A stretch of DNA of 64,000 nt from an uncultured Candidatus Binatia bacterium (lineage in GTDB: Bacteria; Desulfobacterota; Binatia; UBA9968; JAJDTQ01). The notes under the pieces are model-generated. The model was not told the origin of the DNA. It did not search any database and worked only from the letters and a program-made list of their open reading frames with translations. Where the stretch lies: the NCBI GenBank assembly GCA_965215605.1, contig OZ244070.1:2496001-2560000 (forward strand), in the 5' to 3' direction. A program made the position numbers and the translations under genes. Below, in pieces: positions 1-64,000 of this stretch (positions are counted from its first letter, which is position 1; each line of letters starts with the position of its first letter).

Positions 1-1348
1 AGTAGCCGTGCCGGATTTCGTCCACGCGGGTCCACTGCACACGCACCGGCGCGCCGATTCTGGCGGACAGTATCGCCGCCTCGCATGCGAAGTCGGGCTT
101 GGATTTGCGGCCGAAGCCGCCGCCCAAAAGCGTGACCTCGCATTCGACCTCGGTCTTCTCGATGCCGAGCGCCTCCGCCACATACTGCCGGGTCTCGTTG
201 GGTGCCTGGGTGGAGGTCACGATCCTGACGGGCCTACGGGTAGCGTCGGCCAGGGCGACCGGCGGCTCCATCGGCGTGTGGACGAGGTAGGGCACGAAAT
301 ACTCTGCCTCAACCACCCGGGCGGCCGAGCCCAGCGCCTCGTCAACGTTGCCCCGGTCGCGGATTACGTGGCCGCCGGCGCGCGCCGCGGACCTCAGCTC
401 GTCGTTGTAGGCGCCCGAATCGTGCCTGACGTTCGGGCCGTCCTCCCACTCGATGACCAGTCGGTCGCGCCCCTCCATCACCGACCAGGTATTGGTGCCG
501 ACCACGGCGATGCCGCCGAGCGCACGGAAATGCGCCGGCATGGCGTCGGCGAGCCCCGGGATCTCGATCACCTGCTCGACGCCTTGTACCTTGAGCGCCT
601 CGCCGGCGTCGAACGACTTCACCTTGCCGCGATAGACCGGCGGGCGCGCCACGACGGCGATCTTCATGCCGGGGACGCTGACGTCGGCGCCGTAAGTGGC
701 GCGTCCGGTGCTCATGTCGTAGTTGTCGACCACCGGCATGTCGCGGCCGATGTACTTCCACTGCGACTTGTCCTTGAGCTTCGGCGCTGCATCTCCTACC
801 GGCACCGCGATGTCGGCCGCGGCGTCCACAACCTCACCGAAGTCAAACGACCGGTCCGTGCCGCTGTGATAGAGGCGGTGGTTCCTGGCGTGGACCTCGC
901 GGGGATCAACGCCCCACTTTCTGGCCGCTGCCTGCTCCAGCACGTAGCGGCCGGCTGCGCCCAGTTCGCGCATGACCTCGAAGTGGTGGCGGGTGCTGCG
1001 CGAACCGTCGGTGTTCTGCTGGTCCTTGCCGGCGGGGTCGAACCGGGTCTCGTCGCCCGGCGCCTGCCGGATCCTGACCCGCTGCCAATCGGCTTCGAGC
1101 TCGTCGGCGAGGATCATCGGGATGCCGGTGCGCACGCCCTGACCCATCTCGGAACGGCTGCACGTCAGCGTGACCGTGCCGTCGTCCGCAATCTCGACGA
1201 AGAGGTTGGGCTTGACCGAGTTGATGCCGCTCTGGCCGCGCGCCTTCGGGATCAGGGAGGCGACATTGGCGCCGAGCACGAAGGCGCCGGTGACGCCGAC
1301 AGACTTCAGGAAAGTGCGCCGGCTGACGTTCCGTATGCCGAACATCAT
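1..1348 (-). CDS. Xanthine dehydrogenase family molybdopterin-binding subunit (IorB/PaoC-like), 3' end runs off the window
   Basis: Minus strand from ATG at 1348 reads [27 protein letters not shown] (Tat-like RR), then PNLFVEIADDGTVTLTCSRSEMGQG and QNTDGSRS, typical of the isoquinoline 1-oxidoreductase beta family. Not in the ORF track because it has no stop in the window. Confidence 0.85.
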   Translation of the reverse strand, partial: MMFGIRNVSRRTFLKSVGVTGAFVLGANVASLIPKARGQSGINSVKPNLFVEIADDGTVTLTCSRSEMGQGVRTGIPMILADELEADWQRVRIRQAPGDETRFDPAGKDQQNTDGSRSTRHHFEVMRELGAAGRYVLEQAAARKWGVDPREVHARNHRLYHSGTDRSFDFGEVVDAAADIAVPVGDAAPKLKDKSQWKYIGRDMPVVDNYDMSTGRATYGADVSVPGMKIAVVARPPVYRGKVKSFDAGEALKVQGVEQVIEIPGLADAMPAHFRALGGIAVVGTNTWSVMEGRDRLVIEWEDGPNVRHDSGAYNDELRSAARAGGHVIRDRGNVDEALGSAARVVEAEYFVPYLVHTPMEPPVALADATRRPVRIVTSTQAPNETRQYVAEALGIEKTEVECEVTLLGGGFGRKSKPDFACEAAILSARIGAPVRVQWTRVDEIRHGY

Positions 1349-1836
1349 CAGACCCCCTTCGCGGCCGTGCGGACCGCCGCGAAGATCCGCTGGTAGGTGC
1401 CGCAACGACAAATGTTGCCGAACATGCCGTTCACGATCTCTTCGTCGCTGGGGTTGGGGGTCTTGTTGAGCAGCGCCGCCGCCGACATGATCTGCCCGGA
1501 CTGGCAGTAGCCGCACTGGGGCACGTTGTGGGCGCGCCACGCCCGCTGCACGGGGTGGTTGCCGTCCGCGTCGAGCCCCTCGATGGTGGTCACTTCGGCG
1601 CCGTCGGCCTCCGATACCGGGGTGACGCAGGAGCGGACGGCCTCGCCGTTCACGTGCATCGTGCATGCGCCGCAGAGCGCGACACCGCAGCCGAACTTCG
1701 TGCCCGTCAACTCAAGCTCGTCCCGAACATACCAAAGAAGCGGCATGTTGGGATCGCCGTGAAACTGGCGGCTGACCCCGTTGATCTTCAGCGAAATCAT
1801 CCCAACTGGCTCCCTGTGGTCGCTGATCGACCCCAT
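1348..1836 (-). CDS. (2Fe-2S)-binding small subunit (IorA-like)
   Basis: [24 protein letters not shown] and NICRCGTY motifs; stop overlaps the large-subunit start. Confidence 0.92.
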
Positions 1837-2008
1837 ACCGGGTCGTCCGGCTTGATGGAATTCCTCTCCCTCTGAACAAACTGCTTTCTCATGTCATGAT
1901 GACGAGAAACGGTCAAGGTATGGACGCCTCCATTGCGGAATATGCCGGGAATTTACGGGACACGACACTGGCATGGTGGGCCCCGAAGGACGCAACTCCG
2001 GCCGACGC

Positions 2009-2743
2009 TCACCGGGCCTTGAACACGATGTCGCCGAAGTATGCGACCGCCGACTCGCCGGTGTTGTCGGTATCGGTCATCACCGCCACGCCGGAGACCC
2101 GCGGCGGGTCCCCGCCGAACGCCTTGCGGTAGTCCTCGACGAGATTCCGCGATTCGCTGACCCACCGGCCGGCCTTGGCCTTGCCGCTCTCCACCACGAT
2201 CATCCGGACCCGGTCGGTGTAGGGGTTGGGGACGATGGTCCCCACCGGGCTCCTGCTCTCCCAGATGTAGGTGATGGCGCCCATGGGCGGGTATTCGCCC
2301 TGGGCCAACCGGATGGCCTCGTACTTCGCCCGTTCGAACATGCCCACCTTGCTGCTGTCATACCTGAACGTGATGTACACCCGGGCCGGGTAGTCGTCGC
2401 CGTCCTTCCGGGTGACGTCGCCCTTATCGAGGATGTTTTCGACCTTCCAGCGCCACTCGACCACGGGATAACGCATGGGGTCGAAGTCCACCTTGCGCAC
2501 CAGCCCCGAGGCCGAGCCCCGGCTCACCGCCTTGACCGCCACGGTGCCGCCGTCGTCAACCAGCGAGTATTCCGTGTGCTTCTCGATCTTGTCGAAGGTC
2601 AGCGGCTCCCAGGATTCCGGGAAGGGACCGCCGGCCTTGGCGGCCGAGAACTTCCCGATATCCAGCAACGCCGGCGATTGCGCTCCGAGGGTCGCCGCCG
2701 CCAGGACCACGGTAAGGGCTGTCAGCATGTACCAAATTGGCAT
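2009..2743 (-). CDS. DUF3047 family exported protein
   Basis: Signal peptide; WRWKV, GDDYPARVY and VAVMTDTDNTG motifs. Confidence 0.8.
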   Translation of the reverse strand: MPIWYMLTALTVVLAAATLGAQSPALLDIGKFSAAKAGGPFPESWEPLTFDKIEKHTEYSLVDDGGTVAVKAVSRGSASGLVRKVDFDPMRYPVVEWRWKVENILDKGDVTRKDGDDYPARVYITFRYDSSKVGMFERAKYEAIRLAQGEYPPMGAITYIWESRSPVGTIVPNPYTDRVRMIVVESGKAKAGRWVSESRNLVEDYRKAFGGDPPRVSGVAVMTDTDNTGESAVAYFGDIVFKAR

Positions 2744-2776
2744 TCAAGGCCTCCAATTTGTATAGTACCCGCACCC

Positions 2777-3940
2777 ATGATGGATTTCACCCTGACCGAG
2801 GACCAGGTGCAACTCCGGGAGGAGATCCGCAAGGTCTGCCAGGACTATTCCGACCCTTACTGGCGGGAGGTGGACGCCAGGGGCGAGTACCCCGAGGCGT
2901 TCGTGCGCAAGCTCACGGAGTTGGGCTGGCTGGCGGCGCTGATCCCCGAGGAGTACGGCGGCATCGGCTTGGGGATCACCGAGGCCAGCATCATCCTGGA
3001 GGAGATCAACCGCTGGGGCGGCAACGCCACCGCGTGCCACGCGCAGATGTACACCATGGGGACGGTGCTGCGGCACGGCAGCGAGGAGCAGAAGCGGCGC
3101 TACCTGCCCGGGGTGGCCAGCGGCGCGCTGCGCCTCCAGGCCTTCGGCGTCACCGAGCCCGACTCCGGCTCCGAAACCACGCGCATCCGCACCACCGCCG
3201 TGCGCAAGGGCGACCGCTACGTGGTGAACGGGCAGAAGATCTTCATCTCGCGGGTGTTGCAGTCGGACCTGATGCTGCTGCTGGCGCGCACCACTCCCTA
3301 CGACGAGATCACGGACAAGACCCGCGGGCTGTCGGCATTCCTCGTGGACCTGCGGGAGGCGGGCCAAGCGCTGGAGGTGAAGCCTCTGGACATGATGATC
3401 AATCATCATACCAACGCGCTTTTCTTCTCCGATCTCGAGGTCCCGGTGGAGAACCTCATCGGCGAGGAGGGCATGGGCTTCCGCTACATCATCGACGGCT
3501 GGAACGCGGAGCGCATCCTGATCGCCGCCGAGGCGGTGGGGGACGGGCACTGGTTCGTGGACCGGGCGGCGCGCTACGCCGACGAGCGGCAGGTGTTCGG
3601 CCGGCCCATCGGCGCCAACCAGGGAATCCAGTTTCCCATCGCCCAGGCCTACGCCCACATCGAGGCGGCGGACCTGGTGCGCTATCACGCGGCCTCGAAA
3701 TTCGACCGCGACGAGCGCTGCGGCGCCGAGGCCAACATGGCCAAGCTGCTGGCCTCGGAAGCGTCGTGGGAGGCGGCCAACGCCTGCATGACCACCCACG
3801 GCGGCTACGGACTGTCGGTGGACTACGACGTCGAGCGGAAGTTTCGCGAAACCCGGCTCCTGACCATCGCGCCGGTGAGCAACAACCTGGTGCTGGCCTA
3901 CCTGGGCCAGCACGTGCTGGGCATGCCGCGTTCCTACTGA
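2777..3940 (+). CDS. Acyl-CoA dehydrogenase
   Basis: MDFTLTEDQ start, IPEEYGG, FGVTEPDSGS, NGQKIFIS, RQVFGRPIGANQ, HGGYG. The N-terminal extension in the ORF track is an antisense shadow. Confidence 0.92.
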   Translation: MMDFTLTEDQVQLREEIRKVCQDYSDPYWREVDARGEYPEAFVRKLTELGWLAALIPEEYGGIGLGITEASIILEEINRWGGNATACHAQMYTMGTVLRHGSEEQKRRYLPGVASGALRLQAFGVTEPDSGSETTRIRTTAVRKGDRYVVNGQKIFISRVLQSDLMLLLARTTPYDEITDKTRGLSAFLVDLREAGQALEVKPLDMMINHHTNALFFSDLEVPVENLIGEEGMGFRYIIDGWNAERILIAAEAVGDGHWFVDRAARYADERQVFGRPIGANQGIQFPIAQAYAHIEAADLVRYHAASKFDRDERCGAEANMAKLLASEASWEAANACMTTHGGYGLSVDYDVERKFRETRLLTIAPVSNNLVLAYLGQHVLGMPRSY

Positions 3941-3955
3941 GCGAGAGACACGACC

Positions 3956-4834
3956 ATGGACCTGCAACGTTCCTGGATGTTCGTGCCGGGCCACCGGCAG
4001 CGGATGATCGACAAGGCCCTGGGGCTGGACGCCGACGCCCTCATGCTGGACATCGAGGACGGCGTGGCCCCGGCGGAAAAGGATCAGGCGCGGCGGCTCA
4101 TCGGCGAGGCCCTGGGCCGGGAGCGGGCGCCCCGGGAGCCGCTCCGGTACGTGCGCATCAACGCCATCGGGCACCAGCGCATGGCAGACGATCTGGCGGC
4201 GGTGCTGCGGCCGGGGCTCGACGGGCTGGTGCTGCCCAAGGTGGAATCGCCGGAAGAGATCGCCACGGTGGAGTCCCTGGTGGCGGACCACGAAAGGGCC
4301 ACCGGCGGGACGGTGAAGCTGCTGGTGGCCATCGAGAGCCCCCGGGGACTCCTGGCGGCTCCGGCCATCGCCGGGTGCTCGCCTCGCGTCGTGGGGCTCA
4401 TGTTCGGCGCGGAGGACTTCGGCCGGGAACTGGGCCTGCCCGCGTCCCGCGAGGGGGAGGCCCAGGAGCTGCTCTACGCCCGCTCGGCGCTGGTGGTGGC
4501 GGCGGCTTCGGCCCATGTCCAGGCGGTGGACGGGGTCTGGGTGGATCTTCAGGATCCGGACGGGTTGGCCCGGTTCGCCCTGCAATCCCGGCGCCTGGGC
4601 TTCAGCGGCATGTCGTCCATCCATCCGTCCCAGATCGCGCCCATCAACGGCGCCTTCAGCCCCGGCCCCGAGGAGGTCGACTACGCCCGAAAGGTCATCG
4701 CGGCGTACGAGGAGGCCGCCGCCCGGGGCGACGGCTCGGTGGCCTTCGGCGGCCAGCTCATCGACCGGCCCATCATCGAACGGGCGCGCCGGACCCTGGA
4801 TCTTGCCGAGACCCTGGGCGTTGCGGACCCATGA
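3956..4834 (+). CDS. CitE/HpcH-like CoA-ester lyase (citrate lyase beta family)
   Basis: RSWMFVPG, LDIEDGV, YVRIN, LPKVES, IESPRG, FGAEDF. Confidence 0.9.
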   Translation: MDLQRSWMFVPGHRQRMIDKALGLDADALMLDIEDGVAPAEKDQARRLIGEALGRERAPREPLRYVRINAIGHQRMADDLAAVLRPGLDGLVLPKVESPEEIATVESLVADHERATGGTVKLLVAIESPRGLLAAPAIAGCSPRVVGLMFGAEDFGRELGLPASREGEAQELLYARSALVVAAASAHVQAVDGVWVDLQDPDGLARFALQSRRLGFSGMSSIHPSQIAPINGAFSPGPEEVDYARKVIAAYEEAAARGDGSVAFGGQLIDRPIIERARRTLDLAETLGVADP

Positions 4835-4838
4835 CGGC

Positions 4839-4864
4839 GTAGGGGCGGGTTGCAAGCCCGCCCG
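4839..4864 (+). repeat. GTAG-type REP-like palindromic element
   Basis: GTAGGGGCGGGTTGCAAGCCCGCCCG; a near-identical copy lies at 24279-24306. Confidence 0.7.
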
Positions 4865-4913
4865 CCCCCGGTCCACCGGATGCGCCCGCGCGCAACATGA
4901 GGAGTACAAGGCC

Positions 4914-5729
4914 ATGCCCCAGGTAGAGAACGCCGAGAACCTCCGCTGCCTTACTGCCACCAACCCGGGTTATATGACCCTCCGGGGAACCAACCAGTAT
5001 CTGCTGGGTGACCGGGAGATCACCGTCATCGACGTCGCCCTCGGTTCGGACGAGAACCTCGACGGGCTGCTGGCCGAGATGGAGGCGCTGGGCGGCACCC
5101 GCATCACCCGGATACTGCTGACCCACATCCACATGGACCACTGCGGCGGCGCGCTGGCGCTGAAAGAGCGGACGGGCGCCGAGGTGGGCATCTCACGGGT
5201 GCGCGCCGGCCATCTCGGCGGCGAGGACTTCACCTACGACGAGGGAGACCGCATCCCGTATGACGGCGGCGAGCTGGAGGTGGTGTTCACTCCGGGCCAC
5301 GAGGCCGGGCATTGCTGCTTCTACGAGCGGGAAAAGAAGATCCTCTTCTCCGGAGACCACATCCTAGGCAAGGGCACCACGGTGGTGCCGGCGGGCGAAG
5401 GGAACATGCTCCACTACATGGAGTCCCTGGAGAAGCTCCTTTCGCTCGACATCGAGTTGCTGCTTCCCGGTCACGGCCCGTTCGTGACCGAGCCCATGGC
5501 CAAGATCCGGGAATACATCGACCACCGGCTCATGCGGGAGGACCAGATCCTGCAGGGTCTCCGGGACGGACGCCATTCCATCGGCGACCTGGTGGCGGTC
5601 ATATACGTGGACTACCCGCAGGCGTTGATGCGGGTGGCCCACTCGTCCGTGGAAGCCCACCTGTTGAAGCTCGTGGCGGAGGAACGGGTTCGCCGGGAAG
5701 GCGACCGGTACTTCCCGTGCAACGAGTGA
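4914..5729 (+). CDS. MBL-fold metallo-hydrolase (LACTB2-like, C-terminal winged helix)
   Basis: THIHMDH, TPGHEAGH, FSGDH, PGHG, AHLLKL. Confidence 0.88.
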   Translation: MPQVENAENLRCLTATNPGYMTLRGTNQYLLGDREITVIDVALGSDENLDGLLAEMEALGGTRITRILLTHIHMDHCGGALALKERTGAEVGISRVRAGHLGGEDFTYDEGDRIPYDGGELEVVFTPGHEAGHCCFYEREKKILFSGDHILGKGTTVVPAGEGNMLHYMESLEKLLSLDIELLLPGHGPFVTEPMAKIREYIDHRLMREDQILQGLRDGRHSIGDLVAVIYVDYPQALMRVAHSSVEAHLLKLVAEERVRREGDRYFPCNE

Positions 5730-5756
5730 ATATCGCGATCACTGAGGTGTCGTTCG

Positions 5757-5990
5757 GTGGTGGAGGACAGCAGCAGCCACGGGCGGCTCGACATGGCGGT
5801 GCGGTTCGCTGGGCACGTCTATCTGTTCGAGTTCAAGGTGGTGGAACAGGCGGGAGCGGCGCTGGCGCAACTGAAGGCGCGGGGCTACGCCGACAAGTAC
5901 CGGGCCACGGGCGAGCGGATCCACTTGGTGGGTGTGGAATTCAGCCGGACATCCCGCAACGTCACCGCGTTCGACGTGGAGGCGGCGTGA
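5757..5990 (+). pseudogene. Orphan C-terminal PD-(D/E)XK nuclease (PDDEXK_9-like) fragment
   Basis: GRLDM...YLFEFK...ALAQLKARGYADKY...LVGVEF resembles the C-terminus of AAA-ATPase-like/PDDEXK_9 proteins; no N-terminal ATPase part is present. Confidence 0.7.
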
Positions 5991-6024
5991 AGCCGACCAT
6001 TGTAGAGCTTGACCCTGTGGGTCC

Positions 6025-6726
6025 TCACTGCTTCGCCACCGGCGGCCACTTCTCCACGAGCACTGCGGGAATTCCCTCGCGGGACAGGCGGGCGGCGTAT
6101 TCCCTGGCCGCCTCGGCCCCGGTGAAGGTGCCGAGGCGGACCCGGAAGAGACTCTCGTGGGGCTCGATCACCACGGGCCTGTCGTGCCGGCTCTCCAGCC
6201 GGGCTTTCAACTCACGGGCCTTGTCGAGGTCCGAGAACGCCCCCACCTGCAGGGTGTAGTCCAGATGGTCGGGAATGGCGGTGAGCGGCTGGCCGCCGGT
6301 GTCCAGGACATCCACCCGCACCGGCGCGGTTCCCGGGCCGATCATGTCCACCTGTCGGGCCGCGGCGTAGGAGAGGTCGATGATCCGTCCTTTGGCGAAG
6401 GGTCCCCGGTCGTTGATCAGCACGGTCACCGACTTGCCGTTGGCAAGGTTGGTGACCCGCACGTTGGAGCCCAGCGGCAGGGTCGGGTGCGCGGCGGTCA
6501 TGCCGTGCTGGTCGTAGACGGTCCCGCTGGTGGTCTTCTTGCCGTGAAAGCCGGGTCCGTACCAGGACGCGACGCCTTCTTGCGTGAGCGGCGCGGCGGG
6601 CGGCGTGGAAGCGATGGGCGGCGGCGGCGGTGCCGGAGGCTCCGGCCCGTAGGGGGCGCAGGCGTAAACCAGAACCAGGGCGGCGGCGGCCCACGGGGCG
6701 AGGCCACGGAGGCGTGCAGGAACCAT
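6025..6726 (-). CDS. rlpA: Septal ring lytic transglycosylase RlpA family lipoprotein with SPOR domain
   Basis: Lipobox-like VYAC, GVASWYGPGFHG, TAAHPTLP, INDRGPF, RIIDLS, LQVGAF. Confidence 0.92.
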   Translation of the reverse strand: MVPARLRGLAPWAAAALVLVYACAPYGPEPPAPPPPPIASTPPAAPLTQEGVASWYGPGFHGKKTTSGTVYDQHGMTAAHPTLPLGSNVRVTNLANGKSVTVLINDRGPFAKGRIIDLSYAAARQVDMIGPGTAPVRVDVLDTGGQPLTAIPDHLDYTLQVGAFSDLDKARELKARLESRHDRPVVIEPHESLFRVRLGTFTGAEAAREYAARLSREGIPAVLVEKWPPVAKQ

Positions 6727-6787
6727 CGAGGTTGGATTATACCGCAATATCGGCTGCATGTAAGCGGTAACCCGGCCGGCGGCTCCG

Positions 6788-6817
6788 TTTACGGGGCGTG
6801 GTGTATTGTGGTACTTT
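6788..6817 (+). promoter_or_regulatory. Putative sigma70 promoter of the yebC-ruv operon
   Basis: TTTACG, 18 nt spacer, TACTTT preceded by TG (extended -10), in an AT-rich patch. Confidence 0.35.
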
Positions 6818-6901
6818 TTTACTTGCGGGCTTGGTCCGGAGGGCGGGTCCGCAAGCGGTCCCGGCAACGGGACCAGTCCCGTTGGAGGAGAGTGTCGCGT
6901 C

Positions 6902-7648
6902 ATGTCCGGACATTCCAAGTGGAGCACCATCAAGCACAAGAAGGCGGCGAAGGACGCCAAGCGGGGCAAGCTGTTCACCAAGTTCATCAAGGAGATTACG
7001 GTGGCGGCCCGCATGGGCGGGGGCGATATCACGAGCAACCCGCGTCTGCGCACCGCCGTCCAGACCGCCCGTGACAACAGCATGCCCAACGAGAACATCG
7101 AGCGCGCCATCAAGAAGGGGACCGGCGAGCTCGAAGGGGTGTCCTACGAAGAGGGGAGCTACGAGGGGTACGGCCCCGGCGGAGCCGCCTTTCTGGTGCA
7201 GGTCCTGACCGACAACCGCAACCGGACGGTGTCGGACATCCGGCGCATGTTCAACAAGCACGGCGGGAGTCTCGGCGAGACGGGCTGCGTGGCGTGGATG
7301 TTCGACAACAAGGGACTCATCGTCGTGTCCAAGGAGGCGGTGGATGAGGAGGCATTGCTGGGGCTCGCCCTGGAAGCCGGCGCCGAGGACGTCAACGAGA
7401 GCGACGACGTGTTCGAGATCGTCACCCAGCCCGAGGACTTCGCCACGGTGCGTGAGAGCCTCGACAGCGGCAACGTCCCGGTGGTGTCGGCCGAGGTGAC
7501 CATGATCCCCAAGACCACCACCACGCTCGGCGGCAAGGAAGCCGAGCAGACCCTCAACCTCACCGAGGACCTCGAGGACCACGACGACGTTCAAAGCGTC
7601 GCGGCCAACTTCGACATTCCGGACGAGATCATGGAGAAGGCCGGTTGA
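6902..7648 (+). CDS. yebC: YebC/PmpR family protein
   Basis: [29 protein letters not shown]. Confidence 0.96.
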
Positions 7649-7667
7649 CGCCGTCGGAGAACGAGAT

Positions 7668-8231
7668 ATCGAAACCATCCTGGGCATAGACCCCGGAACC
7701 CTCAAGACCGGGTGGGGCTTGATCCGCGCGGACGGCAACCGCCTGGAACACGTGGCCCACGGCACGGTCCGTACGTCCCCCAGCCAATCCCAGGACCGGC
7801 GCCTCCACCGGATATTCACCGAGCTGGCCAAGGTCATCCGGGAGCACGAGCCCGGGCACGTCAGCCTGGAGAAGGTCTTTCTGGCGCGCAATGTGCAGAG
7901 CGCATTCAAGCTCGGCCAGGTGCGCGGGGTAGCCCTGCTGGCGGCGGCGGAACGCGGTGTCGCCGTCTCCGAATACAACGCGGTCCAGGTCAAGAAGGCG
8001 TTGACCGGGTACGGCCACGCGGGCAAGGGCCAGATACAGCAAATGGTGACGGCCATCCTGGGGCTGCCCGGCGAACCCGAGGAGGATGCCGCCGACGCTC
8101 TGGCGGCCGCCATCTGCCACGGTCATCTGCACGCGTTCGGAGCCGGCGTCCTGGCCGGCACGGCCCGGCGGGGGAGAAGCTCCCGCGGGTTGCGCTGGCC
8201 GGCGGACACGCTGTCTGGCGGCAAGGGCTGA
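7668..8231 (+). CDS. ruvC: Holliday junction resolvase RuvC (probable ATC start)
   Basis: In-frame ETILGIDPG upstream of the listed TTG; SLEKVF, KLGQVRG, GYGHAGK, DAADALAAAICH. Confidence 0.92.
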   Translation: METILGIDPGTLKTGWGLIRADGNRLEHVAHGTVRTSPSQSQDRRLHRIFTELAKVIREHEPGHVSLEKVFLARNVQSAFKLGQVRGVALLAAAERGVAVSEYNAVQVKKALTGYGHAGKGQIQQMVTAILGLPGEPEEDAADALAAAICHGHLHAFGAGVLAGTARRGRSSRGLRWPADTLSGGKG

Positions 8232-8287
8232 AGGATGCGCGGTCTTCCATTGCCCGCAGCGCCGGCCGGTCCGGACGGAGTTCCATC

Positions 8288-8872
8288 GTGATCGCCAAGG
8301 TTCGCGGAATACTGGACCACAAGGCGCCGGGCGAGGTCATCGTGGACGTCGGCGGCGTCGGTTATCAACTGTTCACGGCGCTCAGCGTGTTCTACCGCTT
8401 GCCCGAGGTGGGGCAGCCGGTGACCCTGCTCGTGTACACCCATGTCCGGGAGGACGCCCTCCAGTTGTTCGGCTTCTACGACCCCGCGGAGAAACAGGCA
8501 TTCATGCTGCTGACCGGGGTGTCGGGCATCGGCCCCCGGCTGGCCCTCAACATCCTGTCGGGGATGGCGGCCGGGGAGCTGTTGGACGCCCTCCGGGAGG
8601 GCGACGTCGCCCGGCTGGTGTCGATACCGGGGGTGGGCAAGCGGCTGGCGGATCGCATGATCGTGGAGCTGCGTGATAGGATAGAAGCTCTGCCGGATGC
8701 CGCCCCGGAGGCGGCGGCCGCTCCCGGGATCCGGGGCGACGCGCTGTCGGCGCTGGTGAACCTCGGCTACCGGCGCCCGGATGCGGAGCGGGCCGTGCGT
8801 CAGGTGCTGGGCAACGGCGCCTCCGAGTTGGAAACGGTGCTCAAGGAAGCCCTGCGCCTGCTCAGCCTCTAG
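8288..8872 (+). CDS. ruvA: Holliday junction branch migration protein RuvA
   Basis: [44 protein letters not shown]. Confidence 0.96.
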
Positions 8873-8900
8873 CGTCACCGGATTCAGCGGAACCGCGTTC

Positions 8901-9938
8901 ATGGAAAACAGAGCCATCTTGCCCGCGGGCACCGAGGAGGACGTCCTCTACGACTCGAGCCTCCGCCCCCGGCGTTTCAGCGAATACTTCGGACAGGAGA
9001 AGGTCAAGGCCAACCTCGGGGTGGCCATCACGGCCGCCAAACGGCGCGGCGACGTGCTGGACCATCTCCTTTTCCACGGCCCTCCCGGCCTGGGCAAGAC
9101 CTCTCTGGCCCATCTGATCTCGAGGGAGATGGAGGTGGAGATACGGCCCACCTCCGGTCCGGTGGTGGAGCGGCCCGGAGATCTGGCCGCGCTGCTTACC
9201 AACCTCGACGTCGGCGACATCTTGTTCATCGACGAGATTCACCGCCTCAACCACATTGTGGAGGAGGTGCTGTACCCGGCCATGGAGGACTTCCAGGTGG
9301 ACGTGATGATCGGGCAGGGGCCCGGCGCCAAGTCCATCAAGCTGGAACTCAAGCGGTTCACGCTCATCGGCGCCACCACCCGTTCCGGCCTCCTGACCCC
9401 GGCGTTGCGCAACCGGTTCGGCGCCGTGTTCCGCCTCGACTTCTACGAGCCGGAGGTGTTGGCGAAGCTGCTTGCCCGGTCCGCGGCGCTGCTGGGCGTG
9501 GGCGGCGACGACGCCGGCTTCATGGAGATCGCCCGCCGCTCCCGCGGCACGCCGCGTATCGCCAACCGGCTGCTGCGCCGCGTCCGGGACTACGCCGAGG
9601 TCCACGGCGAGGGCAGGGTCACCCGGCCGGTGGCCTGTCAGGCCCTGGAGATGCTGGAGGTCGATGAGCAGGGTTGCGACAAGATGGACACGCTCCTCCT
9701 AACCACCATCATCGACAAGTTCGACGGCGGCCCCGTGGGACTGGACACTCTGGCGGCGGCCATCGGCGAGGAGCGGGGCACGGTGGAGGACGCCTACGAG
9801 CCGTACCTCATCCAGGCGGGCTTCCTGGAGCGCCGGCCCCAGGGCCGTGTGGCCACGCCGGTGGCGTACCGGCACCTCGGGCGGTCGCAGTCGGCGGCGC
9901 GCGTGGACAGGGAGAAGCGGCAGAAACGGCTCTTGTAG
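8901..9938 (+). CDS. ruvB: Holliday junction branch migration helicase RuvB
   Basis: [44 protein letters not shown]. Confidence 0.97.
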
Positions 9939-10082
9939 CGCTCACGGGAGCCCGTATCGACGGTGGCGTCGACACCGGCGCGGGGGACGGCTTGCCGGCC
10001 GGCGGGCGACGTCATTTCCTTTGTGCTTTGCGGGTGGAAGCGATAGAACGGTGTGACACGGGAGGCGGATCGAGCCACTCCG

Positions 10083-12305
10083 ATGAGCACGGTCAAAAAG
10101 GACGAAGAGACGCTCCGGGCCGAGGATCGGACGCGGCGCAGGCGTGAAGGCTGGCTGATACTCATCGCCGCCCTGATGATCCTGCTGTTCGCGTTCTTCG
10201 AGGATCTCCTGCCGGATGTCGCGGCGGACTACGCCTTCACCGGCAACGTCGCGTTCTTCCTGCTGGTCAACATCAACATCATCCTGCTGGTGCTGCTGGT
10301 CTTCCTGGTTTCGCGGAACCTCCTGAAGCTGGTGCTGGACCGGCGCAAGCGCATCCTCGGTTCCCGGCTGCAGGGGAGGCTGGTGTTGGCCTTCGTGGGC
10401 ATCTCCCTGGTGCCCACCGTGATGCTGTTCCTGATCGCCGAGAGCCTGGTGACGCGTTCCGTCGACAAGTGGTTTGACTCGCAGATCGTGAACGCCCTGA
10501 GGGGCTCCCTCGACATCAGCGCCACCTACTATCAGAACTCCGCGGACAACGCGCTTTACTTCGCCCGGCAGCTCAGCCAGCGCGTGGGCGACGGGCGGCT
10601 TCTGGAAGCGAAGAAGATCGACGGGCTGAAGCGTCTCGTGGAGGAAAAGCAGCGCGAGTACAATCTCGGCACGGTGGAGGTCTACAAGCCGGACGGGACC
10701 GCGCTGGTGAAGGCCTTCAACGACCAGGTGCCCACCGGGGTCACGGTGAGTTCGCAGGCGGATTTCCTCAACAGCGCGCTGCGGGGCCTGGAGGCGACCC
10801 GCACCCAATCCCTGGGCGAGGGCGACGTGCTGCGGGGCGCGGTGCCGGTGTACGGGGAGGGGAGGAGGATTATCGGGGCGGTGGTGGTGGACTACTTCGT
10901 GCCCACGAGCGTCAGCAAGAAGGCGCAGCAGATATCGCGCTCGTACGAGGAACACAAGCACTTGGCGGTCCTCAAGGAGCCCGTCAAGAACACCTATATC
11001 CTGACCCTGCTGCTCATCACCCTGGTGATGATCTTCGCGGCCACCTGGTTCGGGCTCGCGCTGGCCAAGGGCATCACCGTGCCGATCCAGCAGTTCGCGG
11101 AAGGGACCCACGAGGTCGCCCACGGCAACCTGGACTATCGCATCGAATCCGGCGGCGACGACGAGATCGGAGCGCTGGTGGCGTCCTTCAATCAAATGAC
11201 CGCGGATCTCAAGCACACCAACTCCGAGCTGGAGCAGCGGCGGCAATACATGGAGACGCTGCTGGCCAACATCACGGCCGGAGTGATTTCGGTGGACTGG
11301 TCGGGCAAGGTCACCATCATCAACAAGGCGGCCGAGCTGATGCTGGGCATCCACGCCGGGGACGTGCTCCGCCGGGACTACGAGGAAGCGCTGCAAGCCC
11401 CCGATCTGGCGCCCTTGCTCGACGTGATCAAGCAGGTCAGGGACAGTTCCGGCGTGGAACGCGACGTACGGATCGTGGGCCGCGACCGGCCCCTGACGCT
11501 CATGACCGTGGCCGCCAGCCTACGGGACGACGACGGCAACACGCTCGGCATCATGGTCTTCATGGAGGACATTACCGAGATCCAGAAGATCCAGCGGGTG
11601 GAGGCTTGGCGCGAGGTGGCGCGCCGCATCGCTCACGAGATCAAGAATCCGCTGACGCCGATCCAGCTTTCGGCGCAACGTCTGCGGAAGCGTTACGAGA
11701 ACGTTCTGGACGGAGACGGGGCCGTGCTCGACAAGTGCACGTCCACCATCATCCGGCAAGTGGACGAGCTCAAGACCCTGGTGAACGAGTTCTCCAACTT
11801 CGCCCGGCTGCCCACCGCCCAACTCGTTGCGGACGATCTCAACGAGGTGGTCCGCGAAGCGCTTTTCCTGTTCAAGGAAGGGCACCGGGACGTCGAGTTC
11901 GACTTCTCGGAGGATGCCTCGGTTCCGCCTGTCGAGCTGGATCGCGAGCAGATCAAGCGCGCCATCTTCAACTTGTTGGACAACGCCGTGGCTTCGCTCG
12001 ACGGCACGGGGCGCGTCGAGATCGCCATCCGGTTCGACGAGGCTTTCGGCATGGTGCGGCTGGAGGTGGCGGACGAAGGGGAAGGCATCGCCCGGGAGGA
12101 CCGGGGCCGGATCTTCGAGCCCTACTACTCCACCAAGAAGGACGGCACGGGGCTGGGTCTGTCCATCGTGGGAACCATCGTCGCCGACCACCGGGGATAC
12201 ATCCGCGTGCGCCAGAACCAGCCCCACGGAACACGCTTCATCGTCGAGCTCCCCTCGGCCTTGCAGGCGGACGCCCAGGATTTCCGTGCCAGCGAGGCAT
12301 CCTGA
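10083..12305 (+). CDS. NtrY-like membrane sensor histidine kinase (TM-periplasmic-HAMP-PAS-HisKA-HATPase)
   Basis: Three N-terminal TMs plus one after the periplasmic domain; HAMP (DEIGALVASFNQMT); H-box WREVARRIAHEIKNPLTPIQLSAQRL; NLLDNA, DEGEG, GTGLGL. Alternative GTG start at 10053. Confidence 0.93.
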   Translation: MSTVKKDEETLRAEDRTRRRREGWLILIAALMILLFAFFEDLLPDVAADYAFTGNVAFFLLVNINIILLVLLVFLVSRNLLKLVLDRRKRILGSRLQGRLVLAFVGISLVPTVMLFLIAESLVTRSVDKWFDSQIVNALRGSLDISATYYQNSADNALYFARQLSQRVGDGRLLEAKKIDGLKRLVEEKQREYNLGTVEVYKPDGTALVKAFNDQVPTGVTVSSQADFLNSALRGLEATRTQSLGEGDVLRGAVPVYGEGRRIIGAVVVDYFVPTSVSKKAQQISRSYEEHKHLAVLKEPVKNTYILTLLLITLVMIFAATWFGLALAKGITVPIQQFAEGTHEVAHGNLDYRIESGGDDEIGALVASFNQMTADLKHTNSELEQRRQYMETLLANITAGVISVDWSGKVTIINKAAELMLGIHAGDVLRRDYEEALQAPDLAPLLDVIKQVRDSSGVERDVRIVGRDRPLTLMTVAASLRDDDGNTLGIMVFMEDITEIQKIQRVEAWREVARRIAHEIKNPLTPIQLSAQRLRKRYENVLDGDGAVLDKCTSTIIRQVDELKTLVNEFSNFARLPTAQLVADDLNEVVREALFLFKEGHRDVEFDFSEDASVPPVELDREQIKRAIFNLLDNAVASLDGTGRVEIAIRFDEAFGMVRLEVADEGEGIAREDRGRIFEPYYSTKKDGTGLGLSIVGTIVADHRGYIRVRQNQPHGTRFIVELPSALQADAQDFRASEAS

Positions 12306-12349
12306 GCCGGAGCGGGCCGAACCGAGACGTCATGGAGGATCCAGAAAAC

Positions 12350-13696
12350 ATGGAGTCAGCCCAAAGAACCGTGCTGGTGGTGGACGACGAGGACGTCATC
12401 CGCGAAACCGTACGCGAGATTCTCACCGACGAGGGCTACCGCGTGGTGGCCGCCGCCAACGGTTCGGAGGTCCTGGGCCTGGTGGAGAATGAGAGGCCCG
12501 ACGTCATCCTCCTGGACATCTGGATGCCCGAGATGGACGGGATCGTCCTCCTCAAGCAGATCAAGCGGGAGCATCCGGACGCCCGGATCGTCATGATCTC
12601 CGGCCACGGGAGCATTCACACGGCGGTAACGGCCACGCAGTTGGGGGCGTTCGATTTCATCGAGAAGCCGCTTTCCCTGGACGGGTTGCTGGCCACCGTC
12701 GAGCGGGCCTGCGGTGACGCGGGGCGCGAGGGTCCCGCCGCCGACGAGGGGCCGCGGGCGCTCCGAACCGGCCTCCCGGGGCTGTCGGCCCAAGGAGGTT
12801 TCCAAGGCAACGGCGGCGTGCCCCAGAAGACCCTCAGGAAAAGCGTGGTGGCGTGCGGTCTGGGCCTGCATTCAGGCGTCAGCACGGGCGTCATCCTGCA
12901 TCCCTTGCCGGAGGACAGCGGCATCCACTTCGGCGGAATCTCCGCCGACGCCACCGTGCCGGCGCATCTGGACTACGTGCGATCCACGGACTTCGCCACC
13001 TCGCTCCAGCGCGGCGGCGTGGTGGTGGGCACGGTGGAGCACCTGCTGGCGACGCTCCACTCGTACGGCATCACCAACCTGCTGATCAAGATGTACGGCG
13101 AGATTCCCATCATGGACGGCTCCGCCATGGAGTTCTGCCGGTTGATCGAGGAAGCTGGGGTGGTGGAGCAGCCGGGGCGATGCCCCGAGATCGTCATCGA
13201 CCGGACCCTTCGCGTAACCGGGGACGGGCAGGAAGAGATTTTCATCGAGCCGGCCGACCGGTTCATCGTCCACTACCGGCTTCAATATCCGCGTCCGGTG
13301 GGGATGCAGGAGTACACCTACGTGCACGAGGGCGCGGATTCGTTCCGCGACCAGGTCGCCCCTGCCCGGACTTTCGGTTTCCTGCGCGACTTCGAGAAAC
13401 TCGAGCGGATGGGCCTGATCAAGGGCGGCCGGCTCGGCAACTGCATCCTCTTCGACGAAGAGAAGGTCATCAACACGGAGTTGCGGTTCGACGACGAGCT
13501 CGCTCGCCACAAGATCCTGGATATCGTGGGAGACTTCTCGCTCATCGGCGGTTCCGTGCGCGGCCGGGTGACCGCGAACATGACGGGTCATGCCGACAAC
13601 ATCGCGTTGTTGCGGCAGGTCGCGGAAATCTATTGCCCCTCGGATGACCGGACCGCCGGCGGGGCCCGCCCCCATCCGGATCCGCTGTCCCCTTGA
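12350..13696 (+). CDS. lpxC: Receiver domain fused to UDP-3-O-acyl-N-acetylglucosamine deacetylase LpxC
   Basis: REC: VLVVDDE, LLDIWMP, ISGHG, FIEKP. LpxC: QKTL..GLGLHSG, TVEHLL, EIPIMDGSA, ARTFGF, RHKILD..GD, TGHADN. One continuous frame; alternative ATG at 12332. Confidence 0.93.
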   Translation: MESAQRTVLVVDDEDVIRETVREILTDEGYRVVAAANGSEVLGLVENERPDVILLDIWMPEMDGIVLLKQIKREHPDARIVMISGHGSIHTAVTATQLGAFDFIEKPLSLDGLLATVERACGDAGREGPAADEGPRALRTGLPGLSAQGGFQGNGGVPQKTLRKSVVACGLGLHSGVSTGVILHPLPEDSGIHFGGISADATVPAHLDYVRSTDFATSLQRGGVVVGTVEHLLATLHSYGITNLLIKMYGEIPIMDGSAMEFCRLIEEAGVVEQPGRCPEIVIDRTLRVTGDGQEEIFIEPADRFIVHYRLQYPRPVGMQEYTYVHEGADSFRDQVAPARTFGFLRDFEKLERMGLIKGGRLGNCILFDEEKVINTELRFDDELARHKILDIVGDFSLIGGSVRGRVTANMTGHADNIALLRQVAEIYCPSDDRTAGGARPHPDPLSP

Positions 13697-13711
13697 TGCC
13701 GGCCGTGATCG

Positions 13712-14128
13712 TCAGTTCCCGTCGAGTCCCAGCCGCCCGGCGAAGGGCTCGGGGAGCCGGAGGAGCTTGCGGTCGCGGCCGAGGCAGGCGTGCTTGGTCC
13801 AGCCCGAAGCCAGGGCGGCGCGTTCCCCCTCCAGACAGATCCGATAGTTGAATCGCAGGGCCACCCGGCTGAGGGACTCCACGGTGGTCTCGATCCGCAG
13901 CAGATTGTCGTAGACGGCCGGCCTGCGGTAACGGCACTGGACCTCGGTGACCGGGAAGAAGACGCCGTCCCGTTCCGCCTGGTCATAGGGGAAGCCGGCC
14001 TCCCGCATGAGCTCGGTCCTGCCGATCTCGAACCAGCGGAGGTAGTTCGCGTAGTAGGCGACGCCCATCTGGTCGGTATCGCCGTATATGACACGATAGG
14101 TGGTGATGTTCTTCACGGTCGGCGCCAA
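13712..14128 (-). CDS. Acyl-CoA thioesterase (YbgC/4HBT hot-dog family)
   Basis: RVIYGDTDQMGVAYYANYLRWFEIGRTE. Confidence 0.9.
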   Translation of the reverse strand: MAPTVKNITTYRVIYGDTDQMGVAYYANYLRWFEIGRTELMREAGFPYDQAERDGVFFPVTEVQCRYRRPAVYDNLLRIETTVESLSRVALRFNYRICLEGERAALASGWTKHACLGRDRKLLRLPEPFAGRLGLDGN

Positions 14129-14176
14129 CTCAAGGCCCGTAGGACGAACGCGCCGCGAGCACCCGGGGAACCCCGG

Positions 14177-15100
14177 TCAGTCGTCGGCTTTATCGCTCGG
14201 CGGGGCGGGTTGATTGAAGTCCCAGCGGTCACGGCTGGCCACCCGGATGTCCAGGGAACCGTCCCCGCGGATCACGTGGAAGGTGATGAGATCCCCCGCC
14301 CGCTTCTTCCAGACTTCCCGGTAGAGCTGGGGCCGCGTCTGCACTTCCTGTTCCTCCACGGAAAGGATGATGTCGCCCTGCTTGAGGCCCGCCGCTTCCG
14401 CGGGCCCCGACGGGGTGACCCCGGTGACCACCACGTGGCCGCCGAGACCCTGCGGGTACAGGCCGAGCCAGGGGCGGGGCGGGCGGCTCTGGACACGCCC
14501 GAAACGCCTGAGCTCGTCGGCGTCCCGAAGGTAGCACTCCACCGGGATGGCGAGCGTGAACTTGCCGACGTCGTTCAGGTTCAGGGACACGACCCCGAGG
14601 AGGCGGCCGCGGGAGTCCGCCAGCGTGCCCCCGCCGAACCCGGGATTGAACGTGCTCACCCGGATGGATCGTTCGAGCAGGTATTCCCACTGTCCGTCGT
14701 AGCCTTCGAGAGAGGTCACGTTGCCGTCGCTGACCCGCCGGTTGTTCTGTCCGCTGCTGGCGATCATGAACGCGGGTTGACCCACGGCGACGGACTCCGC
14801 CGGGCGAAGGAACGGGAGGTCGGCGGCGTCGATGTCGACCAGCGCGAGTCCGGTGTCGAAGTCCTGCGCGGTCAGGCGGCCCGGGTATTGCTTCCCGTCC
14901 GACAAGGTAACGGTAATCGCTTCGGCGCCGTTGACGACGTAGTTGACGGTCAGGATGGTGCCCGCGGGATCGACGATGGTGCCGGAGCCCATGCGCTCGG
15001 TGCCCAGGTTCCGGGCGGACGGGTGGTGTGACGGCACCCTCGTGTTGAGGTCCACCGTGGCCAGCAGCACAGCATGCACCAGACCCAGCCGCGCGTTCAC
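14177..15100 (-). CDS. S1C/HtrA-like trypsin-fold plus PDZ protein with degenerate catalytic triad
   Basis: GSGTIVD, LTVNYVV, TGLALV, NPGFGGG; PDZ WLGL...GPAEAAGLKQGDIIL. Confidence 0.85.
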   Translation of the reverse strand: MNARLGLVHAVLLATVDLNTRVPSHHPSARNLGTERMGSGTIVDPAGTILTVNYVVNGAEAITVTLSDGKQYPGRLTAQDFDTGLALVDIDAADLPFLRPAESVAVGQPAFMIASSGQNNRRVSDGNVTSLEGYDGQWEYLLERSIRVSTFNPGFGGGTLADSRGRLLGVVSLNLNDVGKFTLAIPVECYLRDADELRRFGRVQSRPPRPWLGLYPQGLGGHVVVTGVTPSGPAEAAGLKQGDIILSVEEQEVQTRPQLYREVWKKRAGDLITFHVIRGDGSLDIRVASRDRWDFNQPAPPSDKADD

Positions 15101-15203
15101 GCCCCACCTCCCAAAGGTTCCCAAGCTCGGGGAACCGGAATCGAGGCTCTTTGCGTTAGCAGAAACGTTCTGAGTTCACAAGGTATCGGGGGCGCGCGCC
15201 ACG

Positions 15204-15233
15204 TTGACAACGGCGTCTCGGGCCGGGTATCAA
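15204..15233 (+). promoter_or_regulatory. Putative sigma70 promoter of the yceD-rpmF-plsX-fab operon
   Basis: Perfect TTGACA, 18 nt spacer, TATCAA, about 20 nt before the GTG start. Confidence 0.4.
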
Positions 15234-15253
15234 GTCTGGACTGGAGTGGCCTT

Positions 15254-15772
15254 GTGAAAATCCCCATCAACCGGATCGAGACCGTTCCCAAGGAAAGCCG
15301 TTTCTCCGAGGTCCCCGACATGGGCCACGAGGAACGCCCGGCGGCGGTGCGCTTTCCCTCGCCGATCCAGGTGAACGTCACCTACTACCGGTCGGGTCGG
15401 GAGCTGTTCTTTCACGGCGGACTCAAGGGTCAGGTGGAGGCGGACTGCAGCCGTTGTCTGGAAGGCGTCGCCTTCGTCATCGAAAAAAACTTCGACTTCG
15501 TGTTGACCCCGGACCCCCTTCCGACTAATAAAAACAGGGAGCTCACGGACGACGAGATGGGCCTGAGTTTCTACTCCGGGGACGATGTCGAGTTGTCGCC
15601 CTACGTCCGTGAGCAGATGTTGCTCGCCCTGCCTCTCCGGCCGCTTTGCAGCGAAAGCTGTCGTGGCCTGTGTCCCGGTTGCGGTGCCGAGTTGAACCGG
15701 ACTGGTTGTGAGTGCACGTCGCCGGGTGATCCCCGCATGGCGGTATTTCGTAATCTCCGGCTGGACCGTTAG
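15254..15772 (+). CDS. yceD: DUF177/YceD family protein
   Basis: CSRCLE, REQMLLALP, LCSESCRGLCPGCG, DPRM; lies upstream of rpmF. Confidence 0.9.
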   Translation: MKIPINRIETVPKESRFSEVPDMGHEERPAAVRFPSPIQVNVTYYRSGRELFFHGGLKGQVEADCSRCLEGVAFVIEKNFDFVLTPDPLPTNKNRELTDDEMGLSFYSGDDVELSPYVREQMLLALPLRPLCSESCRGLCPGCGAELNRTGCECTSPGDPRMAVFRNLRLDR

Positions 15773-15883
15773 CGCCGGCAAAGAAACTACAAAAGTGTCC
15801 TGGAAACGCGGCCGATGGGACGACCGGACCAGCAGATCGGCACACGCATCTCATGAGGCAGGACACTAGGACGGAAGACAAAC

Positions 15884-16066
15884 ATGCCCGTACCCAAGAG
15901 ACGAACCTCCAACAGCAAGAGAAACAAGCGCCGATCCCATGACGCCATTGCCGCTCCACAGTGGACGACGTGCTCTCGCTGTGGGGAAGCGACCCTGAGG
16001 CACAGAGCCTGCGCCGGTTGCGGCTACTACAAGACCCGGTCCGTGCTCCCCGGCGAAGAGACCTAG
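15884..16066 (+). CDS. rpmF: 50S ribosomal protein L32
   Basis: MPVPKRRTS...RRSH, CSRCG..HRACAGCGYY. Confidence 0.96.
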   Translation: MPVPKRRTSNSKRNKRRSHDAIAAPQWTTCSRCGEATLRHRACAGCGYYKTRSVLPGEET

Positions 16067-16136
16067 TGCCCCGCAGCGTCCAAATGGAGCCCAAGATGCG
16101 CAGGACAGGCCGCTAGGACCTGCCCGTAGCCTATCC

Positions 16137-17132
16137 GTGATGCGGCGGATTATCGTTGATGCGATGGGCGGTGACCACGGCCCTGGCGTTGTCGTCACGG
16201 GCGCCCTTCAGGCCGCGGACGAGTACGGAGTGGAGATCGTCCTGGTCAGCGAGTCCGGCGCCGTGGAGTCCGAGTTGTCGCGCCGCAAGCTCAACCCGTC
16301 CGCGGTGCACGTCCTGCCCGCCGCGACCTCCATCGACATGCACGAATCTCCCACCCGTGCGTTGAAGCAGAAGGATTCTTCCATGAGGGTCGCCTTCGAC
16401 CGGTTGAAGGCGGGCGAGGGAGACGCGGTGGTGAGCGCGGGAAATTCGGGCGCCATGATGGCCATCGGGATGTTCGTGCTGGGCCGGCTTCCCGGTGTCG
16501 ACCGGCCGGCGATCCTGACCGTCGCCCCGTCGGTGTCCGGCGGAACGGTGCTGCTTGACGGAGGCGCCAACACGGACTGCAAGCCTCGGCAATTGGAGCA
16601 GTTCGCGCACATGGGCGCCATTTACGCGGAGAAGATCCTGGGCATCACCGGACCGCGGGTGGGCGTCCTGAGCAACGGGGAAGAGGACGAGAAGGGAAAC
16701 GAGCTCACGCGCGAAGCGGTCCGCGAGCTGCGTTCCGCCGGCCTCGACTTTGTGGGCCACGTGGAAGGCCGCGACATCACCAACGGCCGGGTGAACGTGG
16801 TGGTCTGCGACGGTTTTACCGGCAACGTGGCGTTGAAGACCATGGAGGGGCTCGGACAGTTCGTATCCACGGTCCTGAAGGGGGCGTTCCGGAGCAGCCT
16901 GCTCAGCCGCGTCGGCTACCTGCTGAGCCGCCGGGCCATTGCACGGGCGTATGACCGCCTGGACTACGCTCACTACGGCGGCGCCCCTCTGGTGGGGTTG
17001 AACGGCGTGGCCATCGTGGCCCACGGGGGCTCGTCGGCCAGGGCTATCAAGAACGCCGTGCGGGTGGCGGCGGAAGCCGTGTCGCAGGACATCAACGGCT
17101 ATATCGTGAACGTGTTGAATCGGGAGTCCTGA
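16137..17132 (+). CDS. plsX: Phosphate acyltransferase PlsX
   Basis: VDAMGGDHGP, SAGNSGA, DRPA, NGEEDEKG, VCDGFTGNVALK, HGGSS. Confidence 0.96.
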   Translation: MMRRIIVDAMGGDHGPGVVVTGALQAADEYGVEIVLVSESGAVESELSRRKLNPSAVHVLPAATSIDMHESPTRALKQKDSSMRVAFDRLKAGEGDAVVSAGNSGAMMAIGMFVLGRLPGVDRPAILTVAPSVSGGTVLLDGGANTDCKPRQLEQFAHMGAIYAEKILGITGPRVGVLSNGEEDEKGNELTREAVRELRSAGLDFVGHVEGRDITNGRVNVVVCDGFTGNVALKTMEGLGQFVSTVLKGAFRSSLLSRVGYLLSRRAIARAYDRLDYAHYGGAPLVGLNGVAIVAHGGSSARAIKNAVRVAAEAVSQDINGYIVNVLNRES

Positions 17133-18079
17133 TGCCGGACGGAAACGACATCGCCTTCGTCTTCCCGGGGCAGGGCTCGCAGGCCGTAGGCATGGGCAAG
17201 GCCCTGTGCGACCAGTTCGCCGAGGCGAGGGCCGCTTTCGAGGAAGCCGAGGATGCTCTGGGGCTGGATATGCGGGAGTTGTGCTTCCGCGGCCCGGAAG
17301 CCGATCTCAACCGCACGGAATACACCCAGCCCGCGATCCTGACGGCGTCCGTGGCCGCGTTGCGGGTGCTCGAACGGCAAGGCGGGGTGCGGCCCTCGTG
17401 GGTGGCCGGACACAGCCTCGGCGAGTACAGCGCGCTCGTTTGCGCGGGCGCGTTTCGGCTCGCGGACGCGGCGGTCGTGGTCCGCGAGCGGGGCCGCCTG
17501 ATGCAGGAAGCCGTGCCCCAGGGCGAGGGGGGCATGGCCGCGATTCTCGGGCTGGACACGGCCGCGGTGCGCAAGCTCTGCGCGGAGGCGGCGGACGGCG
17601 AGGTGGTGGCGCCGGCCAATCTGAACGGCGGCGGACAGGTGGTGGTCTCGGGAGCCCGCGGAGCCGTGGAGCGGGCTTCGCAACTGGCGCGGGACCGGGG
17701 CGCGAGGAGGGTGGTGGAGCTGGCGGTGAGCGCTCCCTTCCACTGCGCGCTGATGCGGCCGGCCGCGGAAGGGCTGCGCGAGGTGCTGGAGGGCGTGGCG
17801 GTAGCACCGCTTGCGGCAGGGGTCGTCACCAACGTGGAGGCGTCGCTGAACTCCGACCCCGAGCGCGTCAAGCCGCTTCTGGTGGAACAGGTGGTGGCGC
17901 CGGTCCGATGGGAAGAGTCGGTGCACGCCCTCCGGGCGCTCGGCTGCCGGCGCGCCGTCGAGTTGGGGCCGGGGAAGATCCTGTCCGGACTCGTCCGGCG
18001 CATCGATCGGGACATCAAGACCCTGAACCTGGACCAGCCCGGGGACCTGGACAAGGTGCTGGAGGAACTGGGAAGCTGA
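17132..18079 (+). CDS. fabD: Malonyl-CoA:ACP transacylase
   Basis: FPGQGSQ, TQPAI, GHSLGEY, VSAPFHC. Confidence 0.96.
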   Translation: MPDGNDIAFVFPGQGSQAVGMGKALCDQFAEARAAFEEAEDALGLDMRELCFRGPEADLNRTEYTQPAILTASVAALRVLERQGGVRPSWVAGHSLGEYSALVCAGAFRLADAAVVVRERGRLMQEAVPQGEGGMAAILGLDTAAVRKLCAEAADGEVVAPANLNGGGQVVVSGARGAVERASQLARDRGARRVVELAVSAPFHCALMRPAAEGLREVLEGVAVAPLAAGVVTNVEASLNSDPERVKPLLVEQVVAPVRWEESVHALRALGCRRAVELGPGKILSGLVRRIDRDIKTLNLDQPGDLDKVLEELGS

Positions 18080-18081
18080 CC

Positions 18082-18834
18082 ATGGCCGCGGGACCGCTGA
18101 CGGACAAGGTCGCCCTCGTGACGGGCGGCAGCAGGGGCATCGGGCGGGAGATCGTCCTGTGTCTGGCCCGGCAGGGCGCGCGGGTGGTCATCAACTACCG
18201 GGAGAATCGCAAAGCGGCCGAGGGGGTGCTGGAGAAGGTCCTGGGCGAGGATGGCCTCGCCGAGCTGGCGCCCTTCGACGTCGCCCGGCAGGACGAGGTC
18301 GACGAGGCCGTCAAGGAGGTCATTGACCGGCATGAAAAAGTTGATATTTTAGTCAACAATGCGGGGCTGACCGTCGACGGTCTGTTGGTGCGCCAGTCGG
18401 CTCCCGACTGGGACCGGATCATCGACGTCAATCTCAGGGGCGTCTTCCATTGCACCAGGGCCGCCAGCAGGAGGATGATCCGGCAGCGGTACGGCCGTAT
18501 CGTCAATATCACCTCGGTGGCGGGTCAAATGGGGAATGTTGGCCAGTCCGTATACGCCGCCTCCAAGGCGGGTATCGAGGGATTTACCAAATCCATGGCC
18601 AGAGAGTTGGCGCCGCGAGGAATCACCGTCAATGCCGTGGCTCCGGGATTCATCGAAACGGAAATGACGGCGAGCCTGGGCGAGGAAATCCGGGGCAGGT
18701 ACCTTGGCGCGATTCCCTTGGCCCGGTTCGGCGGCGGGGACGACGTAGCCCTGACGGTGGCGTTTCTAGCGGGCCCCGGCGGGGGATACATTACCGGGCA
18801 AACCATCGCGGTCAACGGCGGGCTGTACATGTGA
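18082..18834 (+). CDS. fabG: 3-oxoacyl-ACP reductase
   Basis: [27 protein letters not shown]; lies between fabD and acpP. Confidence 0.95.
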
Positions 18835-18899
18835 CTCCGCCAGGTGGATCGGCAACGAAGAGCATTTCGCGCGGCGCGATACGAACAGGAGGTAACGAG

Positions 18900-19136
18900 A
18901 TGGCGACAGACGTCGAGGCGAGGGTCAAGGAGATCATTTGCGAACAACTGGGAGTGAGCGACGGAGAGGTCAGCCCGGAAGCCTCGTTCATCGAGGATCT
19001 GGGAGCCGATTCCCTGGACATCGTCGAGCTGGTCATGGCGTTGGAGGAAGAGTACGAGATGGAGATCTCCGACGAGGACGCCGAGAAGATCAAGACGGTC
19101 CAGGACGTCATCGAATACATCGTAAGTCACCGTTAG
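18900..19136 (+). CDS. acpP: Acyl carrier protein
   Basis: [19 protein letters not shown]; AGGAGG Shine-Dalgarno site. Confidence 0.97.
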
Positions 19137-19269
19137 CGCCGGGCATCGGCAGGGTCACGGGCGCCGTCCGTGGTTCACGAAGGGCCAACGGCCTTCCGGG
19201 CACGTCGCCGGACGCGCGTGTCCGCGGACTCGCTGCGGCCCGAACAAGCTTTGAGACGAGGGTACGAGA

Positions 19270-20535
19270 TTGATCAACGCCAGCCTGGAGCAAGTCGATC
19301 CAGAGGTTTTCGAGGCGATCGGCAACGAGAGCGAGCGCCTGGAGTCCAACCTCGAGTTGATCGCGTCGGAAAACGTGGTCAGCGAGGCCGTCCTCGAGGC
19401 GCAGGGCTGCCTCATGACCAACAAGTATGCCGAGGGCTATCCCGGCAGGCGCTACTACGGCGGGTGCGAGTACGTGGACGTGGTGGAGCGGCTGGCGGTG
19501 GAGCGGGCCCGGGATCTCTTCGGGGCGGAGCACGTCAACGTCCAGGCGCACTCGGGCACCCAGGCCAACATGGCGGTCTACTTCGCGGTGCTGAATCCCG
19601 GCGACACCTACCTCGGCATGGACCTCTCCCACGGCGGCCACCTGTCCATGGGGAGTCCGGTGAACTTCTCCGGCCGCCTCTACAACGTCGTGGCGTACGG
19701 CGTGTCCGAGGAGACGGAATTTCTCGACTACGACGCTCTGGCCGAGTTGGCGCGCGAGCATCGGCCGCGGCTCATCGTGGCCGGAGCGAGCGCCTATCCG
19801 CGGACCGTGGACTACGAACGGTTCCGCGCCATCGCCGACGAGGTCGGCGCCTTGCTGATGGTGGACATGGCGCACATCGCCGGACTGGTTGCGGCCGGCT
19901 GCCACCCGAGCCCGATCCCCCATGCGGACTTCGTGACCACGACGACCCACAAGACCCTGCGCGGACCCCGCGGCGGGATGATCCTCTGCCGCGAGGAGCA
20001 CGCCAAGACCCTCAACAGCCGCGTCTTCCCGGGCATGCAGGGCGGTCCTTTGATGCATATCATCGCCGCCAAGGCGGTGGCCTTGAAGGAAGCGGCCACG
20101 CCGGAGTTCGCGAGCTATCAACGACAGATCGTCGCCAACGCAAAGGAGCTGGCCAAGGCCCTGACGGAGCGGAGCTTCCGACTCGTCTCGGGCGGTACCG
20201 ACAACCATCTGATGCTCATGGACCTGCGTGAGTCGGAGCTCACCGGCAAGCTCGCCCAGGAAACGCTGGAGCGGGCCGGGATCACCGCGAACCGGAACAC
20301 GGTACCCTTCGAAACCCGCTCGCCGTTCGTGACCAGCGGCGTCCGCATCGGCACCCCGGCCGTCACCACCCGCGGCATGAAGGAGCCGGAGATGCGGGTC
20401 ATCGCCGAGCTGATCCAGCGGGGGCTCGCCCACGTCGGCGACGAGGACGGTCTGGCCGCCATCGCCGCCGAGGTCCGGACCCTGTGTGAACGCTTTCCCG
20501 TCTACCGCAAGGACTCGCCGGCCAGACAGCCCTGA
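19270..20535 (+). CDS. glyA: Serine hydroxymethyltransferase
   Basis: [34 protein letters not shown]. Confidence 0.97.
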
Positions 20536-20574
20536 ACGCGGCGGGTCTTCGCGTCCCGGAACGTCAGGCATGCC

Positions 20575-21114
20575 ATGAAATGCCCTTTCTGCCGCCAGTC
20601 CAATAACCACGTCATCGATTCCCGGCTCGGGAAAGACGGAGAGATGATCCGGCGGCGGCGGGAGTGCATCGCGTGCGCGCGCCGCTTCACCACCTACGAA
20701 CGCGTGGAGGAAGCCATGCCCATGGTGGTGAAGAAGGATGGACGCCGGGAGGCGTTCGACCGGCTCAAGATCATCAACGGCCTGAAGCGCGCCTGCCAGA
20801 AACGCCCCGTCAGCATGGACGCCATCGAGGCCATCGCCGACCGCATCGAGCGCGGGATCCAGGAGCGCGGAGAGAAGGAAATACCGGGCTCGATCGTCGG
20901 CGAGGCGGCGATGCGCGAGCTCCACGACACCGACCCGGTGGCCTACGTCCGATTCGCCTCGGTCTACCGTTCCTTCAAGGACCTCGATGAGTTCATGGTG
21001 GAGCTCGAGGACTTGCTCAACGAGCGCAAGCACCGGACCCCCGCCGAGCCTTCCCGGAAGGCGGGCAGCGCCCGCAAGAAGCGACGGAAACCCTTGCCCG
21101 CCAGCGGCACCTGA
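20575..21114 (+). CDS. nrdR: Transcriptional repressor NrdR
   Basis: [28 protein letters not shown]-cone, [10 protein letters not shown]. Confidence 0.97.
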
Positions 21115-21143
21115 TCCGGCAGACCGCCGGCCCAAGACGCGCC

Positions 21144-22235
21144 ATGCCCCAGGAAACGGATGAGCGTTACATGCAGGTGGCCCTCAGGCTCGCGCGCCGG
21201 GCCGCCGGCAGGACCAGCCCGAACCCGATGGTGGGAGCGCTGGTGGTACGCGGCGGCCGCATCGTGGGACGCGGCCATCATGTCCGGGCCGGCGCCGATC
21301 ACGCGGAGGTGGCGGCGCTCCGCCAGGCGGGCGCGGCAGCCCGTGGCGCCACGCTCTATGTCAACCTGGAGCCCTGCAGTCACTTCGGGCGCACGCCTCC
21401 GTGCGCCGGCGCCGTCATCGAGGCCGGCGTACGGCGGGTGGTGGCGGGCATGGTGGACCCCAATCCGGCGGTGGCCGGCCGGGGCGTGAGCGCCCTCCGG
21501 GACGCCGGCATCGCGGTGGACCTGCCGGTCCGGGAGGACGACTGCCGGCGTTTGAACGAGGCCTTCGTCAAGCACGTCACCCGGGGACTCCCTTTCGTCA
21601 CGCTCAAGCTGGCCGCGTCGATGGACGGCCGGATCGCCACCGCCACCGGAGATTCCAGGTGGGTGACGGGTCCGGCCGCGCGGAAGTACGTCCATCGTTT
21701 GCGCAACGAGGTCGATGCCGTGCTGGTGGGCTCAGGGACGGTGCTGGCGGACGATCCGCAGCTCACCTGCCGGATCCCCGGAGGAAGGGACCCCTGGCGG
21801 GTGGTGCTGGACCGAAGGCTGCGGACGCCGGCCGCCGCGAAGCTCGTGCGGCATCCGCGGGCGGAGAACACGGTGCTGGTGACCGGCAACGATGTTCCGG
21901 CGGCGCGCCGGAAGCGGCTCGAGGACCTGGGCGTCCAGGTGTGGAGCTTCCCGCTGCGGCAGGGCCGTGTCTCCTTCAGGCGCGTGCTTCGAAAGCTGGC
22001 GCGCGCCGGGGTAATGAGCGTCATGATGGAGGGAGGCGCCGTGACCGCAAGCCGTGCCATCGCGGAGAAGGCCGTGGACAAGGTGCTGTGCTTCTACGCC
22101 CCGAAGCTCATCGGCGCCGAGGGCATGCCCATGGTAGGGGACCTCGGCATCACCCGGATGCGTCAAAGCCCACGGCTGGACCGCGCCGAGGTCCGGCGGT
22201 TGGGTGAGGACATCCTGGTTTCGGCGTATCTGTGA
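21144..22235 (+). CDS. ribD: Bifunctional pyrimidine deaminase/reductase RibD
   Basis: PNPMVG, HAE, LEPCSHFGRTPPC, KLAASMDG, EGG. Confidence 0.96.
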   Translation: MPQETDERYMQVALRLARRAAGRTSPNPMVGALVVRGGRIVGRGHHVRAGADHAEVAALRQAGAAARGATLYVNLEPCSHFGRTPPCAGAVIEAGVRRVVAGMVDPNPAVAGRGVSALRDAGIAVDLPVREDDCRRLNEAFVKHVTRGLPFVTLKLAASMDGRIATATGDSRWVTGPAARKYVHRLRNEVDAVLVGSGTVLADDPQLTCRIPGGRDPWRVVLDRRLRTPAAAKLVRHPRAENTVLVTGNDVPAARRKRLEDLGVQVWSFPLRQGRVSFRRVLRKLARAGVMSVMMEGGAVTASRAIAEKAVDKVLCFYAPKLIGAEGMPMVGDLGITRMRQSPRLDRAEVRRLGEDILVSAYL

Positions 22236-22330
22236 GCACACTTCGCGCGTACGAAGTAACAGCCGAAACGAACATTTGCGGATAGTCCGGGCCGAGGCGC
22301 TGTGCCCGTAGCAGTGTAGTTCGCGCGTTC

Positions 22331-22780
22331 TCACGGTGCGAGCGGGTTCAACGTCGGAACTCCTTCAAGGCTCGCCGCCTCGCACAGGCGTGTATCCGCG
22401 CACACGAACGTCAGGGGGCCGGGCACGTCGTGACGGACCACCAGACAGCCGGCAAGTTGAAGTGCGTCATAGGCCCTGAGCGGGTGACGGTCGATCAACC
22501 GCGCGGCCTCTTCCATCACCGCCGAGGTTGAGGGCTGAAGGAGAAAGGACGTGGTCGCATCTTCTTCAATCTGTTTGAGAATGAGATCCGCGTCGGCGCC
22601 TTCAATGTCGCCCTCACGCTGTCGCCGACGGACCGCGGACCGTGACTCGATCAGGGTGATGTCGAGAACGACGATCTGAACGTCGTCGCGATTCGCCGTC
22701 AAGGTTGTGATTCGTGCTGTCCCTTCTTCCTCGATATACAGTTTGACCAGTGCGCTCGTGTCCAGATAAATGCTTGCCAT
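22331..22780 (-). CDS. VapC-like PIN-domain toxin
   Basis: YLDTSALVKLYIEEEG, LRAYDALQLA, FVCADTRL. Confidence 0.9.
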   Translation of the reverse strand: MASIYLDTSALVKLYIEEEGTARITTLTANRDDVQIVVLDITLIESRSAVRRRQREGDIEGADADLILKQIEEDATTSFLLQPSTSAVMEEAARLIDRHPLRAYDALQLAGCLVVRHDVPGPLTFVCADTRLCEAASLEGVPTLNPLAP

Positions 22781-22788
22781 TGGACCGG

Positions 22789-23439
22789 TCAGCGTCTGTC
22801 ACCGAGCACGGTATCGGCAATCGAACCGCCTCCGATTCGGATCGGTGTGAAGTGGTTTCCCGGGCTCGAGGCCGCCGATTGAAACAACGGATGCCTCCGG
22901 TTGACCCGTATTGCGGTCACCGGGTGGTGGGGCTGATTCGGATTCGGCACCTGGCTGGTCAGGATCAGACGCTGATCTGTTGCGTGACGCAATAGAGAGT
23001 AAAGCATGTCCGGACTGCGCGCCCATTTGTGTCCGCACCCGGGAAGGACCTGATCGCGAAACCATTTCAGGCCTACGAAGGGGCGCGTGCATTCGATTTT
23101 TTTGAGCTCATCGAGAAGCTGGCCCAAGGGCTCTTCGAAATCGAGGGGTAAGGTCGTCTTGACGGAATCCGGGGCGGCCATGTCTGCTCGGTGGTCCCCG
23201 TGACCGGGAGCCTCGACCGGGATGAACCGTATTACCACCTCGCAACGGTCCGGATCGAAGTAACTGCCCGCCGCGTCTTCCCGTACTTTCCTGCCGCCAT
23301 CAACGTTACGAATGATTACTTGAGGGTTGTGGTCACCGACCGGGAGATGCCTCAGGCCCTCCAGTGCGGGAGGCAGGCTTGCAGCTGTCAAGTTCGCCAA
23401 GCCTTCCTCTATTTCTCTCTGGATATGACTGATCTTCAT
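22789..23439 (-). CDS. Hypothetical protein, putative large antitoxin partner of the PIN toxin
   Basis: 216 aa, 8 bp upstream of the PIN gene; ends in PIRIGGGSIADTVLGDRR, similar to VapB-type C-terminal tails. Confidence 0.7.
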   Translation of the reverse strand: MKISHIQREIEEGLANLTAASLPPALEGLRHLPVGDHNPQVIIRNVDGGRKVREDAAGSYFDPDRCEVVIRFIPVEAPGHGDHRADMAAPDSVKTTLPLDFEEPLGQLLDELKKIECTRPFVGLKWFRDQVLPGCGHKWARSPDMLYSLLRHATDQRLILTSQVPNPNQPHHPVTAIRVNRRHPLFQSAASSPGNHFTPIRIGGGSIADTVLGDRR

Positions 23440-23670
23440 ATGGCAATCCTCTATTATTTAAATATCAAACTGATAATATCTAAATATTAGATAGATATCA
23501 ATACACACCCTCGTAAACCCATGCCTTTGACAAAGGACACAATATTCAGGACACTCTGGTTGACTCGATCAAGGATGGCGTGTCGCAGTTCGACCGCCAG
23601 TCCGGAATCTGGTAAGCGTGTCCTGACGGTATGGCGAATCCGCCGCTGTCCCTCGCAAGACTCATCAACC

Positions 23671-24282
23671 ATGTTCACGGGACTCATCGAAGACGTCGGT
23701 AAGGTCTCCCGCTGGAGCGGCGGCGCGGAGGGGGGAGAGCTCGTCTTCGAGACCGCGCTTCCGGCGCGGGAAGCCTCGTTGGGCGACAGCATCGCGGTGA
23801 ACGGGTGCTGCCTGACCGTGGTCAGGAAGGCCGGACGGCGGCTGGCCGTGGACGTCTCGCCGGAGACCCTGCGGCGGACGAACCTCGGGGACCTGCGTGA
23901 CGGTCACGGCGTCAATCTGGAGCGGCCCCTGAGGGTCGGTGACCGGCTGGGGGGTCATTGGGTCACCGGGCACGTCGACGCGGTCGGGCAGATCACCCGC
24001 GTCGATCCGAGCGGCGACTTCACCTTCTTCCGTTTCCGTACCCCCGTCTCGGTGGGCCGCCTGCTGGTGCCCAAGGGCTCCATCGCGGTGGACGGCATCA
24101 GCCTGACCGTGAACGAGTGCACGTCACGCTCCTTCTCGGTTGCGATCATACCGTTCACGCTGGCGCACACGAATTTGCAGACCCGTGGTGTTGGTGATAG
24201 AGTCAACCTCGAAGCCGACATCATCGGAAAGTACGTCCTCCAGTCCGCAACGGCCTATCGCACGGGCACGCCGGACGCGTAG
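23671..24282 (+). CDS. ribE: Riboflavin synthase (alpha chain)
   Basis: MFTGLIE, GDSIAVNGCCLTV, VNLER, GGHWVTGHVD, KGSIAVDGISLTVN. Confidence 0.96.
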   Translation: MFTGLIEDVGKVSRWSGGAEGGELVFETALPAREASLGDSIAVNGCCLTVVRKAGRRLAVDVSPETLRRTNLGDLRDGHGVNLERPLRVGDRLGGHWVTGHVDAVGQITRVDPSGDFTFFRFRTPVSVGRLLVPKGSIAVDGISLTVNECTSRSFSVAIIPFTLAHTNLQTRGVGDRVNLEADIIGKYVLQSATAYRTGTPDA

Positions 24283-24306
24283 GGGCGGGGGTTCCAAGCC
24301 CGCCCG
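24279..24306 (+). repeat. GTAG-type REP-like palindromic element, supplies the ribE stop codon
   Basis: GTAGGGGCGGGGGTTCCAAGCCCGCCCG, matching the copy at 4839. Confidence 0.65.
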
Positions 24307-24347
24307 CGTGGCGAGAACGAGTTGCCCGGTCGAGCAATCCCCAAGCC

Positions 24348-25568
24348 ATGTCACTCACGTCCATCGAAACCATCCGGGAAGAACTCCTCAAGGGCCGCCC
24401 GATCCTGCTGCTGGACGAAGAGGGCGGCCACGGCGTGGGCCACGTCTGCATGCCGGCGGAGAAAGCGACTCCGGAGCACGTCAACCTGATGCTGCGTCAT
24501 GCCCGAGGCGTGCCGTATCTGGTGCTGGAAGCGGCGCGCATGCAGCAGCTCGGTTTCCACGTGGACGCAGGGTCGAATTTCCTTCCGGGACAGGATCCGG
24601 TCGGTGCTCCGGTGGGCGCCAACTCCTCCCTGGGGCTGGAGGTCTCGGCCGCCGGCCGCGCCCACACCATCCGGGCCGCTGCCCGGGACGACGCCGAGCC
24701 CGGGGACTTCGTGACCCCCGGCAACGTGTTGCCGCTCCAGGCCGGCACCGGGGGCGTGCTGGTCAAGGCAGGCGCGGCCGAGGCGGCGGTGGATCTGGCG
24801 GCGCTCTGCGGATTGCCGGCCGTCGCGGTGATCTGCCAGGTCCTGAACGATGACGGCTCCATCGCGACGGGGGAGGTGCTCAATGCCTTTGCCGGCCGGC
24901 ACGATCTCCGGATGGTGTCCATCGTGGACCTCATCGCCCACCGTCTCCGCAACGAAGCCACGATCCGAAAGGTCTGGGAGGAGGACTTTCCGAGCATTCA
25001 CGGCAAGTCTTTCAAGGCGATTCTCTACCGGACGAACCTCGACCCGTTCGAGCATATGGCCTTGGTGAAGGGCGAGGTGAACGGCCGCGACGACGTGGTG
25101 GTGCGGGTGCATTCGGAATGTCTCACCGGAGACGTGTTCTCGTCGGAACGCTGTGACTGCGGCGACCAGTTGCGCGCTGCCATCCGCATCATCGACCAGG
25201 AAGAGTGCGGCGTCATCGTGTACATGCACCAGGAGGGCCGCGGCATCGGCCTCACCAACAAGATCAAGGCGTACGCGCTGCAGGACCAGGGACGCGACAC
25301 GGCGGAGGCGAACCTGGAGTTGGGGTTCGACGTGGACCTGAGGGACTATGGGGTCGCGGCGGAGATACTGCGCCATCTCGGCATTCAGCGGCTTCGCCTG
25401 TTGACCAACAATCCGCGCAAGATCGTCAGCCTGGAAGGCTACGGCCTGTCGGTGAGCCACAGGATCCCTCTGGAGATCAAGCCTCACGACGGCAATGCCG
25501 GCTACCTGCAGACGAAGCGCGACAAGCTCGGGCATCTCCTGACCCACGTCGAGGACGAGCCACGCTAA
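24348..25568 (+). CDS. ribBA: RibBA fusion: intact GTP cyclohydrolase II with degenerate DHBP synthase domain
   Basis: C-terminal [31 protein letters not shown] are intact. The N-terminal RibB fold is recognisable but its catalytic motifs are substituted. Confidence 0.9.
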
Positions 25569-25587
25569 CCCACTGAAGGTGCCGGCC

Positions 25588-26055
25588 ATGGGAGTGATCG
25601 AAGGGAAACTGGATGCCGCCGCGATGAAGTTCGGGATCATCGCCAGCCGGTTCAACGGCTTCATTACGGAACGGCTGCTGGACGGCGCCCTGAGCGCCTT
25701 GAGGCGGCACGGCGCCGACACGGGAGAGGATGTGGATGTGGTATGGGTCCCGGGCGCCTTCGAGATATCCTTCTGCGCCCACAAGATGGCGGCCAGCGGC
25801 AAGTACGACGCGTTGATTTGCGTGGGGGCGGTCATTCGCGGCGAAACGGCCCATTTCGACTACATCTGCGGCGAGGCGTCCCGGGGCGTGGGCAATGCCA
25901 TGAATCAGCACGGTGTTCCCATCGCCTTCGGCTTGCTGACCACCAATACGGTGGAGCAGGCCGTGGACCGGGCCGGGGCGAAGATGGGCAACAAGGGTTT
26001 CGAGGCTGCCGTGACGGCCATTGAAATGGCGAGCTTGAACAGACAGCTCTCCTGA
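25588..26055 (+). CDS. ribH: Lumazine synthase
   Basis: [30 protein letters not shown]. Confidence 0.96.
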
Positions 26056-26088
26056 GCTTCTCCGCTACCGTTCAACGGTTTCAAGTCC

Positions 26089-26523
26089 ATGGAGGGTGTC
26101 CGTCGCAGGGCTAGGGAGCTGGCGTTGCAGGTGCTCTATCAGATGGAGATCACCGGCGATCCCTCGCCCACCGGTCCGGACAGCTTTTGGGGCCACTTCC
26201 CGTCCCGCCCGGCAACGAGGGATTTCGCCCAGCGTCTGGTGGCCGGCACGGTGGAGCATCGGTCGGAGATCGACGGGCTCCTTGAGAACGCGGCCGAGAA
26301 CTGGAAGCTCGGCCGCATGCCAAAGGTGGATCTGGTCATCCTTCGGCTCGCCACCTACGAATTGGTCTTTTGCCCGGACATCCCGTTGAGCGTGAGCATC
26401 GACGAAGCCATCGAGATCGGCAACCGCTACGGGTCCGACGATTCCCCGACCTTCATCAACGGAGTGCTCGACCAGGTAGCGCGCGCCAACGGACTCAAGG
26501 AGAGTGAGCGGTCGGAGCCATGA
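26089..26523 (+). CDS. nusB: Transcription antitermination factor NusB
   Basis: [28 protein letters not shown]. Confidence 0.95.
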
Positions 26524-29009
26524 TCGAGAAATACGAGTTCTGGAATATCGAAGAGAGATGGCAGAGCGAGTGGGAACGGCTCGAGAGCTTCCGGGCCGGC
26601 GAGGACTCCGAGCTTCCCAAGTACTATCTGCTGGAGATGTTCCCGTATCCGTCGGGCCGCATCCACATGGGGCACGTCCGGAACTATTCCATCGGCGACG
26701 TGATCGCGCGCTACAAGCGCATGCGCGGGTTCAACGTGCTCCATCCCATGGGCTGGGACGCCTTCGGGCTGCCGGCGGAGAACGCCGCCATCGCCAACAA
26801 GGTCCATCCGGCGCGCTGGACCGTGGAGAACATCGACTACATGCGGGCCCAGCTCAAGAAGATGGGCTTCAGTTACGACTGGGCGCGTGAGCTGGCCACC
26901 TCCGACGCGAGCTACTATCGCTGGGAGCAGTTGTTCTTCCTGGAGATGCTCGAACGCGGCCTGGCGTACAAGAAGAGCTCGGCGGTCAACTGGTGCGGCG
27001 GCTGTCAGACCGTGCTGGCCAACGAGCAGGTGGTGGACGGTTCCTGCTGGCGCTGCGAGCAGGAAGTCCTCATGCGCGAGCTGCCGCAATGGTTCTTCCG
27101 GATCACGGCCTACGCGGAGGATCTGCTGGCGGGGTGTGACGAGCTCGAGGGGTGGCCCGACAAGGTGCTCACCATGCAGCGCAACTGGATCGGCAAGTCC
27201 ATCGGCGCCGAGATCCGCTTTCCTCTGGTGGACCGGGAGGGCGACCTCACGGTCTTTACCACCCGCCAGGACACGATCTACGGCGCCACCTTCGTCTCCT
27301 TGGCCGCCGAGCATCCCATGGCGTTGGAGCTCTCCCAAGGCACGCCGCAGCAACAGGCGGTGGAAGACTTCGCCCGGAGGGTGAAGCGCATCAGCCATTC
27401 CCGGCGCGGCGACGTGGACACGGAGAAGGAAGGGATCTTCACCGGGTCGTACTGCGTCAATCCGTTCACCGATGAAAGGGTCCCCATCTACGTGGCCAAC
27501 TTCGTGCTCATGGAGTACGGCACCGGCGCGGTCATGGCGGTTCCCGCCCATGACCAGAGGGACTTCGAGTTCGCCAGGAAGTACGACCTTCCGGTGCGTC
27601 CGGTGATCCACCCGCGCGGCGTCACGCTGGTGGCCGAGGAGATGACCGAGGCGTACGTCGCGGACGGGGTGATGGCCGACAGCGGCCGCTTCAGCGGCCT
27701 GAGCAGCGAAGAAGGCCGGAGCCGTATCGCGGCCTTCCTGGAGGAGCGGGACTGGGGCAAGGGCACGGTCCGCTACCGGCTGCGGGACTGGGGCATCTCC
27801 CGCCAGCGTTACTGGGGCGCGCCCATCCCGGTGGTCTATTGTGACGACTGCGACATGGTGCCGGTGCCGCGGGACGAGTTGCCGGTGCGGCTGCCCACCA
27901 ACGTGGCGTTGACCGGAGCGGGCGGCTCGCCGCTGGCCAACCTCCCGGAGTTTCACGAGACCGCCTGTCCCAGGTGCGGGAAGCCGGCCCGCCGCGAGAC
28001 CGACACCATGGACACGTTCGTGGAGTCCTCGTGGTATTTCGCGCGCTACGCCTGTCCCGACGAGGGCGACGAGCCGCTGGACCGGGACCGCGCCGCCTAC
28101 TGGATGGCCGTGGACCAGTACGTGGGCGGCGTCGAGCACGCGGTGCTGCACCTGCTCTACGCCCGCTTCTTTACGCGCGTCCTTCGAGACATGGGCTGGT
28201 TGTCCGTCACCGAGCCGTTCACCAATCTCCTGACCCAGGGCATGGTGATCAAGGACGGGGCCAAGATGTCCAAGTCGAAGATGAACGTGGTGGATCCGGA
28301 CGAGTTGATCCATCGCTACGGCGCGGACACGGCGCGGCTGTTCACGCTGTTCGCGGCGCCGCCGGAGAAGGACCTGGACTGGAGCGATCAGGGAGTCGAG
28401 GGCGCCCACCGGTTCCTGAACCGGGTGTGGCGTTTCGCCATGGGCCACCGCGAGCGTCTGGCCGGAGTCGCCGCGGACTCGAGCCGCGAGCCGGCCTCGG
28501 AGGCGCTCAAGGAGCTGCGCCGACGCATCCACTGGACCATCAAGAAGGTCACGGACGACATCGAGCAGCGGTTCCACTTCAACACCGCCATCGCCGCCAT
28601 CATGGAGTTGCACAACACCCTGGGCGCGGTGAGCGCCGAGGATCTCGACGGCGAGGGCGGGGCCGCGCTGGCCAAGGCCGCCCTGGAAACCGAGATCGTG
28701 CTGCTGGCGCCGTTCGTGCCGCACATCGCCAGCGAGCTGTGGCGGCGCCTCGGGCACGACGAAGACCTGGCCGCCGTGAGTTGGCCCGAGCATTCGGAAG
28801 CGGCGCTGGTCCAGGAGAGCCGTCTCATCGTCGTGCAGGTCAACGGGAAGCTGCGCGGAAAGGTTTCGGTTCCGGCGGACGCCGGCGAAGAGCACGTCGA
28901 GTCTACCGCGTTGGCCGATCCGCGGGTCGCAGGTTTCATCGACGGCCGTCCGGTCCGGCGAGTGGTGCAGGTGCCCGGCCGGCTCGTCAACATTGTGCTG
29001 GAGGGGTGA
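26520..29009 (+). CDS. leuS: Leucine--tRNA ligase
   Basis: [39 protein letters not shown]. Confidence 0.98.
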
Positions 29010-29011
29010 CG

Positions 29012-29611
29012 ATGAACTGGCCAAGCCCACTGCCGGTGGTACTCTCGCTGGTCCTCGCGCTGCTGGCGGGCGCGTGTGGCTATGGGTTCGTGGACTCCGG
29101 CGCCGGCCTCCCGGACGACGTCCGCACGGTCCATGTCGAGCCGTTCATCAACCGGACCCGCGCGGTGGGACTGGAGGACGGCCTCGCGCTGGCGCTGCGC
29201 CGCGAGTTGAGGCGGCAGGAGTCGCCGCGGGTGGTGGAGCGGTTCGAGGAAGCCGATGTGGTTCTCTCGGGGGTCATCCGGCACTACGGCATCACCAACA
29301 TCGCGGTCAACCCTTCGGACGAGGTGCTGCAACTGGAGGTCCGGCTCGACGTGGAGGCCACCCTCCGGCGCCGCCAATCGCGGGAAGCGCTGTGGCCGCG
29401 GCAGGTCATGAAGCTCCGGGAGGTGTACCCCGCGGCAAGGGGGGCGGTGGTCCCCAGTTCTTCCGGCTTTCGCCGTGATACGCTGAACGTCGAGGATGTG
29501 CGCCGGCTGACGGATGCCCGACTGGCGGAAGACTCCCGCGCGGGAGCGAGGAACAGGCTGCTCGAGCAGTTCGCCCGGTTGGTGCGGGAGCGGATGGCGG
29601 AAGGATTCTGA
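29012..29611 (+). CDS. lptE: LptE-like LPS assembly lipoprotein
   Basis: Lipobox LAGACGYGF, LPDDVRTVHVEPFINRT; conserved position directly after leuS. Confidence 0.75.
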   Translation: MNWPSPLPVVLSLVLALLAGACGYGFVDSGAGLPDDVRTVHVEPFINRTRAVGLEDGLALALRRELRRQESPRVVERFEEADVVLSGVIRHYGITNIAVNPSDEVLQLEVRLDVEATLRRRQSREALWPRQVMKLREVYPAARGAVVPSSSGFRRDTLNVEDVRRLTDARLAEDSRAGARNRLLEQFARLVRERMAEGF

Positions 29612-29624
29612 CGGCCCGCGGCGC

Positions 29625-29924
29625 CTATGCCTCGGTGCCGGCAGGCTCGGCTTGGGCAGGCGTCGTGGCGCCATGCGCGGCCCGGGCCAGACGGGACAGC
29701 TTTCTTGATGCGGTGTTGCGCTTGAGGACGCCCTTGGCGACGGCCTTGTCCAGCAGCCCGTTGACTTCCCGGATCTTCTCCGCGATGGTTTCCTGGTCTT
29801 TGGTTTCGATGGCGGCCCGTACCTTCTTGACCAGGGTCCTGACCCTGGTCTGGAGGGATTGATTGCGCTGGTGGCGCCGGATGCTTTGCTGGTGCCGCTT
29901 GATGGCCGATTTATGGTTCGCCAA
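29625..29924 (-). CDS. rpsT: 30S ribosomal protein S20
   Basis: TTG start after AGGAGG; ANHKSAIKR, LDKAVAKGV, NTASRKLSRL. Confidence 0.95.
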   Translation of the reverse strand: MANHKSAIKRHQQSIRRHQRNQSLQTRVRTLVKKVRAAIETKDQETIAEKIREVNGLLDKAVAKGVLKRNTASRKLSRLARAAHGATTPAQAEPAGTEA

Positions 29925-29959
29925 ATTGTACCTCCTGAAGTGCTGATTTGTAACACCGC

Positions 29960-31642
29960 ATGCGTGATGAGTCAACGGTCGGCGAGCTCGGCAGGGTAGC
30001 CCGGGCGACGGGGGTCGTCGGTTCCCTGACTTTCCTGAGCCGCCTGTCAGGTCTGGCCCGGGATATCGTCATCGGGTATCTGCTGGGGGCGCGAAGCGCC
30101 GCCGATGCGTTCTTCGTCGCCTTTCGGATACCGAACCTGTTGCGGCGCCTCACGGCGGAAGGGGCGCTTTCCGCGGGTTTCGTGCCGGTCCTTTCCGACT
30201 ACCTGACCAACCGTGGCCGCCGGGAGGCCATCGAGGCAAGCGGTGTGATCGTGACCTTCGCGGTCCTGTTCCTGGTCCTCCTGACCGTGGCGGGCTTGCT
30301 CTTCCCCGGCCCCCTGACCCGCCTGTTCGCGCCCGGATTCGCGGCAACGCCGGAGAAGTTCTCCCTCACCGTGCGGCTGGTGCAAGTCATGTTCCCGAGT
30401 ATTTTCTTCGTCAGCCTCGTGGCGCTTGCCATGGGATACCTGAACACCTTTCGTCACTTCGTGGCCCCGGCCGTGGCGCCGGTGCTGCTCAATCTTTCGA
30501 TCATCGCGGCGGCTTTCCTGCTCATGCCGTTGCTGTCCCAGCCCGTCATGGCCCTGGCCTGCGGCGTCCTGCTCGGGAGCATGGCGCAACTCTTGCTGCA
30601 GCTACCCTTCCTCCGGCGTCACGGGTTCTCCTGGCGCCCGCGCCTGGACTTCCGCGACGCGGCGCTGATCCGGTTTCTTCGGCTCATGGGGCCCGCGGTC
30701 ATCGGCGCCGCCGTCTACCAGCTGAACGTGCTCGTCAGCACCATCCTTGCCTCGCTGCTGGAGCCGGGCAGCGTTTCGTACCTCTACTACGCCGACCGCC
30801 TGCTGCAGTTTCCGCTGGGGGTCTTTGCCGTCGCCCTGGGCACCGCCGCGTTGCCGAGCTTCTCCGCGCTGGCGGCGCGTGGGGACATCTCCGGGCTGAG
30901 GACGACGTTGTGCTACTCGCTCCGGATGGTGAACTTCATCTCCCTTCCGGCCGCCCTCGGACTGATGGTCATCGCGGTGCCGGCATTCTCCCTGCTGTTC
31001 CAGCGGGGTGCCTTCGAGGCCGCCGACGTGCTCGCCAGCGCCCGCGCGTTGGTCTTTCTCGCGCTGGGCCTGTGGGCGGTCTCGGCATCGCGCGTGCTCG
31101 TTCCCATGTTCCATGCCATGCAGGATACCCGCACGCCGGTGCGGGTGGCATTCTGGACGTTCCTTTTGAATCTGCTGCTGAGCCTGGCGTTGATGGGGCC
31201 CGTGAACGTTTCGGCGGGGTCCAATACGTTCGTTCTGACGGTCGCGGCACTGGGGCAGGGTATCGGGGTGCTGAGCCTGTCCTATGCGGGGTTGGCGCTG
31301 GCCAACTCCCTGTCCGCCACGTTTCAGTTCGCCGCGCTCATGTGGCTCGTCACGCGCCGGCTCGGAGGCTTTCAGTGGCGCGAGTATCTCTCGTCGCTGT
31401 GGCGAAACCTCACCGCCGCGGCGGTGATGGCTGGCCCGCTGTTGTTACTGGCGAGACGGTTGAACTGGGATACGGGTACACTGGCTGCTCAGGCGATCGG
31501 CTTCGTCGCGTTGGTGGCAGCCGGAATGGTGCTCTATGGGTTGGCCGCGAGGTTGGCGGGGAGCCCGGATTGGCCCTTGGCCCGTAACATGGCAACCGCT
31601 CTCTTGCGGCGTCTTCCCGCCCGGGCGAACGACGTAACGTAA
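29960..31642 (+). CDS. murJ: Lipid II flippase MurJ
   Basis: SRLSGLARD, ADAFFVAFRIPNLLRRL.AEGAL, YYADRLLQFPLG, DTRTPV. Confidence 0.96.
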   Translation: MRDESTVGELGRVARATGVVGSLTFLSRLSGLARDIVIGYLLGARSAADAFFVAFRIPNLLRRLTAEGALSAGFVPVLSDYLTNRGRREAIEASGVIVTFAVLFLVLLTVAGLLFPGPLTRLFAPGFAATPEKFSLTVRLVQVMFPSIFFVSLVALAMGYLNTFRHFVAPAVAPVLLNLSIIAAAFLLMPLLSQPVMALACGVLLGSMAQLLLQLPFLRRHGFSWRPRLDFRDAALIRFLRLMGPAVIGAAVYQLNVLVSTILASLLEPGSVSYLYYADRLLQFPLGVFAVALGTAALPSFSALAARGDISGLRTTLCYSLRMVNFISLPAALGLMVIAVPAFSLLFQRGAFEAADVLASARALVFLALGLWAVSASRVLVPMFHAMQDTRTPVRVAFWTFLLNLLLSLALMGPVNVSAGSNTFVLTVAALGQGIGVLSLSYAGLALANSLSATFQFAALMWLVTRRLGGFQWREYLSSLWRNLTAAAVMAGPLLLLARRLNWDTGTLAAQAIGFVALVAAGMVLYGLAARLAGSPDWPLARNMATALLRRLPARANDVT

Positions 31643-31679
31643 CGCCCCGCGGCGCCACGTTACGTCGTTCGACGGAATG

Positions 31680-32012
31680 CTACTTGGTCATGGATTTTTC
31701 GAACATGGCCTCGGCCTTGGCGGCGGCCTTCTCGGCCTTCTCCGCGGCGGCTTCGGCCCGTGCGGCGGCGTCGCCCGCCTTGCCCGCGGCGGCTTCGGCC
31801 CGTGCGGCGGCGTCGCCCGCGCTCTTGGTCGAGTCGCCCGCGCTCTTGGCGGCGGCTTCCGCCGTGCCGGTGGCGCTGTTCACAGCCTGGACATCGACCT
31901 TGAGGTCGTCGTGCCCGTGCGGCTGACCCGCGCACCCGCCTAACAGGGCGACGATCCCCATGCATACGGCCGATCGTACGAGGACTTTCTTGTAGTTGGT
32001 TGAAACGTTCAC
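31680..32012 (-). CDS. Lpp/OprI-like alanine-zipper lipoprotein
   Basis: Lipobox LGGC, Ala-rich heptad repeats, C-terminus MFEKSMTK; GGAGG before the GTG at 32012. Confidence 0.8.
   Translation of the reverse strand: MNVSTNYKKVLVRSAVCMGIVALLGGCAGQPHGHDDLKVDVQAVNSATGTAEAAAKSAGDSTKSAGDAAARAEAAAGKAGDAAARAEAAAEKAEKAAAKAEAMFEKSMTK
31742..31849. repeat. In-frame tandem duplications (42-bp and 21-bp period) in the lipoprotein gene
   Basis: 37 identical bp at 31742-31778 and 31784-31820; gtcgcccgcgctcttgg at 31812 and 31833. Confidence 0.85.
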
Positions 32013-32112
32013 GGCGCCTCCTTCCATGCGTTAAGGTTGTTGTTTCGCGCAAAGCTGTCGATTCTTGGTAAAGACAGGTTATTACCCTTATTTTTTGCCC
32101 GAATCAACCGAT

Positions 32113-32850
32113 ATGAACCACACTCCGCTAACGTCGAAGCTCATTTTCGAGATGGAAAGGGTACGTTCGTGCCTGATTCGGGCTCTGGCCGCGGTGATGG
32201 TGCTGTTCGCCGTCGCCTTTCTGCTCGCTCCGCAACTCTTCGAGGTCCTGGTGGAGCCCCTCCGAAGCCGGCTCCAACCGGGACAGAGCCTCATCGGCAC
32301 GGGGGTGGCGGAAGTGTTCTTCGTGGAGATCAAGGTGGCGTTCCTGGTGGCGCTGCTGGCGGGAAGCCCCTTTGTCTTCTACCAGGTATGGCGTCTGGTG
32401 GCGCCGTTGCTGGGCGCCGACGGCAGGACGGTCTGGCTGGTGGGCTTTGTCGGGGCTGCTTCGCTGTTCTTCCTGTCGGGCGCGTTCTTCTGCTACCGGA
32501 CCGTTCTGCCGCTGGCGTTCCTGTATTTCCTGGACCAGTACGGCGCCATCGGGGTTGAGCCGGAGATCCGCGTGGCGGAGTATTTTTCCTTCTTCTCCCG
32601 CATCGTGATGGCTTTCGGGATCACGTTTCAACTGCCGGTCTTCACATTCTTCCTGGCCCGCACCGGGGTCTGGAGCCACCAGTTCCTGTGGCACCATTTC
32701 CGCTACGCGCTGTTGATGATGTTCGTGCTGGCTGCCGTGCTGACCCCGCCGGACGTGGTCTCGCAACTCCTGCTGGCCGGACCGTTGATCGGGCTCTACG
32801 TTCTCAGCATCGGCATCGCCTACGTGTTCGGCCGCAAGCCGCCGGAATGA
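32113..32850 (+). CDS. tatC: Twin-arginine translocase subunit TatC
   Basis: FYQVWRLVAP, FGITFQLP, AAVLTPPDVVSQLLLAGPL. Confidence 0.92.
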   Translation: MNHTPLTSKLIFEMERVRSCLIRALAAVMVLFAVAFLLAPQLFEVLVEPLRSRLQPGQSLIGTGVAEVFFVEIKVAFLVALLAGSPFVFYQVWRLVAPLLGADGRTVWLVGFVGAASLFFLSGAFFCYRTVLPLAFLYFLDQYGAIGVEPEIRVAEYFSFFSRIVMAFGITFQLPVFTFFLARTGVWSHQFLWHHFRYALLMMFVLAAVLTPPDVVSQLLLAGPLIGLYVLSIGIAYVFGRKPPE

Positions 32851-32945
32851 ACGACTCGCTGCCGGTCTTCGGTGCGGTCAGCCGCCGCGGGCGAAGGCAT
32901 GGCGGTGCGGGCTCGTGCGTTGCGGGCCAAGGGCCGCAACCCGCG

Positions 32946-33719
32946 TCAGTCGGCGTAGTCGGGCTCTTCGCGGTCCAGAATCCGTTTCAAGGCGGCGAAG
33001 TGCCGCTCGGCCGCCAGGTTCTCGCCTCCGGACCGTTGCCTGCGCAGGTGGTCGGTGGTCTCCCGGGACATGCGCCGGAGCGGATGCCCGCCCGTCTCCG
33101 CCAGCACCTGCACCTGGCAGGCGCGTTCCAGGAAGTACAGCCGGTCAAAGGCCTCGGCCACCGTCCTGCCGGCGGTGATGACTCCGTGATTGGCCATGAA
33201 CAGGACGTTCTTGCCCGCCATCACCCGCGCGATGCGTCCACCCTCGGTCCGGTCCAGCACCAGGCCGTTGTAGTCTTCGAGGTAGGCTACGTCGTCATCG
33301 AAACGGGTGCTGGTCTGGTGCACCATCTCAAGGCGGCCTCCCTGGCGGCAGGAGATGGCCGTTGCGTAGGGCATGTGGGTGTGCAGCAGGCAGCGGAAGC
33401 TTTCCGGGTCGGCCCGGTGCAGCGGGCCGTGGATGTGGAGCGCGGTGGGCTCCACCTCGTGCGCCCCCTCCAGGCGGTTTCCCTGGAAGTCCACGAGGAG
33501 GAGGTTGCCGGCGGTTATTTCCGTCCAGTGGAGCGGATAAGGGTTCAGCAACATCAGGTCGTCTCTGCCGGGGAGGAGCAGGCTGAAGTGGTTGTCGATG
33601 GCCTCATGAAAACCGAAACGGACCGCCAGACGGTAGGCGGCCGCGAGGTCCAGGCGCGCCGGCCTCGCCGCTTCCCTCTCGTACGACAAGTCTTCGCTTC
33701 TCTTTGCCACGATGGCCAC
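32946..33719 (-). CDS. Class II aldolase/adducin family protein
   Basis: DLAAAYRL, IDNHFS, LLNPY, IHGPLH, HTH, FMANHG, LYFLERAC. Start position uncertain. Confidence 0.9.
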   Translation of the reverse strand: MAIVAKRSEDLSYEREAARPARLDLAAAYRLAVRFGFHEAIDNHFSLLLPGRDDLMLLNPYPLHWTEITAGNLLLVDFQGNRLEGAHEVEPTALHIHGPLHRADPESFRCLLHTHMPYATAISCRQGGRLEMVHQTSTRFDDDVAYLEDYNGLVLDRTEGGRIARVMAGKNVLFMANHGVITAGRTVAEAFDRLYFLERACQVQVLAETGGHPLRRMSRETTDHLRRQRSGGENLAAERHFAALKRILDREEPDYAD

Positions 33720-33997
33720 CCCCGTCGTCCCGACCTGATGGGCACTTGCGGGGGCCGTGCCGCGTCGCCGCAATGTGCCCGAAAACCGTGCAGGCGATTG
33801 TGTAACAATTGGGCCGCAGGCGCAAGCACGATCATCCTCCCCTCTTGCCCCATCCCCGGACTTCAGGCTCACCTCTCCTTGGATTCCTCCCCCTCCTTCA
33901 GGCTCATTTGTCCTTGGAAAAGACTGCCGCTTGATTACCAGCGTGCCAGCCCCTACACTGGCTCTGAAGTTCCTCCTGACGCCTCAAGCGCCCTGGA

Positions 33998-35476
33998 ATG
34001 CATACCCTCGAACAGCTCTACAACAACTCCCTGGCGCTGCTGACGGACCTCTACCAGCTCACCATGGCCTATGCCTACTGGAAGTCGGGCACCGCGCAGA
34101 AGGAAGCGGTGTTCCACCTCTCCTTCCGTGAAAACCCCTATGACGGCGGGTTTGCCGTGGGTTGCGGGCTCGGGCACGTGGTCGGGGTGCTGTCGCGTTT
34201 CGGGTTCGAGGCGAGCGATCTCGAATACCTGGCGCAACTGCGGGGCAACGACGGACAGCCGCTGTTCGAGGACGCCTTCCTGGACTATCTTCGGGACTGC
34301 CGTTTCGCCTGTGACGTGGACGCGATTCCCGAGGGGACGGTGGTGTTTCCCCACGAACCCCTGGTGCGCATCCGCGGTCCCATCCTGCAGGGCCAGATCC
34401 TGGAGACCGTGCTGCTCAACATCATCTGCTTTCAGACCCTCATCGCCACCAAGGCGGCGCGGGTGTGCCAGTCCGCCCGCGGCGAGCCGGTGCTGGAGTT
34501 CGGGCTGAGGAGGGCGCAGGGATTCGACGGCGCGCTCGCGGCGAGCCGGGCGGCCTACGTGGGCGGCTGCGCGGGGACATCCAACGCGCTTGCCGGCAAG
34601 CTCTTCGACATCCCGGTGAAGGGCACCCACGCCCACAGTTGGGTGCTGTCCTTCGACGACGAGATGGAGGCCTTCGAGACCTATGCCGAGGCCATGCCCA
34701 ACAACTGCCTCCTGCTGGTGGACACGTTCGACAGCCTGAACGGCGTCCGCAGGGCGGTGGAGATCGGCCGCAGACTGCGGGAGCGGGGGCACGAGATGGT
34801 GGGCATCCGGCTGGACTCCGGAGACCTGGCCTTTCTCAGTATCGAGGCGCGCCAGATTCTGGACCAGGGGGGTTTCCCGGACGCTGTCATCGTCGGCAGC
34901 AACGACCTCGACGAGCACGTGATCGCTTCGCTCAAGGAGGAGGGCGCCCGCATCAACGTCTGGGGCGTGGGCACCAAGCTCGCCACCGCCTACGATCAGC
35001 CGGCCCTCGGCGGCGTCTACAAGCTGTCGTGCGTACGGACCGAAGGCAGCGAGTGGATCAACAAGGTGAAGCTCTCGGAGCAGGCCATCAAGGTGTCGAC
35101 GCCGGGAATCCTGCAGGCACGGCGTTTTCGCCAGGGGGACCGGTTCGTGGCGGACGCCATCTACGATGAGACCCTGGGCATTGCCGACGGCTGCACCATC
35201 GTCGACCCCATGAACATGACCCGCAGGAAGCACGTTTCCGGCGGCACCGGATCCGAGGACCTGCTGGTCCCGGTGTTCCGCGGGGGAGAGCTGGTCTACG
35301 AGGTGCCCTCGGTGCACGCGGCCCGGGAACGCGCCCAGGCCGAACTGGCGGGTTTCCACAACAGCATCAAGCGCAGGGTGAACCCGCATGAATACCCGGT
35401 GGGCCTCGAGGCGCGGCTCCACGAGATGAAGACGAGGCTGGTGCTCCAGGCCCGCGGGGTCAACGGCGCGGGTTAG
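33998..35476 (+). CDS. pncB: Nicotinate phosphoribosyltransferase
   Basis: [50 protein letters not shown]. Confidence 0.96.
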
Positions 35477-35521
35477 CGGCGAGCGCTGCCTCTCTCCCGT
35501 CTCCCTGGATCAGGGCGCTCT

Positions 35522-36733
35522 ATGAACACGCTTGCATCGCTTCGCGCAATGGCTGTCCAGGGAGGCCGGCAGCGCCTCAGGCTCCTGGGTTTCATCACCC
35601 TGGCGCACGTCGCCATACACTGGTTCATGCAGATCCTGCCCGTGCTCGGGCCGACCCTCAAGTCGAACGTCGGTCTCACCGACGTGCAACTGGGCGGTCT
35701 CGCCTCCATGCGGATGTTCGCCCAGGCCGCGCTGGACGTGCCGTCGGGAATGCTTGCGGATACCTGGGTACGCCAGCGCGCCCTCATCGTGACCGCCTCA
35801 CTGGTGTGCATGGGGCTCTGCTACTGGGTGTTCGGGACACTGTCCGGCTACGGGTGGTGGCTGCTTGCCGTCGCGTTCCTGGCCGCGGGAACCACGCTGT
35901 TTCATCCGGCGTCGGTGGCCTCGCTGTCGAACCGGTTCCCGGAGAACCGGGCCACGGTCATTGGCGTCTACGGCATGGGCGCCACCCTGGGCAACACGCT
36001 GACCCCGCCGGCCATGGGTCTTCTGCTGGAGAACTTCGCATGGCAACGGGTGATGGAGAGCCAGTTCCTGGTGGGGCTCGCGGCGGCGGGGCTCGTGTGG
36101 CTCTACGCCGCGCGCATGTTCGAGGGGGACGAGATCCCGACGAAGAAGCCGAAGCCGTTTCAGGAGATCACGGAGCTGGCGCGGAATCCCGTGGTCCTGG
36201 TGCTGATGCTGGTCCGGAGCTTCAACCAGATCGCGCGGCAGGTGACCATGACGTTCCTGCCCATCTACCTCGTCGAGTACCTGGGTTACGCCGACTTCGG
36301 AATGGGCGTCTATCTCATGATCATGAGCGTGTCGGGTCTGGTGGCCCAGCCGGTGATGGGAGTCCTGTCGGACCGGCTGGGGCGCAAGGCGGTGCTGGCA
36401 CCTTCGCTGCTGCTCCTTGGGCTGGTGTACTTCCTTCTGCAATGGGCGGCGGCGGGAGTGGCGCTGGCGGTGGTAGTCGTCGCCATCGGGTTTCTCTTCT
36501 ATACGGTGGCCAACGTGACGACGGCGGCGGCGCTCGACGTGGCGGGAAAGGGCAGCCAGGCATCCTCCTTCGGGCTGGTCTCCCTGGGCACCCACATCCT
36601 GGTGGTGCCCGCGCCCACGCTGGCGGGATATCTCATCGGACGTTTCGGCATCATGGCGGCCTTCTTCTTCCCCGGGGTCTGCCTGTTGGCGGGCGCGTGC
36701 TTCGTGTTCCCCCTGCGGTTCCAGAGGGACTGA
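35522..36733 (+). CDS. MFS transporter
   Basis: About 12 hydrophobic segments; FHP..A; GVLSDRLGRK motif A. Confidence 0.9.
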   Translation: MNTLASLRAMAVQGGRQRLRLLGFITLAHVAIHWFMQILPVLGPTLKSNVGLTDVQLGGLASMRMFAQAALDVPSGMLADTWVRQRALIVTASLVCMGLCYWVFGTLSGYGWWLLAVAFLAAGTTLFHPASVASLSNRFPENRATVIGVYGMGATLGNTLTPPAMGLLLENFAWQRVMESQFLVGLAAAGLVWLYAARMFEGDEIPTKKPKPFQEITELARNPVVLVLMLVRSFNQIARQVTMTFLPIYLVEYLGYADFGMGVYLMIMSVSGLVAQPVMGVLSDRLGRKAVLAPSLLLLGLVYFLLQWAAAGVALAVVVVAIGFLFYTVANVTTAAALDVAGKGSQASSFGLVSLGTHILVVPAPTLAGYLIGRFGIMAAFFFPGVCLLAGACFVFPLRFQRD

Positions 36734-36757
36734 GTCGCGTGGCGAAGAGGTCATACG

Positions 36758-36830
36758 CGTCATTCCCGATTTCCCTCCGTCAGTCCCGCGAAAGTTTACT
36801 CCCGACCCCGATCGGGGGCGGGAATCCAGG
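36758..36830. repeat. REP-like palindromic intergenic element (GTCA(T/G)TCCCG...CGGGAATCCAG type)
   Basis: cgtcattcccg...cgtcagtcccgcgaaag...ccccgatcgggggcgggaatccag; hairpin-forming. Confidence 0.5.
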
Positions 36831-36916
36831 GCCGGTGGAGGGGCAGCGGTCCGGTTGACCTCGATGGCGTCGGGTGGTAGTGGCTGTTCGAATCCTGACC
36901 ACGCGGGAGGTTTGTC

Positions 36917-37981
36917 ATGAGCGAGATTTCCGTCGTCGACGCTGACGGCCATCTGATCGAATCCATACCGGAGATGGCGAATTACATGGTCCCGGAAGCG
37001 AAGGACTACGCGTTGAATCCGCCCCGGAACCGGGCGGGCGTGTTCCCCTCCATCGACGGCATGCACTACCCGGAGACGGAGGAAATGACCGCGGAGAACC
37101 GCATCAACCCGGTCAGAGCCAGTGACGGCCGGCCGGGTTCCGGCGAGGACATCTTCGAGTTCGTCAAGAAAGCGGAGATTACGGACTCGGTGCTGTACGC
37201 CACCGAAGGTTTGTCCCTCGGCTTCATTCAGCAGCCCAGTTACGCGGTCAAGGTGTGCCGCGGCTACAACGACTACGTCACCGAGCGGTACCGCGGCATC
37301 AGCAAGCGGCTGCATCCCATCGCATTGCTGCCCATGCAGGACCCCAAGGCCGCGGCCGCGGAGTTGCGCCGGTGCGTGAAGGAGCTGGGGCTGCTGGGCG
37401 GCATGCTCCCCTCCACCGGCCTGGATCTGCACCTGGGCCACGAGTTCTACGCACCCGTTTACGAGGAAGCCGCGGAGCTGGGCTGCGTGCTGGGCATTCA
37501 CGGCGGCTCCAACCGCGGCGTGGGCCTGGACTCGTTCAGCAGCCGGTTGGGTTCCCGGCTGCTCCATCACCCGGTCCCGCTGATGATCGCCCTGGTCTCG
37601 TTCATCTACCACGGCTGGTTCGATCGCTACCCGACCCTCAAGGTGGCGTTTCTGGAGGGCGGCTGCGCGTGGCTTACCTGCATCGCCGACCGCATGGAAC
37701 GGGATGCCGAATTGGAAGGGCTTTCGTGCAAGCCACTGCCGGAGTACATCGCCAGCGGCCAGATTCTCATCGGCTGCGAGGGCAACGACGCCAGCCTGCC
37801 GTACCTGGCCGGGCGGGTGGGCATCGAACCCTTCGCCTACTCCTCGGACTATCCCCACGAGGTGGACCTGCCGGCGGCCCGGAAGATGATCGAGGAGACG
37901 CGCAACCACACGGAGCTGTCGGAGGAGCACAAGGCGGCGGTGCTGGGAACCAACGCGCGCCGCTTCTACGGACTCAACTGA
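36917..37981 (+). CDS. Amidohydrolase_2 family protein (decarboxylase/hydratase-like)
   Basis: VDADGH, YND, GIH, LKVAFLEGG, SSDYPH, LGTNARRFY. Confidence 0.9.
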   Translation: MSEISVVDADGHLIESIPEMANYMVPEAKDYALNPPRNRAGVFPSIDGMHYPETEEMTAENRINPVRASDGRPGSGEDIFEFVKKAEITDSVLYATEGLSLGFIQQPSYAVKVCRGYNDYVTERYRGISKRLHPIALLPMQDPKAAAAELRRCVKELGLLGGMLPSTGLDLHLGHEFYAPVYEEAAELGCVLGIHGGSNRGVGLDSFSSRLGSRLLHHPVPLMIALVSFIYHGWFDRYPTLKVAFLEGGCAWLTCIADRMERDAELEGLSCKPLPEYIASGQILIGCEGNDASLPYLAGRVGIEPFAYSSDYPHEVDLPAARKMIEETRNHTELSEEHKAAVLGTNARRFYGLN

Positions 37982-38009
37982 TGCTCCCGTCTTCGTCCAC
38001 GGCCACCGC

Positions 38010-38933
38010 GTGATCGTCGAAGTCTCCGGCGTCACCAAGCGCTTCGGCGATCGGGTGGCGGTGGACGAACTCACCCTGAACGTCCCGCCGGGCGTCTGCT
38101 TCGGTCTGCTGGGCCCCAACGGCGCCGGCAAGACCACGACGCTCCGCATGATCTATGGCGTCACCCTGCCCACCAGCGGCCAGGTCCGCGTGTTCGGCAT
38201 GGAGGTGTCGCGCAACGTGCGCGCGGTGCGCCGGCGTCTGGGCGTCACCCTTCAGCAGAACGTTCTCATCGAGACCCTGTCGCCCCGGGCCAACCTTGCC
38301 ATCTTCGGGCGCTACCACCTCATGGACGGCGCCGGGCTGGCGCAACGAATCGAAGAGCTCATCGATTTCATGGAGCTGCGCTCCCACGCGGACGTGCCGG
38401 TGAACAAGCTTTCCGGCGGCTACCAGCGCCGGCTGGCCATCGCCCTCTCGTTGATGAACCGCCCGGAGCTGCTGATCCTGGACGAGCCCACCACCGGACT
38501 CGACCCGGCGGTGCGGCTGGCCCTCTGGTCCCGGGTGCGGGAGTTGCGCCGCGACGGCGCCACTGTCCTCCTGACCACCCACTACATGGACGAGGCCCAG
38601 CGGCTGTGCGACACCGTCGCCATCATGTCCGGCGGCGACATCATGGCCCAGGGCGCGCCGGAAGAGCTCATCGATCGCTTCCTGGCGCGGCAGGCGGTGG
38701 AGATCGAAGCGACCCCGGCGCAGGAGCAAGGCCTGCTGCATGGGCTGAGCGTGAGCCCGCCGCGGTGCCGGCTGGGGAACCGCAGCATGGTCTACCTGGA
38801 CGACCCCGCCCCGCTGCTGGACCGGATCCGGCGCCTCCCCGGGATCGGCGCGAAGGTCATGGCGGTGCGGCCCACCGACCTGGAGGACGTGTTCCTGACC
38901 CTCACCGGCACCAGCCTCGAGGATAACCCGTGA
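38010..38933 (+). CDS. ABC-2 exporter ATP-binding protein (NodI-like)
   Basis: GPNGAGKT, LSGG, LILDEPTTGLDP, TTHYMDEA, LEDVFL. Confidence 0.92.
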   Translation: MIVEVSGVTKRFGDRVAVDELTLNVPPGVCFGLLGPNGAGKTTTLRMIYGVTLPTSGQVRVFGMEVSRNVRAVRRRLGVTLQQNVLIETLSPRANLAIFGRYHLMDGAGLAQRIEELIDFMELRSHADVPVNKLSGGYQRRLAIALSLMNRPELLILDEPTTGLDPAVRLALWSRVRELRRDGATVLLTTHYMDEAQRLCDTVAIMSGGDIMAQGAPEELIDRFLARQAVEIEATPAQEQGLLHGLSVSPPRCRLGNRSMVYLDDPAPLLDRIRRLPGIGAKVMAVRPTDLEDVFLTLTGTSLEDNP

Positions 38934-39697
38934 CCCTGTCCTGGCGGTACGCGCTGGCGGTGTGGCGCCGCAATGCCGCGATGTACCGCCGCACCTGGAG
39001 TTGGAACATCCTGCCGAACTTCTTCGAGCCGGTGCTCTACCTCGTGTCCCTCGGCGTGGGCCTCGGCGCCTACATCACCACCATGGGCGGCACCTCCTAC
39101 ATCCAGTTCCTGGCGCCCGGGCTCGTGTGCGTCGCGGCCATGAACGGCGCGAGCTTCGAGGTCACCTACAACATCTTCGTGCGCATGAACATCGAGAAGG
39201 CTTACGACGCCATGCTGACCACGCCGATCCAGCCCGTGGACGTGGTGGCCGGCGAGCTGCTGTGGTCCATGACGCGTTCGTGCGTCTACGGCCTGTGCTT
39301 CGCCCTCGTGGTGGCGGCGGCCGGGCTGGCGCCGTTGCCCCAGGCCCTCTGGGTGCTGCCGGTGATACCCCTGACGGGCCTTCTCTTCTCCGCCATCGGG
39401 CTGGCCTTCACCCTGCGCATCGCCGCCATCGAACTCTACAGCTTCTACTTCACCCTGTTCCTCACGCCCCTGTTCCTCTTCTCGTCGGTATTCTTCCCCC
39501 TGGAGGAACGCCTGTCGCCGTCCTGGCTCTGGATCGCCGAGTGCCTGCCGCTGCTCCACCCCGTGCGGCTCGCCCGCGCCGCGTTCTTCGGCCCGGCCTC
39601 GCCCGCGCTGCTATGGGACGTGGCCTATATCCTGGGCCTCTCCACCATCCTCGTGGCGTATGCCGCGGGCCTCATGCGGCGCAAGCTGACCCTGTGA
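38930..39697 (+). CDS. ABC-2 exporter permease (NodJ-like)
   Basis: VWRRN, FEPVLYL, YIQFLAPG, PLFLFSSVFFP; overlaps the ATPase stop. Confidence 0.9.
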   Translation: MTLSWRYALAVWRRNAAMYRRTWSWNILPNFFEPVLYLVSLGVGLGAYITTMGGTSYIQFLAPGLVCVAAMNGASFEVTYNIFVRMNIEKAYDAMLTTPIQPVDVVAGELLWSMTRSCVYGLCFALVVAAAGLAPLPQALWVLPVIPLTGLLFSAIGLAFTLRIAAIELYSFYFTLFLTPLFLFSSVFFPLEERLSPSWLWIAECLPLLHPVRLARAAFFGPASPALLWDVAYILGLSTILVAYAAGLMRRKLTL

Positions 39698-39762
39698 CCC
39701 CCCGCCCCGAGACGAGGGAAGTAACGGCGGTCGAATCCGGAACCGGCCCGCCGGCGGTTCAA

Positions 39763-39788
39763 TGCCCGGGTCAAGTCCGGGATGACGG
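39763..39788. repeat. Palindromic REP-like element between convergent genes
   Basis: gcccgggtcaagtccgggatgacg hairpin ending in GATGAC, complementary to the GTCA(T) end of the element at about 36760. Confidence 0.4.
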
Positions 39789-39832
39789 GGCGGGGACTCG
39801 TGACGGGAAAAGGGAAGGAGCGGAAGGTTCTC

Positions 39833-40900
39833 TCAGGCGCCGCCCGTGCCTCGATACAGGGGAGATTCCTTGTAGCGCCCGATGAAGAAACGCGTGAGGA
39901 CGCCGATGGCGGCGGTGGCGGGCACGGACAGCAGCAGTCCGACGAAGCCGAACAGGGCGCCGCCGGCGAACAGGCCGAAGATCAGCCACAGGGGATGGAC
40001 GGCGATGCGGCTGCCCATGACCCGGGGCGTCAGCACGTAGTCGGCCAGCAACTGCCCCACGAGAAAAATCGCCAGGACCAGGGCGATCCGGATCCATTCA
40101 GGCCAGAACTGGAGACAGGCGACCCCGACGGACGCCACCAGCCCGAAGATCGTGCCGACGTAAGGGATGAAGGACAGGGCGCCGGTGGCGAGTCCGATGG
40201 TCAGGCCGTAGTCGAGGCCCGCCAGCGAGAGGGCGACGCCGTAGAAGGCCGCCAGCGCGGCGCAGATGATGACGGAGCCGTGGAGGAACCCCTTGAGCAC
40301 CACGTCGATGTCGCGCATGATTCCGCGCACGGTGCCGGCGTGGTCCCGGGGCAGCCAGTCGTCCACGGCGGCGACGATGCCGGGCCACTGCCGCAGCAGG
40401 TAGAAGGTAGTGAGGGGGGTGATGGTGAGGAGGGTGGCGATGTTGACGACCGCGGCGCCGCCGCTGGCCAGGCCCTGGAACAACCCCAGTCCCAGCTTGG
40501 TCAACCGCTGCAGGTTCCCCCCCATGGTCTGGTGCAGGCCCTCGGGTTGGCCGGCGCCGATGGCGTTCAGCGCCCGGTCGAGCAGCGGTCCGACCGCCTG
40601 GACAAGGCGGGAGACCAGTGCCGGCAGCCGCTGGATCAGGTCCGCGGCCTGCTCGGCCACCGGCGGGATGAGCAGCAACAGCACCAGCAGCCCGGCGCCG
40701 AAGAAGCCGGCGCCGATGAGCACGGTGGCCGTGGTCCGCGAGCAACCGCGTTGTTCCAGCCGGGTGGCAGCCGGGTCCAGGGAGTAGGCGAGGGCGATGC
40801 CCAGGACGAAGGGGAGCAGAACGGCGCTCAGGAGCCACACCAGCAGCAGCGCCGCCGCCAGCACCAGGAGCCAGAACCATGCCTGTGTGCGCGCGTTCAT
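39833..40900 (-). CDS. AI-2E family transporter (PerM-like)
   Basis: LLPFV..ALAY.LDP, FIPYVG, LTPRVMG, VHPLW, FGFVGLLL.VP. Confidence 0.9.
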   Translation of the reverse strand: MNARTQAWFWLLVLAAALLLVWLLSAVLLPFVLGIALAYSLDPAATRLEQRGCSRTTATVLIGAGFFGAGLLVLLLLIPPVAEQAADLIQRLPALVSRLVQAVGPLLDRALNAIGAGQPEGLHQTMGGNLQRLTKLGLGLFQGLASGGAAVVNIATLLTITPLTTFYLLRQWPGIVAAVDDWLPRDHAGTVRGIMRDIDVVLKGFLHGSVIICAALAAFYGVALSLAGLDYGLTIGLATGALSFIPYVGTIFGLVASVGVACLQFWPEWIRIALVLAIFLVGQLLADYVLTPRVMGSRIAVHPLWLIFGLFAGGALFGFVGLLLSVPATAAIGVLTRFFIGRYKESPLYRGTGGA

Positions 40901-40935
40901 GAACCAGCGTCGTGTCCGGCAGACTCCGTGAGAGT

Positions 40936-41469
40936 TTACCGGATCCCGAGCCCCTTGGCGCCGCAGAACCGCACCACCTCGCGTTCCAGCGCCTCGACGT
41001 TGTCGCAGTTGACGATCACGGACGAATCACGGTGATCGAGCGCCCCGCCGGCGAGCCGGTCCGACCAGCCGCCGGACCCCTGCAGGACGTAGATGGGGCG
41101 CCCGTGAATCCACGCAAAGCACAGTTCGGAGAGGGTGCCGGCGCCGCCGCCCACGGCCACGATGAAGTCGCCCGCCAGCGCCGTCAGGACGTTCCGGGCG
41201 TGGCCCAAGCCGGTAGGGATGACCACATCGCACCATTGGTTGGCCGCGGCCGCCTGGCTCCCGGGGGTGATTCCCACGGTGAGGCCGCCGGCCCGGGCGG
41301 CTCCCCTGGAGGCCGCTTCCATCACCCCGCCCCGGCCGCCGGTGATCAGGGTAATGCCGCGCCGCCCGAGCATCCCGCCGGCATCCTCGGCGAGCGCCAG
41401 GTTGTCATGGGAGGCGTCCGAGTCCCCCACCAGCGCGGCCTGGGCGAAGCGTACGGCGCCGGCATTCAC
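40936..41469 (-). CDS. TIGR00725 family protein (SLOG/LOG superfamily)
   Basis: TGGRGGVMEAA, TVGITPG, TGLGHARN, GGGAGTLSE. Confidence 0.88.
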   Translation of the reverse strand: MNAGAVRFAQAALVGDSDASHDNLALAEDAGGMLGRRGITLITGGRGGVMEAASRGAARAGGLTVGITPGSQAAAANQWCDVVIPTGLGHARNVLTALAGDFIVAVGGGAGTLSELCFAWIHGRPIYVLQGSGGWSDRLAGGALDHRDSSVIVNCDNVEALEREVVRFCGAKGLGIR

Positions 41470-41487
41470 GTGTTCGTCGGGCCTCCC

Positions 41488-42954
41488 TCAGTCCAGCAGG
41501 TAGCCGAATTTTTCATGGGCCTTCCGGACCACCTCCGGGCTCGGCGCGTTGACCTTGGGATACTTGTCGAACCACTCGAAGGGACGGCAGGCGTCCACTA
41601 CCACGCGGGAGTTGGTGAGGTCCTGGACCTTGCGCTGATCCGGCGTCACGCGCGGGTCGGCGGGGGAGGTGCGCATCTTGCGCAGTATTTCGATGGAGGT
41701 CTCGGGATCGGTCCGAGTGAGCATGGCCCAGATCAGCTCCTCCAGGTTGGACACGTCGACGTCGTCGTCCACCACGATGACGAACTTGCAGCCGTACACC
41801 ACCGAGCCGCAGGATGATGCCAGAACGCCCGCCTGCCTCGCGTGGCCGGGGTAGCGCTGCTTGATGCCGATACCGTGCAGCAGGCGCGAGGCGCCGACCT
41901 CGTGGCACCACACCTGGGTGACGTCGGGAACGCCGGCGCTGGCCAGCTCGTGCTTGAGCATGGCCGAGCGCATGATGGCGCGGTAGCGCGCCATCTCGTC
42001 GGAACCGGCCCCCAGCGGCGGCACGCCGAGGATGATGGGATCGTTGCGATGGTAGATGGCGCGGATGTCCAGGGTCGGCTGCTCGCTGGCGCCGCCGGCA
42101 TAGTAGCCGGTCCACTCGCCGAACGGCCCCTCCACCGCGCGCTTGTCCGTGGTCAGGAAACCTTCCATGACGATCTCGGCGTTGGCCGGGAAGGGCAGGC
42201 CCGTAACCTTGCCCCGCACCACCTCCACCGGGGTGCCGCGCAGGCCGCCCACCACGTCGAACTCGCACACGCCGTAGGGAAACTCCGTGCCCCCCACGAA
42301 GAACGACATGGGGTCGCTGCCCACCACCAAGGCCACGGGCATGGGCTGTCCCTTGTCGAAGTACTTCTTGCGATGCATGTAGGCGTGCTTGCCGGGGACG
42401 AACAGCAGGCTCACCGATTTTTCGTCCTGCACCATGGCGCGGTAGGTGCCGACGTTGATCCAGCGCTCCTCGGGATCGATGGTCACGCAGAAGCAGCCGG
42501 TGCCGATGTAGCGGCCGCCGTCGTCCGCGTGCCACTTGGGGGTGGGGAAGCGGGTCACGTCGATGTCGTCGCCGGTGAGGACGTTCTCGAACACCGGTCC
42601 GTCGTCCACCACTACGTGGGGTAGCCGCCGCTGCACCTTGATGTAGTGGTCGAAGAAGGCTTGGCTGAGTTCCTGCTTGGTGAGGTGTTCGGGAAACCCC
42701 AGCGTCATGTTCCGGCGCTTGCCGGCGAAGGCGTTGATGAGGACCCGGAAACCCTTGGGGCAGCCGGGGACCTCGTCGAACAGCACCGCCGGCCCGTCGT
42801 CCACGCGGATGACCGCGTCGGCGGCCAGGCCGATGTCCTCTTCCCAGCTCGCGCCGGTGACGGTGCGGAGCTCGCCAAGGGCGTCGGCCCGGGCCATCCA
42901 TTCGCGGAGGTCGTGATAGGGGAGCCTGGCTTCGATGTCAGCAGTTGTGGTCAT
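41488..42954 (-). CDS. UbiD family prFMN-dependent (de)carboxylase
   Basis: DLREW, DGGRYIGT, NVGTYR, AEIVMEG, EGPFGEWTGYY, IVVDDDVD, WAMLTR. Confidence 0.93.
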   Translation of the reverse strand: MTTTADIEARLPYHDLREWMARADALGELRTVTGASWEEDIGLAADAVIRVDDGPAVLFDEVPGCPKGFRVLINAFAGKRRNMTLGFPEHLTKQELSQAFFDHYIKVQRRLPHVVVDDGPVFENVLTGDDIDVTRFPTPKWHADDGGRYIGTGCFCVTIDPEERWINVGTYRAMVQDEKSVSLLFVPGKHAYMHRKKYFDKGQPMPVALVVGSDPMSFFVGGTEFPYGVCEFDVVGGLRGTPVEVVRGKVTGLPFPANAEIVMEGFLTTDKRAVEGPFGEWTGYYAGGASEQPTLDIRAIYHRNDPIILGVPPLGAGSDEMARYRAIMRSAMLKHELASAGVPDVTQVWCHEVGASRLLHGIGIKQRYPGHARQAGVLASSCGSVVYGCKFVIVVDDDVDVSNLEELIWAMLTRTDPETSIEILRKMRTSPADPRVTPDQRKVQDLTNSRVVVDACRPFEWFDKYPKVNAPSPEVVRKAHEKFGYLLD

Positions 42955-42968
42955 GGGTTTGGTTCCGA

Positions 42969-43853
42969 TCAGGCGGCCATGGACTTGATGCGTTCCACCG
43001 CCTCGTCCACCAGCTCGTCGGTGGTCTCGTTGGCGCCGACGATGCCGACCCGGGACATGCCCGTGAACCAGGAGCGTTCCAGGTCGTCGATCTTCTCGAT
43101 GCGGTACACGTTGCCGTTGAAGGCCTTCGCCACCTCCTCCATGCGGTTGGTCATGCCCTCGGTCCAGCCGAAGATGACCACCGCTTCCACGTCGCGCGCC
43201 AGCTCTTCCACCTTGGGCAGCCGCTGGAGCGAGTCGATGCAGGCGGTGTTGCGGATGCGGACGTTGGCGAAGCGCTCCAGGATGCGGGTCATGATCTTCG
43301 TATAGCTCTCCATCCAGAAGGTGGTCTGGACGATGACGCCCACGGGCTCGAAACGGGTCAGGCGGATGTCGGCCACGTCCTCTTCTTTCTCGACGATGAA
43401 CACCTCCCGCTCCTTCTCCTTGGCGATGCCCATGAGGCGCGGGATGCCGTGATGGGAGCGGCTGCTGAGGATCACCAGGTGGCAGCCCTGGTCCAGCAGC
43501 TCCAGCTCGGCTTCCTCCTGCTGGACCACGAACGGACAGGTGGCGTCGGCCAGAAGCTCCAGCCCCTGCTCCTTCGCCTGCCGGCGAACCTCCGGCGGCG
43601 CGCCGCGGACGCCGTAGATGAGTTTCTCGTCCTGGATGGAGTCCATGTCGTTGGTGGAGCGGATGCCCTCTTCGTCCTCCAGGCTCCTGAAGGCGATGAA
43701 GTCGTTCTCGGGCCTCAGGGACCACACGGCGATGCCGTCGCCGTGTTTCTCCACCATCTTCTGGTGCATCGCCCCGGCGCGGTGCACGCCCACGCAGAGA
43801 CCGCTGGGCGGGATCCCCTTGGTGTTGTTGAAGTCGACCTTGACCACTTCCAT
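42969..43853 (-). CDS. Divergent IspH/LytB-like [4Fe-4S] protein
   Basis: GLCVGVHRA, DATCPFV, QTT and NTAC give three cluster Cys with IspH spacing; the substrate-binding His and Glu motifs are altered. Confidence 0.85.
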   Translation of the reverse strand: MEVVKVDFNNTKGIPPSGLCVGVHRAGAMHQKMVEKHGDGIAVWSLRPENDFIAFRSLEDEEGIRSTNDMDSIQDEKLIYGVRGAPPEVRRQAKEQGLELLADATCPFVVQQEEAELELLDQGCHLVILSSRSHHGIPRLMGIAKEKEREVFIVEKEEDVADIRLTRFEPVGVIVQTTFWMESYTKIMTRILERFANVRIRNTACIDSLQRLPKVEELARDVEAVVIFGWTEGMTNRMEEVAKAFNGNVYRIEKIDDLERSWFTGMSRVGIVGANETTDELVDEAVERIKSMAA

Positions 43854-43983
43854 GAGAGCCTCCTCGCTAAACCGGGTTGTTGCGGAATGTTTGCAAATCG
43901 GAGGGGGTTTTTCAACGGGTCACGGGCCGCCCGTCCAGATTGAACCCCGCTCGTGCATTCGTCATCCTGCGCCGCGGGCGCCT

Positions 43984-45102
43984 CTACACGAGCTGCGAGA
44001 GCAGCGCCGGCGCCGGCGCCACGCGGATGCCGTCGGGCGTCACGTAGTCCTTCACGCCGGTGGCGGAAATCTGCCATGCCTCGGCGTCGGGGAATTTCGT
44101 CTTCAGGTACTTGAGGCTCCGGTCCGGGTTGGCGTCGGACCACTTGCACTCCACGAGCAGTGACGGGGCGCCTCGCCGCTCAACGACGAAGTCCACCTCC
44201 CGGCCGTCCTTGTCGCGAAAGTAGCGCAACTCGAGATCCAGTCCTTCGGTGTCCTGCTGGTGGTGGACCCACTTGAGCAGGTGGCAGGCGGCGAGGTTCT
44301 CGAAACGCGCGCCGTCTTCGGGCGGCAGGGTCCAGTCGAAGTGGTAGTGCTTGGACTGTTTCTTGACGGTGCGCAGGCGCGGCGAACCGAACGGAAGCAG
44401 GCGGAAGAGGGCGTACAGCCGTTCCAGAGCGTCGAGCCAAGCGTTGGCGGTCTTGTGGCTGATCTGCAAGTCCTGGCGCAGAGCGTTGACGGAAAGGGGC
44501 GAGCCGACTCGCTCCGGCAGGGACAGCATCATCAACTCCAACTGCCCGAGGTCCTGGATCCGTTCGAGAGTGGCCACCTCTTCCCGCACCAGCAGAGCGC
44601 CGTATTCCCTGGACCATCGTGCGGCTTCACGGCGGCTGCCGGACAGCCAGGGTTCGGGGAAGCCGCCAAGTTCCAGCAAGTCGCGCAGGCCCTCGGGCGT
44701 ATCGATGCCCAACTCGGCCACGGAGAAGGGGTGTAGCCGCAACAGGTGATAGCGTCCCTGCAAGGAATCGCCCCCGTAGCGGTAGAAGTCCAGTTGCCCG
44801 CTCCCGGTCACGAGAATCTTCTGTCCGGCCCGGCGGCCGTCATACAGGCCTTTCAGGTAGTTGCGCCAGTTCCGGTACTTGTGGACTTCGTCGAAGATCC
44901 ATAAGTCCGACGCCGGCAACTCCCGCCGCAGGATGCGCTGCCGGTGATCGGCGATGTCCCAGTTGAGGTACGCATCGGCGGCGCCGGGCAGGCTGCGCGC
45001 CAGGGTGGTCTTGCCGACTTGGCGCGGGCCTGCCACGAACGCCATCTTGCGCTGAAGGTCCGACAGGACCTGCGCGGCAAGGTATCTGGGCGTCTCGGCC
45101 AT
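43984..45102 (-). CDS. AAA_14 ATPase with DUF4143 / PD-(D/E)XK-like C-terminus
   Basis: GPRQVGKTT, FDEVHK, VTGS, GGFPE, FEN, EVDFV..ECK. Confidence 0.9.
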   Translation of the reverse strand: MAETPRYLAAQVLSDLQRKMAFVAGPRQVGKTTLARSLPGAADAYLNWDIADHRQRILRRELPASDLWIFDEVHKYRNWRNYLKGLYDGRRAGQKILVTGSGQLDFYRYGGDSLQGRYHLLRLHPFSVAELGIDTPEGLRDLLELGGFPEPWLSGSRREAARWSREYGALLVREEVATLERIQDLGQLELMMLSLPERVGSPLSVNALRQDLQISHKTANAWLDALERLYALFRLLPFGSPRLRTVKKQSKHYHFDWTLPPEDGARFENLAACHLLKWVHHQQDTEGLDLELRYFRDKDGREVDFVVERRGAPSLLVECKWSDANPDRSLKYLKTKFPDAEAWQISATGVKDYVTPDGIRVAPAPALLSQLV

Positions 45103-45121
45103 GGGTCGAGTATGCGCCCAT

Positions 45122-45172
45122 TTTTGACTCTGGTCAAAATTGGCCGCGGCTAATTTTGACCAAGGGTGAAAA
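45122..45172. promoter_or_regulatory. Nested palindromic operator-like element upstream of the AAA_14 gene
   Basis: 32-bp near-perfect palindrome at 45131-45162, plus TTTTGAC-N4-GTCAAAA at 45122-45139. Confidence 0.55.
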
Positions 45173-45183
45173 CAGCCGCGCGG

Positions 45184-46224
45184 TTAACCTTGCGCCGCCT
45201 GGGCCTTCTCGGCTTCCACAGCGACGTCGGTGAGGTATTCTTCCTGCTCCACGATGGTGTAGAGGGCCAGGGAGCCGTCGTCCTTGACAGGCTTGCCGCC
45301 GAAGAAGTGGAAGGCGTGGCCGTCCCAGTCGTAGAACTCGTCGCCGCGCTCGAACATGGCCTTCCAGCGGTATCCCACCGGACTGCGGTGCAGGCCGGTG
45401 CGCGCCGGCAGGGCGTCCTCCTCGTCCAGGGTGAGGCTGTCCTCTTCCTTGGCCATGGCTTCCTCGGGCAGGGTCTCCCACATGCGGCGGTAGTTGGGCA
45501 TGAACTCCTCCGCCCGCACCGTCAGCGCCGTGTGCATGTCCCACCAGGGGCCGTGGCCGGCCACGCGCTCGTCCACCTTGTCCGTGAGCTTGTAGACGAG
45601 CCGTCCGCCGGCTTGAAGGCGCAGCACCAGGTTGCCCTCCGCGACGTTGGGGTTCACTTCCGGCGTGAGGGCGCAGTAGGTCTTGAAGAAGTCCGCGGTC
45701 TTGCCCAGGTCCCGGGAGCCGTACACCGCGTGGCTGATGCGGCCGACGCCCTCGCTGGTGCAGACCTCCATGGCGCCCTCAGGCATATGATCGGGCGCCC
45801 AGAACTCGAACTGGTTGCCGTCGGGGTCGGCGAAGTAGATCACCGTGCCCTCGTCGCCGCCGTCCGCCGTCCGCACCGGTTCGGTGTGGGGGATTCCGTG
45901 GCGCTGGAGCCGCTTGACGTGCCGCTCCACCTCCTCGGGCCGGATGTAGAACCCGCATCGCGGCAATTCCTCCCCCAGCGGCTTGGCGGCCGGATAGACC
46001 TCGGGCTGGAGGAACGCGCCGATGCGGCAGGACTCGCCGTCCCACCACAGGAAGCACATGATCGGGACGTCCTTCTTGCGCGCGTTGGTGGTGATGCCAC
46101 GGATCGGCCGCCGGGTGATGCCGGTGGCGTTCACGGCCCAGTCGACCCAGGTCACCATGTCGTTGGTGCCCACGATGAAATGGTCGATCCAATGCACGAC
46201 GCCGCGCGGTTCATGTTTACCCAT
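45184..46224 (-). CDS. Two-domain VOC/glyoxalase family protein
   Basis: WIDHF, YFADPDGNQFEF, ISHAVY, MHTAL, FYDWDGHAFH. Confidence 0.8.
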   Translation of the reverse strand: MGKHEPRGVVHWIDHFIVGTNDMVTWVDWAVNATGITRRPIRGITTNARKKDVPIMCFLWWDGESCRIGAFLQPEVYPAAKPLGEELPRCGFYIRPEEVERHVKRLQRHGIPHTEPVRTADGGDEGTVIYFADPDGNQFEFWAPDHMPEGAMEVCTSEGVGRISHAVYGSRDLGKTADFFKTYCALTPEVNPNVAEGNLVLRLQAGGRLVYKLTDKVDERVAGHGPWWDMHTALTVRAEEFMPNYRRMWETLPEEAMAKEEDSLTLDEEDALPARTGLHRSPVGYRWKAMFERGDEFYDWDGHAFHFFGGKPVKDDGSLALYTIVEQEEYLTDVAVEAEKAQAAQG

Positions 46225-46333
46225 CGGATACCTCCCCCGGGCCGTCGGACCCGGAATACTGCGGACTGGACCCCCTGGCGGCCCATGACACGCCGATACC
46301 AAACCGGGTTGGTCGTGTCAACGAAACCCCTGC

Positions 46334-46471
46334 TCAATCGCCAAGGGACCTCATGTACGCGATGACGTTCCGGCGATCCTTCTCCCTGAAGTATTTCATG
46401 GTCATCTTCGACTTGACCTTGGGATCCTTCAGGAACTTCCGGAGATACTTCTGGGGATTCTTGAGGTACTG
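46334..46471 (-). pseudogene. C-terminal remnant of a class I cytochrome c (c2/c550-like)
   Basis: Minus strand reads QYLKNPQKYLRKFLKDPKVKSKMTMKYFREKDRRNVIAYMRSLGD*; no start codon, signal peptide or CxxCH. Confidence 0.7.
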
Positions 46472-46498
46472 GAGAGGCCCCAGAGGGAGCCTCTCCAG
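46469..46498. terminator. Hairpin downstream of the amidohydrolase gene
   Basis: Perfect 10-bp arms CTGGAGAGGC / GCCTCTCCAG; no clear U-tract. Confidence 0.4.
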
Positions 46499-46521
46499 CA
46501 GGCTGCATGCGCGCGTCAGGC

Positions 46522-48120
46522 CTATTTCTCTTCAAACGTGATCCGGCCGCCCGTCATGGTGAGGACGGGCCGGATAGCGGCGATCTGTTCCGGCGGGACC
46601 ATCAAATAGTCGCGGTCGAGTGCGACCAGATCAGCCAGCTTGCCGGGCTCCAATGACCCGAGGCTGTTCTCCTTGAACAGCAATTTTGCGTTGTTGATCG
46701 TATGGGCGATCAGAGCGGCCTTGCGGGAGACGCGCTGATCCTCGCTCCAGGCCCTCTGCCCCGCGATATTGCGGCCCGTCACGGCCCAGCCGAGGGTCAG
46801 GAAGGGATTGATGGGTGCGACGATGGCGCCGTCCGAGCCCAACCCCCACAGGACTCCGGAACGCTCGATGCTGCCGAGAGGCGGACGGTTGCGCGACCGC
46901 GAGTTCATCATCGCCTGGGAGTGCACGGCTACGGCCATCCCCAACTCACGGGCTCGATTCAGGTCCGGTTCGGTGATGCCCAGCGAATGCGCCAGCGTCC
47001 AGCGCAACTCCTTGACTCTCGGGGTGTGGAACGCGATCTCTTCCGCCAGGTCGATGAACTGGGAGATGGTCACCGCGCTCATGGTGTGTTCGTGGATCGG
47101 CCAACCGTGCTCGGCGGCGGTGCGCGCAACGGTGCGTACGGGACCCCAGACCGCTTCTTCCCAGGGGTCCCGGCGATTGGCCCGGTCGTGCATCGGCCCG
47201 TATATGTGCTCGCCCAGTCCGATCACGCCGAATTGATCGGTCGCATCGAACGGCTTCGCGGCTCCATCCGTTATGAGTCTCAGGGCATCGTCCGTGCTTT
47301 CGGGATCGCTGGCGCGGTAGCGCAGCGTGTGGAAGACCCGTAGCGGCATTGGCCCGGCGGCGGCCAGGCTTGCAAGCGGCGCCAGCTTGCCCTCGCTCGG
47401 CCGTCCGATATCGTAGACCGTCGTCAGGCCTACCCGGTTCAGTTCGGCCATATAGGCGAGTATCGCTCCTTTACTGGAACTCTTGTTGCGCCAGCCTATA
47501 TATCGCCCGAAAGGCCGGAAGCTTTGCCGCCCGCGCATCCGGGCACCTTCGGCGGGATCCCGGCCCACTGCCTTCAAGGCCACGGTGTTGGCATAAGCCG
47601 TGCGGTAGCTCTGCTGAATGTAGACAGGATGGTCGGGCGCCGCCGCATCCAACTCCGCGAGTGTGAAACCGCCCGGCTCGTTCCGAAATTGAGCCGCCGA
47701 CCAGCCGCCGACTACGGTAATCCACTGTCCCTTGGCCGCCGAGGCCGCCTTCGCGGCAATCATCGCCAAAGCCTTGGCCCGGCTCGTGACGCCATCGAGG
47801 CGAACTTCGCGCTGATAGTTCCAGACGCTGCGGATGAAATGGAAATGATTGTCGATCAGGCCGGGGATCACCGTCTTGCCCCCCAGCTCGATGGTTCGGG
47901 TATTCGGACCCTTGTGGCTGGCCACGGCTTGGGCTGAACCGATGGCGACAATCCGGCCGTCGGCGATGGCCAGGCTGTGGGCGACGGAGAATTCCGGATC
48001 GACGGTCAGTATCTTCCCGTTCGAAAGGATGATGTCGGCCGATTGCGCCCTGGCTTCGGGCATCGAAACAAGGGCCCACGTGAGAACCGTCAACGTGGTG
48101 AGAAAATATCGCAATGACAT
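46522..48120 (-). CDS. Exported Amidohydro_3 (YtcJ-like) metal-dependent amidohydrolase
   Basis: Signal peptide; NGKILTVD, VIPGLIDNHFH, WTLAH, GSDG, GSLEPGKLADLVALD. Confidence 0.9.
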   Translation of the reverse strand: MSLRYFLTTLTVLTWALVSMPEARAQSADIILSNGKILTVDPEFSVAHSLAIADGRIVAIGSAQAVASHKGPNTRTIELGGKTVIPGLIDNHFHFIRSVWNYQREVRLDGVTSRAKALAMIAAKAASAAKGQWITVVGGWSAAQFRNEPGGFTLAELDAAAPDHPVYIQQSYRTAYANTVALKAVGRDPAEGARMRGRQSFRPFGRYIGWRNKSSSKGAILAYMAELNRVGLTTVYDIGRPSEGKLAPLASLAAAGPMPLRVFHTLRYRASDPESTDDALRLITDGAAKPFDATDQFGVIGLGEHIYGPMHDRANRRDPWEEAVWGPVRTVARTAAEHGWPIHEHTMSAVTISQFIDLAEEIAFHTPRVKELRWTLAHSLGITEPDLNRARELGMAVAVHSQAMMNSRSRNRPPLGSIERSGVLWGLGSDGAIVAPINPFLTLGWAVTGRNIAGQRAWSEDQRVSRKAALIAHTINNAKLLFKENSLGSLEPGKLADLVALDRDYLMVPPEQIAAIRPVLTMTGGRITFEEK

Positions 48121-48605
48121 GGTGGTACCCCCGGTGCCCCGGCAAACGTCGCTGGAACCGTACGGCCCCGGCGCCCTCGCCTCAAACAGAATGCCGCATT
48201 CAGTTAGACGGTAGCAGGTTCCGGGTTGTTCATGCGGAGAAGGGGGGAGAACCTCACGGGCGATGCCACGGTGCGACGGCGGACCCGATGCCGCGTTGTC
48301 CCGTGGCGTCGAAAGAAGACGGCCTGCGAGTCCTGGTGGACGGCGGCCGGGCCGAAAGCCTCATGGATGCATGCGCGCGTCACATCGAGGTGAGGGGGAG
48401 GTTGATCGGGGTGTTGAGCGCTTCCGAAATCCCGGAGCCGGGGCTTCGGACGATTCTGGAAGCCCTGGGCGGAAATCCCGCGCACCCTGGTCCCGATTCG
48501 GACACGACACGGGTTCCTTTCAGATGTGGGGCTGATCCGTCCGGTTCCTTCCCCTTGTTGAAAGGTTGAGCCCCGTCGGCGTTCCGTGTCAAAGTTGACG
48601 GGAAG

Positions 48606-49850
48606 ATGGAACGCGCCCGGCTGGACAGGCTCAACGGTATGCTGGACGAGGTGCTCCGGACCAACGAGTTCTATCGCCGCAAGCTCGATGGGTGCGTTGT
48701 GCGGCCCGTGGAGGGACCGGAACAGTTCTCGGAGCTGCCGTTCACCACCAAGCAGGAGCTGGTGGACGACCAACTCCGGCACGCGCCGTTCGGCAGTGAC
48801 CTGACCTATACCCTGGAACGGTACGTGCACGTGCACCAGACCTCGGGCACCACGGGCCGGCCCATGTACTGGCTGGATACCGAGGCGTCGTGGGACTGGT
48901 GGGGCGAATGCTGGAAGGCCGTGCTGGAGGCAGCCGGGGTGGGGCCCGGAGACCGCGTCTTCTTCGCGTTCTCCTTCGGGCCGTTCGTGGGGTTCTGGAG
49001 CGGCTGGGAAGGGGCCCGCAAGGTCGGCGCCCTGGCCGTTTCCGGGGGCGGACAGACGACGCAGCAACGGCTCAAGAGCCTTATGGAATACGAGGCCACC
49101 GCGCTGGTGTGCACCCCGACTTATGCCCTCCACATGGCGGCGGAGGCGCGGCGGGCGGGCATGGACCTGGCGCGGGACTCGGCCGTGCGGGTGACCGTCC
49201 ACGCGGGCGAGCCCGGGGCGAGCATCGCCTCGACGAAGCGCCGCATCGAGGACGCGTGGGGCGCCCGCTGTTTCGACCATACCGGGGCCACCGAGGTGGG
49301 CGCCTTCGGCTTCGGCTGCGACGCCCTGCCGGAAGGGGTCCACGTCAACGAGGACGAGTTCATCGCGGAGGTGGTGGACACGGAGAGCGGCGAGCCGCTG
49401 CCCGACGGGGGCCGGGGAGAGCTGGTGCTGACGAACCTGGGCCGGGTGGGAAGCCCCGTCATCCGGTACCGCACCGGAGATGTAGTGGAGCCCCGCCGCG
49501 GTCCCTGCGCTTGCGGGCGCGACTCCCTGGTGTTGGACGGGGGCGTGGTCGGACGCGTGGATGATATGGTGGTGGTGCGGGGAGTCAACATCTTCCCGAG
49601 CGCGGTGGAGCGCATCGTGCGGCAGTTTCCCGAAGTCGAGGAGTTCCGCGTCGACGTGCTGGAGACCGGCGGGCTGGCGGAGCTCAAGGTCACGGTGGAG
49701 CCGGGCGCGGGGGAAACGCCGGCCGGTCTCAGGGAGGGTGTGACCGAGTCCATCCGGGACAACCTCCACATCCGCCCGGTGGTGGAGGTTGCGCCGCCGG
49801 GGACCCTGCCCCGTTTCGAGTTGAAGGCGAGGAGGTTCTTTCGGAATTGA
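48606..49850 (+). CDS. Phenylacetate--CoA ligase (PaaK) family protein
   Basis: LPFTTKQEL, QTSGTTG, CTPTYAL, AGEPG, GATE, IRYRTGD, GRVDDM..VRGVNIFP. Confidence 0.92.
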   Translation: MERARLDRLNGMLDEVLRTNEFYRRKLDGCVVRPVEGPEQFSELPFTTKQELVDDQLRHAPFGSDLTYTLERYVHVHQTSGTTGRPMYWLDTEASWDWWGECWKAVLEAAGVGPGDRVFFAFSFGPFVGFWSGWEGARKVGALAVSGGGQTTQQRLKSLMEYEATALVCTPTYALHMAAEARRAGMDLARDSAVRVTVHAGEPGASIASTKRRIEDAWGARCFDHTGATEVGAFGFGCDALPEGVHVNEDEFIAEVVDTESGEPLPDGGRGELVLTNLGRVGSPVIRYRTGDVVEPRRGPCACGRDSLVLDGGVVGRVDDMVVVRGVNIFPSAVERIVRQFPEVEEFRVDVLETGGLAELKVTVEPGAGETPAGLREGVTESIRDNLHIRPVVEVAPPGTLPRFELKARRFFRN

Positions 49851-49858
49851 GCAGCGCC

Positions 49859-50353
49859 ATGTCCGACAGCGAGACCATCACCGGAAAGCGCCTGATGCGG
49901 TTGCGGGTCAACGGCGAGGTGCACGAGGTGGCCGGCCACGTCACCCACAGCCTGCTGGAGGTGCTCCGGGAGGAGATGGGCCTCACCGGCACCAAGCATG
50001 GCTGCGAGCTGGGGGAGTGCGGCACCTGCACGGTGCTGGTGGACGGCGAGCCCATTTACTCGTGCCTGATGCTGGCGGTGGAGGCCGAGGGCGCGGAGAT
50101 CACCACCGTCGAGGGACTGGCCCTCCAAGGGCGGCCGCATCCATTGCAGCGGGCGTTCTCGGACCTGGGTGCGGCCCAGTGCGGCTACTGCATCCCCGGA
50201 ATCCTGCTGGCGGCCAAGGCGCTCCTCGACAAGCGGCCAGAGCCGTCACGCGTCGATATCGAGGAGGCACTGTCGGGCAACCTGTGCCGTTGCACGGGCT
50301 ACACCAAGATCATCGAGGCGGTGGAGCAGGCCATGGGCGAGATGCGGGGTTGA
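49859..50353 (+). CDS. hcrC: (2Fe-2S) subunit, 4-hydroxybenzoyl-CoA reductase gamma-like
   Basis: GTKHGCELGECGTCT, QCGYCIPG, GNLCRCTGY; clustered with hcrA- and hcrB-like genes. Confidence 0.8.
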   Translation: MSDSETITGKRLMRLRVNGEVHEVAGHVTHSLLEVLREEMGLTGTKHGCELGECGTCTVLVDGEPIYSCLMLAVEAEGAEITTVEGLALQGRPHPLQRAFSDLGAAQCGYCIPGILLAAKALLDKRPEPSRVDIEEALSGNLCRCTGYTKIIEAVEQAMGEMRG

Positions 50354-50381
50354 CGGACAAGGGCTTGGAAACGGGATCGAC

Positions 50382-50609
50382 ATGACGCCGATAGAGTGGA
50401 TTGCGGCCGGGCAACTGGCCATCGGCGCCGGGCAACTGGCCGTCGGCGCGGTCGGGGTCATCCTGGTGTGGCAGGGTATCCGGCAGATGCGCAGGGCCGG
50501 CGACCAGCGCGAGAAGCGCGAGGATGCCCGACATTGCGAAGCGATGCGCGCGCTGGAAGCGCTCATAGAACGAACCGCGGGGAGCCGGGGCGAAGGCACG
50601 CAGGTATGA
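50382..50609 (+). CDS. Small hypothetical membrane protein (75 aa)
   Basis: One TM helix followed by a charged helix; its TGA overlaps the next ATG (ATGA); internal 21-bp tandem repeat. Confidence 0.55.
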   Translation: MTPIEWIAAGQLAIGAGQLAVGAVGVILVWQGIRQMRRAGDQREKREDARHCEAMRALEALIERTAGSRGEGTQV

Positions 50610-52975
50610 AGAAAAGCCGTTTCTCGGTCATCGGCAAGCCCTTGCCGCGCATCGACGGTCCGGCCAAGTGCGCGGGCGACACGCGTTACGCCGACGACCT
50701 CGTCATGCCGCGCATGCTGTTCTGCCGGCTGCTGCGGAGCCCGCATCCGCACGCGCTGATCCACGACGTGTCCGCGCGGCGGGCGCTGGAGCTGCCCGGG
50801 GTCCACGCGGTCATCACCGGCGAGGACGTGCCGACGAAGTTCGGCATCATGCCGTCGACCCAGGACGAGGAGGCGCTGGCGGTGGACAAGGTCCGCTATG
50901 TCGGCGACCCGGTGGCGGCGGTGGCGGCCGTCAGCGAGGACGCGGCGGAGGAGGCGCTGCGGCTCATCGACGTCGACTACGAGGTGCTCGACCCCATCCT
51001 GTCCATCGAGGGCGCCCTCGAGGCCGAAGACCACCGAATCCACACGTGGAACCGGCGCGCCAACATCCAGAAGGCCGTCTCCTTCGAGTTCGGCGAGGTG
51101 GACGCGGGCTTCGAGGAGGCGGACGAGATATTCGAGGGGACCTATTTCTTCCAGGGCAACACCCACCTGCCCATGGAGCAGTACTGCGCGCTGGCCAACT
51201 ACACGGCCGACGGCAAGCTCACGCTGTGGTCCTCGACCCAGACGCCGCACTACGTGCACCGCGCCCTGTCCCGGGTGCTGGATCTGCCCATGGGGCGCAT
51301 CCGGGTCATCGCCACGCCGGTGGGCGGCGGCTTCGGCGGCAAGAGCGACCCGTTCTCCCACGAGATCGCGGTGGCCAGGCTAGCGATGATCACCGGCCGC
51401 CCGGTGAAGATCACGCTCAACCGGGAAGAGTCGTTCTATGTCCACCGGGGACGCCACCCGGTGAAGATGTGGATGCGCACGGGGGTCAAGCGCGACGGCA
51501 CCCTCAAGGCCATGTGGTTCCGTTCCTTCCTGGACGGCGGCGGCTACAGCAGCTACGGCCTGGCCACGGTCTACTACACCGGGGCGCTGCAGACGGTGAC
51601 CTACCAACTGCCGGCCTACAAGTTCGAAGGCGTGCGGGTGTTCACCAACAAGCCGCCCTGCGGCCCCAAGCGCGGCCATGGCACACCGCAGCCGCGGTTC
51701 GCCATGGAGGTGCAGCTCGACGAGATCGCGGAGAAGCTGGGGCTGGACCCGGTGGAACTGCGGCTCAAGCAGATCGTCGAGCCCGACAGCGTGACGGTGA
51801 ACGGCCTTCGGGTCAGCACCATCGGGCTGCGGGAGTGCATCGAGAAGGTCGCCGAGCGCTCGGGCTGGAAGGAGAAGCATCGCGCGCTGCCCCGGGGACA
51901 CGGCATCGGCTTTGCCGCCAGTTCCTACATCAGCGGCGCGGGCCTGCCCATCTACTGGAACGACATGCCCCACTCGGGGGTGCAGATCCGCGCGGACCGG
52001 GGCGGCGGCGTGACCGTGTTCTGCGGCTCCACGGACATCGGCCAGGGCTCCGATTCCATCCTGGCCTTCGCGGTGGCCGAGGAGCTGGGGCTTCAGCCGG
52101 GGGACGTGCGGGTGTTCACGGCGGACACCGACCTCACGCCGGTGGACCTGGGAAGCTATTCCAGCCGGGTCACGGTGATGACCGGCAACGCCGCCATCCA
52201 GGCCTGCGGCAGTCTCAAGGAGCGTCTGTTCGAGGTGGCGGCGGAGGTCCTGGAGGTGCCCGCCGACGACCTGGAAATGGAGGAGGGCCGGGTGCGGAGC
52301 CGCAGTCTGCCGGACCGGGGCCTGGGCTTCGCCGAGTGCGTCGAGCGGGCGGAGTCCCGGTTCGGCACCCTCGGGGCCACCGGCAGCTACCGGCCGCCCA
52401 GGCATCCGGGAGACTACAAGGGCGCCGGGGTCGGGCCTACCCCGTCCTACAGCTACTCCGCCGCCGTGGTGGAGCTCCACTGCGACGGCGACACCGGCGA
52501 GATCCACATCGACAAGGTATGGATCGCCCACGACTGCGGCCGCGCCTTCAACCCGTTGTGGGTGCAGGGGCAGGTGGAGGGAAGCGTCTACATGGCCCTG
52601 GGCGAGGTGCTGATGGAGGAGCAGATCTTCCGCAAGTCGGGCGTGCACAAGATCCCGTCCATCCTCGAATACAAGAGCCCCACGACGTTGGAGACGCCGC
52701 CCATCGAGACCATCCTGGTGGAGACCGACGACCCGGAGGGTCCCTTCGGCGCCAAGGAGGCCGGCCAGGGTCCGTTGCTGCCGGTGATACCGGCCGTGTC
52801 CAACGCGGTCTACGACGCGCTGGGCGTGCGCATCCACGAGATACCTGTGACCCCGGACAAGATCCTGCGGGCGCTGGACCAGCGGCTCAAGGAGCCCTCG
52901 GTGCCGGAGTTCGAGTTTCCCACGCCCATTCGCTGGGCCCCGGGCCAGGGGGTCGAGGTGCCGCAGAAGAGTTGA
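50606..52975 (+). CDS. hcrA: Molybdopterin-binding subunit, 4-hydroxybenzoyl-CoA reductase alpha-like
   Basis: RSPHPHA, STQTPH, GGGFGGK, PCGPKRGHG, DIGQGS, GSYSSRVT, GPFGAKE. Confidence 0.8.
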   Translation: MKKSRFSVIGKPLPRIDGPAKCAGDTRYADDLVMPRMLFCRLLRSPHPHALIHDVSARRALELPGVHAVITGEDVPTKFGIMPSTQDEEALAVDKVRYVGDPVAAVAAVSEDAAEEALRLIDVDYEVLDPILSIEGALEAEDHRIHTWNRRANIQKAVSFEFGEVDAGFEEADEIFEGTYFFQGNTHLPMEQYCALANYTADGKLTLWSSTQTPHYVHRALSRVLDLPMGRIRVIATPVGGGFGGKSDPFSHEIAVARLAMITGRPVKITLNREESFYVHRGRHPVKMWMRTGVKRDGTLKAMWFRSFLDGGGYSSYGLATVYYTGALQTVTYQLPAYKFEGVRVFTNKPPCGPKRGHGTPQPRFAMEVQLDEIAEKLGLDPVELRLKQIVEPDSVTVNGLRVSTIGLRECIEKVAERSGWKEKHRALPRGHGIGFAASSYISGAGLPIYWNDMPHSGVQIRADRGGGVTVFCGSTDIGQGSDSILAFAVAEELGLQPGDVRVFTADTDLTPVDLGSYSSRVTVMTGNAAIQACGSLKERLFEVAAEVLEVPADDLEMEEGRVRSRSLPDRGLGFAECVERAESRFGTLGATGSYRPPRHPGDYKGAGVGPTPSYSYSAAVVELHCDGDTGEIHIDKVWIAHDCGRAFNPLWVQGQVEGSVYMALGEVLMEEQIFRKSGVHKIPSILEYKSPTTLETPPIETILVETDDPEGPFGAKEAGQGPLLPVIPAVSNAVYDALGVRIHEIPVTPDKILRALDQRLKEPSVPEFEFPTPIRWAPGQGVEVPQKS

Positions 52976-52978
52976 CCG

Positions 52979-54040
52979 ATGCTGCGACTTCCCGATTTCA
53001 CCTATATCCGCCCGCGCACCCTGGCGGAGGCGTCGAGCGCGCTTGAAGAGCTGGGCGCCGAGGCCATGGCGGTGGCCGGCGGCACCGACGTCTATCCCAA
53101 GATGAAGCGGGGGCAGTTCACGCCGCGATACTTGGTGTCGCTGGGCCATGTGGAAGAGCACCGGGGCATACGCCGGGAGGAAGGGCGCGGTCTGTGGGTC
53201 GGCGCCGGCGAGACCCTGAGCGTCGTGGCCGGCCACGAGGTCGTGCGCCGCGAATTTCCCGCGCTGGCCGCCGCCGCCGGCCTGGTCTCGACGCTGCAGC
53301 TCCGGAACGCCGGCACCATCGGCGGCAACCTGTTCGTGGACACCCGCTGCAACTACTACGACCAGTCGTTCTTCTGGCGCCAAGCCGTGGGTTTCTGTCT
53401 CAAGAAGGACGGGGACATCTGCCTGGTGGCGCCCAAGAGCCGCGTCTGCCTCGCCATCTGCTCTTCGGACACCGCGCCGGTGCTGAGCAGCCTGGGCGCC
53501 GAGGCCGTCCTGGTCAGCGGCCAGGGGAGCCGGCAGGTGCCGCTGGACACCCTCTACCGCGACGACGGCATTGACTACCTCGCCAAACGGCCGGAGGAGT
53601 TGTTGCAGGGCGTGTGGATCCCGGAGGCGTCTTTCGGCTGGCGCAACGTCTACCTCAAGCTGCGCCGCCGGGGCTCCTTCGACTTCCCGGTGCTGGGGGT
53701 GGCCGCGGCCCTCAGGATGGCCGCCTCGGGGACGTGCGAGGGGGCGAAGGTGGTTCTGACGGCGGTGGCGTCGGCGCCCAAGGTGGTGGAAGATGCGCCC
53801 GGGGTTCTGTGCGGGAAGCCCGTGGACAGGGCCTCCATCGCCGAGGCCGCGGAGCTGGCCATGCGCGTGTCCCATCCGCTGGACAACGCGGACATGGATT
53901 ACTGGTATCGCAAGCGCATGACCCGGGTGTACGTGACGCGGGCGCTGCGGCAACTGACCGCCTCCGGCGAGGCGGCTGACGGCCCGGAGGCGGCCCCCGC
54001 CCAAGCGGGCCGGAAAGGAAGCCATGGCGGCATCCGCTGA
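52979..54040 (+). CDS. hcrB: FAD/[4Fe-4S] subunit, 4-hydroxybenzoyl-CoA reductase beta-like
   Basis: AGGTD, RNAGTIGGN, and the four-Cys insert DTRCNYYDQSFFWR...CLK..G..C.......C characteristic of HcrB; KLRRRGSFDFP. Confidence 0.87.
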   Translation: MLRLPDFTYIRPRTLAEASSALEELGAEAMAVAGGTDVYPKMKRGQFTPRYLVSLGHVEEHRGIRREEGRGLWVGAGETLSVVAGHEVVRREFPALAAAAGLVSTLQLRNAGTIGGNLFVDTRCNYYDQSFFWRQAVGFCLKKDGDICLVAPKSRVCLAICSSDTAPVLSSLGAEAVLVSGQGSRQVPLDTLYRDDGIDYLAKRPEELLQGVWIPEASFGWRNVYLKLRRRGSFDFPVLGVAAALRMAASGTCEGAKVVLTAVASAPKVVEDAPGVLCGKPVDRASIAEAAELAMRVSHPLDNADMDYWYRKRMTRVYVTRALRQLTASGEAADGPEAAPAQAGRKGSHGGIR

Positions 54041-55514
54041 GCTGGAAGCAAGGCTGCAGGGCCTCGAGAATCACCTGCGCACGGAGAACCCCGTTCTTCT
54101 GAGCGCGGTTCGGAGTTTCCGGAAACTGGACGGGATCTCGCGGCGGCTGGGGTTCCTGGGAGCCGGCGAGTCCCATGCCACGCGCATTCCGTGGTGGCCT
54201 CTGGTGGCCGTGCTGGGCACCTATTCGTCGGGCAAGTCCACGTTCATCAACGACTACCTGGGGCAGGCGGTACAATCCACTGGCAACCAGGCGGTGGATG
54301 ACCGGTTTTCCGTGTTGTGCTTCGGCAAGGAACAGGATGTCCGCGTGCTGCCGGGGGTGGCGCTGGATGCCGACCCCCGCTTTCCGTTCTACAAGATGAG
54401 CCGGGCCATCGAGGAGATCAGCGCGGGCGAGGGAAGCCGCATCGACGCCTACCTCCAGCTCAAGACCTGCTCCAGCGAAACGCTTCGCGGCATGATCGTC
54501 ATCGACTCGCCGGGCTTCGACGCGGACCAGCAGCGCACGGCGACGCTGCGCGTGTCGGACCGCATCATCGACCTTGCGGATCTGGTGCTGGTCTTCTTCG
54601 ATGCCAGGCACCCCGAGCCCGGCACCATGCAGGATACCCTGCAGCACATGGTGGCGGAGACCATCCACCGGACGGATTCGAACAAGTTCCTCTACGTGCT
54701 GAACCAGATGGACCACACGGCGCGGGAGAACAACCCGGAGGACATCGTAGGGTCGTGGCAACGGGCGCTGGCGCAGAAAGGGCTGACCGCCGGGCGGTTC
54801 TACTGCATCTACAGTCCGCGGGCGGCCGTCCCCATAGAGGACGAGGGCGTGCGCGCCCGCTACGAAGAGAAGCGCGACTTCGATCTGGCCGAGGTTCACG
54901 GACGCATCCGGCAGGTCGGAGTGGACCGGACCTACCGCATCATGGGAAACCTCGAGCACACCGCCCGCGACATCGAGTTGCGGCTGGTGCCGCGCCTGCA
55001 GGCCATGATCGCGGAGTGGCGCGCCCGGGTCCGGCGGTTTGACGGAACCGCTTTCGGCGTCCTCCTCGCGGTCGTGCTGGGGTGGACCGCGTGGAGCGGT
55101 GAATGGAATGGCCTCACGCTTGCCCACCCCTTCTGGTCAGCGGTGTTCGGCGAGGCCGCGTGGACCTATGCCGCGTTGGCGGCGGCGGGGCTGGTGGCGG
55201 GATACATCCATGTCTCGGCTCGCCGGATAGCGGCCAACCGCGTGCTCAAGACGCTTCGGCGCCGGTTGGGGGAGGTCCGCGACACGGATGTGCTCGATGC
55301 GCTCAGCGCCGCCTTCCGCCGGAACACGCTTCCGTGGCGTCCGGTGTTCGGAGCGCGCCCTTCGGGCTGGAACCAGGGTACCCGGCAGCAACTCTCCGAG
55401 GTGATCGCGGAGGCCAACGGCTGCGTGCAGGCTCTCAACGACCGGTTCGCCGACCCGGGCGGCGCGGCGGCGGCCCCGCCGCCCCCGGACACGCCAGCCG
55501 AGTCCCCGACATGA
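54024..55514 (+). CDS. Dynamin-family (EHD-like) NTPase with two C-terminal TM helices
   Basis: GTYSSGKST, TGNQAVDDRF, LPGVALDADPRFPF, IDSPG, VFFDA, VLNQMD. Confidence 0.82.
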   Translation: MAASAELEARLQGLENHLRTENPVLLSAVRSFRKLDGISRRLGFLGAGESHATRIPWWPLVAVLGTYSSGKSTFINDYLGQAVQSTGNQAVDDRFSVLCFGKEQDVRVLPGVALDADPRFPFYKMSRAIEEISAGEGSRIDAYLQLKTCSSETLRGMIVIDSPGFDADQQRTATLRVSDRIIDLADLVLVFFDARHPEPGTMQDTLQHMVAETIHRTDSNKFLYVLNQMDHTARENNPEDIVGSWQRALAQKGLTAGRFYCIYSPRAAVPIEDEGVRARYEEKRDFDLAEVHGRIRQVGVDRTYRIMGNLEHTARDIELRLVPRLQAMIAEWRARVRRFDGTAFGVLLAVVLGWTAWSGEWNGLTLAHPFWSAVFGEAAWTYAALAAAGLVAGYIHVSARRIAANRVLKTLRRRLGEVRDTDVLDALSAAFRRNTLPWRPVFGARPSGWNQGTRQQLSEVIAEANGCVQALNDRFADPGGAAAAPPPPDTPAESPT

Positions 55515-55593
55515 ACCGACTGCGGCGCGCGGTTTCGCCCCGGTTGCCGTCCGTCCGGGCCGCAACCCGCCGGATACCCGTTCCCCCGATCCC

Positions 55594-56313
55594 ATGCGAA
55601 CACGCAAGCTGTTGAAACGCGGGACCATTCTCGCCGCCGTGGTGCTGGCCCTGTTCCTGGCAAGCCCTTACGCGCCGGCGCCGCTGGTCGGCGCCGGAGA
55701 GGGCGGCGGTTTGTCATTGACCGCCTCTTACTGGACCGAAGGGCAGACCCGGCAGTTCCTGTTGTCCCTGGGCTCGTATTCCGCCGTCACGCTGGTGTTG
55801 TTCCAGGCCAGCCAGGTTGTGTTTCCTCCCGTCCCGGGTGAGTTGATCGGGATCCTGGCCGGTTACCTCTACGGCACGTGGGCCGGTTTCGTCCTCTCCA
55901 CTCTCGGCCTGACGCTGGGCTCATGGGTGGTGTTCGAGCTCGCCCGTGTTCTCGGCCGGCCTTTCGTGGAGCGGACCCTGAGCCGGAAAATGCTTGCCAG
56001 GATGGGATTCCTGTCCACCGACCGCGGCGCCTTGATCTGCTTTCTGCTCTTCGCGGTGCCCGGCTTTCCCAAGGACTACCTGTGCGGTCTGCTGGGCGTC
56101 AGCCGGATGAGCTTTCCCACGTTCATGATCCTGTCCACGCTGGGCCGGATGCCCGCGACCTGCATACTGGCGTTGCAGGGAGCGAAGTTTCACGGCCAGA
56201 CGTATCTTGAGGCCGGGCTGGTGGTGGCGGCCTTCTGCGCGGTGGTGCTTGCCGCCTACCTCTACCGTGAACGGCTGTTCATGTGGTTGCACGCCAAGAG
56301 CCTGTCCGGATAG
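55594..56313 (+). CDS. TVP38/TMEM64 (DedA superfamily) membrane protein
   Basis: QVVFPPVPGE, GLTLGS, VPGFPKDYLC, GRMP. Confidence 0.88.
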   Translation: MRTRKLLKRGTILAAVVLALFLASPYAPAPLVGAGEGGGLSLTASYWTEGQTRQFLLSLGSYSAVTLVLFQASQVVFPPVPGELIGILAGYLYGTWAGFVLSTLGLTLGSWVVFELARVLGRPFVERTLSRKMLARMGFLSTDRGALICFLLFAVPGFPKDYLCGLLGVSRMSFPTFMILSTLGRMPATCILALQGAKFHGQTYLEAGLVVAAFCAVVLAAYLYRERLFMWLHAKSLSG

Positions 56314-56347
56314 CCGGGACACGAAACCCCCCGCGGCATGGCGCGGG

Positions 56348-57031
56348 TCAGGGCTCTTCCGGTGACGGCGGACGGGGGAGGGCCGGAGGGTCCGCGCTGT
56401 TGAATTCCCGGCCGACGATGCCGGACGAGACGATGAACTTGAAGGCTTCTTCGACGGTGTAGTCGGTTTCGATCACTTCGTCTTCCGGTATCAGGACGAG
56501 AAAGCCGGAGGTCGGGTTCGGTGTGGTGGGTACGAAGACGGACAGCAGGTCTCCGGAAGGGGAGAGGTCGAAGGGGTCGGTCCTGCGGGTTGCCACCAGT
56601 CCCATCATCCAGACGCCGTTTCTGGGATACTCCAGCAGCACCACCCGCTGGAAGCTGCGGTGAGGTCCTTGAAGCGTCTCCACCACCTGCTTGACGGCGC
56701 CGTACACGGTGCTCACCAACGGCAACTTCATGAACAGTTGGTTCACGGTGGCGAGCACGCGGCGGCCGACGATGTTGGTGCCGAACATCCCGATAAAGAA
56801 GACCAGCAGCAGGGCCAGCAGCAGGTTGATGAACGGGACCAGCGGCGTAAGCCACTGAAGCTCGTCCATATCGAAGAAGAACGACAGAATGCCCAGGAGG
56901 ATCGGAGTGCCCGCGTTGCTGAGCAGGTTGAACAGGAACGCGATGAGGATGTAGGTGACGAACAGCGGGATCAGGATCAGCAATCCCGTGATCATCGTGT
57001 TCCGCAGAACATGGGGTTTCCTGGCTTGCAT
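56348..57031 (-). CDS. DUF502 family membrane protein
   Basis: GLLILIP, PLVSTVY, EYPR, FVPTTPNPTSGF. Confidence 0.9.
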   Translation of the reverse strand: MQARKPHVLRNTMITGLLILIPLFVTYILIAFLFNLLSNAGTPILLGILSFFFDMDELQWLTPLVPFINLLLALLLVFFIGMFGTNIVGRRVLATVNQLFMKLPLVSTVYGAVKQVVETLQGPHRSFQRVVLLEYPRNGVWMMGLVATRRTDPFDLSPSGDLLSVFVPTTPNPTSGFLVLIPEDEVIETDYTVEEAFKFIVSSGIVGREFNSADPPALPRPPSPEEP

Positions 57032-57121
57032 GGGACGGGTGCCGGCGTGAAAGATGCAAGCAGAGAATACGTGAAGGCTGCACCGCTGGCAAGGGTGGCC
57101 TTCGACGCCCCGGCCCCTCTA

Positions 57122-57150
57122 TTGACATACACGCCTAACTCATTTAATGA
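57122..57150 (+). promoter_or_regulatory. Putative sigma70 promoter of the treT-like gene
   Basis: TTGACA, 17 nt spacer, TAATGA; AGGAGG SD at 57182. Confidence 0.5.
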
Positions 57151-57195
57151 TCGATAAAATCGTTGCCTGTTTTCGCGGCACAGGAGGGTGAAGCA

Positions 57196-58626
57196 TTGAC
57201 GTTCCTGAATGACACCACCGAAACGTTGGAGTTTCCGCCGCCCCCGTCCGAGACCCTGAACGGGGACGGCCGGCATGGGGGCGTCACGGGCCTGGAGGAA
57301 CATCGGCCGGACGGCCCGTTCAGTCTGTCCGACTACGAGGCGGTCATCGGCCGGGATCTGGTGGACGAGCTCAGGGGGCTGGCGGAGCCCTTGACCGGCC
57401 GGGGATGGGTGAACGTGAATTCCACGGCGGTGGGCGGCGGAGTGGCCGAGATGCTTCGCAGCGTCGTTCCCCTGGCCCGGTTGCTGGGCGTGGACGCCCG
57501 GTGGTGCACGATTCGCGGCAACCCGGAGTTCTTCCAGGTAACCAAGAAGTTTCACAACCTGCTGCAGGGCGCCGGGGCGCCCGTTTCCCTCGACGAGATC
57601 TTCGGCGCGTACCTCGATACCATCGAGGAGAATGCCTGCGATGCCTTCATTGCTTCGGACCTCACCGTCATTCATGATCCGCAGCCGGCGGCGATGATCA
57701 TGAACGCGCCGATCCGCGGCAACGTGATCTGGCGCTGCCACATCGATACCTCGGCGCCCGACAGGACCGTCTGGCGGTTCCTGTTGCCGTATATCAACCA
57801 CTATGACGGAGCCGTGTTCACCATGCCCGAGTTCGTCGGGCCGGGGCTCAAGGTCCCGGTATACGAGATCATGCCGTGCATCGACCCCCTCGCCCCGAAG
57901 AACCGGCACTACACGCGGAACGAGGCGCTGGATGTCCTGCAACCCTTGTTCAAGGCCCAGGACGTGGACCCGGAGAGGCCCATCTTCGCCGCCATCTCCC
58001 GCTATGACCGCCACAAGAATCAGGCCACGATACTCAAAGCCTTCCAGCGCCTGAGCGAGGAGCGGGGACGCGACCCCCGGCCGTACCTCGTCTTCATCGG
58101 GAATACCGCCTCCGACGACCCGGAAGGCGCTGACGTGCTGCACGAATTGAGGCAGCAGGCCGGGGGCCATCCGGATGTTCGGTTCTGCGTCAACGTGGAG
58201 GACAACGACCGCGTGGTGGGCGCACTGATGAGCGTCGCGCGGGGATTCGTGCACGTGTCGACAAAGGAAGGATTCGGGCTGGTGGTGGCCGAGGCCCTGT
58301 GGCAGGGGGCGCCCGTCATTGGCTCCCGGGCGGGCGGCATCAAGAGGCAGGTCATCGACGGCGTGACCGGCCATCTGGTGGATCCGCTGGACGTCGATGC
58401 CATCGCTTCGCGAATGGCCGCCGTGCTGGACGACGTCGACGCGGCCGCGGCCCTGGGCCGCCAAGGGAGGGATCACGTCCGCCGAAATTTCCTGCTGCCG
58501 GAACTGCTCAAGCGTTACCTGATGCTCATGAGCTACTACTGCGGCGTCAGTCCGGCGCCGCCGCCGCTCGGGTACGGCGACGAGTTCCACGGCGGCAACG
58601 CCTCCCGGCGCGAAAAGCGGGCTTGA
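57196..58626 (+). CDS. GT4 glycosyltransferase, trehalose synthase TreT-like
   Basis: VNSTAVGGGVAEML, TKKFHNLLQG, IHDPQP, WRCHID, EGFGLVVAEALW. Confidence 0.88.
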   Translation: MTFLNDTTETLEFPPPPSETLNGDGRHGGVTGLEEHRPDGPFSLSDYEAVIGRDLVDELRGLAEPLTGRGWVNVNSTAVGGGVAEMLRSVVPLARLLGVDARWCTIRGNPEFFQVTKKFHNLLQGAGAPVSLDEIFGAYLDTIEENACDAFIASDLTVIHDPQPAAMIMNAPIRGNVIWRCHIDTSAPDRTVWRFLLPYINHYDGAVFTMPEFVGPGLKVPVYEIMPCIDPLAPKNRHYTRNEALDVLQPLFKAQDVDPERPIFAAISRYDRHKNQATILKAFQRLSEERGRDPRPYLVFIGNTASDDPEGADVLHELRQQAGGHPDVRFCVNVEDNDRVVGALMSVARGFVHVSTKEGFGLVVAEALWQGAPVIGSRAGGIKRQVIDGVTGHLVDPLDVDAIASRMAAVLDDVDAAAALGRQGRDHVRRNFLLPELLKRYLMLMSYYCGVSPAPPPLGYGDEFHGGNASRREKRA

Positions 58627-58660
58627 AGTGTGCCCCGGCGCCCTTGGTGGCCGTTTTCTC

Positions 58661-58689
58661 TTTACAATATCGAAATGTTCTCATATCTT
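58661..58689 (+). promoter_or_regulatory. Putative sigma70 promoter of the HU gene
   Basis: TTTACA, 17 nt spacer, TATCTT, in an AT-rich intergenic region. Confidence 0.5.
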
Positions 58690-58745
58690 AAGGATTATCA
58701 CTTGAACCGGCGTCCCTTGCCAGAAGGGGTGCGGAAGGGAAAGGT

Positions 58746-59054
58746 ATGGCAGCAACGAAGATGACTCAGGCGCAAATCGTGACGGACCTTGCGGCCAAGT
58801 GCGACCTCAACAAACGAGCCGCAAAAGACTTTCTCGACAATCTGGCCGCGCTGGCCGTCAAGGAGGTGAAGAAGAGCGGAGTCTTCATCGTACCGGGCAT
58901 CGGCCGGCTCGTTAAGACCAACAGAAAGGCCCGCATGGGGCGCAATCCGGCTACGGGGCAGGCAATCAAGATTCCTGCCAAGCGAGTCGTCAAGTTTCGT
59001 ATTGCCAAAGCCTGCAAGGACGCCATCGTCCCCCCGAAGAAGCCCCGCAGCTAA
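58746..59054 (+). CDS. HU family DNA-binding protein
   Basis: PGIGRL, RKARMGRNPATGQAIKIPAKRVVKFR. Confidence 0.95.
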   Translation: MAATKMTQAQIVTDLAAKCDLNKRAAKDFLDNLAALAVKEVKKSGVFIVPGIGRLVKTNRKARMGRNPATGQAIKIPAKRVVKFRIAKACKDAIVPPKKPRS

Positions 59055-59065
59055 TAGATATGCGA

Positions 59066-59093
59066 CCGGAGGCCGGGGACGCGTGGCCTCCGG
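59066..59093 (+). terminator. Hairpin after the HU gene
   Basis: CCGGAGGCC...GGCCTCCGG inverted repeat; U-tract weak. Confidence 0.4.
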
Positions 59094-59132
59094 CCGGCTC
59101 ATCAGCCTGTCGGACTTGGCGGACGTTCGAAC

Positions 59133-59933
59133 ATGGTGGACAAGTCCGAAGGGGGCAGGGTGATGGCGGTCTATCACGTCAAGGGTGGTGTCGGTAAGAC
59201 CGCCGCTGCCGTAAACCTCGCCTATCTCAGCGCCTCGTCCGGGTTCAGGACGTTGCTTTGCGATCTCGACCCGCAGAGTTCGGCGACCTACTATCTTCGG
59301 GTAAAGCCCAGGCTCAAGCATGCCAGAAGGGTCCTCCTCAAGGGAGGAGCGAAGGTTTCCCGCAACATCAAGGGCACCGACTACGACGGTCTGGATCTCT
59401 TGCCCGCCGACTGGTCCCACCGCCATCTGCCCGCTTCACTGGATCACGCCGGCAAGTCCAGGAAACGGTTGCGCAGCATACTCGGCCCCTTCCGTGGCGA
59501 GTACGACCTGATCGTGCTCGACAGCCCCGCCACCGCAACTCTGCTGGCGGAGAGCATCTTCGTGGCGTCGGACCTTGTGCTGGTGCCGGTTGTCCCCTCC
59601 ACACTCGCCGCTCGGGCGTACGCCAACCTGCGGGCGTTCATCAGGCGCAAGGGCTACGATGAAGGCAAGATCCGGGCGTTCTTCTCCATGGTGGAGGCGC
59701 GCAAGAAGATGCACCGGGCCACCATGGCCGCCATGAAGGAGCAGTTTCCCGGGTGGCTTCAGGCTGCCATCCCTTACGCAGCGGACGTCGAGAGCATGGG
59801 TTTCGCCCGGGCGCCGTTGCCGGCCTTCCTGCCCGCCGCCGCCGCGACCCGGCGTTATCGGGACCTGTGGGACGAACTGGCGGCCGTGCTGGATGCCGCC
59901 GCCGCGGCCCGCGCCCGGGACCTGTCCGTGTAG
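59133..59933 (+). CDS. ParA/Soj-family ATPase (orphan)
   Basis: KGGVGKT, DLDPQSSAT, LDSP; no parB gene adjacent. Confidence 0.9.
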   Translation: MVDKSEGGRVMAVYHVKGGVGKTAAAVNLAYLSASSGFRTLLCDLDPQSSATYYLRVKPRLKHARRVLLKGGAKVSRNIKGTDYDGLDLLPADWSHRHLPASLDHAGKSRKRLRSILGPFRGEYDLIVLDSPATATLLAESIFVASDLVLVPVVPSTLAARAYANLRAFIRRKGYDEGKIRAFFSMVEARKKMHRATMAAMKEQFPGWLQAAIPYAADVESMGFARAPLPAFLPAAAATRRYRDLWDELAAVLDAAAAARARDLSV

Positions 59934-61484
59934 TTGGTCGTGTCCGAGTCCAAGTTCCAGATTCCCGGAGGCCAGGCCGGCCGGCAATGGCTGCGTGAGT
60001 TGAGCGCGCGGCATCGTCTTCACGAAGAGCCGCGCCGCAGGGGCGAGTCCGTGTATTTCGACACCTTCGACGGCAGGCTCGCCGCGGGGTCGCGGGCCTT
60101 GTGGGTCTCCGAGGGGACCCTGTGTCTGGAACGCCCGGACCGTCCGGGTGAGCCGATCCGGATGGCGCTCGATGGGTCTCCCGTATCCGCGGACAGCCTG
60201 CCGCCCGGCGAGCTGAGGGATGGGCTTGCGCCGCTGACCAGGAACCGGGCGCTGCTGAAGCTCTTCTCGGTTCGTTCGGAGGTTCGGAGCTGGCGCAAGT
60301 GGAATGACGACCGGAAGACCGTCGTGCGCGTCTCGTCGAGCAACGACGAGGTCTCGGACGGGGAACGGAGAGCGCGGCTGAACCCCGTTGTCGTGGTGCG
60401 GCGGGTCCGGGGCTACGGGAAGGCCTTTCGGGAAGTCTGCGACTGGTGCGCCAAACGGGCCGTGCTGGTGGACCCGGGCTCCCGCTATCGGCAGGCGCTC
60501 GAGGCCCTCGGGATCGACCCCGGGCGCGGGGCGTCCCTGGGCAGGCTGGAGATCAGCGCCGCCATGACGGCCGCGGAAGGGGTCCGGGCCATGCTGGGGG
60601 CGCAATACCGGGTGGCGCGGGGCAACGAGGAAGGCATCCGCGGTGACGCGGACACGGAGTTCCTGCACGACTTCCGGGTGGCGGTGCGGCGCGCCCGGTC
60701 GTTTCTGGGGCAGCTCCGGAACGCCTTCGCGCCGAAGCCCGCCACGGCGCTGCGGAAGAGCCTGTCATGGCTGGGCAGGTCCACCAACGCCTTGAGGGAT
60801 CTGGACGTGTACCTCGAACAGCAACCGGCCTACCGGGACATGCTCATGGAACCTCTGGCCGGAGACCTCGCGCCGCTGTTCGAATTCGCCGGGCGGCGGC
60901 GGCAGGCCGCGTTCCGGGAGTTCGTGGCGGTGATGGGTTCGGATGCCTACGGCGACACCCTGCGCCGGTGGCGGGCATGCGCCGGCGACGAAGGGGCGTT
61001 GGGCGTGGGCAGCCGTGGTTCCGAGCCGGTGCTGCGTCTGGCCGGGTCCCGGGTGGCGAGGCAGTGCCGGGCGGTCCTGGAGCAGGGCTACGGGCTCCGG
61101 GAACATGCCGGCCCCGATGACCTCCATTCCCTGCGCATCGAGTGCAAGCAGCTTCGTTACCTCATGGAGGCGGTGGCGGAGCCCATGCCCGACACCGGCG
61201 TCGTCGTGCAGCGGCTGAAGAAGCTCCAGGACGCGCTGGGGCGGATCCAGGACCTCTCCGTGCACGAGGCCCGGACGCAGGACTTCGCCCGCGCCATGTC
61301 CCGTGCCGGGAACCGGCAGGTAATGGCGGCCGTCGAGGTGTTGGTGTCGCGGATGCGCGTGGAAAGAGAGCTGGCCTGCGCCAAGGTCCCCGGGTTGTTT
61401 GAACAGTTCAGCCGGAGCCTGCGTGAGACGGAGCCGCCGTACGCGTTGCTGCTGCCCTGGCTTCCGCGAATCCAGTCCGGCTAA
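59934..61484 (+). CDS. CHAD domain protein with CYTH-like N-terminal region
   Basis: YFDTFDGRL; EFLHDFRVAVRRARS, RDLDV, LHSLRIECKQLRY, QDALGRIQD. Confidence 0.88.
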   Translation: MVVSESKFQIPGGQAGRQWLRELSARHRLHEEPRRRGESVYFDTFDGRLAAGSRALWVSEGTLCLERPDRPGEPIRMALDGSPVSADSLPPGELRDGLAPLTRNRALLKLFSVRSEVRSWRKWNDDRKTVVRVSSSNDEVSDGERRARLNPVVVVRRVRGYGKAFREVCDWCAKRAVLVDPGSRYRQALEALGIDPGRGASLGRLEISAAMTAAEGVRAMLGAQYRVARGNEEGIRGDADTEFLHDFRVAVRRARSFLGQLRNAFAPKPATALRKSLSWLGRSTNALRDLDVYLEQQPAYRDMLMEPLAGDLAPLFEFAGRRRQAAFREFVAVMGSDAYGDTLRRWRACAGDEGALGVGSRGSEPVLRLAGSRVARQCRAVLEQGYGLREHAGPDDLHSLRIECKQLRYLMEAVAEPMPDTGVVVQRLKKLQDALGRIQDLSVHEARTQDFARAMSRAGNRQVMAAVEVLVSRMRVERELACAKVPGLFEQFSRSLRETEPPYALLLPWLPRIQSG

Positions 61485-62230
61485 CGTTCCGGGAACATGG
61501 CGGCGCCGATGATCCCGGCCGCGTTGCCGAGGCGCGCGGCTTCCAGCCGGCAGCCCACGTCCTTGAGATAGGGGAAGAACTTTTCGGGCTTCTTGCTGAC
61601 GCCTCCGCCGACGATGAACAGGTCGACGCCCAGCAGGTACTCCACGTGCACCAGGTATTCGTTCAGCCGGGCGCCCCACTTCTTCCAGCTCAGGCCTTTG
61701 CTTGCCCGGACGCTGGCGGCGGCGCGCTTCTCCGCTGCCTTGCCGCCCATTTCGAGGTGCCCCAACTCGGTGTCGGGCAACAGGACGCCGTCCCGGAAGA
61801 CGGCCGAGCCGATACCCGTTCCCAGCGTGATCACCATTACCGTCCCGGCGACGCCCCGGCCGGCGCCGAACTTGAACTCGGCCAGTCCCGCGGCGTCGGC
61901 ATCGTTGCCGATGGCCACCCGGGGCGCTTCCAACTCGGCCTGGAGGCGGCCGGCCAAGTCATAGCCGATCCAGGACGGGTCGAGGTTCGGCGCCCGCTGG
62001 ACCGAGCCGCTCTTGACCAGTCCCGGGAAGCCGCATCCTGCCGGCCCCTGCCACCCGAGTTGCCGCTGGAGCTCCTTGATGGCCGCCATGACGGCCGCCG
62101 GCGTCGCCGGCTGGGGGGTCGGCAGCCGTACCCGTTCGGTCGTCATCTCTCCGCTCCGCGTGTCCACCAGCGCCGCCTTGACCCCGGTGCCGCCGATGTC
62201 GATGCCCATGACCCGGTTTTCCTCGCTCAT
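61481..62230 (-). CDS. ppgK: Polyphosphate glucokinase (ROK family)
   Basis: GIDIGGTGVK, TPQPATP, NDADAAG.AE, TLGTGIGSA, TELGHL, VGGGVSK. Confidence 0.88.
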   Translation of the reverse strand: MSEENRVMGIDIGGTGVKAALVDTRSGEMTTERVRLPTPQPATPAAVMAAIKELQRQLGWQGPAGCGFPGLVKSGSVQRAPNLDPSWIGYDLAGRLQAELEAPRVAIGNDADAAGLAEFKFGAGRGVAGTVMVITLGTGIGSAVFRDGVLLPDTELGHLEMGGKAAEKRAAASVRASKGLSWKKWGARLNEYLVHVEYLLGVDLFIVGGGVSKKPEKFFPYLKDVGCRLEAARLGNAAGIIGAAMFPER

Positions 62231-62368
62231 GCTCTCCTCGTTGCCGTACCTGGTAGCCGCCCGTACGGGCTGCCGCGGCTATTCACGGAGCCGGTAATCG
62301 TCTATCATCATTGAAGCTCACGTGGAATTCAACACCCGGCCGGGCACGGGTTCCCGTCTGGAAGCGGC

Positions 62369-64000
62369 ATGCTCAACGTCCTCACGAGTCTCGTGGCCGT
62401 CCTGGCCGTTACGGTGGCCACGGTCTTTGCCTTCCACAAGCTGAGGCTCCCCACGGTCATCGGCTTCCTGGCGGTGGGTGTGGCCATGGGTCCCCACGGC
62501 CTCAGCGTCATCGGTCACGGCGCCGAGCTGGAGATCCTGGCGGAGATCGGCATCGTGCTGCTGCTGTTCTCCATCGGCCTCGAATTCTCCTTCGAGCGGT
62601 TCCTGGAGGTCAAGAGGCTCGTCATCACCGGCGGGCTGCTGCAGGTGTTCCTCACCGCCCTGGTCGTGACCGCGGCCGGCGTCCATCTGGGATTTCCGCT
62701 GCGCATCAGCTTCTTCTTCGGCATGCTCGCGTCTCTCAGCAGCACCGCCATCGTGCTCAAGATCCTGAGCGACCGCGACGAGCTGTCGGCTCTTCACGGG
62801 CGGCTCGCGGTGGGCACGCTGCTGCTCCAGGACATCATCGCGGTGCCCATGATGCTGTCGGTGCCGGTGCTGGGGGAGACCGACGCGTTTTCCTTCCAGG
62901 TGGTCGCTCTCACGCTGGGAAAAGCGGTGCTGGCCGTGGCGCTGATCTTCATCGCGGCGCGCTTCGTCGTGCCGTGGTTGCTTCATCAGGTGGCGCGGCT
63001 GCGAAACCAGGAGATCTTCGTCCTGTTCGTGCTGCTCATCTGTCTCGGCACCGCCTGGCTGGCGTTCCAGTCCGGGATCTCCCTGGCTTTGGGCGCGTTC
63101 GTGGCCGGTCTCCTGATATCCGATTCGGAGTACAGCCACCAGGTGATTGCCGACATCCATCCGCTGAGGGACAGTTTCGCCGGCATCTTTTTCATCTCCA
63201 TCGGCATGCAGGTGGAAATCGGCTTCGTTGGCGAGGACCTGACCCTGGTCGTCGGCGCATGGCTGCTGCTTGTGCTCATCAAGGGCGGTCTGATCACGGC
63301 CATCTTCTCGTTCCTGCAGCGTTCGTTCCGGCTCGGGCTGCTGTTGGGCCTGGCGCTGGCCCAGGTGGGCGAGTTCTCGCTGATCCTGGCCCGTATGGGC
63401 GGGGCGTTCGATCTCCTCTCACCCGACCAGGAGCAGCTCTTTCTCGCCACCTCGATCCTCAGCATGCTGGCGACCCCTCTGCTGATCCTGGCCGGGGGGC
63501 GGCTGGGCTTCGCGCTGCACCGCGGCGACGGGGCCGAAGGGCCGTCCGCCGGCGACATCACCGGGCATGTCCTCATCGTGGGCTACGGGCTCAACGGACA
63601 GAATCTCGCCCGGGTGCTGCGCGAGGTGGACGTCCCGCACCGGATCCTGGACCTCAACCCTCAGGTGGCGCAGCGGGTGCGGGACGCGGGTGAAGCGATC
63701 CACTTCGGCGATGCCACCCGCCCGTCGGTGCTGGCGGGAATGGGGGTGGCGCGGGCGCGCGTGCTGGTGGTGGCCATCAGCGACCCCACGGCGACCTCGC
63801 GGATCGTCTGGCACGCGCGCCGGTTGAACCCCGACATCTACATCCTCGTGCGGACGCGATACGTGGCGGAGATCCCGCGCCTGACGCGCCTCGGCGCCAA
63901 CGAGGTCATACCGGAGGAATTCGAGACATCGGTGGAGATCTTCGCGCGGGTGCTGCAGGAGTACCACGTGCCACGCAACGTCATCACCCTGCAGGTGGAG
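62369..64000 (+). CDS. CPA2/Kef-type cation:proton antiporter with TrkA-N domain, 3' end runs off the window
   Basis: From ATG 62369: LAEIGIVLLLFSIGLE, LSSTAIVLK, LLLQD, LGAFVAG, QVGEFS, IVGYGLNG, GDAT, PEEFE. Confidence 0.9.
   Translation, partial: MLNVLTSLVAVLAVTVATVFAFHKLRLPTVIGFLAVGVAMGPHGLSVIGHGAELEILAEIGIVLLLFSIGLEFSFERFLEVKRLVITGGLLQVFLTALVVTAAGVHLGFPLRISFFFGMLASLSSTAIVLKILSDRDELSALHGRLAVGTLLLQDIIAVPMMLSVPVLGETDAFSFQVVALTLGKAVLAVALIFIAARFVVPWLLHQVARLRNQEIFVLFVLLICLGTAWLAFQSGISLALGAFVAGLLISDSEYSHQVIADIHPLRDSFAGIFFISIGMQVEIGFVGEDLTLVVGAWLLLVLIKGGLITAIFSFLQRSFRLGLLLGLALAQVGEFSLILARMGGAFDLLSPDQEQLFLATSILSMLATPLLILAGGRLGFALHRGDGAEGPSAGDITGHVLIVGYGLNGQNLARVLREVDVPHRILDLNPQVAQRVRDAGEAIHFGDATRPSVLAGMGVARARVLVVAISDPTATSRIVWHARRLNPDIYILVRTRYVAEIPRLTRLGANEVIPEEFETSVEIFARVLQEYHVPRNVITLQVE

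Follow-up and report, generated by a model that had tools for sequence, protein, structure and literature searches.

LpxC catalyses an essential, flux-controlling step of lipid A synthesis and is an antibiotic target. According to a 2025 review (PMC12444477), LpxC is controlled mainly by proteolysis, besides which a small number of inhibitory proteins and some indirect effects on transcription are listed; the terms 'response regulator', 'fusion' and 'fused' do not occur in its main text. In E. coli, the FtsH/LapB(YciM)/YejM system acts post-translationally and specifically on LpxC and balances lipid A against phospholipid synthesis (PMC12444477). A kinase pathway with LpxC as its only known target has been described in Desulfovibrio (DVU2931/Dde_3000 with DVU2934/Dde_3003; PMC3333781, PMC4045070): lpxC is the single target of the D. 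vulgaris sigma-54 regulator DVU2934 (PMC3333781), and in a mutant of the D. alaskensis kinase Dde_3000 lpxC alone was changed, its expression being raised on loss of the kinase (PMC4045070). In S. fumaroxidans, the operon of the orthologous regulator has lpxC immediately upstream, as noted by Rajeev et al. (PMC3333781). The NtrYX system affects lpxC mRNA and the level of LPS in R. sphaeroides and C. crescentus (PMC12444477, PMC7240162), with lpxC mRNA increased 8.8-fold upon loss of NtrYX in R. sphaeroides (PMC7240162); NtrX, however, acts as a transcription factor of REC-AAA+-HTH architecture that has a broad regulon and influences lpxC only indirectly (PMC7240162), whereas at the locus described here the output of the receiver is LpxC itself. 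Another natural LpxC fusion is LpxC-FabZ/FabA (NF009667; PF03331-PF04977; bioRxiv 10.1101/2025.10.16.682753). Its partner is a metabolic enzyme at the C-terminus, in contrast to the N-terminal signalling domain of the REC-LpxC protein.

Response regulators with enzymatic output domains, such as CheB, PleD/WspR and RpfG, resemble the present protein in having receiver, linker and enzyme in one polypeptide that is paired with a histidine kinase, and the expected logic of such proteins is relief of inhibition, or dimerisation, upon phosphorylation. Their outputs are signalling enzymes, i.e. a methylesterase or enzymes making or breaking cyclic-di-GMP, whereas here the receiver is joined to an essential enzyme of biosynthesis, one that catalyses the committed step in a bulk pathway of the envelope. 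Neither a response regulator with an essential biosynthetic enzyme as output nor a description of a REC-LpxC fusion was found in the literature searched.

The locus is situated in a 64,000-nt stretch of DNA (the window) from an uncultured Candidatus Binatia bacterium, with all genes discussed on the + strand. Downstream of ruvB (8901..9938), the end of a ruvC-ruvA-ruvB run in the ORF table, an NtrY-type sensor histidine kinase of 750 aa is encoded at 10053..12305 (ORF table, Pfam). The sequence-only reading had recognised this kinase correctly with a start at ATG 10083, which corresponds to residue 11 of the same frame and may serve as an alternative start, while the ORF opens at GTG 10053. 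The Pfam matches comprise NtrY_N (28.8 bits, cut-off 23.2; residues 37-225), HAMP (337-387), PAS (399-507), HisKA (519-586) and HATPase_c (630-735), the layout of NtrY, and the kinase boxes are found at residues 528 (H-box, HEIKNP), 640 (N-box), 674 (G1) and 698 (G2). The predicted phospho-accepting His528 (codon 11634..11636) belongs to the H-box inside the HisKA match. The membrane sensor module (10140..11081) has four hydrophobic segments on a Kyte-Doolittle scan (residues 30-58, 60-96, 106-135 and 310-343), and the loop of about 175 residues between them is probably extracytoplasmic; a weak sCache_3_2 match at residues 161-279 falls under its cut-off. Between the kinase stop and the start of the next gene there is a spacer of only 26 nt (12306..12331), with one additional G in a near-identical strain. 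Since this short spacer contains no terminator-like site, the two genes are probably co-transcribed. Neither a + strand terminator nor a sigma-70-like promoter was found in 9700-14300, and no sigma-54 site precedes the kinase or the following gene in the window.

That following gene (12332..13696; ATG 12332, 454 aa plus stop; ORF table, translation and domain matches) encodes, in one uninterrupted ORF, a receiver, a disordered linker and a complete LpxC; Pfam detected neither an AAA+ nor an HTH domain in the protein. Its frame remains open back to 11606 in the ORF table; long spurious frames are common in high-GC DNA such as the window. The NCBIfam model of NtrX (NF051870), which has a cut-off of 600 bits, matched the receiver alone (residues 13-127) and reached 128.5 bits, and the LpxC-FabZ/FabA model NF009667 reached 202 bits against a cut-off of 465. 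The protein thus departs from the REC-AAA+-HTH architecture of NtrX, whereas the kinase has that of NtrY.

The receiver (12371..12700; residues 14-123; PF00072 Response_reg, E 6e-34, 117 bits) is of the NtrX/NtrC type, with NtrX as its best relative both in NCBIfam and among solved structures (4d6x and 5m7n). It has the acidic pair DD (D18, D19), the predicted phospho-acceptor D62 of LLDIWMP (codon 12515..12517), S90 of ISGHG, the aromatic switch residue F107 and K112 of EKP, as is typical for response regulators, and all six residues are invariant in 124/124 aligned fusion proteins with identities down to about 50%. In the AF2 model the strands and helices of the receiver alternate with pLDDT around 90. 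A comparison of 28 receivers of short fusions with those of 52 kinase-adjacent regulators revealed the same consensus at every well-conserved position and no fusion-specific signature; there is, consequently, no sequence sign of a new LpxC-docking surface.

The LpxC catalytic domain (12824..13624; residues 165-431) matches PF03331 over profile positions 1-267 of 268 (E 7e-79; 265.6 bits, cut-off 27) and TIGR00325 lpxC with 239.7 bits (cut-off 187.25), and can be aligned over its whole length with LpxC chains of Pseudomonas whose structures are solved (E 4e-51). The TVEH, HKILD, GH and RTFGF motifs of these chains are matched by E236 and H237 (codons 13037..13042), by H393, K394 and D397 (13508..13522), by H420 (13589..13591) and by T347, respectively, and all of them, together with D401, are invariant in the 124 fusion proteins. 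We take H237 (the first ligand), H393 and D397 to be the zinc ligands and E236, the general base, to form the catalytic Glu/His pair with H420, which corresponds to His265 of E. coli; T347 and K394 likewise belong to the active site. By its full-length match and intact active-site residues the protein is an LpxC family member and a predicted deacetylase, and, as the receiver pocket and the LpxC active site are invariant in 124/124 sequences, both halves are evidently under selection.

The two halves are connected by a flexible Gly/Ala/Pro-rich linker (12710..12823; residues ~127-164; pLDDT <50 at residues 130-160), the least conserved region in the alignment of the 124 proteins, where both length and sequence differ among homologues; a rigid receiver-LpxC coupling is disfavoured by a linker so long, disordered and variable. 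The C-terminal tail (13643..13693; residues 438-454; pLDDT <50) is likewise disordered and shows no conservation. With 58 of 454 residues disordered, the AF2 model still has a pTM of 0.82, from which, arithmetically, a confident placement of the receiver against LpxC would follow, a hint of docking. The main features proposed from the letters of the window, i.e. a single ORF with an NtrX-like receiver and a full LpxC directly after an NtrY-type kinase, the seven named motifs of the two domains and a linker of roughly 35 aa, were therefore all recovered.

A single reading frame could also arise if two genes were joined by a sequencing error. Such an artefact might be suspected in DNA where spurious frames are common and where this one extends far upstream of its start codon, the more so as among 123 relatives the gene is split by frameshifts in two genomes (G077, G121) and contains an in-frame TGA in a third (G007). 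Contigs from two studies, however, bridge the fusion. One of 2180 nt from another study covers 11900-13445, from the end of the kinase through receiver and linker into LpxC, most of which it includes; it differs by 16 substitutions and has no indels within the fusion gene, and one of 6260 nt covers 12668-13700 exactly. A one-piece match spanning both domains was obtained in 107/123 genomes of the same order (103/119 without four unpublished genomes), and each of the best 120 database matches carries both Pfam domains. The artefact is refuted by the independent contigs, the conservation in the order and the two-domain database matches taken together. In the phylum sample, about 60 of 251 genomes have a fused form, and all 18 loci examined for confirmation were fused. 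The worries raised by the sequence-only reading, that the fusion might be unique to this assembly or unsupported, are thereby dispelled, while its guess that the architecture may already be present in databases was correct: the proteins are there, named 'UDP-3-O-acyl-N-acetylglucosamine deacetylase' only.

The same reading had asked about a second, stand-alone lpxC and about adjacency to ntrY-like genes. The fusion is the sole LpxC in the 97%-complete genome, and a second LpxC-like match was seen in just 2 of the 123 same-order genomes. The search of the lipid A pathway, covering LpxA, LpxB and LpxK alongside LpxC, also found lpxA (two LpxA-type matches), lpxB and lpxK above cut-off. LapB was not recognised in this genome; its single PF18073 match, which lies N-terminally in an ORF unrelated to LapB, was rejected, that family also matching in Gram-positive control genomes. 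As for the kinase, the pairing is conserved: it is directly upstream in 12 of the 22 short-fusion loci with sufficient upstream sequence (L002-L009, L014, L017, L097, L098) and also at the long forms L091 and L094, with RuvB directly upstream of it in L002-L009, L017 and L097 (tblastn). It is non-adjacent in the other 10/22; in each of the five unlinked genomes tested, a single ortholog of the kinase is retained, and no gene for a receiver lies within 1.5 kb of it.

The origin of the fusion may be read from relatives in which the domains are still separate. The order in these unfused loci is a standalone lpxC, sometimes a DUF4390 gene (a likeness to the NtrY/NtrX system), the kinase ortholog and a REC-Sigma54_activat-HTH_8 regulator, whose receiver is 50-60% identical to that of the fusion. 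The GAFTGA-type loop is kept in 24/32 of the unfused-locus regulators. A -24/-12 sigma-54 element precedes lpxC in 16 of 22 unfused loci, compared with 116 of 1247 background windows, at a distance of 43-105 nt (237 nt in one case); in the same promoter scan it was present in 14/14 GAFTGA-positive loci and in 1/6 without GAFTGA. By gene order and promoter sequence, these relatives show what would be an ancestral functional link of the kinase and regulator with lpxC. As their regulator is a sigma-54 activator, phosphorylation would be expected to raise lpxC expression there; the opposite direction is on record for D. alaskensis and R. sphaeroides, where loss of the kinase raised lpxC (PMC4045070, PMC7240162). 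Other lineages possess a long REC-AAA+-LpxC form, the GAFTGA loop being lost in 8/8 cases. In the LpxC-domain tree, a branch with an SH-aLRT of 99 separates all 37 fused sequences (29 short, 8 long) from the 22 kinase-adjacent standalone LpxCs, and the long and short forms are interleaved. Given the unfused lpxC-kinase-activator loci with their sigma-54 promoter and the long form, the fusion receiver seems to derive from a regulator that formerly controlled transcription of lpxC. The starting point would have been a kinase and a sigma-54 activator that served the transcription of lpxC alone; the activator would then have fused to its own target enzyme, giving REC-AAA+-LpxC, and loss of the AAA+ and DNA-binding parts in the lineage of the window would have left the short REC-LpxC. 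The order from long to short is the simpler reading of a tree that has no outside root.

The unfused relatives follow the logic known from Desulfovibrio, with a kinase, a REC-AAA+-HTH regulator that contains GAFTGA and, ahead of lpxC, a sigma-54 promoter; their sites are similar to the published D. alaskensis -24/-12 site, and their gene order corresponds to that described for lpxC and the regulator in S. fumaroxidans. This likeness is one of architecture and pathway logic. Control in Desulfovibrio is transcriptional, whereas the locus in the window has no AAA+ domain, DNA-binding domain or sigma-54 site, and its receiver is part of the enzyme. An HD-GYP regulator, which is a further member of the Desulfovibrio operon (PMC3333781), was not seen at this locus. 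The locus is accordingly best classed, on architecture, as a putative derivative of the Desulfovibrio-type lpxC-dedicated system and not as a member, because the GAFTGA sigma-54 activator and the sigma-54 promoter are absent.

We consider it somewhat more probable than not that a housekeeping LpxC is here tethered to a working receiver, that the upstream NtrY-type kinase is its partner and that the arrangement descended from an lpxC-dedicated kinase/sigma-54 activator pair. Its most likely function would be to let phosphorylation control either how active or how stable LpxC is. The membrane kinase would read an envelope-related signal and set the phosphorylation state of Asp62 in a receiver attached through the flexible linker to the N-terminus of the cell's housekeeping enzyme; we infer the phosphotransfer from kinase to fusion, any effect on LpxC and the sign of that effect. 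The whole chain, in which an NtrY-type kinase senses the envelope and phosphorylates the only LpxC via a receiver captured from the enzyme's own former transcription factor, is in our judgement evenly poised between right and wrong. Points that speak against the main explanation are the receiver without a signature of its own, the long and variable linker, the 10/22 loci with a non-adjacent kinase and the opposite signs of control suggested by the sigma-54 activator of the unfused relatives and by the loss of the kinase in D. alaskensis and R. sphaeroides.

The level of LpxC in E. coli is set by proteolysis, and receiver proteins such as RssB and CpdR gate proteolysis, so that phosphorylation might control the lifetime of LpxC and not its rate, by exposing or hiding a degron or by recruiting a protease. 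Proteolysis being the main LpxC control described (PMC12444477), and the long disordered linker and the C-terminal tail being typical protease entry sites in a protein with no new docking surface on its receiver, this deserves consideration. E. coli LpxC is, however, degraded via a C-terminal degron, whereas the tail of the fusion is wholly unconserved in the family, so no conserved degron is visible; with no LapB recognised in the genome either, lifetime control appears unlikely. Still less probable is a receiver that is a relic, or a constitutive dimerisation or solubility module, on an LpxC that is not signal-controlled. Parts of the old regulator have indeed decayed, as seen in the lost GAFTGA loops of the long forms and the missing AAA+-HTH part of the short ones, and many lineages have the kinase gene at a separate locus, but a relic's phospho-acceptor pocket would be expected to decay as well, yet it is invariant throughout the family, and the unlinked genomes retain a kinase with no other adjacent receiver. 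Phosphate-sink receivers occur in other two-component systems, and no other partner is encoded next to the kinase; the flow might then be reversed, LpxC or its substrate-bound state modulating the receiver as a sink or feedback that tunes another, unseen output of the kinase. This seems very improbable, since no other output was found adjoining the kinase, the protein of this genome that best matches the unfused regulator over its full length is only 44% identical and is encoded 450 kb away, and, the fusion being the sole LpxC, catalysis is its essential role in any case.

Regulation of LpxC outside Enterobacteria is an open question in the field, and a receiver on the sole LpxC across whole orders suggests a simple phosphorylation switch on outer-membrane synthesis. 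It also marks the family of NtrY-type kinases as envelope sensors dedicated to lpxC; such dedicated sensing could help to explain the LPS and envelope defects of NtrYX mutants in model alphaproteobacteria. The series from unfused through long to short forms illustrates clearly how, in nature, a regulator fuses with the target that it controls. If the proposed control is true, the regulator-to-target fusion would short-circuit the pathway, would represent the first two-component response regulator with an essential bulk-biosynthetic enzyme as its output, and would keep LPS in balance independently of FtsH/LapB.

The two genes lie directly downstream of ruvC, ruvA and ruvB (7719-9938, plus strand, with ruvB ending at 9938). 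The ORF table and the translation place the NtrY-type sensor histidine kinase (750 aa) at 10053-12305 and the REC-LpxC fusion (454 aa) at 12332-13696, both on the plus strand and separated by a spacer of 26 nt. The kinase contains the Pfam domains NtrY_N, HAMP, PAS, HisKA and HATPase_c, has a loop of ~175 residues bordered by four hydrophobic segments, and retains intact H (His528), N, G1 and G2 boxes. The fusion consists of a Response_reg domain (residues 14-123; E 6e-34) and, C-terminal to it, a complete LpxC (165-431; E 7e-79), and passes the curated NCBIfam lpxC model with 239.7 bits (cut-off 187.25). A sequence-only reading had already proposed this pairing of an NtrY-like kinase with a receiver-LpxC fusion; its coordinates and every motif it named proved correct in the ORF table, translation, Pfam matches and alignments. 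NtrX was the best receiver-only match of the fusion in NCBIfam, at a score below the cut-off of that model, and Pfam found no AAA+ or HTH domain left in the protein; for these two reasons the fusion is not NtrX.

A site scan found neither a terminator nor a sigma-70-like promoter between the two genes. Over the whole of 9700-14300 the scan gave no sigma-70-like site, and its two terminator-like sites, a chance-level number, fall within the kinase gene on the minus strand. Neither the kinase nor the fusion is preceded by a sigma-54 site, the sole site in 7001-12400 being at 7882 within the ruvC coding sequence. The fusion frame is open for 242 codons upstream of the true start (11606-12331), overlapping the kinase gene, which is a high-GC artefact that inflates the 'open frame' length (1072 aa). 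Downstream are three ORFs named from translation only, for a 4HBT-type thioesterase-like protein (13712-14128, minus strand), a trypsin/PDZ-like protease (14177-15124, minus strand) and a DUF177/YceD-like protein (15074-15772, plus strand); the same three follow the fusion in four of the loci fetched from relatives (L003-L005 and L017). Furthermore, ruvB adjoins the kinase or the lpxC block in both fused and unfused relatives (e.g. L002-L009, L025, L038, L045, L072 and L110).

That the fused ORF might be a product of assembly or gene calling was considered and is excluded by the contigs of two studies, by database relatives and by the genomes of the order. In one study, contigs of two runs are identical to the window over 12047-12685 and 12668-13700, and in the second study a single contig of 2180 nt spans 11900-13445, differing by 16 substitutions and by one additional base in the intergenic spacer, so that the linker is bridged in both. 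The latter strain is ~99% identical, and its extra G is located at 12308. Both Pfam domains were present in all of the best 120 of 7896 database candidates, down to 62% identity; the architecture, which the sequence-only reading suspected might already sit in databases, indeed occurs there in thousands of entries under the plain name LpxC. Within the order to which the organism belongs, 107/123 genomes yielded a one-piece match across both domains (103/119 when four unpublished genomes are excluded); contig ends or frameshifts break up the match in 12 of the others, and 4 are incomplete genomes with matches at receiver level only. In three of the 123 genomes the gene is interrupted, by one in-frame TGA in genome G007 (contig C190) and by receiver and LpxC parts in adjacent, different frames in G077 and G121 (contig C24 of each); the cause may be sequencing errors or genuine secondary splitting. 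The fusion is real, ancient and widespread.

Alignment of the fusion to solved Pseudomonas LpxC chains demonstrated that the TVEH, RTFGF, HKILD-x3-D and GH motifs are all present. Among 124 fusion proteins, the receiver residues D18, D19, D62, S90, F107 and K112 and the LpxC residues E236, H237, T347, H393, K394, D397, D401 and H420 are invariant (124/124), and F348 varies in one. By these sequence hallmarks the protein is both a true LpxC and a true receiver-domain protein. The LpxC domain also carries a signature of the fusion clade at 13 positions, e.g. K253, C269 and G186. No second LpxC, stand-alone or otherwise, was found in the 97% complete genome, in which LpxB, LpxK and two LpxA-type genes are present ~1.2 Mb away. 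A second LpxC-like match occurred in 2/123 genomes of the order (G087:C171:1559-2374 and G021:C28:3-650, with identities of 38% and 42%), the latter of which, at a contig end, may be contamination. Since the motifs are intact, the copy is the sole one, lipid A genes accompany it and second copies are rare in the order, the fusion is the housekeeping LpxC and not a spare copy.

Three states emerged when species-representative genomes were scanned and the genes of the window were then compared by tblastn with the loci. The unfused state was found in records labelled Syntrophales, Desulfobacterales, Geobacteraceae, Desulfuromonas and Acidobacteriota, where a standalone lpxC (~300 aa) is followed, sometimes after a DUF4390 gene, by a kinase ortholog (37-48% identity over ~650 residues) and a regulator (~455 aa; REC-Sigma54_activat-AAA_lid-HTH_8 in L022) whose receiver is 50-60% identical to that of the fusion. 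The DUF4390 protein, secreted-looking and of ~190 aa, is in many unfused relatives encoded in the interval from lpxC to the kinase (L038 4813-5373 and L072 4720-5304; also L021, L023, L108 and L110), whereas the interval from ruvB to the kinase in the window has no DUF4390 gene. In one unfused locus, L070, the kinase-adjacent receiver gene (7663-8013) is on the opposite strand, unlike in all others. The long fusions (670-840 aa), found in Nitrospinaceae and several families of the phylum of the window, consist of REC, a weakened sigma-54 AAA+ domain, an AAA lid and LpxC; all eight lack the GAFTGA loop and keep the Walker A motif, and in L091 and L094 the fusion gene directly follows that of the kinase. 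In a sample of 251 genomes of the phylum, ~60 have a fused form, namely 32 one-piece short forms (REC-linker-LpxC), and 9 further short and 19 long forms assigned by frame length; the other genomes mostly have a standalone LpxC (35-43% identity). The 18 loci fetched as a check were all fused (13 short and 5 long), and the ten drawn from the frame-length group confirmed its assignments.

A maximum-likelihood tree of LpxC domains separates all 37 fused sequences from 22 kinase-adjacent standalone enzymes by a branch with SH-aLRT 99, and interleaves the long and short forms. This tree has no outside root, and would be compatible with a single ancient fusion after which the AAA+-HTH part was lost several times. 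A tree of the receiver domain (104 rows, 115 columns) was too poorly resolved to place the fused receivers, and its label 'other' is muddied by cut contigs.

The GAFTGA-type sigma-54 contact loop is kept in 24 of the 32 kinase-adjacent regulators of unfused loci. With GG and GC fixed and at least 8 of 11 consensus positions matched, a -24/-12 element was detected upstream of the standalone lpxC in 16/22 loci, against 116/1247 background windows, and 15 of the 16 elements are located 43-105 nt before the lpxC start; at the stricter 9 of 11 positions the counts are 7/22 and 19/1247. The element is present in 14/14 loci scored GAFTGA-positive in the scan, as opposed to 1/6 without GAFTGA. The retained loops and the sigma-54 elements together show an ancestral link between kinase and lpxC that is regulatory and transcriptional, in agreement with published experiments. 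The text on Desulfovibrio vulgaris in PMC3333781 gives lpxC as the single target of the sigma-54 regulator DVU2934, and places lpxC of S. fumaroxidans immediately upstream of the orthologous operon. For D. alaskensis, PMC4045070 describes a transposon mutant in the kinase Dde_3000 whose effect is essentially confined to lpxC, a gene with a sigma-54 site, and in R. sphaeroides loss of NtrYX is reported to raise lpxC mRNA 8.8-fold (PMC7240162) and also LPS (PMC12444477). As a query, the published 16-nt sigma-54 site of D. alaskensis gave at least 117 chance matches, none of those listed adjoining lpxC, and the published regulator site combined with the sigma-54 site at a gap of 50-80 nt gave 0 matches.

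The expectation that the fusion adjoins ntrY-like genes across genomes held in part. Among the 22 short-fusion loci whose upstream sequence reaches 2.3 kb or more (six others were too short to tell), the kinase is directly upstream in 12 (L002-L009, L014, L017, L097 and L098), including all examined members of the order and class of the window, and absent from that position in the other 10 (L012, L089, L090, L095, L096, L099-L102 and L104). All five unlinked genomes searched have one full-length kinase ortholog elsewhere (32-47% identity), and no receiver-encoding gene was found within its 1.5-kb flanks in any of the five; two of these orthologs have a DUF4390 gene upstream. Judged from gene content, an orphan kinase and an orphan receiver-enzyme have the look of a conserved but unlinked pair. 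Searching the genome of the window for a full-length counterpart of the unfused regulator gave, at best, a generic NtrC-family protein (44% identity) far from the fusion locus.

Most likely, the NtrY-type kinase would set the phosphorylation state of Asp62 in the receiver, and this state would switch LpxC output at the protein level. We infer phosphotransfer and an effect on LpxC, which may act on catalysis, through CheB-like relief of inhibition or through dimerisation, or alternatively on the lifetime of LpxC. Sigma-54 activators normally need phosphorylation to act, and by this logic the signal would raise LpxC. The opposite direction is indicated by both published mutants, in which kinase loss is reported to have raised lpxC (PMC7240162, PMC4045070). 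A LapB candidate was rejected, being a single PF18073 match at the N-terminus of an ORF, and PF18073 also matches in Gram-positive control genomes. That ORF (L106 2045-3001; G000:C1 ~2138.5 kb) shows an N-terminal zinc-ribbon match without the LapB layout.

The AlphaFold2 model, built on a 57-sequence alignment, has two well-folded domains (mean pLDDT 83.6), with disorder predicted for residues 1-9, 130-160 and 438-454. Its pTM of 0.82 exceeds the ~0.6 expected for a free-floating receiver of 120 residues and, by arithmetic on this one number, gives a hint that the receiver may dock on LpxC in a preferred way. No fusion-specific receiver residues were found: wherever a position is well conserved, the short fusions and the kinase-adjacent regulators have the same consensus residue. 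Together with a long linker that varies among fusion proteins, this shared consensus would argue against a purpose-built docking surface.

The fusion falls outside the Desulfovibrio-type transcriptional system (kinase DVU2931/Dde_3000 and activator DVU2934/Dde_3003), from which it seems to derive. No paper describing a receiver-LpxC fusion was found in the open-access literature and bioRxiv, where some matches were judged by title or abstract. A passage of one preprint mentions LpxC-FabA and not receiver-LpxC (bioRxiv 10.1101/2025.10.16.682753), and 'response regulator', 'fusion' and 'fused' are absent from the main text of a 2025 review of lipid A regulation (PMC12444477). The fusion is apparently unstudied. 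Response regulators with enzyme output are a known kind, of which CheB and PleD are examples, and the fusion belongs to it. By analogy it would work like CheB and PleD, but with an essential biosynthetic enzyme as its output; with this fusion, ordinary biochemistry can test for a direct phosphorylation switch on lipid A synthesis.
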